This document shows, piece after piece, positions 1 through 63,486 of a stretch of 63,486 nucleotides of DNA. The notes beneath the pieces were generated by a model. The model saw only the letters and a program-made list of their open reading frames with translations, searched no databases and was not told the origin of the DNA. This DNA comes from Clostridia bacterium (GTDB lineage Bacteria; Bacillota; Clostridia; UBA1381; UBA9506): contig JAFQWH010000051.1 in assembly GCA_017407515.1 (NCBI GenBank), positions 1 to 63,486 on the forward strand. Direction: 5' to 3'. How positions within the stretch are numbered: position 1 is the first letter of the stretch; each line of letters begins with the position of its first letter. The position numbers were made by a program, and so were the translations under genes.

Positions 1-217
1 TAAACACTCATTTCTAAAATTCTAATCACTTTAAAAAAATCTTTAGAACTGTCCTGAAAAACGGACACTCCTTAAGGTACAATACAAGTATAAACAAAAC
101 AGAAAAAAACTGTATACCTAAATTATAACACACCGTCAGGCAATGGGCAAATAAAAATATAATTTGGAATTATTTACATCTTTTTGGTTGTTTTGTGAAA
201 TTTTTTTACATTACCTA

Positions 218-246
218 TTGACATCGTACATTTGTTCTGTTAAAAT
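218..246 (+). promoter_or_regulatory. sigma-A type promoter, TTGACA-17 nt-TAAAAT
   Basis: TTGACA at 218-223, an exact 17-nt spacer, and TAAAAT at 241-246. It lies about 55 nt upstream of the LysM ORF start. Confidence 0.7.
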
Positions 247-253
247 GAATTTA

Positions 254-282
254 CGAACATTAGTTCTAAGAACGTTCGTTCT
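254..282 (+). promoter_or_regulatory. two tandem LexA (Cheo/SOS) boxes
   Basis: CGAACATTAGTTCT (254-267) and AGAACGTTCGTTCT (269-282). Both fit the Firmicute GAAC-N4-GTTC LexA operator and sit just downstream of the -10 element. Confidence 0.75.
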
Positions 283-300
283 GAAAAGGAGTTGTGAGTT

Positions 301-606
301 ATGTTATTTAGAAAAAGAAGAAGAATTTCATATAAAAAACGTGCAAAAGAACAGAGAATGAAGCTGTATATTATTCTGGCTGCTTTGGGTATCCTCTTTG
401 TGTTCTCCCTGGGAACTCTGGCTGATACCGGTGTTCACGAAGTAACCGTAATCGCTGACACCGGAGACACCCTTTGGACTCTTTGCGAGCCATACTGCCC
501 TGAAGGTATGGACCTTCGCCTGTTTATCGACAAGGTTATGTATGAAAACAACTTAAAAAGTTCCGGCCTCTCCATCGGTCAGGAAGTTGTTATCCCTTTA
601 GATTAA
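301..606 (+). CDS. small membrane-anchored LysM-domain protein, YneA-like SOS cell-division inhibitor candidate
   Basis: AAAGGAG RBS 8 nt before ATG 301. Basic N-terminus, one hydrophobic helix (LYIILAALGILFVFSLG), then a LysM motif (GDTLWTL...NLKSSGLSIGQEVVIP). About 100 aa like B. subtilis YneA, and preceded by LexA boxes. Confidence 0.8.
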   Translation: MLFRKRRRISYKKRAKEQRMKLYIILAALGILFVFSLGTLADTGVHEVTVIADTGDTLWTLCEPYCPEGMDLRLFIDKVMYENNLKSSGLSIGQEVVIPLD

Positions 607-681
607 AGAATATTCTAAAATCCCCGTGCATATAATGAAAACGTATGCATTGCCAATGTTTTGGCAGAAAAGGGGTATCCT

Positions 682-1179
682 ATGGGTAATACATTTAAAG
701 TCATTAACTTAAAAAATATTCTTCGTCTGGCAATTTTTATTGCAATCCCCCTTGCCGTTGGGGGATTGGCTGGCTTTTTAACGCAGAACAGCCGGGAGTT
801 TTACGCCGCTTTGCAAAAGCCGCCTCTCTCACCACCGGGGTATCTTTTCCCCATTATTTGGACGGTTTTGTATATCTTAATCGGCATCGCAAGCTACTTG
901 GTGTACCAAAAAGGTTTTACAAACCCTGCTGTCAGGGAAGCCCTAAAATATTACGCAATCTCTTTACTTTTAAGCTTTATCTGGCCCCTTGTTTTCTTTC
1001 GGTTTAAGCTTTTACTCCTTGCCTTTTTGGTTTTAGTTTTACTCTGGATTTTTACCGGCATCGCCACCGCAAAATTCTACCGTATTTCCCGTGCTGCCGG
1101 TTGGCTGATGGTTCCCTATTGGTTATGGATTACCTTTGCCGGATATTTGAATCTTGCCGTTTGGCTTTTAAACCGCTGA
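682..1179 (+). CDS. tspO: TspO/MBR family tryptophan-rich sensory protein
   Basis: Five-TM protein with TspO hallmarks (LQKPPLSPPGYLFPIIWTVLY, WPLVFF, VPYWLWITFA). AGGGG RBS precedes ATG 682. The ORF-track TTG at 661 is less likely to be the start. Confidence 0.85.
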   Translation: MGNTFKVINLKNILRLAIFIAIPLAVGGLAGFLTQNSREFYAALQKPPLSPPGYLFPIIWTVLYILIGIASYLVYQKGFTNPAVREALKYYAISLLLSFIWPLVFFRFKLLLLAFLVLVLLWIFTGIATAKFYRISRAAGWLMVPYWLWITFAGYLNLAVWLLNR

Positions 1180-1335
1180 ATGAGTCTTTTGAGAACAAGC
1201 AGGAAGCCGTTTCGCAACACCAAAGCGAACGGCTTCCTGCTTCCCCTTTTTGTGCAAAAAAAGATGGGAAAATGTGATAAAACAGTTTACAAAAAGGTTT
1301 TTTCCATTTATAATAGAATGAGGGGGTATGAAACC

Positions 1336-3078
1336 ATGCAAACAATCAAAAACTTTTTAACGCTACATAAGAAATCATCCATTATCGTACTATCTATTGT
1401 CACAGTGCTGGTACTGGTTTTAATTGTATCCTCTGTGTTTATCATAGCAGCACTCAATCGTAACGGTATTTACAACGGTGTCCGTGTGAATGATGTTGAC
1501 GTCAGCAATCTTTCAAAAGAGGAGGCAACCACCCTGCTCAGTCAGCAATACCGGGGGCCTATTGACCATATCGTTCGCCTAACCTGTAACACAGAAGAAA
1601 AAGAAGTTTCTCTAGCTGAGCTTTCCGCCCGTGTGGATATTGAAAAAACCGTGGAAAAGGCTTACAGTGTTGGCAGAACCGGAAATTTCTTTACCCGTTT
1701 ACTTGAAATTTACAAGCTTAAGAAAAACCCCGTGGTTCTCTCTCCGGTTATTACCTGTGATGAAGAACTGTTAAAAGCATATATCAACGAACTGACGGCA
1801 CCGTTTAACCTCCCCGGTCAGGCAACCGAGGTCTCTCTCGTTGAAAACGAACTGGTAATCACCCGCGGCGTAGCCGGTAGGGGTATTGATATTCCCAAAG
1901 CCGTTCAGCTTTTCAAGGAAAATGCTTATTCCATACAAAACGGTTCCTTTGTGCTGACACCTGAAGAAATTTCACCCGAAGAACCGAATGCCGATGCAAT
2001 TTATGCCCAGTTCTGCCGTGAACCCATAAATGCAGACTATAAAATTGAAAATCAACGCCTTACCATCTTGGAAGATCAGCCCGGCGTTTCCTTTGATATA
2101 GAAACTGTTAAAACAATTCTCAGTGAGTCTACCGATGCCGTAATTAAAATTCCCGTAACCCTGACTCCGGCACAGGTAACCACAGAACAGGTAGAGAGTC
2201 AGCTGTTTCCCGATTTATTGGGAACATATTCTTCCAAATATAACGCAGGTGATGTCTCCCGTTCCCACAACGTAAGTTTAGCAGCCCAGAAAATTAACGA
2301 GGTTGTGCTGGCACCCGGTGATGTTTTTTCATATAACGACATTGTAGGTCCCCGTACAGCAGCCCGTGGTTTTAAAACAGCTACCGTTTATGTCGGCAAC
2401 AAGAGCGTTCCCGGTATCGGCGGCGGCATCTGCCAGGTTTCTTCAACCTTGTTTAACGCTGTTGTTCTTGCCGATTTAGAAATTGTTTACAGAACCAATC
2501 ACTCTTTGCCGGTTTCCTATGTGCCCTTAGGACGGGATGCAACGGTGTCATACGGCAGCATTGATTTTAAATTTAAAAATAACACTGCAAACCCCGTTAA
2601 AATTGTTGCCTTCGCCAACGGCGGGCAGCATAGTGTTTCGGTTTACGGTGTCAAGGATAATAAAAATAAAACTATTGAGATATATACCACCCAAACCGGT
2701 TCCCGTGCTTTTAACGTTGTGCAGAACGAAGATCCCACGCTGCCGGTCGGCACCGTCAAGGTGGAACAAAACGGTTCATACGGAAGTTCTTTCAACACCT
2801 ATAAGGTTACTAAAGAAAACGGCCAGGTGATTAAAAACGAACTTTTAACAAAGAGTACCTACGTTCCTACCGACCGTATAGAAATCGTTGGCACTATGGT
2901 CGATCCTTCCGTACCAATTGAGGGTGACGCCCCCGCTTCCGGAGAACCTGTTTCCCCGGAAACACCTGATACACCGGGAATCCCAATTCTGCCGCCTAAC
3001 GCAGAGCCTGACGTGATTCCCACACCGGTTCCTTCTCCCGAACCCGTACCGGTAACAACAGAATCGCCTGCTGCCTAA
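1336..3078 (+). CDS. VanW-family protein with N-terminal TM anchor, G5 domain and Pro-rich tail
   Basis: VanW core (GDVFSYNDIVGPRTAARGF...GGGICQVSSTLFNA...NHS) and a G5-like segment (LPVGTVKVEQNGSYG...IVGT). AGGGGG RBS lies 9 nt before ATG 1336. The ORF-track start at 1180 abuts the tspO stop codon (1177-1179) and is probably too far upstream. Confidence 0.85.
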   Translation: MQTIKNFLTLHKKSSIIVLSIVTVLVLVLIVSSVFIIAALNRNGIYNGVRVNDVDVSNLSKEEATTLLSQQYRGPIDHIVRLTCNTEEKEVSLAELSARVDIEKTVEKAYSVGRTGNFFTRLLEIYKLKKNPVVLSPVITCDEELLKAYINELTAPFNLPGQATEVSLVENELVITRGVAGRGIDIPKAVQLFKENAYSIQNGSFVLTPEEISPEEPNADAIYAQFCREPINADYKIENQRLTILEDQPGVSFDIETVKTILSESTDAVIKIPVTLTPAQVTTEQVESQLFPDLLGTYSSKYNAGDVSRSHNVSLAAQKINEVVLAPGDVFSYNDIVGPRTAARGFKTATVYVGNKSVPGIGGGICQVSSTLFNAVVLADLEIVYRTNHSLPVSYVPLGRDATVSYGSIDFKFKNNTANPVKIVAFANGGQHSVSVYGVKDNKNKTIEIYTTQTGSRAFNVVQNEDPTLPVGTVKVEQNGSYGSSFNTYKVTKENGQVIKNELLTKSTYVPTDRIEIVGTMVDPSVPIEGDAPASGEPVSPETPDTPGIPILPPNAEPDVIPTPVPSPEPVPVTTESPAA

Positions 3079-3118
3079 GAAAACAAAAACTGTCTGACAG
3101 TTTTGAAAGGATAACGCC

Positions 3119-4468
3119 GTGAAAGTTAAAACAAAGTATGTTTGCTCTGCCTGCGGCTATGAAACCGCCAAATGGATGGGAAAATGCCCGGGTTGCGACG
3201 GTTGGAACACCTTAGAGGAAGAAACCGTCCGTTCCGATAAACCCCTTCGCACCGCTACCTCCTTGCGTGCAAAACCCACTAGCCTTTCCTCTGTTGATGT
3301 AACCGACTATCAGCGTCTGAGCTGCGGTATTGGGGAATTAGACCGGGTTTTAGGCGGCGGTATTGTTCGCGGCTCATTGGTTTTAGTGGGCGGTGACCCC
3401 GGTATCGGTAAGTCCACGCTACTGTTGCAGCTTGCTGCCCAGCTTGATAAGACTGCAACCTTGTTTTATGTTTCCGGCGAGGAATCGGAAAAACAGCTGA
3501 AAATGCGTTCCGACCGTTTAAATAACGAAACCCCGGGTTTTATGGTCCTGTCTGAGACGGATATAACCGCCATCAGCACAGCCCTTGACGAAATCTGCCC
3601 GGATATTTTAATTGTAGACTCTATTCAGACTATGTATCACCCCGAGATTTCCTCTGCTCCCGGCAGTGTCAGTCAAGTCCGTGAGGCAACCCTGACCCTG
3701 ATGCGATATGCCAAAGAAACCTCTACCGCTGTCTTCATTGTAGGCCACGTCACAAAAGACGGTGCGATTGCAGGGCCCAAGGTTTTAGAGCACATGGTAG
3801 ATTGCGTTTTATATTTTGAGGGCGAGCGTAACCACAGCTACCGGATTTTGCGTGCTGTGAAAAACCGTTTTGGCTCCACTAACGAAATCGGCGTTTTTGA
3901 AATGACCGATGCAGGGCTTATGGAGGTGGAAAACCCCTCTTTAATGCTCTTAGAGGGCAGACCTGACCAAACCCCCGGTTCTGCCGTTGTCTGCACCTTA
4001 GAAGGCACAAGGCCCATGCTGGCAGAAATCCAGGCGTTAGTTTCCCCCACCAGCTTCGGCGTGCCCCGGCGAATGGCAACGGGGATTGACTATAACCGCA
4101 TGAATTTAATGATTGCCGTTTTGGAAAAACGTGTTGGGCTGAACCTGCAAAATCAGGACGCTTACGTTAACATCGTCGGCGGTATCCGTTTGGACGAGCC
4201 TGCTGTTGATTTGGCGTTAGCCCTTTCCATTGCTTCCGCTTTCAGAAACCGCCCCATTGACAATTCTATCGTTGCCATCGGCGAAGTGGGGCTGACCGGA
4301 GAGCTTCGAGCCGTTAACCAGATTGAACGCCGGCTTTCGGAAGCTAAAAAACTTGGATTTAAAGCCTGCATTATCCCCCACGCCAACACAAAGAATTTGA
4401 AAGTGCCGCAGGGCATTAAAGTGCTCCCTGCTAAAACCCTGACCGATGCGTTAGGGTATATTATGTAA
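3119..4468 (+). CDS. radA: DNA repair protein RadA/Sms
   Basis: N-terminal CxxC...CxxC zinc finger, Walker A GDPGIGKST, KNRFG motif and a Lon-like C-terminal domain. GTG start. Confidence 0.95.
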   Translation: MKVKTKYVCSACGYETAKWMGKCPGCDGWNTLEEETVRSDKPLRTATSLRAKPTSLSSVDVTDYQRLSCGIGELDRVLGGGIVRGSLVLVGGDPGIGKSTLLLQLAAQLDKTATLFYVSGEESEKQLKMRSDRLNNETPGFMVLSETDITAISTALDEICPDILIVDSIQTMYHPEISSAPGSVSQVREATLTLMRYAKETSTAVFIVGHVTKDGAIAGPKVLEHMVDCVLYFEGERNHSYRILRAVKNRFGSTNEIGVFEMTDAGLMEVENPSLMLLEGRPDQTPGSAVVCTLEGTRPMLAEIQALVSPTSFGVPRRMATGIDYNRMNLMIAVLEKRVGLNLQNQDAYVNIVGGIRLDEPAVDLALALSIASAFRNRPIDNSIVAIGEVGLTGELRAVNQIERRLSEAKKLGFKACIIPHANTKNLKVPQGIKVLPAKTLTDALGYIM

Positions 4469-4492
4469 ACCACCAAAGACAGGAGTGTAACC

Positions 4493-4894
4493 ATGACAAG
4501 AAAAGAAGCCCGCGAAGCCGGATTTATTATTATTTTTGAGCATGAATTTCAAAAGCTTTCTGCCGATGCCCTTTTAGAGCTATACTATGAGTACAAAGGC
4601 GATGCAGAGGGACAAAAAGATTATTTGGAGAACCTTGTCCGCACAACCTTAGAGCATTTGCCGGAAATTGATGCACAGATTGAACAAAACACCCGAGGCT
4701 GGACGCTATCCCGTCTATCCAAGGTAAGCCTTGCTACGCTGAGAGTGGGCATTTGCGAACTGCTTTACAATCCGGAAATTCCTGCCGGCATCGCCATTAA
4801 CGAAGCGGTGCAGCTGGCAAAGGACTACGAAGACGAAAAAGCATCTTCCTTTGTAAACGGCGTTTTATCTTCTGTCAATAAATCAAATCAGTAA
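4493..4894 (+). CDS. nusB: transcription antitermination factor NusB
   Basis: Length and sequence are typical of NusB (RKEAREAGF...WTLSRLSKV...INEAVQLAK..FVNGVL). Confidence 0.9.
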   Translation: MTRKEAREAGFIIIFEHEFQKLSADALLELYYEYKGDAEGQKDYLENLVRTTLEHLPEIDAQIEQNTRGWTLSRLSKVSLATLRVGICELLYNPEIPAGIAINEAVQLAKDYEDEKASSFVNGVLSSVNKSNQ

Positions 4895-4899
4895 TTACG

Positions 4900-4929
4900 A
4901 AACGCCCCGTTTTGGGGCGTCTTTCTTTT
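4900..4929 (+). terminator. rho-independent terminator or attenuating hairpin after nusB
   Basis: Stem ACGCCCC/GGGGCGT with a 4-nt loop, followed by CTTTCTTTT. It overlaps the ORF-track start of xseA at 4912, which argues for the ATG at 4942. Confidence 0.6.
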
Positions 4930-4941
4930 AAAGGAGAGTCT

Positions 4942-6150
4942 ATGGAACAAGAAGTTTTAACCGTCAGTGTCTCCCAATTAAATCATTATATCCGTCGCGT
5001 AATTGAACATAACGGCTATTTAAAGGATATTTACGTAAAAGGTGAAATCTCTAACTGCAAGCCGCACCCCTCCGGCCATATCTACCTAACTTTAAAGGAC
5101 GAGGAGTCTGTACTACGGGGGGTTATGTTCCGCTCTGCCGCTATGGGGCTTCGTTTTAACCCGGAGGACGGTATTAAGGTCTTAGCCCGGGGCAGAATTT
5201 CTGTTTATGAGCCCGGCGGTGTCTATCAGTTGTATATTGAAAGCTTAGAGCCTGACGGTGAGGGTGCTCTCTTTGCCGCCTATGAAAAACTAAAGCAAAA
5301 ATTAGAGGCAGAGGGCTTGTTTGACTCTGCGTTTAAAAAGCCGCTTCCTCCCTTTCCCAAAACTGTTTGCGTTGTGACTGCGTCTTCCGGTGCCGCCATT
5401 CGGGATATTTTAAACGTTCTGGGCCGCCGCTATCCCTTAGCAGCCGTCCGCGTCCTGCCCGTGGCTGTACAGGGTGAGGGTGCCGCAAAGCAAATTGCCG
5501 AGGCTATCCGCCTGATCAATACGCACCACCTGGGTGACGTCATTATCACAGGTCGCGGTGGCGGATCTATTGAGGACTTATGGGCTTTTAACGAAGAAAT
5601 TGTTGCCCGGGAAATTTTTGCATCTGACATTCCCGTTATCTCTGCCGTTGGTCACGAAACGGACTTTACCATCGCAGATTTTGTAGCTGACCTTCGAGCC
5701 CCAACCCCCTCTGCGGCGGCAGAGCTTGCCGTTCCGTCGGCACTTGAACTTTTAGGGCAGTTAAAATCGCAAAACAACGAGCTGTTTGCTGAGATGCGGC
5801 ACTGCCTGCTCCGGCAACAAAAAGCCTTAGATGCCCTCAAAAAGCACCACGCCTTAATCGGTGTACCTGACATGATTGCCGAAAAACGCATTACGGTGGA
5901 CCAACTGCAGAAAAACAGTACCTATGCTTTTTCTAAGCGTTATGACAGCCTCCGGCATCAGCTTTCTGTCTATGCCGGCAAGCTGGACGCTTTAAGCCCC
6001 CTTTCCGCACTGGCCCGTGGCTATACCTATGCCACCCTGCCGGACGGAACGCCTATGCGTGAAATTAAACAATGCTCACCGGGCACTGCGTTCCGTCTCC
6101 GCCTGTCTGACGGTGAGGCTGATTGCAGCGTGACTAAAATTTGTGAATAA
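4942..6150 (+). CDS. xseA: exodeoxyribonuclease VII large subunit
   Basis: OB-fold N-terminus (SVSQLNHYIRRVIE...VKGEISN) and catalytic core (GRGGGSIEDLWAFNEE...SAVGHETD). AAGGAG RBS precedes ATG 4942. Confidence 0.92.
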   Translation: MEQEVLTVSVSQLNHYIRRVIEHNGYLKDIYVKGEISNCKPHPSGHIYLTLKDEESVLRGVMFRSAAMGLRFNPEDGIKVLARGRISVYEPGGVYQLYIESLEPDGEGALFAAYEKLKQKLEAEGLFDSAFKKPLPPFPKTVCVVTASSGAAIRDILNVLGRRYPLAAVRVLPVAVQGEGAAKQIAEAIRLINTHHLGDVIITGRGGGSIEDLWAFNEEIVAREIFASDIPVISAVGHETDFTIADFVADLRAPTPSAAAELAVPSALELLGQLKSQNNELFAEMRHCLLRQQKALDALKKHHALIGVPDMIAEKRITVDQLQKNSTYAFSKRYDSLRHQLSVYAGKLDALSPLSALARGYTYATLPDGTPMREIKQCSPGTAFRLRLSDGEADCSVTKICE

Positions 6151-6243
6151 AATTTGAAATATCTGACAGTTTCCCCGTTTCTGTTGAAACGGAAGCTGTC
6201 ATATGGTACAATAAACATAACCCAAAAAGAAAAGAGGTAAGCC

Positions 6244-6963
6244 ATGCAGCACCTGTTAAGCCATATGCGGCGTGCCATTGAAGATTACAATATGATACAA
6301 GACGGCGACCGGATTGCCGTTGGTCTCTCCGGTGGGAAAGACTCCCTGGCTGTTTTAATGGCGGCACATGCCCTGCGGCGATTTTACCCCAAAACCTTTT
6401 ATTTAGAGGCTATTACGCTGGATATGGGCATGGAGGGCATGGATTTTTCCCCTCTTGTCTCCCTTTGTGAGTCCTTAGAAATTCCGTATACCATTGAAAA
6501 AACTCAGATTAAAGAAATTGTGTTTGACATCAGGAAAGAAAAAAGCCCCTGTTCTCTCTGTGCGAATCTGCGTCGGGGTGCTCTAAACTCCGCGGCAAAA
6601 AATCGGGGCCTTAACAAGGTGATGCTGGGGCATCATTTTGATGACGTGATTGAAACCTTTTTCTTAAGCCTTCTCTACGAGGGGCGGGTGAACTGCTTCC
6701 TGCCGGTGACTCATTTGGACCGCATGGACATAACCCTGCTCCGGCCTTTTGTTTATGTTGAGGAACGGGATATTCGAAAATTCGTGAAAACTAATAGTCT
6801 GCCCATTGTGCACAATCCCTGCCCCGCAGACGGAAACACGAAGCGGGAATACATTAAGTCTCTCTTGTCTCAATTAGATTATGAAAACAGAGGCGTAAAA
6901 CAACGCTTGTTCACCGCTATGAAAAACAGCGTTGCAGGCTGGCAAATTGATAATTATAGTTAG
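6244..6963 (+). CDS. PP-loop ATPase, TtcA-like tRNA 2-thiolation protein
   Basis: SGGKDS PP-loop and a CSLC cysteine pair. Size is about 240 aa. Confidence 0.85.
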   Translation: MQHLLSHMRRAIEDYNMIQDGDRIAVGLSGGKDSLAVLMAAHALRRFYPKTFYLEAITLDMGMEGMDFSPLVSLCESLEIPYTIEKTQIKEIVFDIRKEKSPCSLCANLRRGALNSAAKNRGLNKVMLGHHFDDVIETFFLSLLYEGRVNCFLPVTHLDRMDITLLRPFVYVEERDIRKFVKTNSLPIVHNPCPADGNTKREYIKSLLSQLDYENRGVKQRLFTAMKNSVAGWQIDNYS

Positions 6964-6980
6964 ATAAAAAGGAGAATCCT

Positions 6981-9302
6981 ATGAAAAAATTTCTGTCCTT
7001 TCTTTTAGTCCTGGTTTTATTAACGGCGTCGCTCCCTGTTCTTGCAACGGAGCTTTCTTCTGAAACAGAAGAAATTCTCATAGAGGGCGTTACATATAAA
7101 AACATCAAGCGTTTAGAGGAAAACGGCTGGCAGGATATTCACGTTGTAACAGCCGATTTAAACGAACCACACCTGCAGTTTGATGTGTTAAGCCACGAAA
7201 GCGGCAAAAGCTATCTGGAAAACACCTACGCTTCCGCTGTCAACAGTGATGCCGTTGTCGCGGTCAACGCAGACTTTTTCCAGGCCACCTCTGAATCTGG
7301 CCGTGGCAACGCTATTGGTTTGGAAATTAAAGACGGTAAGCTTCGCACGTCTCCTGCAGCTTACGAGCAGATGAACGTTCTTTACCAGACGAAAAAAGAC
7401 GTCTCCCTGCTCTTTGATATGTTTACGTACAGCTTTACCATCACGGCCCCGGACGAAACCCAGGCTCAGATTAGTGTTATCAATAAATACGACAGCATGA
7501 CCGGCATTGTTATGTATACCACCGATTGGGGCACGCTGACCCCCGGTTCTGCCGGTAATGTTTTAGAAATGGTGGTTGAAGACGGAAAAGTAACTGCCAA
7601 AAACCGAGAGGTTGGTCCTGTGGAAATCCCTGAAAACGGCTATGTTTTAGCCTGCGATCTGAGCATGCACACTTTCTTAGATGATTGCTTTCAGGTTGGC
7701 GACAAGGTTATATTAGACATTGAAACCACCCCCGGCTTTGAAGACATTCAAACTGCCGTAGGCGGCGGCGGTATACTCCTGGAAAACGGAAAAATTCCCG
7801 AGACCTATTCCCACACAGTCAACGGTGCTCACCCCCGTACAGCTGTTGGTGTTGATAAAACCGGAAAAATTCTGACCTTGGTGGTTGTAGACGGTCGCCG
7901 GACAGATGCCGCCGGTATGACCATGCCCCAGCTTAGCAAGCTGATGTTAGAGCTTGGCTGTTATAATGCTATGAACTTAGACGGCGGCGGGTCATCCTTA
8001 ATGGCTATCAAAAAAGACGGCACACACCAGATTGCTAATACCCTATCCGGTGGTTATAAACGTCCCGTTACCAACTCCATTGGTATTTTAGCAAATCTCA
8101 GCAGCAGTCGAAAGCTTTCCTCTGTTACTGTAAAAAGTGATGACGATGCGGTTTTCGTTGGTACTTCCACCAGCTTGCAACTCTTAGCCTATGACCAGTA
8201 TAAACTGCCGATGCAAAACTCAGATGCACAAAATATTAAATGGACTGTCGTCTCGGGAAAAGGCTTCGTCCAAGACGGGCTCTTTTATCCCTCCGCTCCC
8301 GGCACAGCCGTAATCCGAGGCACCTACCGCGGTTTTTCCGATGAAATAACCCTGACGGTTTTAGATACGCCTCACCGTTTAACCTTTGCTTCCGGTGACC
8401 AAAATCTTGAAAAAGGCGATACCCGCACCCTTTGGCTGTCAGCTTTTGATGCAAATGGCAACGCCGCTCTGGTTTACCCTAAGGATATTACCGTTACCGC
8501 TGCTAACCCTTCCATCGCATCCATTCAGGATAACACGTTAAAAGCTGTTGCAAACGGCTCCACGGTTATCTCTGCTACCTTTGGCGAAACAAAAGCCTAC
8601 ATGGTGGCAACCGTAGGCGGTGGTGCGGCAGCAACCGCCCCAAAGGACGTGGCTCTTTCCGACCCGCAGCAGAAAAGCTCTGAAATTACGTCTGCCAACG
8701 GGTTTACCTTCACGGTTTTCGGTAACACAAGAACGCCGGTAAAATTCTTTGACCTGTTCATTATGAACGGCGTTAAAAAAGCGGTGCAAAGCGAAAACGA
8801 TATGAATTTCTTCGTGGGTAACAGCGTTGACGCCTCCCTCTTAGAGGACCTGGGTGACAGCCTCATTCTCTCTGACGGCTACGCAAGCTTTAAAAAGAAC
8901 GGAAGTACCTTTGTAACCTTAAAAAACGCCTATGGAACGACCCTTTTCAGCTCCGATAAAACACAATGGAAAAAGCTTCGGGCAGAAGTTGAAAAGCTCT
9001 CCGGCGGCAATTTCTTCGTCTTTTTAAACGACCATAATCTGTCTTATTCCGATACCGAGATTGTATTTTTCAAACAGCTTATGAAAGAGGCGGCTAAAAA
9101 AGCAGATAATGTCTATGTCTTTGCCGGCGGCTTTGTAAACGAAACCGTTATTGAAGACGGCGTTCGCTATATTACCACAGCCGGCGTATTCCCCAGCATC
9201 GGTGCAAAACCTCCGGCAACCAACATCTCTTATGTGAAATACTATCTGGTAACCGTCAACGGCAGCAGCGTTACTTACGAAACAAAAGGCATTGTGAAAT
9301 AA
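6981..9302 (+). CDS. secreted phosphodiester glycosidase (DUF2233/NAGPA-like) family protein with Ig-like repeats
   Basis: Signal peptide. Core motifs NADFF, HPRTAVGVDKTGKILTLVVVDGR and AMNLDGGGSS. These are followed by two Big_2-like beta repeats and an uncharacterised C-terminal domain. Confidence 0.75.
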   Translation: MKKFLSFLLVLVLLTASLPVLATELSSETEEILIEGVTYKNIKRLEENGWQDIHVVTADLNEPHLQFDVLSHESGKSYLENTYASAVNSDAVVAVNADFFQATSESGRGNAIGLEIKDGKLRTSPAAYEQMNVLYQTKKDVSLLFDMFTYSFTITAPDETQAQISVINKYDSMTGIVMYTTDWGTLTPGSAGNVLEMVVEDGKVTAKNREVGPVEIPENGYVLACDLSMHTFLDDCFQVGDKVILDIETTPGFEDIQTAVGGGGILLENGKIPETYSHTVNGAHPRTAVGVDKTGKILTLVVVDGRRTDAAGMTMPQLSKLMLELGCYNAMNLDGGGSSLMAIKKDGTHQIANTLSGGYKRPVTNSIGILANLSSSRKLSSVTVKSDDDAVFVGTSTSLQLLAYDQYKLPMQNSDAQNIKWTVVSGKGFVQDGLFYPSAPGTAVIRGTYRGFSDEITLTVLDTPHRLTFASGDQNLEKGDTRTLWLSAFDANGNAALVYPKDITVTAANPSIASIQDNTLKAVANGSTVISATFGETKAYMVATVGGGAAATAPKDVALSDPQQKSSEITSANGFTFTVFGNTRTPVKFFDLFIMNGVKKAVQSENDMNFFVGNSVDASLLEDLGDSLILSDGYASFKKNGSTFVTLKNAYGTTLFSSDKTQWKKLRAEVEKLSGGNFFVFLNDHNLSYSDTEIVFFKQLMKEAAKKADNVYVFAGGFVNETVIEDGVRYITTAGVFPSIGAKPPATNISYVKYYLVTVNGSSVTYETKGIVK

Positions 9303-9310
9303 TAAAAACA

Positions 9311-9345
9311 AAAAGGGTGGTCACGAAAGTGACACCCTTTTTTTA
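9311..9345 (+). terminator. rho-independent terminator
   Basis: GGGTGGTCAC-GAAA-GTGACACCC stem followed by a T7 run. Confidence 0.85.
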
Positions 9346-9347
9346 TT

Positions 9348-9566
9348 GAGGCTGTTCAAATTTAGATGCAGAACAAACAAACTGAATCCCGAAGGCGTAC
9401 ACAGGTACACCAAGAGGTGAAGTTTGTCCGTAACTTTGAGGTATAAAAAGAATGGAATTCGCAATAAGCGAATTCCACCTTAAAAAGACACTTTACTTTA
9501 TTATTTTACTGTGTTTTAATACTATTTTCCCGCCTCAAAGTGTTCTGCACTAAATTTGACAGCCTC
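9348..9566. mobile_element. MITE-like element: imperfect 25-27 bp terminal inverted repeats flanked by TTTTTATT
   Basis: Left arm GAGGCTGTTCAAATTTAGATGCAGAAC (9348-9374). Right arm GTTCTGCACTAAATTTGACAGCCTC (9542-9566). The arms are complementary except for 2 single-nt indels. TTTTTATT occurs immediately outside both arms. No ORF lies inside. Confidence 0.35.
9453..9486 (-). terminator. rho-independent terminator for the SLH-glucosaminidase gene
   Basis: On the minus strand, a GGAATTCGC-TTATT-GCGAATTCC stem is followed by ATTCTTTTTA. Confidence 0.7.
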
Positions 9567-9569
9567 TTT

Positions 9570-10736
9570 TTATTCTCCCATCATGGGAACCAAGTACTTC
9601 GCCACTAAGCTAACCCCGTATGTATGCTCAGGAGCCCATTTGTTGCCCAGTTCCTCGGCGGTTGTAACCGTACCTGCCCAAGCGGTGCGGCTTGCTGTGT
9701 AATATCTGCCGTGAGGCTCGCCTACGGGTTCTAACCCTAAATATGCCGACATATGATTAAAATGGGCACGAACGCCATCGTCCGGAGTTGCAAAAGTTTC
9801 GTGGTCATAGGTGGCATCGCCGTTGGCTGTGGCAGTTTTAATACCTGCCCAGTTGTTCTGCTCCGGCAGAACTCTGCCGCCATATTTACCGTAGCCGGTT
9901 TCCTTTGCCGCCTGAGCATATAAAATCTCAGGACGGATACCGGTAATTTCGCCATATTTCCAGTAAATATCCGCAATATCAATAAACCGTTGATGTGCCC
10001 CCATCTGTGTTGCCCATTCCTTTGCCCGTTCCAGAGTTACCTGGCTTTCGCCTACCATGGGCGTACTGGTTGTAAACTCCAGCTCGCCCTTACCCTGGCG
10101 AATCTGAATCATTCTGTAAATGAAAACCGCAGCTTCCGCTCTGGTAACCGGGTCGTTGGGTCGGAGTAACTTTTCATTACCACGCAAAATACCACGTTCA
10201 ACCGCAATAGCAACCTGCGTTTTAATGTCTGACTGTACATGGTCGCAATCTATAAAACCTGTCTCTAAAATATCTTTATCAAACAGATTGTTCGAAGCTG
10301 AAAGCCCCATGCCGTTTACAATAGTCGCCGCAACCTCCTGACGGGTGAAGGCCTTCTCCGGCACAAACTGGTTCACCGGTAAAAACGGTTCTTTGGGAAA
10401 ATAGGCCTTTGTTGCCTCAATATAAGGCAGGGACCAGCTCTCAGCCGGAACATCTACATAGGTCTGCGTCGGGTTTTCTTCCGGCTCAATGGATAAAGAG
10501 AGTGCCAGCATTTTCGCAAACTGCTCCTTGGTCACCTGCTCGTCCGGTGCAAACTTTCCCTCACCGATGCCGGCGATAATATCTTCAGATGCAAGATGCG
10601 TAATGGCCTCTTTTGCCCAGTCATGGTTCTTGGTTACGTCTTTAAATGAAATAGCCTGTCCTGTTATTATACCGGCAGTATTCATTGCCAGAAAAATTGT
10701 CAGCACAAAAGACAGGTATACGATTTTTTTAAACAT
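9570..10736 (-). CDS. SLH-domain cell-wall N-acetylglucosaminidase (GH73-like)
   Basis: Signal peptide and SLH repeats (FKDV..WAKEAI..IIAGIG.GKFAPD). C-terminal glucosaminidase motif (LYAQAAKETGYGKYGG...NNWAGIK). Confidence 0.85.
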   Translation of the reverse strand: MFKKIVYLSFVLTIFLAMNTAGIITGQAISFKDVTKNHDWAKEAITHLASEDIIAGIGEGKFAPDEQVTKEQFAKMLALSLSIEPEENPTQTYVDVPAESWSLPYIEATKAYFPKEPFLPVNQFVPEKAFTRQEVAATIVNGMGLSASNNLFDKDILETGFIDCDHVQSDIKTQVAIAVERGILRGNEKLLRPNDPVTRAEAAVFIYRMIQIRQGKGELEFTTSTPMVGESQVTLERAKEWATQMGAHQRFIDIADIYWKYGEITGIRPEILYAQAAKETGYGKYGGRVLPEQNNWAGIKTATANGDATYDHETFATPDDGVRAHFNHMSAYLGLEPVGEPHGRYYTASRTAWAGTVTTAEELGNKWAPEHTYGVSLVAKYLVPMMGE

Positions 10737-10795
10737 TTTTTACCTCCTAAAAAGTTCTCCTTTTTATTTTTATGAGGTCTTGTCCGTAATTATGC

Positions 10796-11918
10796 TTATT
10801 TTAAGTTTAAAGTACCCAAACTTGCCGCTTTTAAGTAAGCATTGATAAACGGATCCAAATCCCCGTCCATAACGGCACCGGTGTTACCGGTTTCGTGAGA
10901 GGTACGGTGGTCTTTTACCATGCTGTACGGGTGGAAAACATAAGACCGAATCTGGCTACCCCAGGCAATATCTTTCATATCGCCCTTTAAGTCTTCAATT
11001 TTTTCTTTATGTTCCCGTTCTGCCATTTCCACAAGCTTTGCTTTCAGCATTTTCATGGCCGTATCCTTGTTCTGGTGCTGAGAACGCTCGTTCTGACAGG
11101 CAACCACAACGCCGGTGGGGATATGGGTAATACGGATTGCAGAGTCTGTCTTATTAACGTGCTGTCCGCCGGCACCGCCGGAACGGAAGGTATCAATTTT
11201 TAAATCATCAGGGTTAATGTTAACCTCAATATCGTCGCTGATTTCCGGCATAACATCAACCGAAACAAAGGACGTATGCCGTCTGCCGGAGGCATCAAAG
11301 GGCGAAATACGCACTAGGCGATGTACCCCTTTTTCCGCCTTGGCATAGCCATAGGCATTATCCCCGCTAATCTGAATGGTAACGCTTTTAACGCCGGCTT
11401 CGTCACCTGCTAAATAGTCTAAGGTTTCAACAGAGAAACCGCGGCGTTCTGCCCAATGCTGATACATTCTCAGAAGCATTTCCGCCCAGTCCTGTGCCTC
11501 AGTACCGCCGGCACCGGGGTGCAGGGATAAAATAGCGTTATTAGCATCATACTTGCCGGAAAGGAGCGTATCCAGTCGCAAGGTCTCTAAATCTTCAGAC
11601 AACTTTTTATAGCTTTCTTCCACTTCCGGAAGCAGGCTGTCATCATTTTCTTCAATCGCAAGCTCGCAAAGGGTCAGGGCATCTTCCCAGGCACCGTATA
11701 AGTTATTATACCGGCCCACCTTTGCCTTTAATTGCTTTAATTTCTGGAGTACTTTTTGGGAAGCATCCATATCATTCCAGAACTCCGCATCGGAGGACTG
11801 TTCTTCTAAGGCTTTTATTTCCTGTTCTGTCTTGGGGACTTCAAAGTGAATCCCTCAGTTCTAAAATAACATCCTTCATGGCATGAAGGTCAAGACGATA
11901 CTGATCGTACTCTATCAT
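10796..11918 (-). CDS. prfB: peptide chain release factor 2, requires programmed +1 frameshift
   Basis: Frame 0 runs from ATG 11918 for 25 codons (MIEYDQYRLDLHAMKDVILELRDSL) and ends CTT TGA. The +1 frame continues EVPKTEQEIKALEE...SPF...GGQHVNK to the stop at 10796. The ORF track shows only 10796-11770. Confidence 0.93.
11841..11856 (-). other. prfB +1 frameshift site (SD-like GAGGGA, then CTT TGA A)
   Basis: Minus strand reads GAGGGATTCACTTTGA. CTT is at 11846-11844 and the in-frame TGA at 11843-11841. The SD-like element lies a few nt upstream, as in the canonical RF2 autoregulatory site. Confidence 0.9.
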
Positions 11919-11955
11919 ATTTTCAGTCCTTTCATAAAAGAAAATTTATTTTAGC

Positions 11956-14685
11956 TTACTCCTCTGCACCGCAGCATTTTTTGTATTTTTTGCCGGAGCC
12001 GCAGGGGCAAAGGTCATTTCTGCCTACTTTGTCTGTTTTCTTTACCGGTTTCTTTTCCTCGTCACCGGCAAGGCCGGCACGAACAGGCTCCGCCTGAGCT
12101 TTTCTTTCCGGTGGTGCTTCCAGCCGCATGTTAAACAGATGCCGAATGGTGTCTTCCCGAATGGCGGCAATCATTTCTTCAAACATATTGTAGCCTTCAA
12201 ACTTAAATTCCACAACGGGGTCACGCTGTGCGTAAGCACGAAGGTTAATACCGTTTCTTAACTGATCCATATCGTCAATATGGTCCATCCACTTGCTGTC
12301 AACTGCACGGAGCAGAACCACTCGTTCAAGCTCACGCATGGGTTCTTCCGTAAACTCAGCCTCTTTCTTTTCATATAACGCAAGGCCGGCAGCATACAGC
12401 TGTTCTTTTAATTCGTCTTTTGTGAGATACTCTAAGTCTTCCCGGCTAAAGGTAACGGTGCCTGCCGGCAGATAAATCGTCTCTAAATATTCCAAAAGCC
12501 CGGTCAGGTTCCACTCATCAGCACCCTCGCTGCTGCCGGTATACCGGTCAACAACCTCGTCAATTAAGTCTTTTAACATCTTCAAGATACTGTCTTTTAC
12601 GCTTTGACCGTTTAAAACAGTCTGACGCTGACCGTAAATAATCTCACGCTGCTGGTTCATAACATCGTCATACTGCAGAACGTGCTTACGAATCTGGAAG
12701 TTCTTGCCCTCAACTCGCTTCTGTGCACTTTCAATGGCATTAGACAGAATTTTGTGTTCAATGGGCTGGTCTTCTTCAAGACCCAACGCCCCTACAACGG
12801 CTGCCATACGATCAGAGCCAAAGAGACGCATTAAATCATCTTCTAAGGAAATATAGAACCGGGAAGCACCGGGGTCACCCTGACGGCCGGCACGACCGCG
12901 AAGCTGGTTATCAATACGGCGGGATTCATGCCGCTCTGTACCGATGATGAAAAGACCCCCTGCCTGGCGGACTTTTTCTGCCTCGGGTGCAATTTCCTCT
13001 TTAAATTTCTCAATCAGTTCAGCATACAGCTTTCTGGCTTCCTTAATTTCAACATCATCGGTTTCGGAAAAGCCCATAGCCTCGGAAATCAACTCATCAG
13101 AAAGGCCCTGCTTCTTCATTTCGTGCTTTGCCAAAAATTCAGCATTACCGCCCAGCATAATATCGGTACCACGGCCTGCCATGTTGGTGGCAATGGTAAC
13201 AGCACCGAGTTTACCTGCCTGAGCAATAATCTCTGCTTCCTTTTCGTGGTACTTAGCGTTTAACACCTCGTGACGAATGCCACGACGCTTAAGCATAGAA
13301 GAAAGCTGTTCCGATTTTTCAATGGTAACCGTACCCACAAGGACCGGCTGTCCCTTTTCATGGCACGCAACCACCTGCTCTACCACGGCGTTTAACTTAC
13401 CACGTTCGGTTTTATAAACAGAATCGGACAAGTCCTTTCGAATCATTTCCCGGTTAGTGGGAATTTCAATAACGTCCAGCTTATAAATATCCTGGAACTC
13501 TTCTTCCTCGGTAAGAGCCGTACCGGTCATACCGGAAAGCTTGTTGTACAAACGGAAGTAGTTCTGGAAGGTAATGGTTGCCAGGGTTTTGCTTTCCCGT
13601 TCAACCTTAACACCCTCTTTTGCCTCGATGGCCTGATGCAGGCCGTCAGAGTAGCGTCTGCCCATCATCAGTCGGCCGGTAAATTCGTCAACAATAATGA
13701 TTTCGCCGTCTTTGTTAACATAGTCAATATCCCGGTGCATAATGCCGTGAGCACGAATTGCCTGGTTAATATGGTGCTGCAGAGTCATGTTCTCCGGGTC
13801 AGAAAAATTCTCAAGATTAAAGGCCTTTTCCGCTTTGGCAATACCCTGCTTTGTCAGGGTTGCGGTATGTGCCTTTTCGTCTACGATATAATCTGCCTGA
13901 ATCTCGTCATCTAATTCTTTATCGTTCGCCTCAGTCACCTTATGGCAGGTTAAGTTTCTTGCAAAGCGGTCTGCCACATGGTAAAGCTCTGTGGATTTAT
14001 CCCCCACGCCGGAGATAATTAACGGGGTTCTTGCTTCGTCAATTAAAATAGAGTCAACCTCGTCCACAATGGCATAATGCTGGCCACGCTGCACCATCTG
14101 TTCTTTATAAATTACCATATTGTCACGGAGATAGTCAAAGCCGAATTCGTTATTGGTACCGTAGGTGATGTCGGCTTCGTAGTTTGCTTTTCTCTCCCCG
14201 GGAGCAATGTCATGAATAATCAGACCAACCGTAAGACCTAAAAACTTAAAGACCTTACCCATCCACTCACTGTCACGCTTAGCCAGGTAATCATTCACCG
14301 TAACGATATGAACACCTTTTCCCTCTAAGGCGTTTAAATAAGCCGGCAGGGTTGAAACCAGGGTTTTACCTTCACCGGTTTTCATCTCGGAAATTCTACC
14401 TTGATGGAGGACAATACCGCCCATAATCTGCACGTAAAAATGCTTCATGCCAAGAACACGCCACGCCGCTTCACGAACGGTGGCAAAGGCTTCCGGCAAC
14501 AAATCGTCTAAGGTTTCGCCCTGAGACAGACGGGCTTTAAACTCGGCGGTTTTTGCCTTTAAAGCATCATCAGACAGCTTTGAAAATTCTTCTTCCAAAG
14601 CTATAACACGGTCAGCAATGGGGCGAACACGTTTAAGCTCACGGTCGCTGTATTTTCCCAGAATTTTTTCTAAAAACTTTTTCAT
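11956..14685 (-). CDS. secA: preprotein translocase ATPase SecA
   Basis: Full-length SecA with DEAD-like motor motifs and a C-terminal zinc-binding tail, [14 protein letters not shown]. The likely start is [10 protein letters not shown] at 14685. An alternative ATG is at 14697. The ORF-track start at 14793 is too long. Confidence 0.95.
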
Positions 14686-14852
14686 GTATTGATTCATTCC
14701 TTTCCGGACAATCACAAATTCCGTTACAACTAGTATACCACAGAAAAGGCAGGTTATGGTATAAACTTTTTGTAAACAGATAAAATGCACCATAGTACTC
14801 TATATTGTATCATAAATTTGCCCTAAGGTAAAGGGATTTCGCAATAAAATCC

Positions 14853-14881
14853 TTGATTTTCCAAGTAAAATGCGTTATACT
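14853..14881 (+). promoter_or_regulatory. sigma-A type promoter for gltX, TTGATT-17-TATACT
   Basis: Hexamers lie at 14853-14858 and 14876-14881. The leader is only about 25 nt, so there is no room for a T-box. Confidence 0.55.
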
Positions 14882-14907
14882 AGAAATAATGAAAGGATGA
14901 TGCAGAC

Positions 14908-16359
14908 ATGACAAAAATTAGAACTCGTTTTGCACCCAGCCCTACGGGCTATATGCATATCGGTAACCTGCGTACAGCCCTGTATGCTTACCTGATTACC
15001 AAGCACGCAGGCGGCGATTTTATTTTAAGAATTGAGGACACCGACCAGGAACGCTATGTTGACGGCGCCGTTGATTTAATATACAGAACTCTGGCTGAAA
15101 CCGGCCTGATTCACGACGAAGGTCCCGACATTGGCGGCAACTACGGTCCGTATATCCAGAGCGAACGTTTAGGCTTATACCAGGAATACGCTAAAAAACT
15201 GGTTGAGCTGGGCGGTGCTTACTACTGCTTCTGCGACAAGGAAAGGCTGGACGGTCTCCGTGCACAGCAGGAGGCAGCAAAGCTCATGCCGAAATACGAT
15301 GGTCACTGTGCCCATCTTTCCAAGGAAGAAATTGAGGAAAAGCTCGCAAGCGGCGTGCCTTACGTTATCCGCCAGAGAATTCCCCACCACGGAACTACCA
15401 GCTTTATTGACGAAATCTACGGTAAAATCACTGTGGATAACGCAACCCTGGATGATAACATTCTCTTAAAGTCTGATGGCTACCCCACCTATAACTTTGC
15501 AAATGTTATTGATGACCACTTAATGAACATTACCCATATTATCCGCGGTAGTGAGTATCTGTCCTCTACCCCGAAATATAATTTATTGTATGAAGCCTTT
15601 GGTTGGGAAATTCCTACCTATATTCACGTTTCCCCCGTTATGCGTGATGCTCACAAAAAGCTGAGTAAGCGTGAGGGTGATGCTTCTTATGAGGACTTTA
15701 TCAATAAGGGTTACTTAAAAGAGGCTGTTTTAAACTACATTGCTCTCTTAGGCTGGAGTCCGGGCGGTGAGCAGGAAATCTTTACCTTAGAGGAAATGAT
15801 TGAAGCCTTTGATATTCGCGGAATCAGCAAATCTCCTGCTATTTTTGACCCCCAGAAGCTTAATTGGTTAAACGGTGAATACATCAGAAAGCTGTCCCCC
15901 GAAGCGTTTTACGAAAAGGCTCTGCCTTACTTAAAGGAAGCTATTAAAAGCGAAAACGTTGACCTTGCAAAGGCTGCTAAACTGCTGCATGACCGTACGG
16001 AAAAGCTTTCCGACATTCCCGAGCAGCTTGACTTTATCGATAGCCTGCCTGAGTACGACCCGGCACTTTACTGCCACAAGAAAATGAAGACCAACGAGGA
16101 AAATTCTCTTGATTCCTTAAAAGAAATTCTTCCCGTTTTAGAGGGCATCTCTGACTGGAGCTATGACGCTCTCCACGAAGCCCTGTTTGCACTCATTGAA
16201 AAATTGGGTGTGAAAAACGGTCTGATTCTCTGGCCCTTGCGTGTGGCTGTTTCCGGTAAAGCCTTTACTCCCGGCGGCGGCGTTGAACTGGCTGAGCTCT
16301 TAGGAAAAGAAGAAACCTTGGAAAGAGTTAAAAAAGGTATTGAAATTCTTTCTAAATAA
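14908..16359 (+). CDS. gltX: glutamate--tRNA ligase
   Basis: HIGN (HIGH-type) and KLSKR (KMSKS-type) class I signatures. 483 aa. Confidence 0.95.
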
Positions 16360-16363
16360 AACA

Positions 16364-16398
16364 AAATAAAAAGACCACCCTAGGGTGGTCTTTTTTTA
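16364..16398. terminator. bidirectional terminator between convergent gltX and the MFS gene
   Basis: AGACCACCC-TA-GGGTGGTCT stem flanked by an A-run and a T-run. Confidence 0.8.
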
Positions 16399-17616
16399 TT
16401 CTTTATCTGTCTCCATCTTCTTCTGCCAAGGCCCGGTGCACAAAAAGCAAATCACAGTGCCCAGAGCCGCTATGGCAAACCAAACCAAGAGGGTTTTATC
16501 CCAGCCCAGTTTTTCCGATAACACCGCTATACCGTAGGTCGAAATAGCACTACCGATATACACGCAGGAATTTAAGATGCCGGAAACGGTGGAAACATTA
16601 CCTGTTTTTGCAAAGTAAGGCGGAATCATACCAATTAAAATCAGGTTTACGCCGTGCATACTGCCGGTCAGAAGTGCTGAGAACAAAACGGACAAAGCCG
16701 CAATTTTATATCCCGATAAAAAGAACAGCACTAAGGAAGCTATGCTTCCCACAGCAAAAATTACCCCCGAACAAAGTACGGGATTGCTGATTTTTTTCGT
16801 ATACAGCATTTCCGATACATTGGTGCTGAGAATCGTAAAAATCGGCAGAATTACGCCGGTCAAAATTGAAATAACATTACTTAAATTACAAGTTTCCGAA
16901 ATGTATGTAGGAATCCAGGTGGTAACACCATCGCGAAGCATTCCCATTAAAATAATGGAAAACATAATGACCAAAAGCAAAGGCGAAAAGAGCCCTGCTT
17001 GCTTCCCTGTTTCAGCCTTCGGCTTAGCAAAAACCGTGTTAACCGAAACCTCAGGACAATTTTTTTGCCATACAACCATCATAATAATTCCGCAAACCGC
17101 TGAGAAGATAAACATAGCACGCCAACTGAAAAAAGAAATTAAAACCGGAGCAATTAAATACACTAAAATCGTACCGATAGAAGCACCCCAGTTCACGCGG
17201 ACAATAGAACGGCTGTAATCCTCAGGAGAGAAAATACTTGCCATCATTCGTACCATAGGCGGCCACATAAATGCCTGTGCAAAGCCGTTAACGCACCAAA
17301 CGCAAAGCATAGCGTATGCATTGGGGCAAAGGGGAATCAGCAAATTCATAACGGTAGTAACGCCCAAACCTAAAAGCAAAAGCCTTTTCGGTGAAAATTT
17401 ATCTCCACAGATGCCGCTGACAATCTGACCGGCACCGTAGGTAATAAAACTACCGGTAACAGAAAGAGATAAAAGGGACTTGCTAATACCCGTGTCCGTT
17501 ACCATCTCTAAAATAACCGCACCGAAATTGATACGGGTGATATAGCTGACCATATAACAGCACGCAAAAATAAAGATTATCTGATTGATTTTTTTCTTAT
17601 CCTGTAAAAATGCCAT
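16396..17616 (-). CDS. MFS transporter (organophosphate/sugar-phosphate antiporter-like)
   Basis: About 12 TM helices. The N-terminal YITRINFG-type motif is typical of the GlpT/UhpC group. Substrate is unknown. Confidence 0.8.
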   Translation of the reverse strand: MAFLQDKKKINQIIFIFACCYMVSYITRINFGAVILEMVTDTGISKSLLSLSVTGSFITYGAGQIVSGICGDKFSPKRLLLLGLGVTTVMNLLIPLCPNAYAMLCVWCVNGFAQAFMWPPMVRMMASIFSPEDYSRSIVRVNWGASIGTILVYLIAPVLISFFSWRAMFIFSAVCGIIMMVVWQKNCPEVSVNTVFAKPKAETGKQAGLFSPLLLVIMFSIILMGMLRDGVTTWIPTYISETCNLSNVISILTGVILPIFTILSTNVSEMLYTKKISNPVLCSGVIFAVGSIASLVLFFLSGYKIAALSVLFSALLTGSMHGVNLILIGMIPPYFAKTGNVSTVSGILNSCVYIGSAISTYGIAVLSEKLGWDKTLLVWFAIAALGTVICFLCTGPWQKKMETDKE

Positions 17617-17618
17617 TT

Positions 17619-18395
17619 TTATTTATCTCCTTTAATTGCCTTTGTCAGAACCCGAAGTTGGTTTTCTTTATACAAAGCTTTTAAGTCTTCACCCAAAGCT
17701 CCGTCTGTTACATAACAGTACTCCGGCTTCATATCGTCAAGCTTTAACAGAGCCCTGCTTTCAAACTTACTGCTGTCCGCCAAAATATACGCCTCATCAG
17801 CAATCTCCAGCAGCTTTTTCTGCGGAGCAAATAAATCCTGCTGATAATCGCAAATACCAAACTGTAAAGACACCGCTGACGGAAAAATAAAGGACTTTTG
17901 CACATGAAGACTTTCCATGGTTTGCAACGTTAACGCCCCGTAAAAGGCATTTTCCTCCCGCAGGTATGTGCCGCCGCAGAGAATGACTGTGAAAGATTCC
18001 CGCAGGGTTTCAAAAACATCTGATGAATGGGTTACCACCGTCAGATTGTTAAAATGTTCCTTTAAAACTTCTGCAAAAATTGCCGCCGTACTACCAGCAT
18101 CAATACCGATATAGTCTCCCTCCGAAATAAAACTCATAGCAATTTCAGAAAGCTCCCGCTTTTTCTCGCTATGCTCCCTGTTTCGCCGGGGAAGTTCGTA
18201 ATAGGGTTTCATACCGCCGGTGGCAACAGCACCGCCATGGACTCGGTTTAATAAACCAGCTTCTTCCATTAACAGCAAATCCCGACGGACCGTTTCAATG
18301 GAAACACCGAAAGCCTGCACCAAATGTTTCGTGGTTACAGCACCGTTCTTTTGAAGCATTTCCCGAATCTGTTTCTGCCGTTCTTCTGCAAACAT
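17619..18395 (-). CDS. DeoR-family transcriptional regulator
   Basis: N-terminal wHTH (RQKQIREMLQKNGAVTTKHLVQAFGVSIETVRRDL) and a DeoR C-terminal sugar-phosphate-binding domain. The likely start is MFAEERQ at 18395. Confidence 0.88.
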   Translation of the reverse strand: MFAEERQKQIREMLQKNGAVTTKHLVQAFGVSIETVRRDLLLMEEAGLLNRVHGGAVATGGMKPYYELPRRNREHSEKKRELSEIAMSFISEGDYIGIDAGSTAAIFAEVLKEHFNNLTVVTHSSDVFETLRESFTVILCGGTYLREENAFYGALTLQTMESLHVQKSFIFPSAVSLQFGICDYQQDLFAPQKKLLEIADEAYILADSSKFESRALLKLDDMKPEYCYVTDGALGEDLKALYKENQLRVLTKAIKGDK

Positions 18396-18520
18396 TTGCA
18401 ACCATCTCCAATCATATGCATATAATACCACACAAATACAACAATGTCAACAGAAAGTTTTCCGCATATTTTATGTCCCCCTGCCATATACTGTACCATC
18501 AAAAGAAAGGGGACAAGAAC

Positions 18521-19216
18521 ATGGAACAGGTTTATAGAAGACGAAGCTCTGAGAGCAGTGCACGGCTACGATATACCGGCACAAAAACGCCCTCTCCTTA
18601 TAAAAAAACTTTGGTTAAGCAGTCTGTTTTTTGCCTGCTTGTATTCGCCTTTTGCCTCTTTGTTAAGGTTACGCCCAACCGGGCTTTATTGCCGGCAAAA
18701 AACAGTATCAACCTGATTATAAACACCAAAACAGATCTAACGAAAATTCCCGGACAGATTCAAAGCTTTTTCACCTCTTTAACTGCGAAAGATACAGAAA
18801 GCAATTTGGGCGATAAAGAGCTGTTAACCCGCCTGGTAAAACCCGTAGAAGCACCGCTAACTTCCCCCTTCGGCCTGCGAACTGACCCCGAAAATAATGA
18901 GGAAGCCTTTCATTACGGGGTGGATTTAGGAGCACCCATGGGAGAAAAAATTAAATGTGCCGCAGAGGGCGAAGCCACGGAAGTTGGAGAAAATGCCGAA
19001 TACGGAAACTATATTGTGGTTCGCCACTCTGAAACGGTTTATACCTTGTATGCCCACTGTCAGGAGGTTCTCCCCAAAACCGGAGATGCCATCACCGCCG
19101 GTCAAGTCATTGCTACCGTGGGTGATACCGGCAACGCTACCGGCCCCCACCTCCACTTTGAGATACGGGACGGCGAAACCTGGCTGGACCCGGCTAAGTT
19201 TTTAGAGCTTAGCTAA
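18521..19216 (+). CDS. M23 (LytM) family metallopeptidase, membrane anchored, in the SpoIVFA-equivalent position
   Basis: One TM helix. The M23 catalytic motifs HYGVD (HxxxD) and HLHFE (HxH) are intact. It lies immediately upstream of the spoIVFB-like gene. GGGGA RBS precedes ATG 18521. Confidence 0.8.
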   Translation: MEQVYRRRSSESSARLRYTGTKTPSPYKKTLVKQSVFCLLVFAFCLFVKVTPNRALLPAKNSINLIINTKTDLTKIPGQIQSFFTSLTAKDTESNLGDKELLTRLVKPVEAPLTSPFGLRTDPENNEEAFHYGVDLGAPMGEKIKCAAEGEATEVGENAEYGNYIVVRHSETVYTLYAHCQEVLPKTGDAITAGQVIATVGDTGNATGPHLHFEIRDGETWLDPAKFLELS

Positions 19217-19229
19217 AAGGAGAATCGGC

Positions 19230-20087
19230 ATGATAAAAATTACCCGATTTTTTTACATACACTGGCTTGTCCTGCCTCTGTTTCTCCTGTCCTACGTATC
19301 AGGCGGATTCCACACCATGCTGACCGCCTACGCCGTTGTGTTTGTGCATGAGCTGTTTCACTTATTTGCTACTCTTTTAGTCAGAGAACGGGTGGGCTCT
19401 GTAATCATTATGCCTTTTGGCATGACCCTCCGCTTATCGGCACGCATTGTCCGTCAGCCGGGAAAAGAGATTTTTATCGCCTTAGCAGGCCCTTTTTCAA
19501 ATCTTTTAATGCTTTTTATAACTTACGCGTTAAGAGCAAGAATTCCCGTTTTACCTATGAGCCTTTATGTCTTTTGGTTTTTAAACCTTGCCGTTCTCTT
19601 GTTAAATCTCCTGCCCTGCCTGCCCTTAGACGGCGGCAGGGTGTTAAAAGCCATTTTGACTTGTCGCTTAGGGTACTTATCTGCCGCTTCCATTATGCGG
19701 CGGACAACCCATGTTATGACGGCAGTCCTTTTGTGCCTGGGCATCAGCCTTTTGGTAATCAGCCGGCTAAACATCAGCCTGTTAATGGCGGCAGGCTTTT
19801 TAACTCTCCACATGGCTGAGGAAAAACGCCGGAACGAATATATCTTAATGCAAGAGCTGTTATACACCAAAAATAAGCTGAGAAAAAAGGGGCTGATGCG
19901 TTCCCGCTTACTCTCAGCCATGGATTCCGTTCAGGCAAAAGATGTGTTTAAAATGCTGAGCTACGAAAGCTACTACATCATTCATATTGTAGACGAAAAT
20001 CAAAACCACCTACGCTCCGTAACCGAAGCACAGGTGGTGGATGCTATTTTAAAGAAAGGCTGGCATATTTTCCTCCGGGATATTTAG
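19230..20087 (+). CDS. spoIVFB: M50 site-2 metalloprotease, SpoIVFB-like
   Basis: HELFH zinc motif in a TM helix, the NLLPCLPLDGG motif, and a C-terminal CBS-like domain. Confidence 0.8.
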   Translation: MIKITRFFYIHWLVLPLFLLSYVSGGFHTMLTAYAVVFVHELFHLFATLLVRERVGSVIIMPFGMTLRLSARIVRQPGKEIFIALAGPFSNLLMLFITYALRARIPVLPMSLYVFWFLNLAVLLLNLLPCLPLDGGRVLKAILTCRLGYLSAASIMRRTTHVMTAVLLCLGISLLVISRLNISLLMAAGFLTLHMAEEKRRNEYILMQELLYTKNKLRKKGLMRSRLLSAMDSVQAKDVFKMLSYESYYIIHIVDENQNHLRSVTEAQVVDAILKKGWHIFLRDI

Positions 20088-21585
20088 TCTGTTTACTTGT
20101 AAACGTGCAAGTCGATAAAAGCAGATACAAAGAGACCGTAGCTAAAATTGCAACCGTCAAAGCACCGGCTCCGGAAGGAATGTTTCCGAAAACTGCCGCA
20201 AACAACAGACGCACGCCATAGCCTGAGCCTAAAATAAAGGCCCCTGGCAGCAAGATATGCCGAAAAACAGAAATCCTAAAATCCGTAACCCGAATCAGGC
20301 GGTTAATGCTTAAAAAGGCATTTAAAAGCTCTGTAACAAAGATAATGGCAACATAGCCGTTTACACCGAAGCGAGGCAGAATTGTATAAATTAAAGCAAC
20401 GCTTACTGCAGAATCAATAATGTTATATCGCATGGAATACACCTGCTGATTAAGGCCCTTTAACATAGCGTCTGTCACGCTGTCTGTATACATAACCGTA
20501 ACAAGCGGTGCTAGAAAGCGGATAAACAAGGCGGCGTCACCGCTTTGATAAATGGTCATACCCAACTCCTCTGCAAAAACAAAGAAAACACCGGCGGCAC
20601 CAATTCCGAAAATAAGCGTCAGGCAAAAGGCACGGCTTGCCACCCGGTTAATATCCCTTGTTCTCCCCTGCTTTTGAAATTCCGTCATTTCCGGCACCAA
20701 GAGTCCTGCAAAGGCGGATAAAACCGCGGAGGGAAACAAAAGAATTGGCATAACCATGCCGTGTACAACGCCGTACTGTGCTAAGGAAGCAGAGGCAGAA
20801 GCCCCGAATTTTTTCAGGCCTCTGGGAATCAGCAAATGCTCTAGGGTTACAGGGCCGGAACGAAGATAGGCACTAACGGCAACCGGCACAGAGATCCTAA
20901 GCATACGAAAAAGATAGTGCTTTTCCTTTTCTCTTTGGTTTTTATACCGCTTCTCGTCATACCGGAACAAAAGGTACATCACTGTAAAGGAAGCAATTTC
21001 TGCAACACTGCCGCCGCCCACCACCGCCATGCAGGCGTATTCAATGCCGCGGCTGATGTAAAGCTTCAGGGCAAACACCGTTACGCAGATTTTAACCCCC
21101 AGCTCAAAAATCTGTGACATGGCACTTTTAGTAATCCGCCGAACAGCCGTAAAGTAACCGCCCATAGCAGAGGAAAGAGCGATGCAGGGCATACTGACGG
21201 CTAAGAGCCGCAAGGACCTGACTGTTCGTTCGTCTCCCAGCCAAAGAGTGCCCAATGGCTCGGCAAAAAAGAACAAAAGGCAGGCAGACAGCATACCGAA
21301 AAATAGGGTGTAGCCCAGGCAAACTCGCATACTCTTTTTTATACCCCGGTCACAGCCAAGAGACAATTCCTCCGTCACCAATCGGGTTGCCGCAAGAGAC
21401 ACTCCCGAGGACGCCACCGTAGTTGCCAGCATATAGACCGACATAATCAGTCCAAAAAGCCCTATGCCTTCTGCTCCGATTTTGTTGGTGATATACACAT
21501 TAAAGGAAACACCCACACCGCGGAGAAACACAGTGGTACACCCCAAAATTACGCCGTTTAAAAAGAATCGCTTTGTCCGTTTCAT
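20044..21585 (-). CDS. spoVB: MOP-superfamily flippase, stage V sporulation protein B-like
   Basis: Polytopic MurJ/SpoVB-type protein (FLNGVILGCTTVFLRGVGVSFNVYITNKIGAEGIGLF). AGGGAGG RBS precedes ATG 21585. Its 3' end overlaps spoIVFB convergently by 44 nt. Confidence 0.8.
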   Translation of the reverse strand: MKRTKRFFLNGVILGCTTVFLRGVGVSFNVYITNKIGAEGIGLFGLIMSVYMLATTVASSGVSLAATRLVTEELSLGCDRGIKKSMRVCLGYTLFFGMLSACLLFFFAEPLGTLWLGDERTVRSLRLLAVSMPCIALSSAMGGYFTAVRRITKSAMSQIFELGVKICVTVFALKLYISRGIEYACMAVVGGGSVAEIASFTVMYLLFRYDEKRYKNQREKEKHYLFRMLRISVPVAVSAYLRSGPVTLEHLLIPRGLKKFGASASASLAQYGVVHGMVMPILLFPSAVLSAFAGLLVPEMTEFQKQGRTRDINRVASRAFCLTLIFGIGAAGVFFVFAEELGMTIYQSGDAALFIRFLAPLVTVMYTDSVTDAMLKGLNQQVYSMRYNIIDSAVSVALIYTILPRFGVNGYVAIIFVTELLNAFLSINRLIRVTDFRISVFRHILLPGAFILGSGYGVRLLFAAVFGNIPSGAGALTVAILATVSLYLLLSTCTFTSKQTKYPGGKYASLSLK

Positions 21586-21762
21586 CTGCCTAACCTCCCT
21601 ACTCTTTTTAATATATGTTCCGGTGCTTCCTGAAATGACCAACCCTTTCGGAAATCTCCTGAACATTGACAAAGACAGGGTTCTATGATACAATTTTCAT
21701 AGAAATTGAGACAGAAGTCGTCAACATAGGACGGCATTTTCAGTCTTTGGGGAGGCTTATAT

Positions 21763-22959
21763 ATGCATACAGTTTCATTATCTGATACACCCAGTGCTCT
21801 CAGACTAACCATCGGCTTTTTTGGCAGAACCAACAGCGGAAAATCCTCGTTGATTAATGCCATTAGCGGCCAGGAGGTCTCCCTGGTTTCTCCCGTATCC
21901 GGAACTACCACAGACCCGGTTTCAAAACCGATTGAGATTTATCCCCTGGGTCCTTGTATCCTGCTGGATACCGCCGGTGTTGGGGATAAAACCGAGCTGG
22001 GAGGCTTACGTATGAGCCGGACGCTTGCCGTTATGGATAAAACCGACGTTGCGGTTCTTGTGCTGACAAAAGCCGAGGATTATGCAGAGGAAAAAAATCT
22101 CCTCGAAGAGCTCAACAAACGCAAAATTCCCGTTGTAACGGTGTTAAATCAAGTTGATTTATTAGAAGATACCGAATCCGCACTGGAAGCTGTACAAGCT
22201 ATTTTAGGGGTTCGCCCGCTGGCTGTGAGTGCCACAGAAAAAACAGGGCTGGCTACCTTCCGTGAGCAGCTTGTCAAATCGGCTCCGGCAAGTCTTGAAA
22301 ACGAAACCGTCGTAGGACATCTGGTAAAGGAAAACATGCGTGTTCTCCTTGTTATGCCGCAAGATATTCAGGCACCAAAAGGGCGTCTGATTATGCCACA
22401 GGTCCAGGTGATTCGTGACCTCTTAGACCATGGTGCCATTCCCACCTGTGTAACAGCGGACAAGCTTTCCGAAGCTCTGCAAGACGGCACACCGGATTTG
22501 ATTATTACCGATTCTCAGGTTTTCCCCCAGGTTTACGAGCAAAAACCTGCTAAATCTTTGCTTACCTCTTTTTCCGTGTTGCTGGCTCGGTACAAAGGGG
22601 ATATTGACGCTTACCTCGCCGGGGTGAAAACCGTTTGGAACTTAAAGCCCAGCGACCGGGTTTTAATTGCTGAGGCTTGTAGCCATCAGCCCCAGGATGG
22701 GGACATTGGCAGAGTCAAAATTCCGAATTTAATTCATAAAAAAATCCACCCGGATATCAAGGTAGAGGTTGTTGGCGGTCAGGATTTCCCTACCGATTTA
22801 ACGCCCTATGCTTTGGTGATTCATTGCGGTGGCTGTATGTTTAACCGCCGACAGGTGCTAAGCCGGGTGATGCGTGCCGTGGAACAAAAGGTTCCCATCA
22901 CAAATTACGGTATTTTTCTTGCCGAGATGGCAGGTATTTTAGATAAAGTAACAATTTAA
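21763..22959 (+). CDS. hydF: [FeFe]-hydrogenase maturation GTPase HydF
   Basis: G1 motif GRTNSGKSS and DTAG. The C-terminal cluster-binding motifs are CSH...HCGGC. Confidence 0.85.
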   Translation: MHTVSLSDTPSALRLTIGFFGRTNSGKSSLINAISGQEVSLVSPVSGTTTDPVSKPIEIYPLGPCILLDTAGVGDKTELGGLRMSRTLAVMDKTDVAVLVLTKAEDYAEEKNLLEELNKRKIPVVTVLNQVDLLEDTESALEAVQAILGVRPLAVSATEKTGLATFREQLVKSAPASLENETVVGHLVKENMRVLLVMPQDIQAPKGRLIMPQVQVIRDLLDHGAIPTCVTADKLSEALQDGTPDLIITDSQVFPQVYEQKPAKSLLTSFSVLLARYKGDIDAYLAGVKTVWNLKPSDRVLIAEACSHQPQDGDIGRVKIPNLIHKKIHPDIKVEVVGGQDFPTDLTPYALVIHCGGCMFNRRQVLSRVMRAVEQKVPITNYGIFLAEMAGILDKVTI

Positions 22960-22973
22960 GCGGAGACTTTATT

Positions 22974-24326
22974 ATGATAACAGAGATGTTAAAACTGCAC
23001 AGGGAAAAAGAAAAAGCTTCCTTCCATATGCCGGGCCATAAAAATGGTGCCGGTTTTTTGGGGACGCCTTTTTCGGACAACCCCTTTCAGTTTGACACAA
23101 CGGAGCTTCCCGGTACTGACGCTTTAATTGAGCCAAGTGGTGCCATTTTAGAGGCTGAAAAGAAAGCCGCCCTACTGTACGGTGCCAAGCACAGCTTTTT
23201 CCTGGTCAACGGTTCCACCGGCGGGATTTTATCCATGGTTTACAGTGCTTTTAAGCCCGGTGATACGGTTATCGTTGACCGAAACTGTCATCAGTCCGTT
23301 TTAAACGGCATGACCTTAGCCGGCGTAAAACCGATTTATGTTACACCGGAGGAATCTGATATTTCCGGCGTTCCGGGAACGATTTCCGCCAACAGTATAC
23401 AAAAGGTTTTAGAAACGAATGCGGCCGTTAATGGGGCTATTATTACCAGCCCGAACTACTACGGAGCCGTGGCAGACATACAGAAAATTGCAGACCTGCT
23501 TCACCAAAAGGGAGCTGTGCTTTTGGTTGACGAGGCACACGGGGCACATTTTCCCTTCAGTTCTCTGCTCCCACCATCAGCTGTCAGCCTGGGTGCTGAT
23601 ATGAGCGTTGTTAGTCTGCATAAAACCTTGCCGGCACCAAACCAGACGGCACTCCTGCATATTGGAAAAAACATGTCTGTTGACGCAGCAAGAGCTGCGG
23701 TACGAATGTTTCAAACCAGCAGCCCCTCCTATGTCCTCTTGGCAGCAATGGAGTATGCCCTCCACTATGCTCAAGAAAAAGGAGAAACAGAAACAAAACG
23801 ACTTCTTGACCTTTTATCTCCCCTACAACGCCCTACTCTTGATGATCCCTTAAAGCTGATGCCCTCCTGGGCTCATAAAGGCATTAGCGGCTATATGGCA
23901 GAGAAAATTCTGAGGGAACAGTTCGGTATTTACGTTGAGATGTGCGACAGTTTGCAGGTTCTATGTATGACTTCCTGGTGTAATTCTGCTCAGGAGATAC
24001 GTCTATTAAAAGAGGCTTTTGCTTATTTAGATAGCCTGCCTGACCAAGGAAAACCTATTGAAGTTCCCTCTCAAAATCTGCCGGCAATCGTTGTGCCTGC
24101 CTTAGCACCCTTTGAGGTGAAACAACGCCCCTGCAAAACCCTATCTATTGAGGATGCAGAAGGTACAATTTGTGCTCAGGCGGTATCCGCTTTCCCACCC
24201 TGTATTCCTATCCTTTTACCTGGTGAAATTATAACCGGAGAGAAAATTCTCCAACTTCAAAGATTACAGCAATCGGGGGCAACAATAACAGGAATGAATC
24301 TTGACCGTGTAATGGTTATCGCATAA
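22974..24326 (+). CDS. Orn/Lys/Arg decarboxylase-family PLP enzyme
   Basis: FHMPGHKNG N-terminal motif and SLHKTLP (PLP lysine). About 450 aa. Confidence 0.85.
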   Translation: MITEMLKLHREKEKASFHMPGHKNGAGFLGTPFSDNPFQFDTTELPGTDALIEPSGAILEAEKKAALLYGAKHSFFLVNGSTGGILSMVYSAFKPGDTVIVDRNCHQSVLNGMTLAGVKPIYVTPEESDISGVPGTISANSIQKVLETNAAVNGAIITSPNYYGAVADIQKIADLLHQKGAVLLVDEAHGAHFPFSSLLPPSAVSLGADMSVVSLHKTLPAPNQTALLHIGKNMSVDAARAAVRMFQTSSPSYVLLAAMEYALHYAQEKGETETKRLLDLLSPLQRPTLDDPLKLMPSWAHKGISGYMAEKILREQFGIYVEMCDSLQVLCMTSWCNSAQEIRLLKEAFAYLDSLPDQGKPIEVPSQNLPAIVVPALAPFEVKQRPCKTLSIEDAEGTICAQAVSAFPPCIPILLPGEIITGEKILQLQRLQQSGATITGMNLDRVMVIA

Positions 24327-24339
24327 AAAAGCCTATCAA

Positions 24340-24376
24340 AAAAAACCAAGTCCGCGTTGGCAGACTTGGTTTTTAT
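24340..24376 (+). terminator. rho-independent terminator
   Basis: CCAAGTC...GACTTGG stem followed by TTTTTATTT. Confidence 0.8.
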
Positions 24377-24383
24377 TTATACG

Positions 24384-24421
24384 AAAAAAACGCATTTGGC
24401 TTTCGCCAAATGCGCTTTTTC
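24384..24421 (-). terminator. rho-independent terminator of the secreted-protein/small-ORF operon
   Basis: On the minus strand, a GCGCATTTGGC-GAAA-GCCAAATGCG stem is followed by T7. Confidence 0.8.
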
Positions 24422-24449
24422 TGATAAAAATTATAAAGCTCGAAAAAGC

Positions 24450-24611
24450 TTAGATGTCAGCAACGGGAGAACCGTTGTCAACCAGTGCAAGCAAACCGGA
24501 GTGCAGGGTAACAGCACCAGTTTCCTTGTTGTAAGTCCAATCAACAGCAGCTAAGTTTTCGCTTACTCTGATTTCACGAACTTCTAATTCAGGTTTAATA
24601 TATTCTTTCAC
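24450..24611 (-). CDS. unlisted small ORF, 53 aa, unknown function
   Basis: GTG start at 24611, 8 nt after AGGAGG. The RBS directly abuts the TAA stop of the upstream gene. Translation: MKEYIKPELEVREIRVSENLAAVDWTYNKETGAVTLHSGLLALVDNGSPVADI. A terminator follows. It falls below the ORF-track size cut-off. Confidence 0.55.
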   Translation of the reverse strand: MKEYIKPELEVREIRVSENLAAVDWTYNKETGAVTLHSGLLALVDNGSPVADI

Positions 24612-24624
24612 GCTCGTATCCTCC

Positions 24625-25620
24625 TTAATTCAAATCGAATACTGCGCCCAGCTCTAAAGCAGAACCTAAAGCATATACGCAAGCATCGTATTTAATATCA
24701 TCAACGAAGAATACGCTGTTTGTATCCTGAAGTTCAATTGCAAACTGACCAGCAGCATTAGCACCTAATGCATGATACTTTCTGATAACAGCACTAGAAG
24801 TAGAGTACTCGTCAATGTTGTCTGCAGTTACAACGCTGAAGTCAAAGTCGCCGATCTCAGGAGCAACAGCAACTAAGATACCAAATTCGGTAGCATTTGT
24901 TGCGGTAGCAACTACGCTAGCAGTTTTGGTTGATTCAGTCGGAGCAGTAACAGCACCAGCAGCAACTTGCGGAGCAGGAGCAGCAGATACATCCTTTGTA
25001 GCAAAGGTGAATGCATATGTTGCATTTGCATTAACAGTTCTGGTTACTTTACTACCAACAACAACTTCGTTGATAGCTAAATCAGCAGCGTCGCCACCGC
25101 CGATTGTTTCGGTAATACCAGTCAGCTCTTCATTAGCTGCAGCCATGATGTAGAAAGTAACTTTATCGCTGGTGGAAGTTGTACCGTCATTATCGCTTGT
25201 TTCTTCAGTAACAGCGTAAACCTTAGATGTACCGGTTACAGACCAGGTTACTGTGTAGTTCGGCAGAGCAATAGTCTTAGCTTCGCCAAAAGTGCTAGCT
25301 GCTAAAGAGGAAGTACCAACTTTAACGGTAGCACCAACAGCATCGTCTGCTGCATCGGTAAATGCAGAGTTTGCATTACCGGAAGCATCAGCAGGCTTCT
25401 GATCAATCCATACGATGTTTTCTGCTTTTTCAACTAAAAAAGCAACCTGTTCGTAAGGAGTAGCACCGGTGACAGATGTGGTTACGGTTACTTCATCGTT
25501 TGCACTGTCGTAACGAGTTACGACATTGTAGTCAGCAGCGAAAGCAACTACGCCCATGCAAAGGAGCATAGAAACTGCTACGAGGGCTGACAGGATTCTC
25601 AATAACCCTTTTTTCATCAA
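24625..25620 (-). CDS. secreted Thr/Ala/Val-rich protein of unknown function
   Basis: Clear signal peptide (LLRILSALVAVSMLLCMGVVAFA-AD). The mature part is beta-rich, low in charge and nearly Cys-free. I recognise no family. Confidence 0.75.
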   Translation of the reverse strand: MMKKGLLRILSALVAVSMLLCMGVVAFAADYNVVTRYDSANDEVTVTTSVTGATPYEQVAFLVEKAENIVWIDQKPADASGNANSAFTDAADDAVGATVKVGTSSLAASTFGEAKTIALPNYTVTWSVTGTSKVYAVTEETSDNDGTTSTSDKVTFYIMAAANEELTGITETIGGGDAADLAINEVVVGSKVTRTVNANATYAFTFATKDVSAAPAPQVAAGAVTAPTESTKTASVVATATNATEFGILVAVAPEIGDFDFSVVTADNIDEYSTSSAVIRKYHALGANAAGQFAIELQDTNSVFFVDDIKYDACVYALGSALELGAVFDLN

Positions 25621-25670
25621 TCACACCTACTTTTCATAATACTTATAATTTTTATCATGATCCTATCTAA

Positions 25671-25699
25671 ATTTTACTACAAATAAAATCTATTGTCAA
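25671..25699 (-). promoter_or_regulatory. near-consensus sigma-A promoter, TTGACA-17-TAAAAT
   Basis: On the minus strand, TTGACA is at 25699-25694 and TAAAAT at 25676-25671. It lies about 50 nt upstream of the secreted-protein start. Confidence 0.65.
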
Positions 25700-25891
25700 C
25701 AACAAAAAATGAAAAAGAAAAAATTTTTTTCTGATTTGGCACTTTAAACAAATGTACAGAAAATGATTTGTTGAAATAGTCAATCCTTTATGTAAATTGT
25801 ATAAATAAGACACAAGATATGCTATGAAAAAACTGTCGGTTTCTGTCTGAAAATTTGTACCGGCTTTTCTTCTGTTTTTTAACAAAAGGTC

Positions 25892-25920
25892 TTGCTTTTT
25901 CTACTCTGTTTTGTTATAAT
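25892..25920 (+). promoter_or_regulatory. promoter of tRNA-Val, TTGCTT-17-TATAAT
   Basis: Hexamers lie at 25892-25897 and 25915-25920, about 18 nt before the tRNA 5' end. Confidence 0.65.
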
Positions 25921-25938
25921 TTGAAAGTAGTTTTATAT

Positions 25939-26015
25939 GAGGGTATAGCTCAGTTGGTTAGAGTGCTTGCTTGACATGCAAGAGGTCGATGGTTCAAGTC
26001 CATTTATCCTCACCA
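25939..26015 (+). tRNA. tRNA-Val (anticodon GAC), CCA encoded
   Basis: Cloverleaf folded by hand. Acceptor GAGGGTA/TATCCTC, anticodon stem CTTGC/GCAAG with loop TTGACAT, T-loop TTCAAGT, and 3' ACCA. Confidence 0.9.
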
Positions 26016-26017
26016 AA

Positions 26018-26060
26018 AAGAAACAACAATCTTCGATAGAAGATTGTTGTTTCTTTTTGT
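26018..26060 (+). terminator. rho-independent terminator after tRNA-Val
   Basis: 15-bp stem GAAACAACAATCTTC/GAAGATTGTTGTTTC followed by T5. Confidence 0.9.
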
Positions 26061-26103
26061 ACTATTTTTTCTTCACGCTTCACGCTTTTCTAAAATTGCT
26101 TTT

Positions 26104-27078
26104 TTATTTTTTGTAGTCTAAAGCCAGCCAATCGCCACTCTGGCTTTTGTTTAAAAGCTTCATGCCTTTTGCATCATACGCCGCCAACACCTCGTCACCG
26201 CGATCGGTAATAATACCGGAGGTAATATAAACGCCGTCCTCTTTTAAGAACGTAGGAATTTTCGGCGTCAGAGCAATAATTACATCGGCAACAATGTTTG
26301 CCAGTACTAAATCATACTGCCTGTCGGCAAGCTTTTCCACCAGTGCCTCATCTTCCAAAACATTGCCCGCAAAGATTCTGTACCGGTCTTCGCTGATACC
26401 GTTACGTTCTGCATTTTCTCTTGCGATTTTTGCAGCATTAGGGTCAATATCCACCGCTGTTGCAGATGCAGCACCTAAAAGCAGTGCCACCAGGGATAAA
26501 ATACCGCTACCACAGCCTAAGTCTAGAACATTCATGCCGGTCTTTATGTATTTTTCCAGTCGCTCCAGGCAAAGTCTTGTTGTATGGTGAGAACCTGTCC
26601 CGAAGCTCATGCCGGGGTTAATAACAAAAACAGTTCTGTCAGTTTCAGATTCAAGTGTTTCCCACTCCGGCAAAATCAAAATCTTTTCTCCTACCGTCAG
26701 GGGTTTAAAATACTGCTTCCAGTTGTTGGCCCAGTCCTCCTCATCCACATTGGAAAAGGCAAGGCACAACCGCCCGAAAACACCTTCTGTATCCATAACC
26801 GCAAGTTCTTGTAAGCTCCGTTCTACCTCGCTGATGGTTTCTCTGCCAGCACTGTCTGCCGTTACATAGAACTTAACGTTCGTTTCGCAGGCTTTTGCCG
26901 CCAGCAGTTCTTCATCAACATAATCCCATGCTGAACGGTTTTCCTCTAAGAAACTCTTAAAGTCAGCTTCGTCTTCAATTTCAATGCCGTTAATACCCAA
27001 CTGATAAAGTCTGCCGCTGACCGGTTCAATGCCCTCAGCGGTGGTATAAATCACAGCTTGAATCCAACTTGTTCCCAT
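26104..27078 (-). CDS. prmA: ribosomal protein L11 methyltransferase
   Basis: PrmA N-terminal domain and SAM motif VLDLGCGSGILS. Confidence 0.9.
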   Translation of the reverse strand: MGTSWIQAVIYTTAEGIEPVSGRLYQLGINGIEIEDEADFKSFLEENRSAWDYVDEELLAAKACETNVKFYVTADSAGRETISEVERSLQELAVMDTEGVFGRLCLAFSNVDEEDWANNWKQYFKPLTVGEKILILPEWETLESETDRTVFVINPGMSFGTGSHHTTRLCLERLEKYIKTGMNVLDLGCGSGILSLVALLLGAASATAVDIDPNAAKIARENAERNGISEDRYRIFAGNVLEDEALVEKLADRQYDLVLANIVADVIIALTPKIPTFLKEDGVYITSGIITDRGDEVLAAYDAKGMKLLNKSQSGDWLALDYKK

Positions 27079-27091
27079 GTTGTGCCTCCGT

Positions 27092-28594
27092 TTATGAAAG
27101 GTTCAGCATGTGGCTGACCACTTCATACATTTCTGATTTTTCGCAGGTTGTGTTAAATATAATCGGCTTTGTGTTAAGGCCTGCTAAAGGTGCGGGAATG
27201 GCTAAATCTCCTTTTTCTGCCAAGGTTTCAAGCAGCGCAAAGTCGTCAAGCCTCGCAAGAGCTTCTTCCCCTGCCACAGCCGCCAGTACTCTATCGCTGA
27301 ATTTAAAGGGGCTCGCGGTTGAAACGATAACTGTTTTAGTCTCGTCCCCGGTTTCCTTTTTGTACTGGTCATAAACACATTTTGCCACTGCCGTATGGGT
27401 ATCCATTACATAACCATAGGCCTGATGTACCTCAGAAATGGTCTTCTGCGTCTGTGCATCATCACAAAAACCGCCGTAGAACACTTCACCGATTTTTGCC
27501 TTAACTGCCTCGGTAACCTCATAACGGCCGCTTTCAGAAAGCTGCTGCATCCAGGACGCAACCTGGCCGTCATCTTTGCCGGTAACCTGGTAGAGAAGTC
27601 TTTCTAAGTTACTGGAAATTAAAATATCCATAGACGGAGAGCCGGTGGTTTTAAAGGGACGATTTTTATCATAAACACCGGTTCTGATAAAGTCAGTCAA
27701 AACGTTATTTTCATTGGAAGCACAAATCAGTCTGCCAACGGGCAAGCCCATTTCCTTAGCATAATAGGCTGCTAAAATATTACCAAAGTTACCGGTGGGA
27801 ACTACGAAGTTTACCGGATCGCCCAGTTTAATTTCATCATTTTTCAAAAGATTGCAGTAAGCAGAGAAATAATAAACAATCTGCGGTACTAACCTGCCCC
27901 AGTTAATGGAGTTGGCACTGGAGAGCATAAAATTGTTTCTCTCTAAAATCTGTGCATATTCTTTATCACCGAAAATCTTTTTCACGCCGCTTTGTGCATC
28001 GTCAAAATTACCCATAACCGCTGCTACATCAACGTTGTTTCCCTCCTGGGTAACCATTTGGCGTTTCTGCATATTAGACACGCCTTTTTCGGGATAGAAA
28101 ACAATAATACGGGTGCCGTCAACGTCTTTAAAGCCCTCAAGAGCTGCCTTACCCGTATCGCCGGAGGTGGCAACCAAGATAACAACCTCTTTGGTTTCGC
28201 CGGTTTTAACTACGGACTTCTTTAAAAGATGGGGCAAGATCTGCAATGCCATGTCTTTAAAAGCACAGGTGGGGCCATGCCACAGTTCTAAGAAATAAAC
28301 CCCGCTTGTCAGCTTGTATAAGGGTGCAATTTCGTCTGTTTCAAATTTTTCCTTGTTGTAGGCACTGTGAGCACAATCTGACAATTCAGCTCCAGTGAAA
28401 TCTGTTAAAAACTTTTCCAGAATTTTCACCGTACGGTCTGTATATGACAGTTGCGACAGTTCTGACAGTTCCTCGCCGAAAATTCGGGGAAGTGACTTGG
28501 GAACAAACAGCCCACCGTCCGGTGCCAGGCCTGTTTTAATGGCCATTGCTGAAGAAACGGACAGACTGTTGTCCCTGGTGCTTGTATATTCCAT
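27092..28594 (-). CDS. thrC: threonine synthase (long form)
   Basis: N-terminus YTSTRD...GLAPDGGLFVP, PLP-lysine context FKD and SGDTG. 500 aa. Confidence 0.92.
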   Translation of the reverse strand: MEYTSTRDNSLSVSSAMAIKTGLAPDGGLFVPKSLPRIFGEELSELSQLSYTDRTVKILEKFLTDFTGAELSDCAHSAYNKEKFETDEIAPLYKLTSGVYFLELWHGPTCAFKDMALQILPHLLKKSVVKTGETKEVVILVATSGDTGKAALEGFKDVDGTRIIVFYPEKGVSNMQKRQMVTQEGNNVDVAAVMGNFDDAQSGVKKIFGDKEYAQILERNNFMLSSANSINWGRLVPQIVYYFSAYCNLLKNDEIKLGDPVNFVVPTGNFGNILAAYYAKEMGLPVGRLICASNENNVLTDFIRTGVYDKNRPFKTTGSPSMDILISSNLERLLYQVTGKDDGQVASWMQQLSESGRYEVTEAVKAKIGEVFYGGFCDDAQTQKTISEVHQAYGYVMDTHTAVAKCVYDQYKKETGDETKTVIVSTASPFKFSDRVLAAVAGEEALARLDDFALLETLAEKGDLAIPAPLAGLNTKPIIFNTTCEKSEMYEVVSHMLNLS

Positions 28595-28609
28595 TGTTGT
28601 TTTTCCTCC

Positions 28610-29959
28610 TTACTTGAGCCGTGCCTCCAAGGCTTCTTTTTCTGCCTCATAGCCCGGCTTGCCCAACAGGGCAAACATATTCTTCTTATACGCCTCAACA
28701 CCGGGTTGGTCAAAGGGGTTAACCCCTAAAAGATAACCGCTGATGCCGCAGGCTTTTTCAAAGAAATAAACCAATTTTCCAAAATAATACTCATTCAGTT
28801 TGGGAATGTTGATAATCAGATTGGGTACGCCGCCGTCATAATGGGCCATAACGGTACCCAAAAAGGCCTTTTCATTCACATAGCTAACGGATTTGTCCGC
28901 TAAAAAGTTCAAGCCGTCAACATTATCTGCATCTTTTTTGATAACAGTATCTCCCTGCGGGGTTTCCACATGAAGAACAGTTTCAAACAAGACTCTCCGG
29001 CCGTCCTGAATATACTGACCCATAGAGTGCAAATCCGTGGAAAAATCTACTGCCGCCGGGAAAATCCCCTTATGGTCCTTGCCCTCACTCTCGCCAAAGA
29101 GCTGCTTCCACCATTCGGCAAAATAGTGAAGCTTCGGCTCATAATTTGCCATAACCTCAATGGTTTTGCCTTTTCTGTATAACAGATTCCGCAAAACGGC
29201 GTATTGATAGCAACAGTTATTAGCCACATTACAATCGCTGTATTCTGTGTACGCATCCTTTGCACCATGCATAATCTCATCAACATCAGCACCGCAAACC
29301 GCAATAGGTAAAAGCCCCACAGCAGAAAGCACCGAGTAACGACCACCGATGTCATCAGCAATCACAAAGGTTTCATAGCCCTCACGGTCTGACAGTTCTT
29401 TTAAAGCTCCTTTAGCTTTATCGGTGGTAACAAAGATTCTGTCCTTGGCTCCCATTTTACCGTATTTTGCCTCAACCAGTTCCTTAAAAACGCGAAAAGC
29501 AATGGCAGGCTCTGTCGTCGTGCCGGATTTTGAGATGACGTTTAAACAAATCTCTTTGTCTTTTACCAGTTCCACCAAATCTCTAAGATAGGTGGAGTTA
29601 CAGGAATTGCCTGCAAAGAAAATTTGCGGTCCCTGTCTGTCGGCACCATTTTGCACATTGTAAAAGCTGTTTGTAAAAATGTCAATCGCCGCTTTAGCAC
29701 CCAGGTATGAACCACCGATGCCAATAACAATCAAAACGTCTGCAATTTTTCTGATTTTTTCAGCCGCACCCTTAATACGGGCAAATTCCTCTTTGTCATA
29801 GTCTTCCGGCAAGGTTGCCCAGCCTAAAAACTCACTGCCGGCACCCTTTTTTTCGGTTAACGTTTCGTGTGCCTTTTGCAGTTCTTCTTGCATATTTAAA
29901 ATTTCTTCTTGAGTAAGTTCAGATAACGCTTTACTGTAATCCAGGGTTATGTTTTTCAA
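28610..29959 (-). CDS. pgi: glucose-6-phosphate isomerase
   Basis: 449-aa Firmicute-type PGI ([22 protein letters not shown]). Confidence 0.95.
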
Positions 29960-29978
29960 TTCTGAATCCTCCTAAAAC

Positions 29979-30887
29979 TTAATCAACAATAACCTTACCC
30001 ACTAAATCATTTACATCTTCTATATTATATTGTTTCATGTAGGCTTGTATGCCATCGCGAATTTTAGGACAAGCATATGGGTCTGTAAAGTTTGCTGTCC
30101 CGACCATAATTGCATGACTGCCGGCAAGCATAAACTCAACCGCATCGTCCCCGGTAGTAATACCACCCATACCGATAATCGGCAGTTTAGTAGCCTTATG
30201 CACCTGGTAAACCATACGAACAGCAACCGGCTTAACACAAGGACCGGACATACCACCAATCACATTGGCAAGGATCGGCCGACGGGTCTTCACGTCAATC
30301 GCCATGCCGGTTAGGGTGTTAATTAAAGACAATGCGTCCGCACCGCCGGCTTCAGCCGCCTTGGCGGTTTCCGTAATATCCGAAACATTGGGAGAAAGCT
30401 TAACGATTAAGGGGCGTTTAGCATATTTTCTCACAGTCTTGGTAATTTCATACACAGTATCAGGATTTGTTCCAAAAGCTGCCCCGCCAGCTTTCACGTT
30501 GGGACAGGAAATATTCATTTCCAAAAGGTCAACATCAGCATCAGACAGCTTTTCAGCCATTTCACAGTAGTCTTCAAAGGTACTGCCTGCCATGTTGGCA
30601 ATAATTTTACAACGGTACTGTCTCAAAAAGGGAATTTCTTCTTTAATGAAAGCGTCAACCCCCGGATTCTGCAACCCTACGCTGTTTAAAATACCGCCAT
30701 AGGTTTCTGTAATTCTCGTCGGCGGGTTTCCGGCACGGGGAGCTTTCGTTAACCCCTTAACGGAAATGGCTCCGATTTCGCTTAAATCATAAAACTCTGC
30801 ATATTCTCTGCCAAAGCCAAAGGTTCCGGAGGCGGCAATGACGGGGTTTTCCAACTCAATGCCGGCAATGTTTACTTTTAGGTTCAT
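29979..30887 (-). CDS. pyrD: dihydroorotate dehydrogenase B, catalytic subunit
   Basis: Class 1B PyrD motifs (ASGTFGFG, NISCPN, GGI..G.DA.EF). Confidence 0.95.
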   Translation of the reverse strand: MNLKVNIAGIELENPVIAASGTFGFGREYAEFYDLSEIGAISVKGLTKAPRAGNPPTRITETYGGILNSVGLQNPGVDAFIKEEIPFLRQYRCKIIANMAGSTFEDYCEMAEKLSDADVDLLEMNISCPNVKAGGAAFGTNPDTVYEITKTVRKYAKRPLIVKLSPNVSDITETAKAAEAGGADALSLINTLTGMAIDVKTRRPILANVIGGMSGPCVKPVAVRMVYQVHKATKLPIIGMGGITTGDDAVEFMLAGSHAIMVGTANFTDPYACPKIRDGIQAYMKQYNIEDVNDLVGKVIVD

Positions 30888-31651
30888 AACACAACCTCCT
30901 CAGCCCAAAATACCGGGCCGTTCTTACAAACACGCTGGTATTTTCCGGCACCCTCTTCATGGGTTTCGCAGCTGCAAGTCAGGCAAGCACCAATGCCGCA
31001 ACCCATTCTCTCCTCCAGAGAAATCTGGCAGGGAACGCCCACCTCTTTTGCAAAAGCCTGAATGGCACGAAGCATGCCTTTAGGTCCACAAGCATAGATA
31101 ATATCAAACTGTTTTTCAGCAAAATCTTTTTTCAGGCAGTCTAAAGCAAAACCGTTGTTTCCGTAGCTACCGTCATCGGTTGAAACAGAAAGGAACGTTG
31201 CCGCTTTTTTAAACTCTTCTTCCAAGGTAACCAGGCTTTTATTGCGAAAGCCTAGATAAGCAGAAGCAGTCGGCAACTGCTTTGTTAAGTACAGCATGGG
31301 GTAAACGCCGATGCCACCGCCGATTACAGCAGGATTTTTATAGGTCTGGGGTGCCACGGTAAAACCGTTTCCCACAGGGCCTAAAATATCCAACGTCTCG
31401 GTCTGGCTTTGCAGGGCTTTCGTGCCCCGCCCTTTCACTTCATAGATAAAGCAGAGGATGTCACCCTGCACATCGCAAATGCTGATGGGACGACGGAGAG
31501 GCATAGAAATCGGGTCACCGCATTGAATATGCAAGAACTGCCCCGGTTTTGCCTGCTCTGCCAGTTCTTTATTTTGTATTCGGGTTTCAATAATATTCGG
31601 TGCAATCTCTTTCTGAGAAAGAACTTTGCAAGAATGAATCTGATAACTCAT
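30884..31651 (-). CDS. pyrK: dihydroorotate dehydrogenase B, electron-transfer subunit
   Basis: FAD/NAD-binding fold plus a C-terminal 2Fe-2S cysteine cluster (CGIGACLTC...C). 4-nt overlap with pyrD. TAAGGAG RBS precedes ATG 31651. Confidence 0.9.
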   Translation of the reverse strand: MSYQIHSCKVLSQKEIAPNIIETRIQNKELAEQAKPGQFLHIQCGDPISMPLRRPISICDVQGDILCFIYEVKGRGTKALQSQTETLDILGPVGNGFTVAPQTYKNPAVIGGGIGVYPMLYLTKQLPTASAYLGFRNKSLVTLEEEFKKAATFLSVSTDDGSYGNNGFALDCLKKDFAEKQFDIIYACGPKGMLRAIQAFAKEVGVPCQISLEERMGCGIGACLTCSCETHEEGAGKYQRVCKNGPVFWAEEVVL

Positions 31652-31755
31652 CTCTATACTCCTTAGTAGAACTAGTTGTTTAAATATATACAATCATATT
31701 TATTTTACCATATTCCCCTCTTGATTGCAAGGGTTTTCTGGCAGGGCTTAAAAGG

Positions 31756-31791
31756 CACAAAAAAATAGAGCGGTAAAATTACCGCTCTATA
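31756..31791 (-). terminator. rho-independent terminator after the ABC ATPase gene
   Basis: ATAGAGCGGT-AAAATT-ACCGCTCTAT stem, with a T-run on the minus strand. Confidence 0.85.
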
Positions 31792-31800
31792 AAAAATCAT

Positions 31801-32916
31801 TTAGTTTAAGATTGCCTGTTCGGTTTCCTTGTCAAACAGCTGAATCTTGTTGCCGTCGAAAATCAAAGTGATATCGTCGTTAACCTTAGCTGTTGTTCTG
31901 GGATTAACACGAGCAATGAAGGAATTGCCTTCAACAGTTACATACAGATAAGTTTCAGCACCCATCATTTCAGTAACATCAACGTGTGCAGCAACTGCAC
32001 AGTCGGGGCTGATGCCTGCCATAACAGCTTCATCATGAATATTTTCAGGACGAATACCCATAATAACTTTCTTGCCAACGTAGCTTTCGTCTAAAGTTTT
32101 AGCCTTAGCTTCAGGTAACTTAATGCTTGCATTGCCGAATACCAGCTGAATGCCATCATTGTTTGCAGTTTTCTGAATTTCTACTTCAACAAAGTTCATC
32201 GGCGGGCTACCAATAAAGCCGGCAACGAACATGTTGCAGGGTTTTTCATACAGAACCTGGGGAGAATCAATCTGCTGAATGAAACCGTCTTTCATAACAA
32301 CGATTCTGGTACCCATGGTCATAGCTTCTGTCTGGTCATGTGTTACATAAATAAAGGTAGTCTGCAGTCTGTTATGCAGTTTGCTGATCTCAGTTCTCAT
32401 CTGACCTCTCAGCTTAGCATCCAGGTTAGACAGAGGTTCGTCCATCAGGAACACTTTCGGTTCACGCACGATAGCACGACCCAAAGCAACACGCTGTCTC
32501 TGACCACCGGAGAGAGCCTTCGGCTTTCTGTCCAGCAGGTGTTCAATATCAAGGATTCTAGCTGCTTCATGAACACGTCTGTCAATTTCGTCCTTCGGCA
32601 TTTTACGAAGTTTTAAACCGAAAGCCATGTTGTCATAAACTGTCATGTGCGGATATAATGCATAGTTCTGGAAAACCATTGCAATATCTCTGTCCTTAGG
32701 AGCTACCTCATTAACTAACTTATCGCCAATGTAGAGCTCACCTTCGCTGATTTCTTCCAGACCTGCGATCATTCTAAGAGTTGTAGATTTACCGCAACCG
32801 GAAGGACCAACTAAAACGACAAATTCTTTATCCTCAATATCTAAATTGAAGTCACTAACAGCAGTAACTCCGCCGGCATACTTTTTATAGATGCCCTTTA
32901 GATTAAGACTTGCCAT
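31801..32916 (-). CDS. sugar ABC transporter ATP-binding protein (MsmX/MalK/UgpC type)
   Basis: Walker A GPSGCGKST, signature LSGGQRQR, Walker B FLMDEP, and a MalK-like C-terminal regulatory domain. No cognate permease is adjacent. Confidence 0.92.
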   Translation of the reverse strand: MASLNLKGIYKKYAGGVTAVSDFNLDIEDKEFVVLVGPSGCGKSTTLRMIAGLEEISEGELYIGDKLVNEVAPKDRDIAMVFQNYALYPHMTVYDNMAFGLKLRKMPKDEIDRRVHEAARILDIEHLLDRKPKALSGGQRQRVALGRAIVREPKVFLMDEPLSNLDAKLRGQMRTEISKLHNRLQTTFIYVTHDQTEAMTMGTRIVVMKDGFIQQIDSPQVLYEKPCNMFVAGFIGSPPMNFVEVEIQKTANNDGIQLVFGNASIKLPEAKAKTLDESYVGKKVIMGIRPENIHDEAVMAGISPDCAVAAHVDVTEMMGAETYLYVTVEGNSFIARVNPRTTAKVNDDITLIFDGNKIQLFDKETEQAILN

Positions 32917-33057
32917 TGTTTTTTACCTCCTCATGATTACATCATCATATCATATTACGTTACTATGATACCATAATTTTTGTTGAAATGTTAGACCATT
33001 TTTAAACAAAAATTTAATTTTTTATTTAGTAACTTTACACAAAATTCAAAAATAGTT

Positions 33058-34644
33058 TTATTCAGCACGTTCCAGGACGACTCTCAGCATACCATAAATC
33101 ATCTTGGCAGATTCTCCGCGTTTTGCATAATCCCGCGGATTAAAATTACCCTGTTCATCGCCGGAGATAATCCCCAGGGCATGCGCAGATAATACCTGTG
33201 ACCGGGCGTAGTCAGAGACAAAGGAGAAGTCTGCAAAAACTGAATCGTTTGCCGAAGGCAGTGTAAGACCTTTCTTCTGCAACACATCACAGATAATCTT
33301 TGCCATATCCTGACGACGAATCAACTGACCGACACCGAACTCCGTTTCACTGACACCGCTGACAATGCCATACTGCTGGGCTGATGCTACATACGCATAA
33401 TACCAGGCTTCTGCCGGTACATCAGCAAAGCTTGTGGTTGCAGTTTCGTCCACCATGTCAAACAGTTCTACAACCAATTTCACAAATTCTTCTCGGGTAA
33501 TCCAGTCTTCCGGCATGAAGAGTTGTTCAGCTTTTCCGCCTATAATGCCCCGGGCATAAAGTGCTTCAACATAAGGCTGTGCCCAACCGTTACAATCAGC
33601 AAAATAAGGTGTTGTTTCCTTAACAATGTACTGCCCCTTAGAAAGCTCTGCAACTATTTCGTCCTCAAGGAACAATGCCATTTTTACAACCTCTGTCTTA
33701 ACGCCTTTTAACTGATATACTACCGGCTGAGCAAATGTACCGGGAATGGAAATAACACCATCTTGTAATACCTCAAAAGCAAAAACAGCATCAGAATGTT
33801 CTGCAGGCTTTGCGATTTCTTTAAAGGCACCTATCTGTTTCTCCGGTAATGTTTCTACCTCTTTCTCAGAGCCGCCTCCACCATCCACGGAAGGCGTTTC
33901 TCCGGAAGACGACAAAAGTCCGACCCGGCGAAGCAATGATGCAACACTGCTCCGTTCGTTGCCGGAGAGCTGAGTATTAAGCTTAACAACAGTTGTATCC
34001 AGGTATTCCCGAATGTCCAGAAAATCGTCTTCTCCTTGCCAGATGGCATCTAGCGAGGAAGCTAACGCTACCGGATATTTTTGAATAAGAAAGTTTCCAT
34101 CTGTATCCAGTCCAAAGATACCGGAGCCTCCCTGATGCGTTACAAAAGCAGACAAGAAGTTTGCTATCATACCTTCGGAAATCTGATGCGAGCCAAGTGC
34201 CGCCTGCAATCCGGGCTCGTCCTGTTCCAGCAAGTTAACCAACGCAGCAACGCCCTGCTGTTCTGTCGCACTTAAGTTGATAGACTCGCAATTCTGATAA
34301 ATGGACTGGCAAGCCCGACGAAAATCCTCATCAAAAGCATAGAGGCTGTCTATTCCCCTCTGCAGCGTCTGAGCATCTGTATATTGTAACGCTTTCACAA
34401 TGACAGATCCTAAAATGCCGGCATCAGCTCCGCTTTGCTGTTTTGCTAAAGCATCTTCAAGCATCATAAGGCCGGAATTACTGCTGACAAAAGGCAGGGC
34501 CGGAATTAAAACGTCGCGGCTGATTTTCGTTAAAACAGGAACCAGTTTCGGTGACGTTGTCGGTGCTGCACTTACAGAACCAACCGATAAAAGCAGTATA
34601 AGAAGTGCGGCAAACATCGCTGTCAGTCTTTTAGTTAGTTTCAT
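33058..34644 (-). CDS. secreted SLH-domain surface protein
   Basis: Signal peptide, an unknown N-terminal region, a Gly-rich linker, then three C-terminal SLH repeats (FADC..WAQPYVEAL, FADVPAEAWYY, FADFSFVSDYA). Confidence 0.85.
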   Translation of the reverse strand: MKLTKRLTAMFAALLILLLSVGSVSAAPTTSPKLVPVLTKISRDVLIPALPFVSSNSGLMMLEDALAKQQSGADAGILGSVIVKALQYTDAQTLQRGIDSLYAFDEDFRRACQSIYQNCESINLSATEQQGVAALVNLLEQDEPGLQAALGSHQISEGMIANFLSAFVTHQGGSGIFGLDTDGNFLIQKYPVALASSLDAIWQGEDDFLDIREYLDTTVVKLNTQLSGNERSSVASLLRRVGLLSSSGETPSVDGGGGSEKEVETLPEKQIGAFKEIAKPAEHSDAVFAFEVLQDGVISIPGTFAQPVVYQLKGVKTEVVKMALFLEDEIVAELSKGQYIVKETTPYFADCNGWAQPYVEALYARGIIGGKAEQLFMPEDWITREEFVKLVVELFDMVDETATTSFADVPAEAWYYAYVASAQQYGIVSGVSETEFGVGQLIRRQDMAKIICDVLQKKGLTLPSANDSVFADFSFVSDYARSQVLSAHALGIISGDEQGNFNPRDYAKRGESAKMIYGMLRVVLERAE

Positions 34645-34667
34645 GTTTCACCCTCCTAAAACAGTAG

Positions 34668-34726
34668 TAAAAGAAAAGAAGGCAAGGAGAAGCACCAATG
34701 CCGTTGATGCAAACTCTCCTTGCCTT
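34668..34726 (-). terminator. hairpin/terminator between the two SLH genes
   Basis: 12-bp arms AAGGCAAGGAGA/TCTCCTTGCCTT with a 24-nt loop, followed on the minus strand by a T-rich tract. Confidence 0.5.
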
Positions 34727-34739
34727 GCTTCCGTCTATT

Positions 34740-36335
34740 TTACAGCAAACCTGCGTAGTGCATAAAGTTATAAAGAATCTTTGCGGCCTCAGCACGAGTA
34801 ATTGAATTTGCAGGACGGAATGTACCATCGGGGTATCCGTCTACAATAGACATATTCGTTGCTTTCTCCAAGTATTCTCTAGCCCAATCGCCAATGTGTT
34901 CATGGTCTGTGTAGGTCAGTTCTGCTCTCACTAAGTCGCTAGAGAACATTCTCATGATAACTGCTATCATTTCTTCTCTGGTGATAATCCGTTTGGGCTT
35001 GTATTCTCCATCATCATAACCTTCGAAGACGCCCATCTTAACCATCATGTTGACAGAATCAACTGCCCACAGAGAGATATAAGAGCTGTCAGCGAAGCGA
35101 TAATCCTTCACAAATTTTGCCTGGTTTTCAAGACCTAATGCACGGGTCAGAGCCACAGCAATTTCTTCACGGGTAATCCCTATGTCAGGCTTAAAGCTTC
35201 CGTCTGCATAGCCGTTGAAGATGCCACGTTTAGAAAGCTCAGCAATGTAATCCTGTGCCCAGTGGTCTTCTGTATCGGTGTAAATATAAGCTGCCTCTGC
35301 CGCTGCAGGAGCCTGAGGTTCCTCAGAAGTTACCGGCGTAAATTTATCTTGTACACCCGGCTGAGGTTTCAAACCGCCGCCGCCAACAGTAGAAGAACCG
35401 TGTCCGCCACCTTCTTCTTCTGCCTCAAAGGGAACATACAGTGCAATTTCAGGTGCACCTAAAACAGTCTTCATATCCATCTTAACGCTGCTGGGGAAAC
35501 CGTTTAACGCATCAATCATTTCGTCTAAAACTACACCACCGGTAGTAACGCTGTTGCCGTTAATGGAAGTAAAATGCTCAGAAACGCTGGTGTAAAGACC
35601 GGTTTTAAACGCATCAGACGCCGCTTGAACTGCAAAATCTGCTGAGCCTTCTGAAGCGTCTGTTAAAACTAGGCTGCCCTGGAACGCCTTGGACAAACGC
35701 AAAATTGTGTTAGGACCAATACCGTGTGTTGCCAGCTTATCTGTTCCGTCCTCCGCCGGATCTCCTTCATTGCCTACAAAAGCATTATAAACATTTAATA
35801 ATGCAGTCTGGAAAGATGCATTATTATTAACCAAAACTCCGGCTTCTGCCTCTGTTAGCCAGGTGCTGGTTGACGCCTGGTCAACTGTTTCCTGAGCTGC
35901 TCTGAAGTCAGCAATTGCTGCCGCACGTTTTTCCTGAGGCAGGGCTTTAATAACGTCTAAAGAGAACAAAATTGCTTCTTTGTTGGCAACTAAAGTTGTA
36001 CCTAAGTTTGCAATAATGTTGTTTAACGTTGTTTCACCAATTGTACCGCCGGGAACGGTATCTGAGGGGCCGGTCAAGGTTTCAAAAATATCAATTAAAA
36101 TATCAATATTATTATCGTTTTCCAGGTATAACGCTAAAATGTTAAATACCTCAACACGACGCTGCTGTCCCTGATTCGGCGTTCCGCCTTCAGGCATATG
36201 ACGATCCAGCATATCAATTAAAGATGAAATTGTACCGCTGTTAAATGTTGTAGCGGTCGGTGCTGCAAAACAAGTTGTACCTAAACACATAACCAGCATA
36301 ACTGTTGCAAGCAACACGCTTATAAGTTTTTTCAT
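34740..36335 (-). CDS. secreted SLH-domain surface protein (distant paralog of the downstream gene)
   Basis: Signal peptide, unknown N-terminal region, a GGGHGSSTVGGGG linker, and three SLH repeats at the C-terminus. Confidence 0.85.
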   Translation of the reverse strand: MKKLISVLLATVMLVMCLGTTCFAAPTATTFNSGTISSLIDMLDRHMPEGGTPNQGQQRRVEVFNILALYLENDNNIDILIDIFETLTGPSDTVPGGTIGETTLNNIIANLGTTLVANKEAILFSLDVIKALPQEKRAAAIADFRAAQETVDQASTSTWLTEAEAGVLVNNNASFQTALLNVYNAFVGNEGDPAEDGTDKLATHGIGPNTILRLSKAFQGSLVLTDASEGSADFAVQAASDAFKTGLYTSVSEHFTSINGNSVTTGGVVLDEMIDALNGFPSSVKMDMKTVLGAPEIALYVPFEAEEEGGGHGSSTVGGGGLKPQPGVQDKFTPVTSEEPQAPAAAEAAYIYTDTEDHWAQDYIAELSKRGIFNGYADGSFKPDIGITREEIAVALTRALGLENQAKFVKDYRFADSSYISLWAVDSVNMMVKMGVFEGYDDGEYKPKRIITREEMIAVIMRMFSSDLVRAELTYTDHEHIGDWAREYLEKATNMSIVDGYPDGTFRPANSITRAEAAKILYNFMHYAGLL

Positions 36336-36358
36336 ACTGACACTCCCTTTGCTTTTGT

Positions 36359-36907
36359 TTATTGAATTAAATAGATATATTTATCATAATATCCCCAGAT
36401 TTTTTGTTTATTTTCTGAAGATAAACTTTTACTCAGTATTTGGTGGGCCCGCCTGATTTCTTCTTTTGTAATGCCGCCACTAACCATGCCTACAATTTCC
36501 TGATATTCGCCTGTTGACAGGTTGGTGCTCAAAATATTCAGAACAGCCACCTTATCATTAAAAGAAACCTTTTTCTCTAACGCTTTAAATTCTTCCGGCG
36601 TCATATTTTTTATTTTCTCATAAGGAATTTTTTTAAAAATTCCTTCATCACCGGAGAAATCTCCCTCTGCTTGTGCAGATGCACCATTTTGATTCGATTC
36701 TCCCGAGGGTTCTTGCCCCGAAGTATGTTCCGTACCGCCGTTTGCCTGAACAAAATCTTCAGAATCAATCACAGATTGATAAAAAGATTCACTAAACATA
36801 GAAAACGCAGCATTAATCAAAAAATATCCTGCTATTAAAATGCAAATCAGCAAAGCAATAACAATCGAAAGTATAACCAACCATTTTTTCTTCTTTTTCA
36901 TAATCAC
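36359..36907 (-). CDS. membrane-anchored hypothetical protein
   Basis: Lys-rich N-terminus, a single TM helix, and an extracytoplasmic domain of about 140 aa. It is the first gene of the SLH gene string. Confidence 0.65.
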   Translation of the reverse strand: MIMKKKKKWLVILSIVIALLICILIAGYFLINAAFSMFSESFYQSVIDSEDFVQANGGTEHTSGQEPSGESNQNGASAQAEGDFSGDEGIFKKIPYEKIKNMTPEEFKALEKKVSFNDKVAVLNILSTNLSTGEYQEIVGMVSGGITKEEIRRAHQILSKSLSSENKQKIWGYYDKYIYLIQ

Positions 36908-37023
36908 TCCTACGCAAACCGAGTATGTAGCCCTTTTTGCAGACCATTAAAGAGTAATATTATAAATAGTATAACATAGTTTTTATCAAAAATAAAGAGA
37001 AAAAGTAAAAATTTTTATATTCC

Positions 37024-37794
37024 CTAACGTTGTTGCCGCTGACGAACAATTTCATACATCATAATTGCCGCCGCCACTGAGGCGTTTAAGGACTCAATTT
37101 CGCCCAACATAGGAATTTTCACCATAAAATCGCACTTTTCACGAAGCAAGCGGGAAATACCCTTGCCCTCAGAACCTACAACCAAAGCAATAGGGCCGGT
37201 TAAGTCTGATTCAAAAAGGGATTTCTCGCCGGACATATCTGCCCCGGCAAGCCACAAGCCCCGTTCTTTTAAAACATCAATGGTTTGGGAAAGATTGGTC
37301 ACCCGCACCACCGGCGTATAGTGTACAGCACCGGCAGAAGTTTTCGCCGCTACCGCATCCAGCCCGGCAGAACGGTTCTTAGGAACAATCACGCCGTCAG
37401 CACCGGCGGCATTGGCACTTCTGATAATAGCACCTAAATTGTGTGGGTCCGTAATTTCATCGGCAATAATAAAAAAGGGCGGTGTTTGTTTTTTCTCTGC
37501 CTTTAAGAACAAGTCTTCTAAAGCGGCATACTGTACAGCACCGCAAACCGCTACAACGCCCTGGCTTGCCTCTGTTTGGCTGACGCTGTTGATTTTCTGC
37601 GGTTTTACAAACTGCACCGGCACCTGCTTTTCCTTTGCCAGGTCCATCAGCTTTTTAACGCCGCCGGGGCGAACGGTTTCACTAATCCAGATTTTATCAA
37701 TGGGGCGACCCGCAGCTAACGCCTCAAAAACCGAGTTTCTGCCCTCAATCGTCATTTTTTCCGTAGTTTCTCTTTTTTCATAATTCTTTTGCAT
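37024..37794 (-). CDS. rlmB: 23S rRNA (Gm2251) 2'-O-methyltransferase, RlmB/TrmH family
   Basis: SpoU/TrmH motifs (DPHNLGAIIRSA, LVVGSEGKGI, IPM.G.IESLNASVA). AAGGAG RBS precedes ATG 37794. The ORF-track start at 37935 overlaps the upstream gene. Confidence 0.88.
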   Translation of the reverse strand: MQKNYEKRETTEKMTIEGRNSVFEALAAGRPIDKIWISETVRPGGVKKLMDLAKEKQVPVQFVKPQKINSVSQTEASQGVVAVCGAVQYAALEDLFLKAEKKQTPPFFIIADEITDPHNLGAIIRSANAAGADGVIVPKNRSAGLDAVAAKTSAGAVHYTPVVRVTNLSQTIDVLKERGLWLAGADMSGEKSLFESDLTGPIALVVGSEGKGISRLLREKCDFMVKIPMLGEIESLNASVAAAIMMYEIVRQRQQR

Positions 37795-37805
37795 ACAAAC
37801 ACTCC

Positions 37806-40800
37806 TTATCCTAACACCCAACCGGGTATCCACCTGAGCCACATAGCATACCCCGTGGGAATTGCCATGCCGGTCAGCACCGGGTAAAATAGTAAAAATA
37901 AAGCAAAGACCAAAACCGCGTACGCCCACGTCCATCGGGGTGAGACTTTCTCCTGTTCCTGCTCATTCTTAAAATAGAATCCAATCATCAAAACCACAAA
38001 GACCACGCAGGGGAAAAAGTGGTAAATGAACGCCGTTCTCGTCACAAAAATCCAGGGGACATACAGCGAGAAAAAACCAACAACAACAGTTAAAAGACCC
38101 AAATCAAGGTGCTTTCTGTTTTTCCATAGCTGCCACAGGGACCAGAAAACCACAGGAATGGTCAGCCACCAGATTGCAGGATTGCCGAAGCTGGTTATCC
38201 CCATAGAGGTTCCGGGAGGCACAAAGTCACGGTTGGCACTGTACGCATACAAAGGCTTATAGTCCAGAGGCCACTGCCACCAGGCAGAACCATAGGGGTG
38301 AGGAGCTTCTAAATTGGCATGATAGTTATACATAGAGCTTTGATTGGTAAAGAAAAAGGAAAGCCCCGTAGACTCCGACCACATAGCCGGGATATACGCC
38401 AAAAAGTAAATCACCGCCGGCACAAGGACAAAAAAGCCGAAGCCGGCACAGATTGTTTTCATCGCCATAGGCTTAAAGTTCTTAATAACAGCCTCTGCCG
38501 TAGGCATCTCCGGTTCTTTTCTTGCTCTGCGGTATTCCGCATACCGCCTTGCCAGGCTGAAAAAGAACAAAAATGCAAGGCCAAAGCCGGCATAAATCCC
38601 CTGCCATTTCGTTGCCGCACCCAAGCCGAAACAAATCCCCGAAGCAAGAAGCGGCGGCAAGGTTTTTTTAACGCCGGTTTCATAAAAGTTCTTCTCAATA
38701 TAGAGAAACATAAAAAGATACATTCCCATAACAAAAAACGCCGTGTAAGAATCAATGGTAGCGAGACGGGTTTGTGCCAGGTGCATAAAGTCAAAGCTAA
38801 ACACAAAGGCGGCCAAAAAAGCAAAAGACGTTTTTTTCAGCATCTTTTTCCCCATGACATACACAAGGGGCACCATCAGCACCCCACAAAGGGTTCCGAA
38901 AAACCGCCAGCCAAAGGGGGTTACGCCAAACAGCAGCATACCGCAGGCGATAATAGCCTTACCAAGAGGCGGGTGGGTGTTTTCATAGGGGTAGCGGTGG
39001 GTTATAAATTCAAACGCCGTCCTCGGGTGATAAATTTCATCAAAGTAGGCGGTTTCATACCAGGTAAACTCATAGGTCACTTTTTCCGGCTCATCAATGA
39101 GGTTTGTCGCTGTCGGGTTGGTGCTTTCCACAGCCTGAATTGGAAAACGTTCCGACTCTGTTTCCCCGAAGAATGCTGCTTCGTTCAAATAAAATCTGCC
39201 GTCATCACAGGTCAGGCGAACATAGCGAAAATCCTCAGGAAAATCCCGGCAGACGTGCCACATAAACACAGAATCCAGAACAAAGGGCTCCCGAACCATC
39301 TCCCAGGTCTCGCCGTCTACGGAATAATCAATATAAAGGTCTCTCAGAACCTCTAAGTCATCCGAGCGTCTGTCAATCCAGCCGGTGTAAACATACAGTT
39401 GCCTCGCTTTTGACACCTTTCCTAAATCCAGCACAACACTTTCCCCCGGGGTTTCAGCGTAAAAACCGGTTTCCGGAACAGAGTCAGAGCCAAGGCGATA
39501 AAAACCAAAGAGAGCGTAAAACACCGTCAGAAGCACCATGAGCAGGTAATCTAGTCTGACAAGTCGCGTCTGCGGTGCTGGCTTTTGAACAGGAAATATA
39601 TTGTGTTCCATAACTGTTTCTTTCAACCTTTCTTCCTTTTCAAGTTTCTCTTTTTTAAACTGTTGTCTGACAGTATACAGTACCCAGAAAAGAAATAAAA
39701 CTACGTTACAAAATGAAAGCAGCTGAAAGGAAAGATTATCTCCAGAGATAAATGCATTCACCCAGTTAAGCTTCAGCACCCAGGCAGATGCAATAAACAT
39801 AGCCAGAGAAAAACCGCCGTAAAACAGCAAAAGCTTTTTGTCGCCGCTATAAAGGTAGGCAAGTAAAAACAGTAAAAGAGCCGGAGCCAGATACCGTTCG
39901 TGCATACCATGACCCAAAACGTAAATCCCCGTCACGGTCAGAATTCCCAAATTAAATATTTGCTTTCTTTCTCTATCATGGTAAGACACATAGCCCACCG
40001 AGAGGGAAAGAACCACGATAAAAAGAAAGCCCCAGGTTTTATAGGAGAAAAACAAAAGCTTTTCCGAATCTGCCACCCAGTTGCCGCCCAACATTCCGTA
40101 AAGATTGGGAGCGTTCAGCGTTGCATAGGGATACAGAGAAAGGGCGTGTTTATATTTTTCAAGTAAAAGGTCGTGATTGCCGCCGGTTATAGGTAGGGGT
40201 ACGAGCAGAAGTACAGCCAAAACAGCTAAAACAGATAAAATCCCTTGCCAAAGCAGTTTCCTCTTTTCTTCTCCGTCTCGGAAACTGTGGAGACAGTCAA
40301 AGAAAAAGGTAAAACACAAAAGAGGTGCAAACATAACCGTTTGCGGCTTGGTTAAAAACAAAATTGCAAGCAGAGTAAAGCTTCCGGCATACTGTTTTTT
40401 CTGCAACATAATGAGCATAATTGCCGTAAAAAAAGTTACAACGCTGTCAATCTGCCCCCAGATGGTAGAGTTTAACATCTGTGCCGGATTGACGGCACAT
40501 AAAAGAGCCAATACCAGGGCCTTTGTCTGACCAATTCTGTTCTGACCGATTTTATAAACAAAAAACGCCGTTAATCCGTCAAAGAAAATAGGAATACTCC
40601 GAATACAAGCAAGGTACAGGCCGGTATCCGGCGAAATATTTAAAAATTTTAAAAGCTTGCCCAGCGTAAATAAAACATATAAATACACCGGCGGATAATC
40701 TACATACAGCTCCGTGGTGTAATACTCCCGAAGCTGATGGTCTTCTGCGAACGCCGTCCACGCACGAAACAGCCCCGTATCCTGGACGTGGCCACGAGAA

Positions 40801-40982
40801 ATGCCGGAGAGGACAAACTGCAAAAGAAGCAGACCCAAGAGACTTAGGCCTGCAACATATGACGCTCTTTTGCCATGCCTTAGTTCCTTCGCCGAAGTCG
40901 TGCGAAAAACAAAAGCATAAGACAATACAAATATAATGGAATACAAAACAGAAAAGAAAGTAATATAATTCAGACAAATCAC
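37806..40982 (-). CDS. 1058-aa polytopic fusion of two GT-C glycosyltransferase modules joined by a beta-sandwich (discoidin-like) domain
   Basis: The N-terminal half has many TM helices and a YVDYPPVYLY loop motif. The middle soluble segment is YVYTGW...YSVDGETWEMV...VRLTCDD. The C-terminal half is GT39/PMT-like (YFDEIYHPRTAFEF..THPPLGK) with more TM helices. GTG start. Confidence 0.75.
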   Translation of the reverse strand: MICLNYITFFSVLYSIIFVLSYAFVFRTTSAKELRHGKRASYVAGLSLLGLLLLQFVLSGISRGHVQDTGLFRAWTAFAEDHQLREYYTTELYVDYPPVYLYVLFTLGKLLKFLNISPDTGLYLACIRSIPIFFDGLTAFFVYKIGQNRIGQTKALVLALLCAVNPAQMLNSTIWGQIDSVVTFFTAIMLIMLQKKQYAGSFTLLAILFLTKPQTVMFAPLLCFTFFFDCLHSFRDGEEKRKLLWQGILSVLAVLAVLLLVPLPITGGNHDLLLEKYKHALSLYPYATLNAPNLYGMLGGNWVADSEKLLFFSYKTWGFLFIVVLSLSVGYVSYHDRERKQIFNLGILTVTGIYVLGHGMHERYLAPALLLFLLAYLYSGDKKLLLFYGGFSLAMFIASAWVLKLNWVNAFISGDNLSFQLLSFCNVVLFLFWVLYTVRQQFKKEKLEKEERLKETVMEHNIFPVQKPAPQTRLVRLDYLLMVLLTVFYALFGFYRLGSDSVPETGFYAETPGESVVLDLGKVSKARQLYVYTGWIDRRSDDLEVLRDLYIDYSVDGETWEMVREPFVLDSVFMWHVCRDFPEDFRYVRLTCDDGRFYLNEAAFFGETESERFPIQAVESTNPTATNLIDEPEKVTYEFTWYETAYFDEIYHPRTAFEFITHRYPYENTHPPLGKAIIACGMLLFGVTPFGWRFFGTLCGVLMVPLVYVMGKKMLKKTSFAFLAAFVFSFDFMHLAQTRLATIDSYTAFFVMGMYLFMFLYIEKNFYETGVKKTLPPLLASGICFGLGAATKWQGIYAGFGLAFLFFFSLARRYAEYRRARKEPEMPTAEAVIKNFKPMAMKTICAGFGFFVLVPAVIYFLAYIPAMWSESTGLSFFFTNQSSMYNYHANLEAPHPYGSAWWQWPLDYKPLYAYSANRDFVPPGTSMGITSFGNPAIWWLTIPVVFWSLWQLWKNRKHLDLGLLTVVVGFFSLYVPWIFVTRTAFIYHFFPCVVFVVLMIGFYFKNEQEQEKVSPRWTWAYAVLVFALFLLFYPVLTGMAIPTGYAMWLRWIPGWVLG

Positions 40983-41007
40983 GTCCTATTCTTTTCTTTT
41001 AATAGGT

Positions 41008-42183
41008 TCACCGTGCTATCTCTTCCCCTAAAACTTCAAGAGCTTTTGCCAGCTGCGGGTCTTCCTCCGGCGACAGAAGAGAAATTTTTCCCATAAGGTC
41101 TTCCGAAAGAGCAACTTGAATATCCGGCATAATGCCTACGCCGTCAATACATTCACCCTTGGGCGTAAAGTAGCGGGCACTGGTTAGGTAAATAGCCGTG
41201 TTAGGACTTAACTGATAAACCGACTGCCCCACCGCTTTACCAAAGCTCTTCTCGCCGATAATTGTTGCTAAACCATGTGCTTGCAGGCTGCCTGCTAAAA
41301 GCTCAGAGGCACTGGCTGTTCCCTGATTGATTAACACAGCCATAGGAACTTCCAGAGCATTTTCATCAGAATTAAAATACTGCCGACGTCCCTGATTATC
41401 TTCTAAATAGGCAATAACGCCTTCGGGTAGCAGGGAATCGGTCATATCAATGACTGTGTCGGCATACCCACCGGGATTATTACGAAGGTCAATAATCAAC
41501 GCCTGCATGTTTTGGCTTTGTAAGTCATCAATCGCTGCCTGGAAATCTTCTTTTGTATTATGGATAAATTCGGAAACACGAATATAGCCTATGCCGCCGT
41601 CATACATTTTATGCGTTACGGACTGCCGTCTGATTTCCTCGCGACGGACGGTAAAGGCAAGATCTTCTTCACCACGCTGAATTACAAAATCAATCTCATC
41701 ATCTTCGCCGGCCTTGATATACTCAAGAATCGCCTCGTAGGTATCACGTGTAACTGCCATATCCCCTACTTTTTTAACAATATCACCGGGCAGAATTCCT
41801 GCTTTTTGTGCCGGAGAGTTATCATAGGGTGCAATAACCGTCATTTCCTCTTTTTCACTATTGAAATTAACGCTGACACCAATCCCCTTGTAAATTTCCT
41901 TCTTGTCTTCCTGGTAAGATGCCAGAGCATCAGCATTTAAATAATTGCTATACGGATCGCCTAAGCTGTACACCATGGCACTGATTGCCATGTCGTTCAT
42001 GCGGGCGATTTGCTCATCTGTCAAAGGATCTACATAATTTTCAGCAATCAGTTTTCTCGCACGGACCAAAACATCTCCATTGTTAAAAAAGATATTCGCC
42101 ACAAAAAAGACAATGGCTGAAAGCGTCCATGCTACGGCCGCTGTAATTGCTGCCGTAATCACCAAATGTTTTTTACGAAACAA
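41008..42183 (-). CDS. S41 family C-terminal processing peptidase with PDZ domain
   Basis: TM anchor, PDZ (GILPGDIVKKVGD), DLRNNPGG and SASASE(LL)AG motifs. Confidence 0.9.
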   Translation of the reverse strand: MFRKKHLVITAAITAAVAWTLSAIVFFVANIFFNNGDVLVRARKLIAENYVDPLTDEQIARMNDMAISAMVYSLGDPYSNYLNADALASYQEDKKEIYKGIGVSVNFNSEKEEMTVIAPYDNSPAQKAGILPGDIVKKVGDMAVTRDTYEAILEYIKAGEDDEIDFVIQRGEEDLAFTVRREEIRRQSVTHKMYDGGIGYIRVSEFIHNTKEDFQAAIDDLQSQNMQALIIDLRNNPGGYADTVIDMTDSLLPEGVIAYLEDNQGRRQYFNSDENALEVPMAVLINQGTASASELLAGSLQAHGLATIIGEKSFGKAVGQSVYQLSPNTAIYLTSARYFTPKGECIDGVGIMPDIQVALSEDLMGKISLLSPEEDPQLAKALEVLGEEIAR

Positions 42184-42220
42184 GGTAAGTTCACACTCCT
42201 TTGACCAACTTTTCTAAAAA

Positions 42221-43384
42221 CTATGATAAATAAGGACGGGGATTCGTTGCAACGCCGTTATTTAGCACTTCAAAATGTAGGTGGTTGCCTGTGGAAGTAC
42301 CTGTCGTTCCAACTAAGGCAATCTTCTGGCCACGGGTAACCTTCTGACCGCTTGAAACCAGCAATTTACTGGAATGACCGTACAGTGTCTGAATACCGCC
42401 GCCATGGTCAATAATAACGCAATAGCCATAGCCGCCGTTCCAGCCGGCAAACCGCACCGTTCCGTCTGCCGCTGCTAAAATCGGAGACCCGCCGGGTGCT
42501 GCCATATCCATACCGGAGTGGTATTTTTTTGTACCATAAACAGGATGAATACGATAGCCAAATTCGGAGGAGATATATGTATAGCTGGGAGCCGGCCAAC
42601 AGAATACGCCGCCGTTATAAACAATTCTGTCCCCCGTTGCAGTTCCCTTGGAAGAGGAAGCCGCAATACTCCGCTTTAAGCTTTCCTCCTGAGCTGCCGC
42701 TGCTTTTTGCAGACTGTCATACTTGGCAATGTCTTTCTCTAACGACTTAATGTAATTCGTCTTTTCCGCAATTTTAGCATCCAGTGCGTCTTGCTTGCCC
42801 TGGACCAGATTGCGTGCTTCCTGCTGCTCATTACGGTAAGCCTCAATTTCTGCTTTAGAAGCCTCAACGCTGGCCTTTAGTGCAATCATCTCGTTAATGA
42901 TGCCCTGTTCAAACTCTGTAATCTCACGAATGGTCTCGATACGGGTAACAAAGTCTGCAATACTTTTAGAATTCAATAAAAGGTCTATATAGCTGGCTGT
43001 ATTGTTTTCATCCATAGTTTGCAGACGCACACAAAATTCCGCATCGTTTTCTGCAATTTTCTTTTCATATTCAGCAATTTCTGCCTCTTTTGCAGCAATT
43101 TTTTCATTCGCTTCATTGATAACCGCATCAATCTCATTAAGCTCTGCACGAATGATTTCTGCCTCATCGTCAAGCTGGGTAATCTGAGCCATGGCTGTTT
43201 CCAGCTGTGCCTTCGACTGGCTTTGTGCTGCCTGGGCCGCTTGTTTATCTTTTTTTGCCTGTTCCAGTCTTTCTTCTAAGGTTGCACCATACACCGGCTG
43301 TTCTTCATACATAGTCGGTACGATTGCAACAGATAAAGACATTGCAACTAAAACAGAAATTGCCCGTTTCTTAAATGGGGTCAT
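42221..43384 (-). CDS. coiled-coil M23 peptidase (EnvC-like architecture)
   Basis: Signal sequence, about 230 aa of heptad-rich coiled coil, then an M23 domain with HSGMD and HLHFE motifs. Confidence 0.88.
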   Translation of the reverse strand: MTPFKKRAISVLVAMSLSVAIVPTMYEEQPVYGATLEERLEQAKKDKQAAQAAQSQSKAQLETAMAQITQLDDEAEIIRAELNEIDAVINEANEKIAAKEAEIAEYEKKIAENDAEFCVRLQTMDENNTASYIDLLLNSKSIADFVTRIETIREITEFEQGIINEMIALKASVEASKAEIEAYRNEQQEARNLVQGKQDALDAKIAEKTNYIKSLEKDIAKYDSLQKAAAAQEESLKRSIAASSSKGTATGDRIVYNGGVFCWPAPSYTYISSEFGYRIHPVYGTKKYHSGMDMAAPGGSPILAAADGTVRFAGWNGGYGYCVIIDHGGGIQTLYGHSSKLLVSSGQKVTRGQKIALVGTTGTSTGNHLHFEVLNNGVATNPRPYLS

Positions 43385-43413
43385 AAAGTTTCCTCCATTC
43401 TTTATCAGAATGT

Positions 43414-44862
43414 TTATTTTTTCCCTTTTAAAATGTCCATAGCGGTGTTAAACTGCTCGTCAATTTCTACACGAACCTCGGACAGGTCCTGACTGAACCG
43501 ATTCAAGGTTTCGTAGTCCATAACGCCGGTTGCAGCAAGTCCGCTTGCTCTTTGATACTGTCTTACAGCAATGGTAAGCTCACGGTCGTATTGGTCATTA
43601 ACCTCACCGACAAAATACCCCACAGCGTTAAATCTCTGTTTGATTGCCAAAACGCCGTTACCGCTATCGCCCTCTTTATAGTCTCTGAGCATATCTAAAG
43701 GCTCCATGCCTTTTGTTTCCAAACGAACATAGCGATTGGCAACCCAACGGTCCGGCTGAATACCTACGCCGTTTACATGGTCACCACCGGGGAGAACATA
43801 CTCCGCCGTTGTAAGCTTTACGGCACCCAGTTCAACACCGCCTACGCTAGGAAGATTCATAAATTCCTGTACGGTGCCCTTGCCTAGGGTTGTAACGCCA
43901 ACCAAGGTGCCCAGCTTATAGTCACGAATGTTGCCGGCAAAAAGCTCTGCACCGCTGGCAGACTCGCCGTTAATCAGCACCACAATGTTTTCATAATAAG
44001 GTTTTCTGATAACGTTACCTACGCTTCTTAATGAGGTGTTCCGTCTTTCATCGGCATATTCAACGCTGATAACAGTTTTGCCTTTGGGAACAAAGTAGGA
44101 AAGCGTATGAACCACACTGACCATTTCACCGCCCGGATTGTCTCGCAGATCAATAATCAGCTTTTTAAGGCGTTTTTGTTTAAAAAACATATCGGCAGCG
44201 TCCATTTCCGCCGGTGTTCCATTGTTAAAGGATGCAATTTGCAGATACCCAATGCCATCTTCTAGCTTCTGATACGCAACGGTATTTCCTTTGATTGCCA
44301 TACGTTTAACTGTTTTAGTCAGCTCCTGGTTTCCTCTTTTTACCGTAAGCTGAACTTCTGTACCTTCTTCGCCTTTAATCAGCGGTGTCAGTTCATCAAT
44401 AGAATAGTCTGTTACATCTACGCCGTTTATCTTAATAATCCGGTCGCCCGCCATAAGACCTGCTGCCGCAGCTGAGCTGCCGGAGGTAACAGAAACAATG
44501 CCCACAGAGCCTTCCATTCTCTGCACAATCACACCAATACCCACATAGGAAGCATTAAAGTTATTGGTAAATGCCGTTAATTCTTCCGGTGTATAGTAAT
44601 CGCTGTAACGGTCCATGTGGTCTGAGGTAGTATCAATCAGTTCCTCTAACATCTCCGGGTGTTCTGCTAAAATTTTATGTGCCAGTTCGCTGACCAGCGA
44701 TGCCGTGTCTACCTCAAATTTGTAGTTTGCCAGAATACTGGCAAAAACCGCATCAAAATAGACAGATTCAAAGTTTTCTTCCTCGGCATAGGTTATGCCG
44801 CAGCCAAAGGTCATCATAACCGCCAGCAAGAGTACAAGCAGTTTTTTTGTCATCTGTTTCAT
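43414..44862 (-). CDS. S41 family peptidase with PDZ and C-terminal peptidoglycan-binding domain (CtpB-like)
   Basis: Signal peptide, PDZ (GLMAGDRIIKINGV), DLRDNPGG, ESASGAE, and a C-terminal PG_binding_1-like repeat (AVRQYQRASGLAATGVMD). Confidence 0.88.
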   Translation of the reverse strand: MKQMTKKLLVLLLAVMMTFGCGITYAEEENFESVYFDAVFASILANYKFEVDTASLVSELAHKILAEHPEMLEELIDTTSDHMDRYSDYYTPEELTAFTNNFNASYVGIGVIVQRMEGSVGIVSVTSGSSAAAAGLMAGDRIIKINGVDVTDYSIDELTPLIKGEEGTEVQLTVKRGNQELTKTVKRMAIKGNTVAYQKLEDGIGYLQIASFNNGTPAEMDAADMFFKQKRLKKLIIDLRDNPGGEMVSVVHTLSYFVPKGKTVISVEYADERRNTSLRSVGNVIRKPYYENIVVLINGESASGAELFAGNIRDYKLGTLVGVTTLGKGTVQEFMNLPSVGGVELGAVKLTTAEYVLPGGDHVNGVGIQPDRWVANRYVRLETKGMEPLDMLRDYKEGDSGNGVLAIKQRFNAVGYFVGEVNDQYDRELTIAVRQYQRASGLAATGVMDYETLNRFSQDLSEVRVEIDEQFNTAMDILKGKK

Positions 44863-44904
44863 AACTTTATTTCCTCCGTTTTTTCGGTTTCGGCAGGATT
44901 TTCC

Positions 44905-46596
44905 TTACATCTGCTCCGGTGCAGAAATGGACATAACTGTCAACGCGTTTTTCAGGGTTACGCGAACAGAATCCGTCAGCTTCAGACGGGCATCTGTCAG
45001 CTCTTTATCTTCGGAATTTACCTTGCAAGCAGCGTAAAAACCGTGGAATGCCGCTGCCAGATCCATAGCATAACGGGTAATTAAGCTGGGCTCACGAAGA
45101 TTTGCCGCCTGTTTAATGGTTTCAGGGAAATCTGCCAGTTTTTTCATCAGGTCAATTTCCTGAGGTGCTGTCAGTCTTTCAAGATTTACGTCGCTCACCG
45201 GTTTTACAGTTGTGCCCTGCTCAGATAAGAGCCGCAGAATACTGCAAACTCTGGCATGAGCATACTGCACATAGAATACCGGGTTTTCGTTAGACTGCTC
45301 TACCGCCAAGTCTAAATCAAAGTCAAAATGGCTGTTTGCCTGACGCATATTAAAGAAGAAACGAGCAGCATCAATGCTGATGTCTTCCAATAAATCTTTT
45401 AAGGTAATAGATTTACCGGTACGTTTGCTCATTCTGACAACCTCGCCGCCGGATACCAGACGAACCAGCTGCATCAGAACAATTTCCAGACGTTCCGGTT
45501 CAATACCCAGAGCCGCCAAGGCTGCCTTCAGGCGGGCTACATGGCCGTGATGGTCAGCACCCCAAATGTTAATAACTGTATCAAAGCCACGGTCAACGAA
45601 TTTGTTTTTATGGTAAGCAATATCTACGGCGTAGTAGGTTAAAAAGCCGTTCTGACGAACCAACACTTCGTCTTTTTCCTCGCCGAAGTCTGTGGCACGG
45701 AACCAGATAGCCCCCTCGTTTTCGTAAGCATAGCCACGCTCTAACAATTCGTCAACAACTTTTCTTGCTTCGCCGTTTTCATGGAGAACGCTTTCCCGGA
45801 ACCAAACATCATAAAAAATTCTGTATTTTTCCAGGTCAGCCTTTAAATCATCAACATTCTTTTCCAAAGAAAAATCAACCAAAGCTTTTTTGCGGGTTTC
45901 AGAATCAGCCTCCAATAAGCCTTTGCCAAACGCCGCAATGTATTCCCGGGCACGAACACGAATGTCCTCGCCGTGGTAACCGTCTTCCGGGAATTCTGCC
46001 GCATCTTCGCCTAAAAGCTCCTGAATATATCGAGCCTCTAAGGATTTACCGAACTTTTCAATCTGATTGCCGGCATCGTTTACATAGAATTCACGGGTTA
46101 CATCATAGCCTGCCCAGTCTAAAACGCTTGCCAGACAGTCGCCCAAAGCACCGCCACGGGCGTTCCCCATATGCATAGGGCCGGTGGGGTTGGCACTGAC
46201 AAATTCCACCATAATCTTTTTGCCGTTACCGTCGCTGACTCTGCCGAAGTTGTCACCCTCTGCCTCAATGACAGACAGTACCTTTAGAATATAGGCAGAA
46301 TCCAGACGGAAATTAACAAAGCCGGCACCTGCCACCTCAGCACTCTGAATAAAGGTGCCCTCGGTGTTCATGTTTGCAACAATTGCCTCTGCAATAGCTC
46401 TGGGAGCTTTTCTTGCTTGCTTAGCAAGGAGCATGGCTGCGTTGGTAGCAAAATCGCCGTGTTCCTTTTCTCTGGGTTCTTCAATTACATAGTCGGGAAT
46501 CTGCTCAAAGGTTAAATCCCCTTTGGCTTTTGCCGCCTCTAATGCAGTATCAATCGCGTTTTTAATCGATGTTTTTGTCTGTTCGTAAATTGTCAC
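44905..46596 (-). CDS. argS: arginine--tRNA ligase
   Basis: 563 aa, with SANPTGPMHMGN (HIGH region) and a DALR anticodon-binding domain. Confidence 0.95.
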   Translation of the reverse strand: MTIYEQTKTSIKNAIDTALEAAKAKGDLTFEQIPDYVIEEPREKEHGDFATNAAMLLAKQARKAPRAIAEAIVANMNTEGTFIQSAEVAGAGFVNFRLDSAYILKVLSVIEAEGDNFGRVSDGNGKKIMVEFVSANPTGPMHMGNARGGALGDCLASVLDWAGYDVTREFYVNDAGNQIEKFGKSLEARYIQELLGEDAAEFPEDGYHGEDIRVRAREYIAAFGKGLLEADSETRKKALVDFSLEKNVDDLKADLEKYRIFYDVWFRESVLHENGEARKVVDELLERGYAYENEGAIWFRATDFGEEKDEVLVRQNGFLTYYAVDIAYHKNKFVDRGFDTVINIWGADHHGHVARLKAALAALGIEPERLEIVLMQLVRLVSGGEVVRMSKRTGKSITLKDLLEDISIDAARFFFNMRQANSHFDFDLDLAVEQSNENPVFYVQYAHARVCSILRLLSEQGTTVKPVSDVNLERLTAPQEIDLMKKLADFPETIKQAANLREPSLITRYAMDLAAAFHGFYAACKVNSEDKELTDARLKLTDSVRVTLKNALTVMSISAPEQM

Positions 46597-47024
46597 GCCT
46601 GGTTCCCTACCTTCCTGATTTTTAAGTGTAAGCCGTTATGAACGGGGAGATTGTTGTTAAGCTCAACCATATAGTCAAGGTCAATCTCGCCGCCGTTTTC
46701 ATCAATATCCACCGAGATACTGTTGGTGGTTACCCCCACGGACAAAGCTCCGTACGGCGTATCGTAATGGCCTACATATTTTTTCTCTTTTTCAAAAATC
46801 ATCTGCGTTGAGGCATTATCGAAACGAATCATGGAAATGCAACCGTCTTTAATCTTTAAGGTGGTGGTTGTACCTTCGTAGCCGGTTAATTCACTGCCTT
46901 CATAGCTGATGTAATATTTATCGTCTTTTTTTATGTATTTACCCAAGGTTGTCAGTTCGTATTGGTCACTCTCGCCGTCAATACTCTGTCGCCCTGTTAA
47001 GGTAATTAAAGCATTTGTTTCCAT
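46593..47024 (-). CDS. DUF1934 (YwiB-like) beta-barrel protein
   Basis: About 140 aa with a 4-nt overlap with argS. This is the conserved Firmicute ywiB-argS arrangement. Confidence 0.8.
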   Translation of the reverse strand: METNALITLTGRQSIDGESDQYELTTLGKYIKKDDKYYISYEGSELTGYEGTTTTLKIKDGCISMIRFDNASTQMIFEKEKKYVGHYDTPYGALSVGVTTNSISVDIDENGGEIDLDYMVELNNNLPVHNGLHLKIRKVGNQA

Positions 47025-47060
47025 AAAAACCTCACCCTGCCGCCCTGCGGCATCTATAAG

Positions 47061-47873
47061 TTAATTATATTTTTCAATATCAATCCGGGAAACCAAGCCG
47101 CTAATCGGGCGTTCTAAGAACATAGAACCCAAACGGACAAACTCTGCCGGAACATCACTGACATAAAACTGATATTGGTCTTTTTCCGGTGCATCAGAAA
47201 GCATATCGTCCTTTGCCAGCTGCTCATAAATATCCTGAGCGACGCATTCCCCCGGGTTAATCAGCGAAACGCTGTCTCCCACTACCTCCTGAATCACTTT
47301 CCTCAAGAGCGGATAATGGGTACAACCTAAAATCAAGGTGTCGGCTCCGCTATCCATAATAGTCTGCAAATAGTCTTTCGCAATCATTTTAGCGGCTTCT
47401 TTTTCCGCATAACCATATTCCACTAAGGGTACGAACATAGGACACGCTACGGAAACCGTTTCAATCGCCGGATTTTCCTCTTTGATAAAGGCACTGTAAG
47501 CACCGGAACGAACCGTACCCGTTGTACCGATAACCCCAACACGACCGTTTTTCGTAACCTGTGCCGCCCGGCGGCTTGCCGCCTTGGTAACGCCCAAAAG
47601 CGGAATATCATACTGCCCGGAAAGCTTCGGCAAGGCAATAGAGCTTGCCGTTCCGCAGGCAGCCACAATTGCCTTTAAGGGAAAGGTATTTAAAAAACTT
47701 ATATCACTACGGGTATACTTTAAAACGGTTTCTTCCGACTTTGTTCCGTAAGGAATACGGCCCGTGTCACCGAAATACACGATGGATTCGTTAGGAAGCA
47801 GAGCCATCAGCTCTTTCATAACGGTGAGACCGCCCAAGCCGGAATCAAAAATTCCAATCCTTCTGTTATCCAT
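47061..47873 (-). CDS. murI: glutamate racemase
   Basis: IGIFDSGLGGLTV, catalytic Cys contexts ACGTAS and LGCTHYP. Confidence 0.95.
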   Translation of the reverse strand: MDNRRIGIFDSGLGGLTVMKELMALLPNESIVYFGDTGRIPYGTKSEETVLKYTRSDISFLNTFPLKAIVAACGTASSIALPKLSGQYDIPLLGVTKAASRRAAQVTKNGRVGVIGTTGTVRSGAYSAFIKEENPAIETVSVACPMFVPLVEYGYAEKEAAKMIAKDYLQTIMDSGADTLILGCTHYPLLRKVIQEVVGDSVSLINPGECVAQDIYEQLAKDDMLSDAPEKDQYQFYVSDVPAEFVRLGSMFLERPISGLVSRIDIEKYN

Positions 47874-47888
47874 GTTACGCCTCCGGTA

Positions 47889-48938
47889 TTATCTTGCAAG
47901 TCTGATGAGCCTGGTTACAAGCTCTTTACCGCAAATCCCCGATTCTCTCCACAGCATGGGGTACATACTAATATCTGTAAAGCCCGGCAAGGTGTTAATT
48001 TCGTTTAAAATAATGCTGCCGTCTTTTCTGTCAATAAAGAAATCTACTCTGGAAAGCCCGGAACAGTCTGCCGCTGTGAACGCACGGCAGGCAAACTCAC
48101 GAATGGTTGCCTGTTCTTCCTCCGTTAACTTTGCGGGAATTTCAATCCGTGCAGTATCGTTTTCATACTTTGTGGCATAGTCATACATGCCCTCTTTCAC
48201 AATTTCACCGACGCAAGAAGCCTCAGGTGCCTGGGTTGTTCCCAAAACAGCACATTCAACCTCGCGGCCGTCAACACAACGTTCAATCAGAATCTTCTCG
48301 TCCTCTGCTCCGGCAATTTTCAGGGCTTCCTCTAACGCCTCTCGCCCCGCAACCGATACAACGCCCACAGATGAGCCGGCACGGGAGGGTTTTACAACAA
48401 CCGGATAGCCAAAGGACTCTGTAATTTCTGTATGTACTGCCTCTGCATCATAACGGTCATTCCAGACAAAGAAACCATCAGTTACGGGAATACCCGCCTG
48501 CTTCAACACTTCTTTTGTCAAAACCTTATCCATGCACAAAGATGACGCCAGCACCCCGGGACCCACAAAGGGAATACCGGCAAGAGATAAAAGGCCCTGC
48601 ACGGTACCGTCTTCTCCGTTTTTGCCGTGCAAAACCGGGTAAACAACATCTACACGGGTGACAGATACATCGCCGTTTTTATTAAACACCAACAGTCCAT
48701 GATGCTTCGGACTGGGGGACAGCACACAGGCTTTGTTGTTGCAGGCTTCCCAGGCTCCGGATTTAATCTCTGCCTGTGTTGCCTCTGTTAAAAACCAGTT
48801 GCCGCTTTTGTCTATTCCAACCGTAATCACATCAAACAAGTCTCTGTCTATGTAAGAAAGAACATTGTTTGCAGAAAGACGGGAGATCTCATGTTCAGAG
48901 GATTTGCCGCCAAATAAAACACAAACTGTTTGTTTCAT
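47889..48938 (-). CDS. ddl: D-alanine--D-alanine ligase
   Basis: ATP-grasp Ddl motifs (FGGKSSEHEIS, PVLHGKNGEDG, NEINTLPGFT). Confidence 0.95.
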   Translation of the reverse strand: MKQTVCVLFGGKSSEHEISRLSANNVLSYIDRDLFDVITVGIDKSGNWFLTEATQAEIKSGAWEACNNKACVLSPSPKHHGLLVFNKNGDVSVTRVDVVYPVLHGKNGEDGTVQGLLSLAGIPFVGPGVLASSLCMDKVLTKEVLKQAGIPVTDGFFVWNDRYDAEAVHTEITESFGYPVVVKPSRAGSSVGVVSVAGREALEEALKIAGAEDEKILIERCVDGREVECAVLGTTQAPEASCVGEIVKEGMYDYATKYENDTARIEIPAKLTEEEQATIREFACRAFTAADCSGLSRVDFFIDRKDGSIILNEINTLPGFTDISMYPMLWRESGICGKELVTRLIRLAR

Positions 48939-49058
48939 AATAAGTAACCTCCCAATTTTTTGCCGATAGGCATAGGTCCTTACTTTATTATAATACTATG
49001 AAATCAGGTTTATTTCAATCTTTTTTTGAAATTGTCAAAAATTTTTAATATTCAAAAG

Positions 49059-49093
49059 AAAAAAACAGGGCTGCGGCAAACACCACAGCCCTT
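49059..49093 (-). terminator. rho-independent terminator after the AraC gene
   Basis: On the minus strand, an AGGGCTG...CAGCCCT stem is followed by GTTTTTTT. Confidence 0.75.
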
Positions 49094-49099
49094 ACATTA

Positions 49100-50005
49100 T
49101 TAAATTCTATTTATCTTTTCCTGTTTTTTTGTCTGACGGAACCGAAGGGGCGTTACTGACGTATATTTTCTGAAAATATCATTAAACCGCTGCTGGCTGG
49201 AAAAACCCACGCTCCGGGCAACATCGGCAATTTTCATATCCGTGTTTTCCAGGAGCTCTTTTGCCTCTTCGATGCGGATTTTCAAAATATAGCTCTTGGG
49301 GCTGATACCGAATTTATCTTTAAAGGAATGGGCAAAATAACTGTCTGACAGATAAATATATTTTGCCACCTGGGAAAGGGTCAGCTCTTTGGCATAGTTC
49401 TGGTCAATATATTCCTTTGCCACGTTTAACAGTTCGTGGAGCTTTAAATTTCGGTTTTTAACGCTTTGCTCCCATTCCTGCTTCAGCGTTCTGGACAAGA
49501 GTACAAACAACTCTATAACCAAAAGGCAGGAAAGAAAATCTCCCCAGACCTGAGGTTTCATTCGCTCCCTGAGAATTCGTTTAATAACATTGATAATGTC
49601 ATTTTTCTTGCCGAGTTTTAAATAAATATAAGAACCAACAGACTCGTCTTCAATGTATTCCACAAAATCCTTTAAAGAGGCATGACTACTCACGCCCTCT
49701 TTCGGACCGCGAAGGGTAAAATACAGCACAATCAACTCGCAGTTTTCAGAACGGACAATAAACTTATGGGGCTTTTGGGGTTTAATAATAACCAGAGAAT
49801 TGGCAACCATATTGACATCAATCCCGTCAATCATAAAGGTTGCCGTACCCTTTTTAATGTAAACCATTTCATAATGGTCATGTCGGCTTAAGTCCATACT
49901 CCAGTTTGTATCATGTATTTTTTCAATAGCCTTGATAACTGCCGGCATAAAAGAAAGCTTGTCAATCAATTCTGTCCACGCTTTTGGAAGTTGCTCCTCT
50001 GTCAT
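49100..50005 (-). CDS. AraC-family transcriptional regulator (cupin sensor + HTH)
   Basis: N-terminal cupin-like domain and a C-terminal double HTH (IADVARSVGFSSQQRFNDIFRKYTSVTP). Confidence 0.88.
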   Translation of the reverse strand: MTEEQLPKAWTELIDKLSFMPAVIKAIEKIHDTNWSMDLSRHDHYEMVYIKKGTATFMIDGIDVNMVANSLVIIKPQKPHKFIVRSENCELIVLYFTLRGPKEGVSSHASLKDFVEYIEDESVGSYIYLKLGKKNDIINVIKRILRERMKPQVWGDFLSCLLVIELFVLLSRTLKQEWEQSVKNRNLKLHELLNVAKEYIDQNYAKELTLSQVAKYIYLSDSYFAHSFKDKFGISPKSYILKIRIEEAKELLENTDMKIADVARSVGFSSQQRFNDIFRKYTSVTPLRFRQTKKQEKINRI

Positions 50006-50159
50006 ACTGATTCCCTCCCTATTGTACGAAATCTGTTTTCAAGATCATTGTAACACAAAATTTAAACAAAGTCCATAAAAAAATTAAAAATCTCTTTACG
50101 ATGCCGAAAAAACTTGGTATAATATGATTACATCCATTCGGCAGAATTGAGGAAGCAAT

Positions 50160-51266
50160 ATGAAAGATCTTCGTAACTATTTCAAAAAACTGGATTACGT
50201 GATAATTGTCATTGCAGCACTTTTAGGCATGTTAGGCATTTTAATGATTGCCAGTGCTACAAAGTCTGACGAGGGCAGCCGTGAGCTTTTAGTGCAGTCC
50301 ATGGCAATGGGGCTGGGCATTATTGCCATGTTTTTTGTAGCCGCCTTTGATTATGAGAACTACACCGATATTAAAAAATATCTGTATCTGGCAAGTGTTG
50401 CAATTCTGGTTTTCGTTCTTCTGTTCGGGCAAGGTAAAAGCGAAACCGGTGCTAACAGCTGGATTCGTATTGGTGGAATTGGCATTCAGCCTTCTGAGCT
50501 TGTCAAGCTTTCTTTCTGTATTACTTTCTCCATTCATTTATCCAAAGTACGTGAAACCATCAACACCCCGAAAACCCTGTTACAGTTGTTCTTGCATTTT
50601 GCTGTTCTGACAGGTCTGGTTGTTCTGCAAAATGATACGGGAACTGCTTTGGTGTTTGTCTTTATGTTCCTTTGCATGCTGTTTGCCGCCGGACTCTCCA
50701 TTAAATATATCCTTGCCGGCGTTGCCGCTTTTGTGGCCTTTATTCCCCTTGCCTGGTTTGTTTTAATGCAACCCTATCAGAGAGAACGTATTTTGGTCTT
50801 CTTAAACCCTGAGCGTGACGCAACCGGTGCCGGGTACCAGGTGCTGCAATCTAAAATTGCAGTTGGCTCCGGTGAGTTTTTGGGAAGAGGCTACATGAAA
50901 GGTCCCCAGAATCAGCTTGCCATGCTCCCGGAAAATGAAACAGACTTTATCTTCGGCGTTATTGGCGAAGAACTGGGGTTCATCGGTGCTGTTTTGATTA
51001 CTCTGCTGTTGGTGCTTTTAATCTGTCGCTGTATTTACATTGGCCTGCGTTCTAAAAACGATACCGGCTGTTTCCTCTGTATCGGCATCGCCGCTATGTA
51101 TGCTTTCCATACCTTTGAAAATATATTTATGTGCATCGGTCTTATGCCTGTTACCGGTATTCCCCTGCCTTTTTTAAGCTACGGCGGTTCTAGCGTACTG
51201 ACAAACTTTATTGCCGTCGGGCTGGTCCTTTCCGTCTGGACTCACCGGCGAACATTAAGTTTTTAA
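50160..51266 (+). CDS. SEDS-family peptidoglycan glycosyltransferase (FtsW/RodA/SpoVE)
   Basis: Ten-TM SEDS protein (QPSELVK, TDFIF, PLPFLSYGGSS). Confidence 0.92.
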   Translation: MKDLRNYFKKLDYVIIVIAALLGMLGILMIASATKSDEGSRELLVQSMAMGLGIIAMFFVAAFDYENYTDIKKYLYLASVAILVFVLLFGQGKSETGANSWIRIGGIGIQPSELVKLSFCITFSIHLSKVRETINTPKTLLQLFLHFAVLTGLVVLQNDTGTALVFVFMFLCMLFAAGLSIKYILAGVAAFVAFIPLAWFVLMQPYQRERILVFLNPERDATGAGYQVLQSKIAVGSGEFLGRGYMKGPQNQLAMLPENETDFIFGVIGEELGFIGAVLITLLLVLLICRCIYIGLRSKNDTGCFLCIGIAAMYAFHTFENIFMCIGLMPVTGIPLPFLSYGGSSVLTNFIAVGLVLSVWTHRRTLSF

Positions 51267-51284
51267 CTTTTTTAGAAAAAACAC

Positions 51285-51313
51285 TTGCTTTTTTCCTTTT
51301 TCTGTGCTATACT
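51285..51313 (+). promoter_or_regulatory. promoter of tRNA-Arg, TTGCTT-17-TATACT
   Basis: Hexamers lie at 51285-51290 and 51308-51313. The -35 hexamer and spacing match the tRNA-Val promoter. Confidence 0.6.
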
Positions 51314-51354
51314 ATCAACGTTGTGAAGTTCTCCGCAACAAAAAAACCATATTC

Positions 51355-51431
51355 GCGCCCGTAGCTCAGCTGGATAGAGTGCCTGGCTACGAACCAGTAG
51401 GTCGGGAGTTCGAATCTCTCCGGGCGCACCA
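51355..51431 (+). tRNA. tRNA-Arg (anticodon ACG), CCA encoded
   Basis: Acceptor GCGCCCG/CGGGCGC, anticodon loop CTACGAA, T-loop TTCGAAT. Close in pattern to canonical bacterial tRNA-Arg(ACG). Confidence 0.92.
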
Positions 51432-51466
51432 AAAAAGAACCTACCCATCAGGGTAGGTTCTTTTTT
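51431..51466 (+). terminator. rho-independent terminator after tRNA-Arg
   Basis: GAACCTACCC-ATCA-GGGTAGGTTC stem followed by T6. Confidence 0.85.
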
Positions 51467-51500
51467 ATGCTTGGAGAGTGAGAACTCCCGATGGAGTTCG
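51454..51500 (+). repeat. direct repeat copy 1 (47 nt)
   Basis: TAGGTTCTTTTTTATGCTTGGAGAGTGAGAACTCCCGATGGAGTTCG. Identical to copy 2. Includes the hairpin GAACTCC-CGAT-GGAGTTC. Confidence 0.9.
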
Positions 51501-51645
51501 TCGGAGCAGCTTGCGAGCCGCGACAGGCGAGCAAGACTGCGGAGCTCGAGCAGCGAAGATTTTTCGTAACTGCCCGCAGCAGTCGAAAAATCAAGCAGCA
51601 CAGAGTATCTCTCCGGCTCTTTGTTAGATTACAAATCCACCAGGC

Positions 51646-51692
51646 TAGGTTCTTTTTTATGCTTGGAGAGTGAGAACTCCCGATGGAGTTCG
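51646..51692 (+). repeat. direct repeat copy 2 (47 nt)
   Basis: 47/47 identical to copy 1. The 5' half of the terminator stem is missing upstream. Confidence 0.9.
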
Positions 51693-51938
51693 GACATGGA
51701 GTAAGGCTTTGTGTCGAGCAAAGCGAAGACAGAAAGCACTTAATCCAGTTGTTCTTTTTGTTAAGACGGACATGAGGTAAGAGCGTTTCGCGGAGAGTTA
51801 GCGATGGCGAAATGCCTTACGTCAGTTCTTCTCTTTGCGGGTGGAACGAAGAGACAACCGAAAGAGAAGTTCTTATGTCGAGAATTCAAAAAGAACTTCA
51901 TTATTACCTATTACACCAAAACCACTCCGCCACCCGGC

Positions 51939-51976
51939 TAGGTTCTTTTTTTATGCTTGGAGAGTGAGAACTCCCG
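51939..51976 (+). repeat. direct repeat copy 3 (38 nt, truncated)
   Basis: Matches copies 1 and 2 through ...GAGAACTCCCG, with one extra T in the T-run. The about 10 nt upstream resemble those of copy 2 (CCACC[A/C]GGC). Confidence 0.85.
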
Positions 51977-51997
51977 TTCTACTGTGAAATGACGCAC

Positions 51998-52026
51998 TAA
52001 AAAACTCCCCTTATGGGGAGTTTTTC
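51998..52026 (-). terminator. terminator of the citrate synthase gene
   Basis: ACTCCCC-TTAT-GGGGAGT stem, with T6 on the minus strand. Confidence 0.8.
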
Positions 52027-52033
52027 TTCTCTC

Positions 52034-53389
52034 TTATCTTTCCTCAATCGGCGTATAGCCTTGTTTTTCACAAACGCTCTTATATGCCGGACGGATAATC
52101 TTGCCGCCGTAGAGAACTTCTTCAATTCTGTGAGCACACCAGCCTACCATACGGGCAATGGCAAACATAGGCGTATACAGTTCCGACGGAATGTTCAACA
52201 TTTTGTAAACGAAGCCGGAATATAAATCCACATTGGCACACATCATTTTCTGACCGCGAACCTTAGCAAAAATTTCCGGTGTCAACTCTTCAATCATGCA
52301 GTAAAGACCAAACTCTTCTTCGTTACCGGTTACATCTGCAAGCTCTGCCGCTTTTTTCTTTAACAGAACAGCACGAGGGTCAGATATGGTATAAATCGCA
52401 TGGCCCATACCGTATATTAGACCGGAATGGTCATAGGTTTCCTTTTTCAAAGTTTTCTCAATATAGGCTGCTACCTGGTCGGCATCACGAATATCTTCAA
52501 TGTTGGCCTTGAAATCTTCAATCATGCCCATAACCTTGCGGTTCGCACCACCGTGACGGGGACCCTTTAAGGAACCAATTGCCGCTGCAATAGCAGAATA
52601 GGTATCGCTACCGGAAGAGGAAACCACACGGGTTGTAAAAGCGGAGTTGTTACCGCCGCCGTGCTCGGCATGAAGAATCAGTGCCAAATCCAGAATTTCA
52701 GCCTCTAAACGGGTATACTGGTTATCGGGACGAATCATATACAGAAAATTCTCTGCGGTACCGAGCTCTTTTTGGGGATGATGAATATACAGGCTCTTAC
52801 CGTCATAAAAATGGAGCTTGGACTGGTACGCATAGGCGACCATGGTCGGAACACGAGCAACTAACAGCATTGCCTGACGAATCATATTCAAAAGGTCTGT
52901 GCCGTCCGGATTGGGGTCATAAGAATAAGTAGAAAGCACTGCACGAGCAAGCTTATTCATAATATCCGGGCTGGGACAACGCATGATAATATCCTCACGG
53001 AAGTCAAAGGGCACGGGACGCAGTTCGCTGAGCAGTTCTTTAAAGTTCTCTAATTCATCTTTTGTAGGTAATTTACCAAACAAAATCAAGTAGCAAACTT
53101 CTTCATACCCAAAACGTTTTTCCCGTTCACAAGCAGAAACAATATCCACAACGTTAATGCCGCGATACCGCAAACGACCTTCGTCTGCCACCTTTTCATC
53201 ATCGGAAACGCTGTAGCCGTGAACATTACCAATATTGGTAAGACCTGCTAAAACACCGGTACCATCGCTGTTTCTGAGGCCTCTTTTAACTTTATAGTTC
53301 TGACTTTTTTCAGGAGGAATTTGTGCGTTTTCCAATAAAATCTCCTGAAAATTTTCTAATGCCTGATTAAATAAAGCATTGTTTTCCAT
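52034..53389 (-). CDS. citrate synthase family enzyme (citrate/2-methylcitrate synthase)
   Basis: 451 aa. Catalytic His contexts (LILHAEHGG, GMGHAIY) and the C-terminal Asp region are present. Confidence 0.9.
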   Translation of the reverse strand: MENNALFNQALENFQEILLENAQIPPEKSQNYKVKRGLRNSDGTGVLAGLTNIGNVHGYSVSDDEKVADEGRLRYRGINVVDIVSACEREKRFGYEEVCYLILFGKLPTKDELENFKELLSELRPVPFDFREDIIMRCPSPDIMNKLARAVLSTYSYDPNPDGTDLLNMIRQAMLLVARVPTMVAYAYQSKLHFYDGKSLYIHHPQKELGTAENFLYMIRPDNQYTRLEAEILDLALILHAEHGGGNNSAFTTRVVSSSGSDTYSAIAAAIGSLKGPRHGGANRKVMGMIEDFKANIEDIRDADQVAAYIEKTLKKETYDHSGLIYGMGHAIYTISDPRAVLLKKKAAELADVTGNEEEFGLYCMIEELTPEIFAKVRGQKMMCANVDLYSGFVYKMLNIPSELYTPMFAIARMVGWCAHRIEEVLYGGKIIRPAYKSVCEKQGYTPIEER

Positions 53390-53430
53390 GATTTCACCAC
53401 CTGTTTCTTCACACCTTTGTGTGAAAGGTT

Positions 53431-53459
53431 ATTATACCTCATAACCGGCAAAAAGTCAA
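53431..53459 (-). promoter_or_regulatory. promoter of citrate synthase, TTGACT-17-TATAAT
   Basis: On the minus strand, TTGACT is at 53459-53454 and TATAAT at 53436-53431. Confidence 0.6.
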
Positions 53460-53519
53460 GTAATATAGTCATTTTTTTACATTCTAGTAAGAATGAACGT
53501 CAAAATTTTACTAATTCCT

Positions 53520-53561
53520 TAAATAAAAACAGCATAACCAAAACTGTCGGCCATGCTGTTT
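53520..53561 (-). terminator. terminator closing the kinase operon
   Basis: AACAGCAT/ATGCTGTT arms followed by a T-rich run on the minus strand, directly after the kinase stop codon. Confidence 0.5.
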
Positions 53562-53569
53562 TTGTTTTT

Positions 53570-54550
53570 TTATAAGTCCCCCGCTGTGTGGAACCAACCG
53601 CTGGAAACCTTCGGCATTTCTTTCCGTCCAGGTACCGGTTCCGGTTCCGGTACGTCCGGCGGTGTCTCCGGCGGTATAAAGGAGCCGGCTCCGGACACCG
53701 TTGCCAGGGTTTGAATAATTTCTTCCGAGGAAGGTCTGTCTTCCGGATTTACGGAAAGCATCTTCATAATCAATTCTCCAAACGCCGGAGGAATAAAGCG
53801 ATTATTAACCGTCAACTCTCCCCCGTTTAATACTGCCTCGAAAGGATAATCATATTCAGCTTGGTCAAAATATGGCAGAAACCCTGCAAAAAGCTCATGG
53901 AAAACCAGCCCCAGACTGAAAATGTCTGTTTTTTCAGTCAGCGTAACCTGTTCTCCTGCCATTGCCAGAAAGGTTTCCGGAGCGAGATATGTCAAGTCGC
54001 CACCCAACTCCACATCTTCCCGTGGTTCATTCTTAAAAAAGCCGGCATCAAAGTCAATCAGCTTCCCCGTATACTTGCCGGTTCTGGTTCTTTTAATCAT
54101 AATATTAGAGGGTTTAACATCAAAATGAATAATGTTTGCCCTATGTAACCAGAAAAAAGCAAAGGCAATAGATTTAATAAGCAAATATTTGTCCGGTACA
54201 GAAAGCGTAGACACTAAATTTGCGGGAATGGTATCCCCCGCCACCTTTTCCGTTACCACATAATACCGGCTGTCACACCGGAAAAATTCAACAATCCGAA
54301 CTAAGCTGCCATATCCGGCTTTGTTTAACGTATTATAAAAGGTTCTGTATCGGTTTTCAAAGGACAGACAATAATCCCGGCGGCTTTTCAAAAGTTCGGG
54401 AGACATAACCCCCTCGTCCATGGGATACACCGGCGTAATTAACTCTTTAATAAAGTATTCCCTGCCGTTTTTTGTGGCAAACCCCCATTTAGAAAAGCCA
54501 CTGTTTGCGTTGTTCAGTTCTGTCGTTAGTGTATAGCCGTTAATAACCAT
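53570..54550 (-). CDS. Ser/Thr protein kinase with Pro-rich C-terminal extension ending ...SSGWFHTAGDL
   Basis: Hanks-type core: lysine in YFIKEL, catalytic loop HFDVKPSN, DFD (DFG equivalent), and LAPE. No TM segment and no PASTA domain. Confidence 0.88.
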   Translation of the reverse strand: MVINGYTLTTELNNANSGFSKWGFATKNGREYFIKELITPVYPMDEGVMSPELLKSRRDYCLSFENRYRTFYNTLNKAGYGSLVRIVEFFRCDSRYYVVTEKVAGDTIPANLVSTLSVPDKYLLIKSIAFAFFWLHRANIIHFDVKPSNIMIKRTRTGKYTGKLIDFDAGFFKNEPREDVELGGDLTYLAPETFLAMAGEQVTLTEKTDIFSLGLVFHELFAGFLPYFDQAEYDYPFEAVLNGGELTVNNRFIPPAFGELIMKMLSVNPEDRPSSEEIIQTLATVSGAGSFIPPETPPDVPEPEPVPGRKEMPKVSSGWFHTAGDL

Positions 54551-54578
54551 GTATCATTCCCCAAAATAGTAAAATAGC

Positions 54579-55595
54579 TTATAAATCCCCTGCAGACTTG
54601 AAGAATCCGCCACTTTCTTCTTTCGCTCCTGCTGAAGTATGCCCGTCCGTAGGACGCGGTCTTCTCATTGTGGAGATAACACGAGGCTCACTTGCCGCAG
54701 GTGCAGGAGGCACAGAAGGCTCATAAGTCGGCGGTACATATGCCGCAGGGTCATATGCCGGCGGTTCATACGCCGCAGGGTCATACGTCGGAGTTGTTGC
54801 CGGCGGTTCGTACGCTGCAGGGTCATACATCGGAGTTGTTGCCGGCGGTTCGTATGATACAGGTTCATATGTCGTTGTCTCATAAGATACTGCTTCATCA
54901 ACCGTTTTTTTGCCTTTTGTAACCAGCACAATAATCAACGAAACAACCAGAAGCACAAAAATGCCTGCATAAATGCACATTTTCACAATGAAATTCAGAG
55001 TCCACTCTCGGCTCAGAACGAATTTTTCTCCCCAGTCCTCTTCTTCCATGGTTAAAACCATAGAAAACCCTTTCCAGGATATGTTGTAAAATAGATCTTC
55101 ATTATCCGCATTGGCAATCTTGCCATCCTTAATTTCTATATCGACAGTTTCTTTCTCATCATCGGATTCGTCATATCCTATCATTTCATCCTTTGTAATC
55201 TCTATACGAGTTAAAAATATTTCGTGATCTACTTTGTTTTCCTCACCGTCATAAATTTCATATACTTCTTCTACTTTCCAGCTGCCCTTAGGGTCTCTTG
55301 TAGCAAAAAACGCCAGCACACCGGTGGCAATAATAGCCACGCCTAACACAAGGGCAATAATCAGCTTAACCACGCCTCTTTTAGAACGGGGAGCCGGAAT
55401 TTCATCATATGTTTCTGATGCCGGAATTGTTTCAGGAATGTACTCGGCCATTTCAGGAGCAGGATCTGACACAACCGCTTCCGTTCCTAAGACAGCCTCC
55501 TCAAAAGGTACAGAGCCGCTTTCCTGCTTTGCACCGCAGTTTGTACAAAAAATTGCATCATCTGCTAAGTTTGTTCCACAATTAGTACAGTACAT
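54579..55595 (-). CDS. zinc-ribbon two-TM membrane protein with Pro/Tyr/Thr-rich cytoplasmic repeats and tail ...ESGGFFKSAGDL
   Basis: N-terminal CTNC-x10-CTNC ribbon, TM1 (LIIALVLGVAIIATGVLAFFA), an acidic loop domain of about 115 aa, and TM2 (MCIYAGIFVLLVVSLIIVLV). Then come YEPPATTP(M/T)YDPAA repeats and a tail matching the kinase C-terminus. Confidence 0.85.
   Translation of the reverse strand: MYCTNCGTNLADDAIFCTNCGAKQESGSVPFEEAVLGTEAVVSDPAPEMAEYIPETIPASETYDEIPAPRSKRGVVKLIIALVLGVAIIATGVLAFFATRDPKGSWKVEEVYEIYDGEENKVDHEIFLTRIEITKDEMIGYDESDDEKETVDIEIKDGKIANADNEDLFYNISWKGFSMVLTMEEEDWGEKFVLSREWTLNFIVKMCIYAGIFVLLVVSLIIVLVTKGKKTVDEAVSYETTTYEPVSYEPPATTPMYDPAAYEPPATTPTYDPAAYEPPAYDPAAYVPPTYEPSVPPAPAASEPRVISTMRRPRPTDGHTSAGAKEESGGFFKSAGDL
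54771..54854 (-). repeat. in-frame tandem repeat, 2 x 42 nt (40/42 identical), inside the zinc-ribbon protein
   Basis: Units at 54771-54812 and 54813-54854 encode YEPPATTPTYDPAA and YEPPATTPMYDPAA. Degenerate partial copies flank them across 54714-54884. Confidence 0.9.
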
Positions 55596-55629
55596 AATAA
55601 CACTCCTTTTTTATAACCTAATCGTCCGC

Positions 55630-56568
55630 TTATGACTGTTGCATAAACTTTGTATATTCTTTTTGATAAGATTGCCACTTTACAGGAATCGGCAACGGCG
55701 ATTTAATATAATTCTGGTCAACAAAAGCCGTTCTTTTGCTGAAGCTTTTCTGCATAGAATAAAAATCTTCATAACCAAAAGCCGCCACACAAAGAGTATA
55801 ATCGTCCCCCGTAAATTCACGGATATTAGCGTGCATCAATGTTTGCCAGTCCAAAATATTTTTGGTTGAAAGCATGGTTCTCGTTAACAAAAATTCAAAA
55901 TCCATAGGAGATTTCAAATATCCGAAACAGCCGTCTGTTGCCGTTAAAAAAATCCCCGGTTTACTGAGCGAAATCGTTTTTTTGTGCAAAACAAAGTCCT
56001 TACTGCTGCAGATAACATTGGTCAGAACGCCGTCATCAAAAATATTGCTGAGAGCATCTTCACCGTTAATATCATCTTCTGAAAGCTGATGTAAACCGTC
56101 TTCATCTAAAAGATAACAACGGGAATCCCCTGCCCAGTAGCAGGTTGCCTCACCGTCTAAAACACAAACCATTGCCGCTGTTGTCGGGAAGGATTTCGTC
56201 AGGCTACCCATAAGCCTTCCGCCCTTATCACCGTAAGCATCACAGACTTTTAAGGCTCGCTTAATATAGCCTTTTAATGCCTCGTCCTGTCGCGGAGATT
56301 CCTCGAACCAGCTTTTAACGCCACCGCAAACGGCTCTGGAGGCAACGTAAGCTCCTGTTTTTTCGGAATAATTCCCGTACCTTTTAGAGCCAATGCCGCC
56401 GCAACCGTCAAAAACAGCAACTATGCTGTTGTTCTCCACTGTGGCATAATAATAAGAGTCTTCACCTTTACCAGGAACCATTTCTCCCGCAACTGCAAAG
56501 ATTGTATTCGGCTTTGTCAATGTATATTTTTTTGTTGATGATTTCTTCTTTTTATTCAACATACTCAT
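55630..56568 (-). CDS. PP2C-family Ser/Thr phosphatase
   Basis: Metal-binding motifs GEDSY, FDGCGG, ATDG and GDDYT are all present. The ATGA start/stop overlap with the vWA gene suggests translational coupling. Confidence 0.85.
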   Translation of the reverse strand: MSMLNKKKKSSTKKYTLTKPNTIFAVAGEMVPGKGEDSYYYATVENNSIVAVFDGCGGIGSKRYGNYSEKTGAYVASRAVCGGVKSWFEESPRQDEALKGYIKRALKVCDAYGDKGGRLMGSLTKSFPTTAAMVCVLDGEATCYWAGDSRCYLLDEDGLHQLSEDDINGEDALSNIFDDGVLTNVICSSKDFVLHKKTISLSKPGIFLTATDGCFGYLKSPMDFEFLLTRTMLSTKNILDWQTLMHANIREFTGDDYTLCVAAFGYEDFYSMQKSFSKRTAFVDQNYIKSPLPIPVKWQSYQKEYTKFMQQS

Positions 56569-57251
56569 ATTGTGTTTGTAATCGTATCAATAATCTGGTT
56601 ATAGTCCAATTCACTCAGACCGTTACCTGCCTGAGAGGGGAAATGTAAAACATTGTCCCAGTTCTGGGAAATTAAGTTCCAGTCCGGTGCATCGGGAGCA
56701 TACAGCACAAGACGCTTTGCGTTTCTGTCAATATAGCCGGTCTGCTGAACACCGCCCCACCATGCTGTCAGCTCGTTTAAGTCGCTTGCCATGCCGCTGG
56801 GATAGTACGGGCTGGTTCTGCCGAAGCCAAGCTTATGTGTTGCAGCATCTGTCCAAACAACAATAACCTGGCGTTTTTTCATACCCTCAGTTTCCCAGGG
56901 AGATTTGATAGCGTAAGCCAATGCTTCCAGACCGTCTTCCGGATCGTCACCGCCGCCGTCTGCTACTAAGCTGCGAACGCATCTTTCAAAATCGGCTGAC
57001 TGTTCGGGCAGCTTGAAGAAGTCTGTAACCAGCATAGCATTTTCAGCATCTGCCAGATAATCACGGAACGCAACGACGCGAACGCGAAGCTGACTGATGT
57101 GTTTATTTTTGCTTTCCATAACGCTGGTAACATCATGATAAAAGTTTAATGCGTTGTTTTTTACAATATCAATAATGTTATCCATACTGCCGGTACAGTC
57201 AATGCAGAAAACCATATCTACATTGTAAGTAATTTTATAATTGCTTGCCAT
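56565..57251 (-). CDS. cytoplasmic vWA-domain protein with MIDAS motif
   Basis: DCTGS (a DxSxS-type MIDAS), GGGDDPEDGLEAL and VVWTDA strands of a Rossmann-like vWA fold. No signal peptide or TM segment. Confidence 0.85.
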   Translation of the reverse strand: MASNYKITYNVDMVFCIDCTGSMDNIIDIVKNNALNFYHDVTSVMESKNKHISQLRVRVVAFRDYLADAENAMLVTDFFKLPEQSADFERCVRSLVADGGGDDPEDGLEALAYAIKSPWETEGMKKRQVIVVWTDAATHKLGFGRTSPYYPSGMASDLNELTAWWGGVQQTGYIDRNAKRLVLYAPDAPDWNLISQNWDNVLHFPSQAGNGLSELDYNQIIDTITNTI

Positions 57252-57274
57252 TTTTTATTCCCTCCGTATTGTTA

Positions 57275-57784
57275 TTAGTTATTGTCAGTAACCTGAACAG
57301 GATCAGGTGTTGCCTTGTAGGCTTCATAGCCTTGCGTTACTTTATCTGTAATGCTTTGGGGTGTGGTTGTTTCTGTTTTGGGGGTTGTTGTGTTGTCCGC
57401 TTCTGCATTACCGGAAGCACCTTGTGCAACCTTAGGGTGATGCAATTTAACCGCATTCATGGTCGAAACGCCAAAAACCAGCGTAAAAATAAGAATTAAC
57501 CCGCAAAGCAAAACTGTAATAAGCTGAAACAGCCTGTTTTGTCTGTTTGTTTTTAAAATTTCGTCAGTCTTTTTAAGTAATTTCTGCATATCGTATTCAC
57601 TGATCCCTTCCTGATTGGTCGTTTTGTCAGGTTCGATGGTAATTTCCATGTTTTTTGCTTCAAAACTTAAAATATCAGCAAAGCCACCGCAACCGGACGC
57701 TGCCGGCATTGGACTGCCACAGTATCTGCAGGCACCGGTGTTTTCCGGGTTATCTTTTCCGCATTGATTACAAAACAAATCCAT
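57275..57784 (-). CDS. zinc-ribbon single-TM membrane protein
   Basis: CNQC-x10-CRYC ribbon, TM helix LFQLITVLLCGLILIFTLVFGV, and a Thr-rich outer tail. Confidence 0.8.
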   Translation of the reverse strand: MDLFCNQCGKDNPENTGACRYCGSPMPAASGCGGFADILSFEAKNMEITIEPDKTTNQEGISEYDMQKLLKKTDEILKTNRQNRLFQLITVLLCGLILIFTLVFGVSTMNAVKLHHPKVAQGASGNAEADNTTTPKTETTTPQSITDKVTQGYEAYKATPDPVQVTDNN

Positions 57785-57795
57785 CCACCTCCGAT

Positions 57796-58152
57796 TTAAT
57801 AAGAATTAGCCACATATGCTAAAATACATATAGCAAAAATAACAAGTGCTATTACTGCAACCGCTGTCCAGCCTGAAGAAGAAGGCTTTTCATAAACCGG
57901 CGTTGTTTCTCTCTCTGTATCCCTAAAGACAGGTCGGGAATACGTTGATGCAGAAGACGAACCCCGATAGCCCATAGGAGCTGTTCTTCTTTCCATTTCC
58001 GGCGACCAGGCTCTTTCCACCGTAGCAGCTGCGACTCTGCCGGCTCCACAAAGCATACAAGTGCCTGAAGCTATCTCGTTTTCCGTTTCGCAGTTAGGAC
58101 AAACCCAACAATCTCTCGCCCGCCTATATTGTAAAATTACTTTTGTTTCCAT
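57796..58152 (-). CDS. RanBP2-type zinc-finger, tail-anchored membrane protein
   Basis: WVCPNCETENEIASGTCMLCG fits W-x-C-x2-C-x3-N-x6-C-x2-C exactly. The C-terminal TM is WTAVAVIALVIFAICILAYV. It is the first gene after the consensus promoter. Confidence 0.8.
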   Translation of the reverse strand: METKVILQYRRARDCWVCPNCETENEIASGTCMLCGAGRVAAATVERAWSPEMERRTAPMGYRGSSSASTYSRPVFRDTERETTPVYEKPSSSGWTAVAVIALVIFAICILAYVANSY

Positions 58153-58198
58153 GCAGGACCTTCCTCCGGGGATTTTCTAAAATAATAAATATGCATAC

Positions 58199-58227
58199 AT
58201 TATATAATTTCTGTCGACATTTGTCAA
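58199..58227 (-). promoter_or_regulatory. perfect-consensus sigma-A promoter, TTGACA-17-TATAAT, for the six-gene operon
   Basis: On the minus strand, TTGACA is at 58227-58222, the spacer is 17 nt, and TATAAT is at 58204-58199. It lies about 45 nt upstream of ATG 58152. Confidence 0.75.
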
Positions 58228-58256
58228 TGTTTTTGTCCTTCAATCGTTTTCGTTAT

Positions 58257-58285
58257 ACAAAAAAAGAGCAGCCTTCGCTGCTCTT
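58257..58285 (-). terminator. rho-independent terminator after the upstream zinc-ribbon gene
   Basis: AGAGCAGC-CTTC-GCTGCTCT stem followed by T7 on the minus strand. Confidence 0.85.
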
Positions 58286-58304
58286 TTATAACGCTTATTA
58301 AATT

Positions 58305-59081
58305 TTAGTCTTCGTCACCGTCTAAAACGCTTTCAATTCTGTCCTTAGAATAAAGGTCACCAACGCCGCCAACGTACCATTTACCCTTGATTTTTGCTAC
58401 AACATATTCGTCAGTATCTGAGTCATCATCTTCGGAACCCTTGATGGTTACTTTTGCTTTAAGAACGCGAATATCCTGCAGGTCTTTCGCCTCATAGTCA
58501 TAATGTTCTTCTAAGTACTCACCAAGCTCTTTTACTTCTTTTTTCTTATACTTAGTAACCTTTTTGATCTCAACCTTGGTTTTTAATCTGTTACCAAATT
58601 CATCTTCCAGATCGTCAAGTTCTTCTTCAGCATTTTCTTTAAACTCTTCAATATAATCTTCTTTGCTGTCAATATCGTTATATTCGCTATCGATAGCTTT
58701 TTCTAACTCAATCGGGTCAATTGTAAGATTATAAATTGCTTTACCATCGCCCTTGGCCATAGCCTTATAAAGCTTCTTAAGAGCTTTTTCAGAACCGTGG
58801 GTAAATACGCCACAAGCAGCTAAGATAATCAGAACTAAAATAACCGCAACAATAGGAATTGCAATCTTAATAATTTTCTGAAGCTTATCATTCCCTTTTA
58901 CAACATCCACCGCGGAATCAAAAGCACCAGTTACTGCAGCTGTTACGCCGGCAACACTAGCCCCAGCCGGTGCACTTGCTTCTTCTACAACAGGTGCTGC
59001 TACGGGCTCTAAATTAGCACCGCAACCCTCACAGAATTTTGCTTCATCAGGATTAGCCTGACCGCATCTTTCACAAAACAT
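58305..59081 (-). CDS. zinc-ribbon single-TM protein with acidic extracytoplasmic domain
   Basis: CERC-x10-CEGC ribbon, Ala-rich linker, TM IAIPIVAVILVLIILAACGVF, and a charged outer domain of about 165 aa. It has its own promoter and terminator. Confidence 0.85.
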   Translation of the reverse strand: MFCERCGQANPDEAKFCEGCGANLEPVAAPVVEEASAPAGASVAGVTAAVTGAFDSAVDVVKGNDKLQKIIKIAIPIVAVILVLIILAACGVFTHGSEKALKKLYKAMAKGDGKAIYNLTIDPIELEKAIDSEYNDIDSKEDYIEEFKENAEEELDDLEDEFGNRLKTKVEIKKVTKYKKKEVKELGEYLEEHYDYEAKDLQDIRVLKAKVTIKGSEDDDSDTDEYVVAKIKGKWYVGGVGDLYSKDRIESVLDGDED

Positions 59082-59160
59082 GTAAAAAACCCCCTATAAA
59101 ATAAGTAATAAATTAGTCTGCTAACATTTGCAAACAAGCAATATGATTTTGCCTATACAT

Positions 59161-59189
59161 ATTATACACTATCTTTTTATGAATTTCAA
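59161..59189 (-). promoter_or_regulatory. sigma-A promoter, TTGAAA-17-TATAAT
   Basis: On the minus strand, TTGAAA is at 59189-59184 and TATAAT at 59166-59161. Confidence 0.6.
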
Positions 59190-59237
59190 TAACTATTTGA
59201 TTTTTTTAATCAACAAAGAAATGTTGCTCTTTTCAAT

Positions 59238-59273
59238 ACAAAAAAACGGCACCAAATCTATTTTGGTGCCGTT
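59238..59273 (-). terminator. rho-independent terminator after the 1150-aa gene
   Basis: ACGGCACCAAA-loop-TTTGGTGCCGT stem followed by T7 on the minus strand. Confidence 0.85.
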
Positions 59274-59280
59274 TAACGGT

Positions 59281-62200
59281 TTACTGATTCACAAGTTCAA
59301 AGGTAATAGTAGCTTTTCCGTTTGCATCTAAAGGAATCATCAATCTCTGAATAACATGAGTTCCAAAAGTACCATAGCCCCTTGTTTCGTCAAAGGTTGC
59401 TGCTGTAGAGCTGTGAATATTCATGCTGCCATAGCTGCCTTCTACCGTTGACTTATAGTTTAATGTCTTTTTATCGGCGCTTTGGGTAATTACAGAGTGG
59501 AACACACCAACACTGTCATTGGGCGAGTCATAGTATCTGCCACTTCTTTTTGTGAATATCGGCAGTACAATATGTGCTTCCTTGTAGTCTGCCGCTGCAT
59601 CTGTCGGTGTATAGGTAACATCTACCGTAAAGCCGGTTTGTGTGTAGGTTGTTTTATAGGTCAGACTGCCATAAGTACCCTCGCCGCTTGTCAAATGATG
59701 ACACAGAGGAGACACAATGGTATGACCCTGGCTGTTTTCTTCTGTAATTGTTCCGTTTGCACCGCGGCTTTGATGCACGGTGCCATCCTTTAAGGTTACA
59801 TAAACGCCGCTGTAATAAACCGCTTTATCATTTTTTCCGGTAACACCTGTTGTACCATCGTTTAAATGCTGAGACAGCACCACGGGACCCGTACCCTCAG
59901 ACCAGACTGCAAAGGGTAAGCCGCCTCTGTATGCCAATAACGACTCATTGACTGTTTTCGTCGTAGAATAAGGATTTGCGTAGAAGTGCATTGCATAAAC
60001 CCCGTTTTTCTTCCACGCCAAAAGGTCCTCAGATTTCCATACCTTATCCGTTTCATAAACCGGCAAGGTAGCTGTTTCGTCCGTCCAGGGTTCCTGTGTA
60101 AAAATTTCATAGGAGCGAACGCTTGCATAGTTGGTTCGCTTATCGCTAGCAGCTGCCAACGGATTAGCTACATTAAAGATGTTTTGCTCAAGCATCGCTT
60201 CGCCAAGTTCCGGCAAGCGGTAAATTAAATCCGGGTCCAGACTTGTCGTATATCTGTTCTGGCGTAGCTGCAACAGTGTGTTGGCAAGAGGGAAACCAAC
60301 CGAGGCATAGCTAAAGTTCGGGTAAACACCACCGCCGGCACCATAACTCTGATTAACACCCTTTGCCATAATCGCCGTTGCCGAATAAGTTGAACCACTT
60401 GCTCCCCCTACCGGCATCCAGTTTAGAGCCTCCCAGGTAACATAGCGGTCCACTATGTCGTGCAATGTTGCAAAAACTGCTTCATCTCTGTTCGGCAGGC
60501 CTTTGTAAATATAATAGCAAGGATACAGATTATGCATAACCTGATTTCCATATCCGGCACTGGGCGCCATTCTCTCTAAGAAAGCACCGGTGCTGTTCTG
60601 GCCTAAGCTGTTGTAATCCACCGGGGGCTCGCCAATGCCTTCAACAGCACGTTCAAAATACCGCAGGAACCGTTCTTCGCCGGTTGCCATATAGATTTCC
60701 ATATGTGCCATTAGAATTTCTGACCACTGGTTAGTATCGTTTGCCATGTAGTTTGCCAGTTTATCGCCCATTAAGATGACCGCATTCCGCATAATTTTGG
60801 AAACTTCAGGAGATACCTTATCTTTCAGCAGATTATATGCCTGGCAAAGACCCGGGATAGTAAAGAATGTTCTTTCGCAAGGCCAGTAATCTCCGTAAGA
60901 TGTATTGGTAATGTTGCCCTGTTCATCTCTTGTAATGGTGTACGTAATACCGTAGCCACGAATCATGTGCTCCGGTGACATTTCTACAATATGGCTAAGA
61001 GTAGCCAGGGCTGCCCGGTTAACCATTGCCGTATCACCATATAAAGGATTCAATTTCGTGGGAAGACCGGCATACGCTGCCAGGTTCCCCGCCGAATAAA
61101 TATCACGCCAGCTACCGTTATGATAGGTAAAATCTTCAAAATTCTTACGGTAGTCAAGAGAACCGTTTTTAAATTCTGTAACCTGCAGGCTGCCAAGGAA
61201 GATATCATTTGGGTTCAGGTTCTGCGTTCTGCACGCATAGGCCACATCAGAAAGACCGCTGTCGTCGCCGGCAATCAAGGCTTCAACGCCGCCCATGCCA
61301 AGCTCTCTGACCTGTTCGGGCATTTCCGAAACAAAGTCAACATCAACGGTCAAATCGCCGTTATTCACAATATCAAGACTGGCATCTCTGGCTCTTGCCT
61401 GCACAACGCCGCCTAGGGTTCTGCCGTCAGAAGAGGTAGCGATGCCGCCCTTTAACTTCATCGCAGCCTCTTTTGAATTACACAAAAGACCGGGCAAGCC
61501 CTCAATAATACCTACATATAAGCCGTTAAAACTAACATTGCCGGAAACGGGCCAATAGTGATAAATATTAACGTTTTCAGGCGTACCAAAGTATGTCATC
61601 CAGTCATCAAAGGACAGTGTCCAGACTGTGTCTGCATCTTCTTCTTCAATCACGTCGCACATCAGTCTTGAATGAAGTCTTGGTTCTAAATCGGCAACGT
61701 TGCCGTTTGCTTTAAAAATTTCGGGAATTTCTGTTCCGTCTGCTTTAGTAACTGTTGGTAAAACGCCAGCATGATTGTTGGGTATCATAAACACAGCATC
61801 GGCACCAACGCAGCTTTCCGGCACATAGATATACCATTTTTTTACGTCGCCGTTTTTATCCAGCATGGTTTTATGGTTCAGTCCTATAATCATATCTCCG
61901 CGAATACCGTAATACGGTGTTTGAGGAATACCGATGGTGACTTCATCGCAGGTATGCAGACCGCCGCAGTAGGAAATTGTCCAGATACCCGGCTCGCCGG
62001 TATATTCGGGAACATCGAAAATAACACCGTCAGCGGACCCTTCCGCAGAAAAGTCATAATAACAAACAACCTTACCGTTAGGGTCAATAACACGAGCTGT
62101 TCTGAACTGTTCAAATTTTACAGGCTCACTGCTGCTGTTAGCCCTGTGGGACAAACCTACATAAATCTTATCCGGTGCGGTTTCAAAATAAGCCAGCATG

Positions 62201-62733
62201 GAAGCACCGTTTACTACATATTTCTGCCAGGTGGATCTGAACGCCTCATGAACCGGGAACTGAGCTGCTACCTCTTCATCGGACAGAACCCCCTCTGTTA
62301 CAACAGAAACCGTGTTATGCCTGTCATAGTCATTATAGATACTGCCATATGTCAAGTTAATTTCATCGGAGCGAATCAATGGCTGAACGCTGTCTGCAGA
62401 ATTTAAAACATAGGCACGAACAGACGTAATGTCTTCCGTAACATCAGTAACCGTATAGGTTTTTTCGAACCTTTCTCCCGCATCCAGAGTAACGGTTTCA
62501 GGAGTTGCTTCTTTCAGCGTGTTCCCGGCATATTTTGCCAAAACAACAGAAACCTTCTGCTCTGTTCCTTCATTGTTTTTTAGAATCAGGTCATATGTTG
62601 CATCATGTCCTGTTGCAAGGAGATTTCCCTGAAAATTACCCATAACCTCAACACCGGATGCCGGTGCTGCCATAACGGGTAATGCAGAAAGAATGAGAAA
62701 AATTCCTAAAGCAATTGCTAAATACCGTTTCAT
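59281..62733 (-). CDS. 1150-aa secreted protein of unknown function
   Basis: Signal peptide (LILSALPVMA-AP) and an N-terminal Ig-like module. The remaining region of more than 1000 aa has no motif I can assign. No SLH domain, LPXTG motif or TM anchor. Confidence 0.8.
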   Translation of the reverse strand: MKRYLAIALGIFLILSALPVMAAPASGVEVMGNFQGNLLATGHDATYDLILKNNEGTEQKVSVVLAKYAGNTLKEATPETVTLDAGERFEKTYTVTDVTEDITSVRAYVLNSADSVQPLIRSDEINLTYGSIYNDYDRHNTVSVVTEGVLSDEEVAAQFPVHEAFRSTWQKYVVNGASMLAYFETAPDKIYVGLSHRANSSSEPVKFEQFRTARVIDPNGKVVCYYDFSAEGSADGVIFDVPEYTGEPGIWTISYCGGLHTCDEVTIGIPQTPYYGIRGDMIIGLNHKTMLDKNGDVKKWYIYVPESCVGADAVFMIPNNHAGVLPTVTKADGTEIPEIFKANGNVADLEPRLHSRLMCDVIEEEDADTVWTLSFDDWMTYFGTPENVNIYHYWPVSGNVSFNGLYVGIIEGLPGLLCNSKEAAMKLKGGIATSSDGRTLGGVVQARARDASLDIVNNGDLTVDVDFVSEMPEQVRELGMGGVEALIAGDDSGLSDVAYACRTQNLNPNDIFLGSLQVTEFKNGSLDYRKNFEDFTYHNGSWRDIYSAGNLAAYAGLPTKLNPLYGDTAMVNRAALATLSHIVEMSPEHMIRGYGITYTITRDEQGNITNTSYGDYWPCERTFFTIPGLCQAYNLLKDKVSPEVSKIMRNAVILMGDKLANYMANDTNQWSEILMAHMEIYMATGEERFLRYFERAVEGIGEPPVDYNSLGQNSTGAFLERMAPSAGYGNQVMHNLYPCYYIYKGLPNRDEAVFATLHDIVDRYVTWEALNWMPVGGASGSTYSATAIMAKGVNQSYGAGGGVYPNFSYASVGFPLANTLLQLRQNRYTTSLDPDLIYRLPELGEAMLEQNIFNVANPLAAASDKRTNYASVRSYEIFTQEPWTDETATLPVYETDKVWKSEDLLAWKKNGVYAMHFYANPYSTTKTVNESLLAYRGGLPFAVWSEGTGPVVLSQHLNDGTTGVTGKNDKAVYYSGVYVTLKDGTVHQSRGANGTITEENSQGHTIVSPLCHHLTSGEGTYGSLTYKTTYTQTGFTVDVTYTPTDAAADYKEAHIVLPIFTKRSGRYYDSPNDSVGVFHSVITQSADKKTLNYKSTVEGSYGSMNIHSSTAATFDETRGYGTFGTHVIQRLMIPLDANGKATITFELVNQ

Positions 62734-62793
62734 ATTCTTCCTCCTTAAGTATATCTTTTTTAATTTATATTATCACATTGCGTATCGCCACTT

Positions 62794-62867
62794 GGCTCCC
62801 CTTGTCTACCCTCCGGGCACGCGAGGGGATCTGTCGAACGAAGTGAGACTGAGGGGTAGTCCTCTCC
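62794..62867. repeat. GC-rich hairpin module, variant 1 (GGCTCCCC...CTGAGGGGTAGTCCTCTCC)
   Basis: Shares its 5' GGCTCCCCTTG and its 3' 19-mer CTGAGGGGTAGTCCTCTCC with the module at 62937-62994. Confidence 0.8.
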
Positions 62868-62960
62868 CTCCGTCAAAACCTATGGTTTTGCCACCTCCCT
62901 CATCAGAGGGAGGCAAGGGTTGCGGCTGTGCCGCTCGGCTCCCCTTGCCAGGGGAGCTGA
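62862..62960. repeat. 99-bp direct repeat, copy 1
   Basis: 99/99 identical to 63388-63486. Contains three stem-loops: CAAAACC-TAT-GGTTTTG, CCTCCCT-CATCAG-AGGGAGG and GCTCCCC-TTGCCA-GGGGAGC. Confidence 0.95.
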
Positions 62961-62994
62961 CAGCCGCCAGGCTGGCTGAGGGGTAGTCCTCTCC
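62937..62994. repeat. GC-rich hairpin module, variant 2
   Basis: GGCTCCCCTTGCCAGGGGAGCTGACAGCCGCCAGGCTGGCTGAGGGGTAGTCCTCTCC. Two stem-loops plus the shared 19-mer. Confidence 0.8.
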
Positions 62995-63028
62995 GGTCTC
63001 ACCGCAAAGGCCGAGCCGGAAAGGGTTA

Positions 63029-63385
63029 TCACCCCATCGCTTGCTTTACTAAAATATCTATATATTCACAAACACCATTAAAGTTTTGGTTAATTTCACA
63101 ATTAGCAATTCTTACAACCTGCAAACCGTTTGCTTTTAAGTACTCTGTTCTTTCTGAATCTTCTTTTTCTTTCTGCGTTTTATAATGTTGTGAACCATCA
63201 AGTTCAATAACCAACTTTGCTTTTGCACAATAAAAATCAACTATATAATTTCCTATTGTCTTTTGCCTTTGAAATCTAATCGGGTATGACCGCAAAAACA
63301 TATACCATAATTTTCGTTCCCACGGGGTCATATTCTTCCGTAATTCTTTTGCCAGAGGAATATTGTTTTTATTATAATCCTTCAT
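63029..63385 (-). CDS. DUF559 endonuclease-like (Vsr/restriction-fold) protein
   Basis: 118 aa (LAKELRKNMTPWERKLW...RFQRQKTIGNYIVDFYC...VIELDGSQH). The likely start is MKDYNK at 63385. The ORF-track N-terminal extension to 63442 is a translation of the repeat. Confidence 0.82.
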   Translation of the reverse strand: MKDYNKNNIPLAKELRKNMTPWERKLWYMFLRSYPIRFQRQKTIGNYIVDFYCAKAKLVIELDGSQHYKTQKEKEDSERTEYLKANGLQVVRIANCEINQNFNGVCEYIDILVKQAMG

Positions 63386-63387
63386 TT

Positions 63388-63486
63388 CTCTCCCTCCGTC
63401 AAAACCTATGGTTTTGCCACCTCCCTCATCAGAGGGAGGCAAGGGTTGCGGCTGTGCCGCTCGGCTCCCCTTGCCAGGGGAGCTGA
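63388..63486. repeat. 99-bp direct repeat, copy 2 (runs to the window edge)
   Basis: Identical to 62862-62960. It supplies the GGAGGGAGAG RBS for the DUF559 ORF. Confidence 0.95.

Follow-up and report, generated by a model that had tools for sequence, protein, structure and literature searches.

Operon architecture and gene products

The analysed window, i.e., the whole stretch of 63,486 nucleotides, contained six minus-strand open reading frames (g1 to g6) at 53570-58152. A check of the reading frames placed all six at the coordinates given in the original prediction; they were packed with intergenic gaps of 11-34 nt, and the claimed coupling of the PP2C gene to the vWA gene was confirmed as an ATGA start/stop overlap. 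The perfect promoter and the terminator that had been predicted were likewise recovered. The sigma-70-type TTGACA-17-TATAAT promoter (58199-58227, minus strand) matched at 12 of 12 positions and was the sole exact match in the window, with none produced by 100 shuffles. An intrinsic-terminator-like hairpin was located 3' of the kinase gene (53525-53563, minus strand), having a 17-bp stem, A and U runs on its flanks, a dG of -21.4 kcal/mol and a z-score of -3.96. By these features, g1-g6 were judged to be a genuine operon.

The domains assigned earlier to the six products were supported by Pfam profiles, the RanBP2 pattern and hydropathy, the last of which was used to locate the transmembrane (TM) segments. 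The g1 gene (57796-58152, minus strand) encodes a protein of 118 aa, the N-terminal zinc ribbon of which (residues 16-35, nt 58048-58107), as read from the sequence, matched the RanBP2 pattern W-x-C-x2-C-x3-N-x6-C-x2-C exactly; the Pfam E values were 0.059 for zf-RanBP (sub-threshold) and 6.4e-3 for Zn_Ribbon_1. Its TM segment (residues 97-115) formed a C-terminal tail anchor, and homologues occupied the equivalent operon position in loci L005, L006, L007, L009, L010 and L018. The 169-aa g2 product (57275-57784, minus strand) carried an N-terminal zinc ribbon (Zn_Ribbon_1, 4.8e-5, slightly below the cut-off), one TM segment (residues 88-106) and a short T/P-rich ectodomain; in many loci, a member of its family was encoded immediately 5' of the vWA gene, and the family shared a conserved CGGFADILSF motif adjoining the ribbon. 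In the 338-aa g5 product (54579-55595, minus strand), an N-terminal zinc ribbon (Zn_Ribbon_1, 4.2e-8) was combined with two TM segments (residues 78-96 and 207-225), an ectodomain of ~110 aa and a cytoplasmic tail of Pro/Tyr-rich repeats ending in GGFFKSAGDL.

The upstream flank had been described as an orphan secreted protein, which proved to be wrong. The immediate neighbour was a seventh gene, g0 (58305-59081, minus strand), encoding a 258-aa protein with a zinc ribbon (Zn_Ribbon_1, 7.7e-7) and a TM segment at residues 70-88, and the secreted protein (1150 aa) was found beyond it. The g0 gene had its own promoter (59189-59161) and terminator (58287-58262), and a full-length homologue (E 5e-18) was present inside the operon in locus L015. 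It is probably an associated member of the module that is transcribed separately.

The other three products were predicted by hydropathy to be soluble, having no TM segments. The g3 gene (56565-57251, minus strand; Pfam VWA_4, 1.8e-9) encodes a 228-aa vWA protein, modelled by AF2 as a single domain with a pLDDT of 89. Its MIDAS motifs, of the integrin beta I type, were D18-x-T20-x-S22 (nt 57186-57200), GGGDDPEDG (residues 99-107, nt 56931-56957) and WTDA. These motifs were invariant over 84 loci, and the ADMIDAS-equivalent position (residue 24) was not conserved in the family. All of the top 50 PDB fold matches of the model were integrin beta subunits, and the best PDB matches of the sequence profile were integrin beta8, beta6 and beta1; on both counts, the closest solved relatives of the vWA protein are thus integrin beta I domains. 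In each of the 73 loci compared, it was also better conserved than the other two core proteins, with a mean identity of 62% against 37-39% for PP2C and kinase. The g4 gene (55630-56568, minus strand; Pfam PP2C_2, 1.3e-8) encodes a 312-aa PP2C/PPM phosphatase, in which the GED, DGCGG, GDSR, DG and DD motifs were at least 90% conserved among 74 homologues. The g6 gene (53570-54550, minus strand; Pfam Pkinase, 9e-27) encodes a 326-aa Hanks-type Ser/Thr kinase of the non-RD type (HFD) with DFD, APE and the beta3 Lys present and its catalytic residues invariant; its AF2 model reached a pLDDT of 91, and its PDB fold matches were CAMK-like kinases. The catalytic and MIDAS residues called originally were therefore intact and conserved across homologues.

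Distribution of the triad and its zinc-ribbon proteins

The vWA-PP2C-kinase core was found in at least 275 species, including hundreds of gut Clostridia, with carriers among Oscillospiraceae, Lachnospiraceae, Faecalibacterium and Christensenellales (a cultured one is Blautia caecimuris DSM 29492); related forms occurred in Chloroflexi, cyanobacteria and soil metagenomes. Among 82 related Clostridial loci from these species, counted without duplicates, 72 contained the triad, as did 39 metagenome or plasmid loci of other lineages. The genes therefore co-occurred far beyond the source genome, and the neighbourhood conservation expected in the original prediction was upheld. A role specific to sporulation, which had also been suggested, is unlikely, because the triad is carried by the non-sporulating Faecalibacterium (locus L039).

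Proteins with an N-terminal zinc ribbon accounted for 93 of 240 accessory proteins encoded in the operons versus 20 of 766 encoded outside (p 2.6e-45). These membrane proteins were highly variable and formed paralogue expansions. In 28 of the 39 non-Clostridial loci, a RanBP2-type gene of the g1 type stood beside the triad, after the kinase gene, and the triad was only rarely without zinc-ribbon proteins. On the sequence evidence, the module is widely inherited in Clostridia, with the zinc ribbon placed on several membrane proteins and unfused to the kinase.

The C-terminal tail and the proposed mechanism

In g6, the kinase domain was followed by a disordered linker and a C-terminal tail, WFHTAGDL-COOH (53573-53596, minus strand), recognized by comparing the tails of homologues. 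Among the 120 closest homologues, the kinase ended in GDL in 106 and in AGDL in 97; of the 112 tails in the logo, 103 had W at position -8 and 109 had F at -7, Ser/Thr was frequent at -5 and -6, and the preceding linker varied in length and sequence. A tail-pattern search located FFKSAGDL-COOH at the end of g5 (54582-54605, minus strand), and only g5 and g6 ended in an AGDL-type tail among the 697 open reading frames of the window. A g5-type protein with the same tail was encoded between PP2C and kinase in locus L005. Of 240 accessory proteins encoded in the operons, 12 matched the strict pattern, against none of 766 outside (p 2.7e-8); the loose pattern was matched by 25 of 240 and 3 of 766, respectively. 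As far as can be read from these alignments, WFxxAGDL-COOH is an operon-specific tail found on the kinase as well as on several of the membrane accessory proteins, and by analogy it resembles a peptide that docks on the vWA protein. The final ~35 residues of the kinase model had pLDDT values of 51-61, and the tail was thus unstructured beside a confident kinase domain; therefore, it was predicted not to be docked in cis.

In some clades, the kinase had a basic C-terminus (LNGLSRFMKK or RLVGKLVRKR) and the MIDAS was identical; the MIDAS must therefore have, or also have, another ligand. These basic C-termini resembled amphipathic membrane-binding helices, pointing to a general role of the kinase C-terminus in localization. 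Natural kinase-vWA fusions (P0150 and P0175) lacked the tail, a covalent link being in its place. In the loci with G[NS]h instead of GDh at the tail, the otherwise near-invariant PEDGLEAL loop of vWA was substituted in 4 of 4 cases, compared with 9 of the 70 remaining loci; this comparison, made over four loci only and ignoring phylogeny, hints that the tail Asp covaries with the PEDG loop.

It was proposed, with a probability of about 0.5, that the operon encodes a membrane-associated Ser/Thr phospho-signalling module, in which a MIDAS-dependent vWA hub tethers the kinase to the zinc-ribbon membrane proteins and PP2C resets the system. The soluble, integrin-beta-I-like vWA protein would act as the hub by capturing with its MIDAS the WFxxAGDL-COOH of the kinase, as well as the same tail on membrane proteins such as g5. 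Binding of the tail would involve its penultimate Asp and its free carboxylate, in the manner of fibrinogen AGDV-COOH on integrin beta3, where the peptide binds the I domain via the MIDAS and, through its free carboxylate, via the ADMIDAS (PMC4813479). Because the kinase and the membrane proteins bear one tail, they would compete for one MIDAS, unless vWA oligomerizes or offers another site. The zinc ribbons on the cytoplasmic side of the membrane proteins may be contacted through a second surface of vWA or by its oligomerization, the precedent being the binding of ArnB, a vWA protein, by the RanBP2 zinc finger of ArnA. The non-RD kinase would thereby be brought to variable membrane sensors and would phosphorylate components of the complex, a reaction that the translationally coupled PP2C would reverse. 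We inferred the tail-MIDAS contact, the contact between zinc ribbons and vWA, and the substrates. The earlier suggestion that vWA binds the cytoplasmic faces of membrane proteins under kinase and phosphatase control is plausible, the AGDL tail being the candidate interface. The output of the module probably lies in sensing at the envelope or surface and not in defence.

It is very improbable that g1-g6 are adjacent by chance or belong to several unrelated transcription units. The Shine-Dalgarno sequence of the kinase gene was weak and promoter-like matches were present within the gene set (e.g., 54360-54332, 11 of 12), but these signals are opposed by the single perfect promoter, the single terminator, the short gaps and the ATGA overlap, by the recurrence of the same gene set in dozens of genomes whose flanks are not syntenic, and by the highly significant in-operon enrichment of both zinc ribbon and tail. 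A less probable reading than the proposed one, yet the strongest of its rivals, retains the phospho-signalling unit and denies that the tail is a vWA ligand. The tail could then serve PP2C, or the kinase in trans, as a docking motif or pseudo-substrate, or it could act as a protease degron or localization signal. The MIDAS would bind a different ligand, e.g., the acidic motif that follows the zinc ribbon (CGGFADIL in g2) or some phosphorylated residue. This agrees with the unchanged MIDAS in clades whose kinases lack an acidic tail, with the conserved acidic motif that the g2 family possesses next to its ribbon, with the Ser/Thr at tail positions -5 and -6, and with the helix-like basic C-termini as localization elements. 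However, Gly-Asp-hydrophobic-COOH is a documented chemistry of beta I ligands and the vWA protein is beta-I-like, the fusions exchange the tail for a covalent link, the tail Asp possibly covaries with the PEDG loop, and no docking of the tail on its own kinase domain was predicted.

Anti-phage defence of the TerY-P type was regarded as doubtful. Under this reading, the triad would detect infection and respond by growth arrest or in some other way, with the variable zinc-ribbon membrane proteins serving as diversifying sensors or effectors. The triad architecture equals that of TerY-P, and a TerY-P-like system was shown to be protective against T7-like phages (Gao et al. 2020, as summarized in PMC7699616). 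The accessory proteins vary and expand as described above, plasmid triads of Herpetosiphon and Calothrix adjoin resolvase, IS1 and methyltransferase genes, and a SMEK_N fusion in one member of the vWA family matches a PADLOC Aga model. The kinase matched the PD-T4-6 and mad6 kinase models (1.7e-28 to 2.9e-28), but these matches were generic to Hanks domains. In the PADLOC library, which may lack TerY-P models, nothing matched vWA or PP2C from the window, from the plasmid triads or from 27 diverse members of the family. A set of 119 accessory proteins contained no effector domain of the nuclease, toxin, protease or NTPase kind, and no close relatives were found in IMG/VR. The flanks in this window are housekeeping genes, and the vWA protein is under strong purifying selection, opposite to the fast-evolving vWA components of conflict systems. 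The phage-conflict role of the original prediction was thus not borne out.

Comparison with known systems

By its gene architecture, the module is TerY-P-like with the zinc ribbon supplied in trans. Of the two names given in the original prediction, "TerY-P triad" was appropriate, since vWA, PP2C and Ser/Thr kinase match, and "vWA ternary system" was not. The latter denotes vWA-MoxR-VMAP systems and was rejected, because MoxR or any other AAA+ protein is absent here. The TerY-P triad was defined by Anantharaman, Iyer and Aravind 2012 (as summarized in PMC11090510 and PMC4978471); its zinc ribbon is normally fused to the kinase, and a metal- and phosphorylation-dependent switch is proposed. Both systems would share this switch logic, and both unite a stand-alone MIDAS vWA, PP2C and Ser/Thr kinase in one operon with the zinc ribbon as a recurrent fourth element. 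Here, however, the ribbon is found on three (or four) membrane proteins rather than at the kinase C-terminus, which instead ends in a disordered linker and WFxxAGDL-COOH. The module also differs in being conserved across Clostridia, with vWA as its slowest-evolving part, and in having no linkage to ter genes, McrBC/CoCoNuT, WXG/FtsK or other DNA-processing modules; no BLAST-level match of the vWA protein to ter-plasmid genes was obtained.

The ArnA-ArnB-ArnC/ArnD module of Sulfolobus acidocaldarius likewise combines a RanBP2-type zinc finger, an intact-MIDAS vWA, Hanks kinases and a phosphatase. The ArnA zinc finger binds ArnB directly, the Hanks kinase ArnC switches the complex by phosphorylation, and the module represses motility, regulating a surface structure according to nutrients (PMC6509490, PMC12852372). 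ArnA is soluble and contains FHA, whereas the zinc-ribbon proteins here are membrane-anchored and no FHA domain was detected by Pfam among the module products. The beta-sandwich and helical domains of ArnB hold the zinc-finger site and the phosphosites; this surface is missing from the single-domain g3, and no sequence similarity of the vWA profile to ArnB was detected. The Sulfolobus phosphatase is PP2A/PTP instead of PP2C.

Integrin beta I domains, the closest match in both fold and sequence profile, share with the vWA protein a DxSxS-type MIDAS and a D-x-P-E-x-G-L-[ED]-A loop, and their disordered Ala-Gly-Asp-hydrophobic-COOH ligand is almost identical to the AGDL-COOH tail, for which the analogous binding is predicted. 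Unlike integrins, the vWA protein is cytoplasmic and prokaryotic, lacks an alpha-subunit partner, a hybrid domain and a transmembrane segment, and does not conserve the ADMIDAS residues. Actinobacterial GAP1-N2 GTPase-linked cassettes also contain a kinase (zinc-ribbon- or TM-fused), PP2C and a stand-alone vWA, read as an assembly factor that binds peptides (Kaur et al. 2020, PMC7159879); the present module has no GTPase, MoxR or effector-associated domains, and its zinc ribbons and TM segments are on separate proteins. DRA0331-DRA0334 of Deinococcus radiodurans has vWA, a Ser/Thr kinase and PP2C in one operon, with vWA suggested as a scaffold (bioRxiv 10.64898/2026.01.23.701218), but it uses a stand-alone FHA protein, KI-FHA-PP2C and a TM kinase, with neither zinc-ribbon membrane proteins nor a described C-terminal tail. 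What is new here is a vWA protein that is the slowest-evolving core component and integrin beta I-like, together with the WFxxAGDL-COOH tail that the kinase shares with several membrane proteins.

The six-gene operon and its core proteins

Six open reading frames were found packed on the minus strand from 58152 to 53570, encoding a RanBP2-type zinc-ribbon protein (g1, 118 aa), a further zinc-ribbon protein (g2, 169 aa), a vWA protein (g3, 228 aa), a PP2C phosphatase (g4, 312 aa), a zinc-ribbon protein with two transmembrane (TM) segments (g5, 338 aa) and a kinase (g6, 326 aa). The intergenic distances from g1 through g6 were 11, 23, -4 (an ATGA overlap), 34 and 28 nt, and a Shine-Dalgarno sequence stood in front of most of the frames. 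The promoter TTGACA-17-TATAAT at 58227-58199 was the sole exact match in the 63.5-kb window, and such a match was recorded in 0 of 100 dinucleotide-preserving shuffles. Behind the kinase stop codon, at 53563-53525, the RNA is predicted to fold into a hairpin whose 17-bp stem stands between A and U runs (-21.4 kcal/mol, z-score -3.96). The packed genes, the sole perfect promoter and the terminator hairpin were more than chance would give, and the operon of the original prediction was thus taken to be real.

The gene directly upstream (g0, 58305-59081, minus strand) had been regarded as coding for an orphan secreted protein. This was wrong, since it encodes a seventh protein with a zinc ribbon and a single TM segment (258 aa). 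It is predicted to be transcribed separately from its own promoter (59189-59161) to its own terminator (58287-58262), the latter lying just ahead of the operon promoter, and a full-length homologue was found within the operon of another related locus (L015). Farther upstream, 59281-62733 on the minus strand encodes a protein of 1150 aa that has a signal peptide and no assigned domain. The flanks of the operon comprised citrate synthase, tRNA, FtsW/RodA and secreted-protein genes, with tRNA-Arg(ACG) at 51355-51431 on the plus strand separating the FtsW/RodA-like gene from citrate synthase. Synteny with citrate synthase was considered and dismissed as incidental, because the adjacency was present in just one other metagenome-assembled genome (MAG).

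The g6 protein was matched by Pkinase (Pfam, above cut-off) and consisted of this domain and a disordered tail only. Residues K35, H142/D144/K146/N149, D166-F-D168 and P191-E192 were invariant or nearly so across sets of 70-120 homologues, the lysine, catalytic-loop, D166-F-D168 and P191-E192 residues being invariant in 70. With the beta3 lysine and the HxD-x-K-xx-N, DF[GD] and APE motifs in place, g6 is a Hanks-type (eukaryote-like) Ser/Thr kinase; its catalytic loop reads HFD, so it belongs to the non-RD kinases. The AF2 model (pLDDT 91) was closest to CAMK-type kinases among PDB folds. The g4 protein, matched by PP2C_2 above the Pfam cut-off, contained all of the GED, DGCGG, GDSR, DG and DD motifs, each conserved to 90% or more across 74 homologues, and is a PP2C/PPM phosphatase by its metal-binding acidic motifs.

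The g3 protein was matched by VWA_4/VWA_2 (Pfam, above cut-off), and its motifs I-D-x-T-G-S-M, G-G-G-D-x-P-E-D-G-L-E-A-L and W-[TS]-D-A were invariant in 84 of the 84 related loci examined. The AF2 model was a single 228-aa domain (pLDDT 89, pTM 0.88) whose top 50 PDB matches were all integrin beta subunits (E ~2e-9, TM 0.60-0.66), and the best PDB matches of the vWA family profile were integrin beta8, beta6 and beta1 (1.8e-4). Carrying the DxSxS-type motif, the TD and the D-x-P-E-x-G loop, g3 is a MIDAS-type vWA domain of the integrin beta I-like kind. Its D-x-P-E-x-G-L-[ED]-A loop was aligned with the beta I loop, and we take the equivalent in integrin beta3 to carry the MIDAS/SyMBS glutamate. 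Residue 24, equivalent to beta3 D126/D127 (ADMIDAS) in the alignment, varied across loci. The catalytic and MIDAS residues assigned in the original prediction were upheld, the kinase, PP2C and vWA motifs being intact and conserved.

The vWA proteins averaged 62% identity to that of the window, compared with 39% for the kinases and 37% for the PP2C proteins. In 73 of 73 loci vWA ranked first of the three in conservation, a pattern that would fit a hub with many partners. By contrast, the vWA components of conflict systems are described as fast-evolving (PMC7159879).

Zinc-ribbon neighbours and a shared C-terminal tail

Zn_Ribbon_1 (Pfam) matched g5 above the cut-off, g2 just below it and g1 weakly. 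The g1 protein was an exact match to the RanBP2 zinc-finger pattern W-x-C-x2-C-x3-N-x6-C-x2-C, the corresponding Pfam match being sub-threshold (E 0.059); among accessory proteins of related loci PF00641 matches reached 1.8e-9. By hydropathy, g1 has a single TM segment right at its C-terminal end, g2 also has one and g5 has two; vWA, PP2C and the kinase have none. From the predicted TM placement, the zinc ribbon of g5 would be cytoplasmic, as would its C-terminal tail.

The g5 gene contains tandem DNA repeats (54717-54869, minus strand) whose periods are 15, 30 and 42 nt. They encode Pro/Tyr-rich YEPPATTP[MT]YDPAA units located in the cytoplasmic tail between TM2 and the AGDL terminus, and a weak NCBIfam match of g5 to the GltJ Pro-rich region originated in them.

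Proteins with an N-terminal zinc ribbon made up 93 of 240 in-operon neighbours versus 20 of 766 outside (Fisher p 2.6e-45). Beyond the ribbon, these proteins mostly had no recognisable domain, and a few carried TPR, SH3_3, ricin-lectin, LRR or fn3 ectodomains. In a survey of 119 accessory proteins, no nuclease, toxin or NTPase family was found among the 25 most often matched of 103 families.

The kinase and g5 were found to share a C-terminal motif, WFxxAGDL-COOH, ending as ...SGWFHTAGDL and ...GGFFKSAGDL, respectively, and they were its only carriers among 697 stop-to-stop frames of the window. Of the 120 nearest kinase homologues, 106 ended in GDL and 97 in AGDL; in the logo set of 112 sequences, W occupied position -8 in 103 and F position -7 in 109. 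The linker ahead of the motif varied in sequence, the homologues ranging from 258 to 515 aa. In the neighbourhood set, the strict motif was present in 12 of 240 in-operon accessory proteins versus 0 of 766 others (p 2.7e-8), and a looser form in 25 of 240 versus 3 of 766. The carriers were two-TM zinc-ribbon proteins like g5, further membrane proteins and small soluble zinc-ribbon proteins, the last adjoining vWA in Lachnospiraceae.

Being as conserved as the catalytic residues and terminating a disordered, variable linker, the tail looks as a short linear docking motif acting in trans should. Folding back of the tail on the kinase, in the manner of the AGC hydrophobic motif, was set aside, as the last ~35 residues of the AF2 model had a pLDDT of 51-61, in contrast to the high-confidence kinase domain. 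No description of the tail was found in the literature searched.

The vWA protein as a candidate reader of the tail

[quoted passage not shown] Amidation of the terminus weakens binding ~5.6-fold (PMC4813479). Since AGDL-COOH matches this ligand in chemistry and in position, and since the only soluble, invariant non-enzyme of the operon is a domain with a beta-I-like MIDAS, it was proposed that vWA would capture through its MIDAS the AGDL-COOH tails of the kinase and partner proteins. With vWA as the bridge, the kinase would be joined to the zinc-ribbon membrane proteins and would phosphorylate proteins of the complex; PP2C, whose translation is coupled to that of vWA, would reset them. The g5 protein, having both a ribbon and a tail, could bind bivalently or rival the kinase over the MIDAS. 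Because the ectodomains vary and no effector domain was seen among the 25 families most often matched, the output would presumably be the sensing of envelope or environmental cues. We give this overall scheme of bridging, phosphorylation and resetting a probability of about 0.5. The specific contact between tail and MIDAS, drawn by analogy with the integrin, is put forward more tentatively, and we would sooner expect it to fail than to hold.

Two family proteins (P0150 and P0175) are natural fusions of vWA with the cognate kinase, in which a covalent linker stands in place of the tail, and they were counted as support. Further, all four loci in which the kinase tail read G[NS]h instead of GDh had a substitution in the PEDGLEAL loop of vWA, versus 9 of 70 other loci (hypergeometric p ~6e-4, estimated from counts ignoring phylogeny). 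PEDA instead of PEDG occurred only in L050 and L082 (vWA residue 107), both with the kinase tail GNL; L018 (tail GSL) deviated at residue 108 and L037 (tail GNL) at residue 111. Such covariation is only a hint of tail-MIDAS pairing.

An exclusive pairing was opposed by two groups of kinases with basic tails in place of AGDL, LNGLSRFMKK-like in Christensenellales "Limiplasma" (L043-L083) and RLVGKLVRKR-like in soil lineages (L105-L167). These tails may be amphipathic membrane-binding helices. The MIDAS was unchanged in both groups, therefore the acidic tail, if a ligand at all, cannot be the sole one; loss of the MIDAS was looked for in clades without the acidic tail and none was found. No zinc-ribbon neighbours were seen in the Christensenellales loci. 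An internal acidic motif of g2 (57275-57784), C-G-G-F-[AYWF]-D-[IL]-[LV]-[ST]-[FY], encoded just upstream of vWA, could be an alternative MIDAS ligand; it directly follows the zinc ribbon and also occurred in homologues of L001, L006-L010, L018, L052, L062 and L071. Two further points appear to be problems for the mechanism, namely that the ADMIDAS-equivalent residue is not conserved in the alignment and that, as modelled, the one-domain vWA lacks the surface by which the archaeal vWA protein ArnB binds a zinc finger.

Capture of the tail by vWA would amount to a previously unrecognised code in which a cytoplasmic bacterial beta-I-like MIDAS domain reads WFxxAGDL-COOH as a recruitment tag, an idea we consider somewhat speculative. 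That the same code unites a Hanks kinase and changing zinc-ribbon membrane receptors in one complex across a large part of the gut Clostridia is conceivable, and we hold it with similar reserve. If true, the contact would parallel integrin-ligand recognition inside prokaryotic cells and would have a bearing on how the integrin beta I domain evolved. No account of what vWA does or of how the module is wired was found in the literature; the tail and the beta-I-like MIDAS provide a testable hypothesis for both, and it could account for the wiring of a signalling module very widespread in gut Clostridia.

Distribution and relation to known systems

In the 90%-clustered database vWA had 1683 homologues, and at 50% identity there were 2337 clusters, 328 of them below 1e-30; a name look-up returned no annotation for ten distant cluster representatives. 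When one genome per species was scanned with seven closer vWA sequences as the query, at least 275 species were recorded, among them members of Oscillospiraceae, of Lachnospiraceae (Blautia caecimuris DSM 29492, for one) and of Ruminococcus, as well as Faecalibacterium langellae and Christensenellales "Limiplasma". Cultured gut genera (Blautia, Faecalibacterium, Ruminococcus) are included. The module is likely a major, unstudied envelope-signalling route of the gut microbiota. The closest relative among the matches listed, an Oscillospiraceae MAG (L005), had 79% identity and the same six-gene layout, so an Oscillospiraceae gut bacterium is the probable source of the window.

The vWA-PP2C-kinase adjacency was kept in 72 loci of Clostridia and in 39 loci of other origin, which confirmed co-occurrence outside this genome. 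The Clostridial triads mostly followed the order vWA-PP2C-kinase, with PP2C-kinase-vWA in Lachnospiraceae, and their flanks were not syntenic. Outside Clostridia, vWA-PP2C-kinase triads were found on one plasmid each of Herpetosiphon and Calothrix and on many contigs from soil metagenomes. A RanBP2-type zinc-ribbon gene accompanied the triad in 28 of the 39 non-Clostridial loci, typically directly after the kinase gene; its product was soluble and about 100 aa long in soil lineages, and tail-anchored, 82 aa long and g1-like in Herpetosiphon. From this co-occurrence the conserved unit is a quartet of vWA, PP2C, kinase and zinc ribbon.

Soil RanBP2-type proteins of ~100-111 aa (L114, L121, L122, L133, L139, L141 and others) shared a conserved C-terminal P-[LIV]-P-G-G-C-L after a Pro-rich linker, which may be another docking motif. 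On the Herpetosiphon plasmid pHAU01 (L085), Haur_5142 (11117-12706), annotated 'Integrin alpha beta-propellor repeat protein', follows the triad after ~1.2 kb and is encoded on the other strand; its position beside an integrin-beta-like vWA is maybe a coincidence.

A role in phage conflict, suggested in the original prediction, was not supported, given that vWA and PP2C had no PADLOC match, that no effector family was among the 25 most often matched and that vWA evolves slowly; the suggested role in sporulation likewise found no support. PADLOC models did not match vWA or PP2C from the window, from 27 diverse relatives or from the plasmid-borne triads, in a library that may not include TerY-P models, and the kinase matches to PD-T4-6 and mad6 were generic Hanks-domain matches. 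A prophage or phage origin was rejected, as the IMG/VR relatives of vWA were only giant-virus vWAs of 26-33% identity. A 61% identical vWA was present in MT836186.1 (2097-2777), an unannotated 12-kb human faecal contig labelled 'Bacteriophage sp.', which may be a mis-binned bacterial fragment. In the 405-aa protein P0161 the vWA was fused to SMEK_N, and this fusion matched the PADLOC Aga_REase-PNTD model; some branches of the vWA family may sit in conflict systems.

The triad has been known through comparative genomics since 2012 (PMC11090510, PMC4978471). The TerY-P kinase is fused to a C-terminal zinc ribbon, or to an OB fold in the version of Gao 2020. One version of the triad defends against phage (PMC7699616). 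With TerY-P features defined from such secondary sources, the label 'TerY-P triad' was upheld in part. The stand-alone vWA gene adjoins PP2C and Ser/Thr kinase genes (Pfam); however, the zinc ribbon resides in trans on neighbouring genes rather than on the kinase, and the flanks of the operon show no linkage to ter or DNA-processing/restriction genes. Domains of those kinds were likewise absent among the 25 most often matched of the 103 accessory families. A tblastn search of vWA against 72,556 plasmids (E<=1e-3) retrieved only the Herpetosiphon and Calothrix triads, and at this BLAST level no similarity to ter-plasmid genes was found. By architecture the operon is a TerY-P-like module. The alternative label, 'vWA ternary system', was rejected because such systems are defined by MoxR: they pair vWA with a MoxR AAA+ ATPase and, as the third component, with VMAP/iSTAND (PMC7159879), and no AAA+ or VMAP domain was found in the operon (Pfam) or among those 25 accessory families.

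For the zinc ribbon, the archaeal Arn proteins are the best precedent, by analogy. The RanBP2-type zinc finger of ArnA binds ArnB directly, and the Hanks kinase ArnC toggles the complex between loose and tight, by which archaellum expression is controlled in line with nutrient supply (PMC6509490, PMC12852372). The window operon similarly places a RanBP2-type protein (g1) beside vWA; however, no FHA match was found in it (Pfam), its vWA is without the beta-sandwich and helical phospho-domain, and ArnB/ArnE were not matched by the vWA family profile at E<0.1. Cassettes of kinase (zinc ribbon/TM), PP2C and vWA beside GAP1-N2 GTPases have been reported in actinobacteria (Kaur et al. 2020, PMC7159879), and a vWA-kinase-FHA-PP2C operon in Deinococcus (2026 preprint, bioRxiv 10.64898/2026.01.23.701218). 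Neither the preprint nor Kaur et al. 2020 describes membrane zinc-ribbon arrays or a shared C-terminal tail. The operon is a variant of a known module type and not a categorically new system, and new to it are the shared C-terminal tail, the integrin-beta-I resemblance of vWA and the position of vWA as the most constrained protein of the core.

Follow-up and report, generated by a model that had tools for sequence, protein, structure and literature searches.

A C-Terminal Peptide Shared by a Kinase and Its Variable Partners Is a Candidate Docking Ligand for an Integrin Beta I-Like vWA Protein

Organization of the Operon

The window (the whole 63,486-nucleotide stretch of Clostridia bacterium DNA that was analyzed) carries an operon that encodes a RanBP2 zinc-finger membrane protein (Z2), a zinc-ribbon membrane protein (Z3), a vWA protein, a PP2C-family phosphatase, a variable partner (here ZT), and a Ser/Thr kinase (Table 1). 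The ORFs of the kinase and ZT, which end in the tails considered here, lie where a sequence-only reading of this DNA had put them, and its domain assignments were upheld: a kinase domain in the one, and an N-terminal zinc ribbon with two hydrophobic segments in the other. The kinase has no hydrophobic segment, transmembrane (TM) helix, or signal peptide, and its catalytic K35, HFDVKPxN, and DFD motifs do not vary across orthologs. Its AlphaFold2 (AF2) model has a mean pLDDT of 90.6, with the domain above 90 and with CAMK-like structural neighbors.

ZT consists, in order, of a cytoplasmic zinc ribbon, TM1, an outside domain of ∼110 aa, TM2, a Pro/Thr/Tyr-rich cytoplasmic linker, and the tail; the tandem repeats of the linker have periods of 15/30/42 at 54717-54869. 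A single ZT ortholog, P0242, was found among 5.8 billion clustered proteins. The two are 45% identical overall and 92% identical over the last 12 residues, where GGFFKSAGDL is unaltered, and their alignment identified the second conserved block of the linker. Because there is only this one true ortholog, a family-wide census of the tail cannot be made through ZT.

The PP2C translation shows the catalytic signatures DGCGG, GDSR, TDG, and DDYT, and the protein was found in 50 of 54 related loci. Z3 is a recurrent component (homologs in 23 ORFs of the related loci), and the RanBP2-finger pattern W.C..C...N.{6}C..C occurs in 39/54 related loci and in 0 unrelated loci. None of seven proteins scanned, the six of the operon and the adjacent zinc-ribbon protein, matched an FHA domain. 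PADLOC (whose TerY-P content is not established) returned 0 families for vWA and PP2C and generic kinase models alone for the kinase, NCBIfam held no family for vWA, and neither supplied a system-level name. A phage-borne system was rejected, since viral contigs yielded just four distant generic kinases.

Table 1. Positions of the operon's genes and features in the window
Feature	Position	Strand	Remarks
Hanks-type Ser/Thr kinase, soluble, 326 aa	53570..54550	-	Last gene of the operon; Pkinase E=9e-27
Kinase core tail W-F-H-T-A-G-D-L	53573..53596	-	Stop codon at 53570-53572 directly after
Kinase Pro-rich disordered linker, residues ~295-318	53597..53668	-	Ortholog entropy 3.2-3.7 bits; pLDDT 75 to 46
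ZT, tail-bearing partner, 338 aa	54579..55595	-	Zn_Ribbon_1 E=4e-8; TM1 78-96, TM2 207-225
ZT core tail F-F-K-S-A-G-D-L	54582..54605	-	Stop codon at 54579-54581 directly after
ZT cytoplasmic linker	54606..54920	-	Tandem YEPPATTP(M/T)YDPAA repeats; conserved block EPR[VL]ISTMR[RK]xRPxDGHT
PP2C-family Ser/Thr phosphatase, 312 aa	55630..56568	-	PP2C_2 E=1e-8
vWA protein, standalone, integrin-beta-I-like, 228 aa	56565..57251	-	VWA_4 and VWA_2 matches; weak Integrin_beta match
vWA MIDAS loop D18-C-T20-G-S22	57186..57200	-	Kept in 52/52 vWA sequences
vWA MIDAS E105 (in GGGDDPEDG)	56937-56939	-	Kept in 52/52 vWA sequences
vWA MIDAS D135 (in VVWTDA)	56847-56849	-	Kept in 52/52 vWA sequences
Z3, zinc-ribbon single-TM protein, 169 aa	57275..57784	-	Zn_Ribbon_1; TM 88-106
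Z2, RanBP2-type zinc finger and C-terminal TM, 118 aa	57796..58152	-	First gene of the operon; TM 97-115
Z2 finger WVCPNCETENEIASGTCMLC, residues 16-35	58048-58107	-	
Promoter-like site upstream of Z2	58199..58227	-	Perfect TTGACA-17-TATAAT; consensus match alone
Terminator-like hairpin	58262-58287		Between promoter-like site and preceding zinc-ribbon gene 58305-59081

A Shared Tail on the Kinase and Its Partners

The C-terminal 13 residues of the kinase (KVSSGWFHTAGDL, 53573-53611, reverse strand) and of ZT (EESGGFFKSAGDL, 54582-54620, reverse strand) are identical at 7 of 13 positions, not at the 8 counted earlier, and W/F and T/S form conservative pairs besides. When the tails of 51 non-overlapping window genes are compared, no other pair shares more than 5/13, and a six-frame scan of the whole window with G[WFY]F..[AGS]G[DE][LIVMF] matched the ends of these two genes only. 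Both genes do end in the codons GGG GAY TTA TAA, as had been noticed. At the DNA level, the tails are identical at 25/42 positions and differ at synonymous sites (GCG/GCA, GAC/GAT), which excludes a recent DNA duplication, and chance is ruled out by conservation in >100 orthologs. The Pro-rich linkers that had been described before both tails are there (21 P in 99 residues of one, 9 P in 28 of the other), and the disorder ascribed to them agrees with the kinase model, where pLDDT drops from 75 to 45 across linker and tail (residues ~295-326).

The sequence-only reading had proposed ortholog alignment as a check, and in 119 kinase orthologs, 46-60% identical, the tail is strongly conserved. Residue counts are W 106, F 114, A 105, G 112, D 112, and L 119, and column entropies at positions -8, -7, -4, -3, -2, and -1 are 0.77, 0.33, 0.70, 0.45, 0.37, and 0.00 bits, compared with 3.2-3.7 bits in the linker just before. 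The last residue is thus Leu throughout, GDL forms the terminus in 106/119, and the Asp at -2 is replaced by Asn in 5 and by Ser in 1. By its conservation, the tail is a strongly selected, shared C-terminal peptide, far beyond chance.

The expectation that exactly these two components would bear the tail held for the kinase, nearly always a carrier, but not for its companion: zero to three neighboring proteins per related operon carry the tail in addition, and the second carrier is unrelated from case to case. The partner, to judge from these sequences, turns over fast while the tail is kept. We found the tail or a local variant of it on 35 non-redundant non-kinase neighbors, 23 of them without a TM (mostly zinc ribbon-linker-tail proteins of 68-170 aa) and 7 with two TMs, N-in and C-in. 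Among the carriers are an LRR_5 receptor, a TIR+kinase protein, multi-TM proteins, two-TM sensors, and zinc-ribbon mini-proteins, and all of them put the tail in the cytoplasm. One carrier is cultured, Blautia caecimuris DSM 29492 (locus L031).

The strict tail pattern ends 41/3071 ORFs in related loci, 0/2150 in unrelated loci, and 2/180 in the window. In a metagenome scan with a DNA pattern, 26 matches fell at the ends of ORFs no shorter than 94 aa, and 21 of these adjoin homologs of the kinase, vWA, or PP2C. This restriction to one operon type favors a receptor that the system itself encodes. A motif of at most 10 residues thus recurs in a fast-evolving, disordered region (by entropy and by pLDDT <50) of otherwise unrelated proteins, and in our preferred reading the tail [GD]-[WF]-F-x-x-A-G-D-L-COOH serves as a short linear motif for docking that belongs to a single type of signaling operon. 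A literature search on AGDL or GDL C-terminal motifs returned nothing relevant.

The wider kinase family is looser. Ser or Thr often stands in place of the Asp, the motif is sometimes internal (..FFYKPGSLSS.., ..YFYKAGSLDDLD..), for example in kinase-zinc-ribbon fusions, and it is sometimes followed by basic residues, as in LRGSLLKK. A strict model of an Asp carboxylate plus a free C terminus is therefore too narrow. The direct fusion of some kinase relatives to zinc ribbons, set beside the separate proteins that share a tail here, provides a Rosetta-stone hint for docking on the vWA protein.

The vWA Protein as Candidate Receptor

In a Foldseek search with the AF2 model of the vWA protein (mean pLDDT 84), the top 50 PDB matches were all beta I domains of integrin beta subunits (E about 4e-9; 7cec first). 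A profile search of PDB sequences gave integrin beta8/beta6 in 11 of 12 matches, the twelfth being a non-significant ARF-GEF (E=0.39), and the profile alignment set the vWA motifs against DVSAS, DTPEGG, and MTDQ of integrin beta8. The MIDAS residues D18/T20/S22/E105/D135 are invariant in the 52 vWA sequences of related loci; DxTxS and the final Asp are thus retained, and the middle position is the Glu of a DxPEDG loop rather than Thr. The Asp-Asp pair of the beta3 ADMIDAS is not conserved (SMDN in the window; SMGN, SMGP, SMSP, and similar in orthologs). vWA, PP2C, and kinase occur together in almost every one of the 54 related loci, and vWA evolves slowest of the three (median identity 63%, against 45.5% for the kinase and 43% for PP2C).

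With its intact MIDAS, its slow evolution, and PDB relatives that are all integrin beta I domains, the vWA protein is, by analogy and correlation, the best candidate receptor for the tails. Integrins offer two precedents for an acidic C-terminal ligand on such a fold. Fibrinogen gammaC, on alphaIIb-beta3, presents a disordered tail ending in A-G-D-hydrophobic-COOH as the tail here does (...KQAGDV-COOH); its AGDV-COOH is bound mostly by the beta I domain of beta3, with the Asp on the MIDAS and the terminal carboxylate on the ADMIDAS metal via water (PMC4813479). In the laminin gamma1 tail, bound by alpha6-beta1, a Glu at -3 plays the MIDAS-coordinating part (PMC8241838). Points against the vWA protein as receptor include the unconserved ADMIDAS pair and the Asn, Ser, or Thr that some relatives have in place of the Asp. 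In addition, a single MIDAS has no room for two tails simultaneously, and the ligand cleft of an integrin beta I domain is shared with an alpha subunit, which is absent here.

The tails also vary together within loci. Shifts to ...EDDL or ...[ST]FD occur jointly in kinase and partner: the kinase and partner tails are FFKRAGDDDLL and [YG]FS[KR]ASDLD in L030/32, FF[RF]xAGEDDL and FF[YH]xDxDDL[AD] in L038-40, and [LP]W[RK]xA[ST]FD and NFKxx[ST][DS]FD[VED] in L043-45. Kinase and partner tails of the same locus are identical at 4.64 of 10 positions, compared with 3.68±0.20 when shuffled, and 0 of 10,000 shuffles reached 4.64. On the vWA side, residue 21 of the MIDAS loop, which aligns with Tyr122 of beta3, a contact of the ligand Asp and Val, is Gly with few exceptions. 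Loci L006/L029/L209 have Met at this position and tails that read A[ED]DL or AGSL (the partner tail of L209, with vWA P0220 and its non-Gly loop, is ...WFKTADDL), and L031/33 have Ala there and tails that read PEDL or AGDLQ. The match is imperfect, as a kinase ending in GEDL is paired with a Gly21 vWA, and these co-variations are confounded by phylogeny. The vWA residues EAL-AY, EAL-GY, and EAL-AF, and W-T-D versus W-S-D, follow the tail classes as well, a hint only, because the classes are probably single clades. Among other vWA variants, P0219 (CTY; L207/208) has no kinase nearby, and the contig of P0209 (L211) ends too early to show its neighbors.

Proposed Mechanism

Our preferred explanation, to which we give about even odds, is that the MIDAS of the operon's vWA protein receives the tail as a portable docking peptide. 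The kinase and the variable partners would each present the tail at the tip of a flexible linker in the cytoplasm, and all carriers would dock on one common site of the conserved vWA. There, the tail Asp, its terminal carboxylate, or both would complete the metal coordination of the MIDAS in the manner of fibrinogen ...AGDV-COOH on integrin beta3, and the W-F pair would anchor in a hydrophobic groove next to it. Used in this way as a portable plug, the tail would connect the kinase, along with inputs or outputs that can be swapped, to a single hub, and PP2C would reset phosphorylation. With only one MIDAS per vWA, the kinase would compete with its partner, as in a switch, unless an oligomeric vWA recruits the two together. 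We infer the vWA receptor, the metal dependence of binding, and its effect on signaling.

An extension that we judge unlikely casts the vWA protein as the counterpart, in the bacterial cytoplasm, of an integrin beta I domain. It would read an acidic x-G-D-L ligand in which a phosphorylatable Ser/Thr can take the place of the Asp, so that the operon's kinase could write this ligand and its PP2C erase it. Pointing in this direction are relatives that carry G-[ST]-L, repeated LRG[ST]L, or, on a kinase, the tail AGSL.

Alternative Readings

The alternative that survives best, although we still think it rather unlikely, keeps the receptor within the triad: the tail would be a docking or substrate motif for PP2C or for the kinase domain in trans and would mark targets of phosphorylation or dephosphorylation, its Asp being a phosphomimetic of G-[ST]-L. 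Both enzymes accompany the tail as consistently as vWA does. The Ser/Thr often found at the Asp position in the wider family also lies in a basophilic, frequently repeated L-[RK]-G-[ST]-L that resembles a CAMK-type substrate site, the nearest folds of the kinase are CAMK-like, and Ser, Thr, and Tyr abound in the partner linkers. However, AF2 did not place the tail on the kinase domain. In the kinase model (84 sequences), the tail has pLDDT <50 with no predicted packing on the kinase's own N-lobe, where the hydrophobic motif of AGC kinases packs, and docking in cis is therefore not predicted. PP2C and kinase also change far more quickly than the nearly invariant tail, which is not true of vWA, and the local changes that track tail variants sit in the vWA MIDAS loop. 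We know of no C-terminal docking site in bacterial PP2Cs, which we count against this alternative.

Considerably less probable is a reader outside the operon. The tail could be a C-terminal degron, a peptide bound by a housekeeping hub (a protease adaptor or a PDZ/TPR-type reader), or a membrane or sorting signal. Its extreme C-terminal position and hydrophobic last residue are those of many degrons and PDZ ligands, and a lineage-specific external reader would equally produce co-variation of tails within a genome. But a general degron or hub ligand should be borne by other proteins too, and the tail is nearly confined to this operon type; an ssrA/ClpXP-like degron, by comparison, marks diverse unrelated substrates genome-wide. 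The AGDL tail has no resemblance to ssrA-type tails. A targeting role is unneeded, as the TM partners are already membrane-bound and every carrier keeps its tail in the cytoplasm, and secretion or sorting was rejected: the kinase has neither TM nor signal peptide, and the two-TM partners hold the tail inside the cell. The degron or sorting signal that the sequence-only reading had offered as its own alternative is thereby disfavored.

Least probable, in our view, is that the zinc-ribbon or RanBP2-type finger domains bind the tail in head-to-tail zinc ribbon-linker-tail assemblies that bring the kinase to the membrane: zinc ribbons are the commonest domain of tail carriers, RanBP2-type proteins are frequent in the related loci, and RanBP2/NZF fingers are protein-binding modules (PMC6509490), but zinc-ribbon proteins vary widely in number and sequence while the tail does not, the finger pattern was not found in 15/54 related loci, and no structural precedent came to light.

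Comparison with Known Systems

The vWA protein shares with integrin beta I domains the vWA fold and the metal-site signatures D-x-[ST]-x-S, D-x-P-E-x-G, and T/S-D. It differs in being a cytoplasmic, standalone single domain that lacks an alpha subunit (the operon has no gene for an alpha-subunit beta-propeller), a hybrid-domain insertion, and a conserved ADMIDAS pair, and the W-F anchor upstream in the tail has no integrin counterpart. As identity is only 13-18%, the likeness is an analogy of mechanism and not membership.

The adjacent genes for vWA, PP2C, and a Hanks-type kinase (Pfam) match the TerY-P triad of TerY-like vWA, PP2C, and Ser/Thr kinase (Anantharaman 2012; Gao 2020; as in PMC11090510), and in both systems zinc ribbons are tied to the kinase module. 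The operon is a variant of a TerY-P-like triad with an added RanBP2-type zinc-finger membrane protein. Canonical TerY-P kinases carry a zinc ribbon or OB fold at the C terminus as a fusion (PMC11090510), whereas the kinase here ends in a linker and an eight-residue tail, with the zinc ribbons on membrane proteins of their own. The middle ligand position of the MIDAS has Glu here, where the canonical DxSxS...T...D has Thr, and a shared tail has not been described for TerY-P.

Sulfolobus ArnA/ArnB, which act in motility repression, combine a RanBP2 zinc finger + FHA protein and a vWA protein with Ser/Thr kinases and a phosphatase (PMC6509490). A MIDAS-bearing vWA thus again occurs with a RanBP2-type finger protein under kinase/phosphatase control. 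Unlike that system, the operon has no FHA domain, and its phosphatase is PP2C rather than PP2A; ArnB has extra beta-sandwich and helical domains, and the ArnA-ArnB contact is made by an FHA domain that reads phospho-threonines, with no shared C-terminal tail.

In vWA-MoxR ternary systems, effector-associated domains serve as adaptors, and their vWA, according to prediction, captures a peptide in extended conformation at its MIDAS (PMC7159879). Like those adaptors and like the SSB tail, the tail here is a short conserved element that links unrelated variable proteins to a conserved core, although it is an eight-residue linear motif rather than a folded adaptor domain and there is no MoxR ATPase. 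The acidic tail of SSB, a hub-binding C-terminal tail, acts genome-wide, whereas the present tail is system-specific.

Significance

vWA-PP2C-kinase triads are widespread in bacteria, some in phage defense, and the role of their vWA protein is still a guess. The tail is a concrete candidate ligand, an eight-residue peptide on the kinase and on swappable partners; because it can be synthesized, vWA function becomes directly testable. It would explain how very different sensors and effectors are connected to one conserved core without domain fusion. Should the less likely phospho-switch hold as well, integrin-like docking would assemble interchangeable sensors and effectors (LRR, TIR, and zinc-ribbon modules) with the kinase, and beta-I-type MIDAS recognition of AGD-hydrophobic-COOH would predate or parallel the recognition of fibrinogen by animal integrins. 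If the vWA protein binds the tail, bacteria would have, inside the cell, a parallel to the way integrins recognize ...AGDV-COOH, and searching for the tail would be a simple rule for finding the inputs and outputs of the system in gut Clostridia.

The Kinase and Its Membrane Partner Share a C-Terminal Tail

The operon kinase and the adjoining tail-bearing, two-TM zinc-ribbon protein (the partner) end in a common W-F-x-x-A-G-D-L-type tail. Ungapped alignment of their last 13 residues gives 7 identities rather than the 8 counted in the sequence-only reading, and the ORF ends bear out its observation that both genes terminate in GGG GAY TTA TAA. Among 51 non-overlapping window genes, the runner-up tail pair shared 5 residues, and a six-frame search of all 63.5 kb matched G[WFY]F..[AGS]G[DE][LIVMF] solely at these two gene ends. 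A recent duplication of tail DNA was ruled out, because the two tails are identical at 25 of 42 nucleotides and differ at synonymous sites.

The partner carries its zinc ribbon at the N-terminus and hydrophobic segments at 78–96 and 207–225, a topology that would place zinc ribbon and tail both in the cytoplasm. Its C-terminal region is rich in Pro, Thr, and Tyr and contains tandem repeats: within the cytoplasmic linker (54606–54920, minus strand), YEPPATTP(M/T)YDPAA repeats occupy 54717–54869 with DNA periods of 15, 30, and 42. A second linker block, EPR[VL]ISTMR[RK]xRPxDGHT, is kept in the sole ortholog and could serve as a phosphorylation site or as an additional docking site.

Features of the operon and the gene just upstream
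Feature	Coordinates	Strand	Remarks
Zinc-ribbon single-TM protein (fourth), 258 aa	58305-59081	minus	just upstream of operon; acidic C-terminus ...LDGDED
Promoter-like site of the fourth zinc-ribbon gene	59189-59161
Terminator-like hairpin	58287-58262	minus	precedes promoter-like site of operon
Promoter-like TTGACA-17-TATAAT	58227-58199	minus	perfect consensus match
RanBP2-type finger protein (Z2), 118 aa	57796-58152	minus	first operon gene; finger WVCPNCETENEIASGTCMLC fits RanBP2-type consensus
Zinc-ribbon single-TM protein (Z3)	57275-57784	minus
vWA protein, 228 aa	56565-57251	minus
PP2C phosphatase	55630-56568	minus	upstream of partner gene
Partner, 338 aa	54579-55595	minus	C-terminus EESGGFFKSAGDL
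Kinase, Hanks-type, 326 aa	53570-54550	minus	no hydrophobic segment; C-terminus KVSSGWFHTAGDL

The perfect promoter-like match comes after a terminator-like hairpin, which points to an operon of six genes, the RanBP2-finger gene being first and the kinase last. The fourth zinc-ribbon gene, with a promoter-like site of its own and that hairpin as putative terminator, is probably transcribed on its own. The flanking genes resemble housekeeping genes and do not suggest a defence island; from their translations we take them to be FtsW/RodA-like (50160–51266), citrate-synthase-like (52034–53389), Ddl-like (47889–48938), and MurI-like (47061–47873). A tRNA-Arg(ACG) gene (51355–51431, plus strand) lies between the first two.

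The Tail Is Conserved While the Second Carrier Varies

Hundreds of kinase relatives, 46–60% identical, occur in Clostridia metagenome-assembled genomes. Their linkers are highly variable in length and sequence, and ...WFxxAGDL is terminal in almost all. Across 119 sequences, the conserved residues were W at −8 (106; 0.77 bits of entropy), F at −7 (114; 0.33), A at −4 (105; 0.70), G at −3 (112; 0.45), D at −2 (112; 0.37), and L at −1 (all 119; 0.00), against 3.2–3.7 bits at linker positions −20 to −13; 106 ended in GDL, 5 in GNL, and 1 in GSL. An AlphaFold2 (AF2) model of the kinase from 84 sequences had pLDDT above 90 in the domain and below 50 in the tail, and did not dock the tail in cis on the kinase itself. 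Such a pattern is characteristic of a short linear motif kept by strong purifying selection within a predicted disordered region.

The kinase profile, run against 185,579 species genomes, recovered 54 true relatives, from Oscillospiraceae, Lachnospiraceae, Blautia, Ruminococcus, and two Succinivibrionaceae; Blautia caecimuris DSM 29492 (L031) is a cultured carrier. The loci keep a common gene order, with 1–3 zinc-ribbon membrane proteins followed by vWA and PP2C, then 0–3 variable proteins, and finally the kinase. The RanBP2-finger membrane protein looks like a fourth core component, since the finger pattern occurs in 39 of the 54 related loci and in no unrelated locus; in Z2 the W-x-C-x2-C-x3-N-x6-C-x2-C finger spans residues 16–35 (58048–58107), with a TM anchor at the C-terminus.

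The sequence-only reading had suggested checking whether orthologous operons conserve the tail on exactly its two carriers; the second carrier proved to vary, and many loci encode one to three further proteins with the same tail at the end. Besides the kinase, we found 35 nonredundant carriers. Most of the 23 without TM segments are zinc ribbon–linker–tail proteins of 68–170 aa, with a TIR+kinase protein also in this group; another 7 have two TM segments, among them an LRR_5 (BspA-type) receptor, and a few are multi-TM proteins. The partner itself has a single ortholog among 5.8 billion clustered proteins, 45% identical overall and 92% over the last 12 residues, encoded in the same order as in the window (partner, kinase, citrate synthase).

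In two Eubacteriales loci (L030:2802–4229 and L032:6835–8247), the tail-bearing partner joins a TIR domain to a second kinase domain and ends in ...[YG]FS[KR]ASDLD. These tail-bearing TIR–kinase partners hint that some system versions have an immune or NADase-type output. Two gut Succinivibrionaceae MAGs (Gammaproteobacteria; L049 and L050) hold the same vWA–kinase–PP2C system with kinase tail ...HPDDFD, implying horizontal transfer across phyla. Another locus (L037:9009–15989) encodes two vWA paralogs, one with a DCTES loop at the vWA metal site (MIDAS); no recognizable tail was found on its kinase, and two of its multi-TM proteins terminate in ...GF[QK][KT]P[DT]NLG, perhaps another class of tail.

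Tails Co-vary Within Loci and Are Confined to the System

Where divergent loci have a changed tail, kinase and partner are altered jointly. The respective kinase and partner ends are FFKRAGDDDLL and [YG]FS[KR]ASDLD in L030/32, FF[RF]xAGEDDL and FF[YH]xDxDDL[AD] in L038–40, and [LP]W[RK]xA[ST]FD and NFKxx[ST][DS]FD[VED] in L043–45. Kinase and partner tails of the same locus shared 4.64 of 10 residues compared with 3.68 ± 0.20 in shuffled pairs (0 of 10,000 shuffles as high; kinship among loci uncorrected). The strict tail pattern ended 41 of 3,071 ORFs in related loci and 0 of 2,150 in unrelated loci. In a metagenome DNA-pattern scan for WFxxAGDL-stop, 26 of the 120 matches listed terminate ORFs ≥94 aa long, and 21 of these 26 adjoin kinase, vWA, or PP2C homologs; the rest look like spurious ORFs.

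The shared tail is thus confirmed and greatly extended, and we hold it virtually certain that it is a conserved, portable, system-specific C-terminal motif. Co-variation and system specificity together argue that kinase and partner tails share one reader with clients limited to the system, which points to a system-encoded receptor. It is therefore likely that the tail docks the kinase and its partners onto one such reader.

The vWA Protein as Candidate Reader

The best single hypothesis for the reader is the integrin-like MIDAS of the vWA protein, which, from sequence, modeling, and analogy, we consider an even call. Of the components, the vWA evolves most slowly by a wide margin, with a median identity to the window protein of 63% across loci (kinase domain, 45.5%; PP2C, 43%), and its 120 closest homologs listed are all 71–92% identical. 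Its metal site, D18-x-T20-x-S22, E105 (GGGDDPEDG), and D135 (VVWTDA), is invariant across the vWAs of related loci, as are W164/W165 and Y150/P151. A profile search of PDB sequences returned integrin β8/β6 in 11 of 12 matches, with all three metal-site motifs aligned; the twelfth was a nonsignificant ARF-GEF (E = 0.39). The top 50 Foldseek matches of the AF2 model (pLDDT 84) were all integrin β subunits (E ~4e-9), headed by an integrin bound to the laminin γ1 tail (PDB ID code 7cec).

Integrin βI domains use the MIDAS to bind peptides containing Asp or Glu. The fibrinogen γ chain AGDV-COOH, from which the window's ...AGDL-COOH differs solely in Leu for Val, binds almost entirely to β3: the peptide's Asp is a ligand of the MIDAS metal, and the terminal carboxylate reaches the ADMIDAS metal via water (PMC4813479). 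The laminin γ1 C-terminal tail uses a Glu at −3 (PMC8241838; 7cec).

The vWA residue between T20 and S22 aligns with β3 Tyr122, a residue in contact with both Asp and Val of the ligand. This residue 21 is Gly almost everywhere, Met in three loci whose tails are A[ED]DL or AGSL (L006, L029, and L209), and Ala in L031/33, where tails are PEDL or AGDLQ. Such co-variation with tail class is suggestive only, and a GEDL tail paired with a Gly21 vWA is a counterexample; for the other class-specific vWA residues, phylogeny alone may be the explanation. In the Met loci (L006:10001–11362, L029:10001–11362 [Ructibacterium], and L209), the kinase ends in AGSL, partners end in A[ED]DL, and the MIDAS loop reads DCTMS rather than DCTGS; this pairing could be a compensatory change or a phosphorylatable ligand version.

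The Motif in the Wider Kinase Family

An exhaustive HMM search (E ≤ 1e-30) gave 979 representatives of 50% identity clusters. Among the best 146 of the 979, 31 C-termini were xGDL-type tails and 18 were DDL or FD variants; others were relaxed forms (such as AGEL, PTDL, and PTDF) or basic ends. In a further group, the kinase is fused to a zinc ribbon or FHA-like domain, and the motif lies inside the chain, immediately behind the kinase domain (..FFYKPGSLSS.. or ..YFYKAGSLDDLD..). The basic branch, which includes the distant kinase relatives P0313, P0340, P0377, P0388, P0296, P0328, and P0336, ends in one, two, or three L-[RK]-G-[STD]-L motifs and then Lys/Arg runs; some of these motifs read LRGDL and contain the classical integrin RGD triplet.

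G[DSTN]L occurred in 42% of the C-terminal regions compared with 7.7 ± 2.2% in shuffles, with D 36, S 11, T 8, and N 4 times at the variable residue. Gly(−3) and Leu(−1) are thus family-wide constants, and by these counts the Asp position can hold a phosphorylatable residue, a free carboxylate not being universal. The wider-family forms fit a reader that recognizes G-x-L elements when acidic or phosphorylated, and they also keep alive the alternative of a substrate or docking site for the kinase or PP2C. That tail clients are confined to this operon system argues against a general degron or sorting signal.

Relation to Known Systems

By gene content, the operon is a TerY-P triad variant (vWA, PP2C, and Ser/Thr kinase). 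TerY-P kinases carry a fused zinc ribbon or OB fold; the operon kinase has no such fusion, and the operon adds the conserved RanBP2-finger membrane protein. Defence-system models, tested for the TerY-P feature, recognized neither the operon vWA nor its PP2C, and we found no curated family covering the vWA. The pairing of RanBP2 finger and vWA recalls the archaeal ArnA (RanBP2 finger + FHA)/ArnB (vWA) module (PMC6509490), although no FHA domain was found in the operon proteins. Kaur et al. described kinase–PP2C–vWA neighbourhoods and made the general proposal that peptides are captured by such vWA domains (PMC7159879); no description of the tail was found in the literature.

Kinase–zinc-ribbon fusions of the wider family match canonical TerY-P (PMC11090510) and suggest that kinase and zinc ribbon act together. 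The shared tail could bring the two together without covalent fusion, which would be a previously undescribed wiring principle in a TerY-P-like triad.
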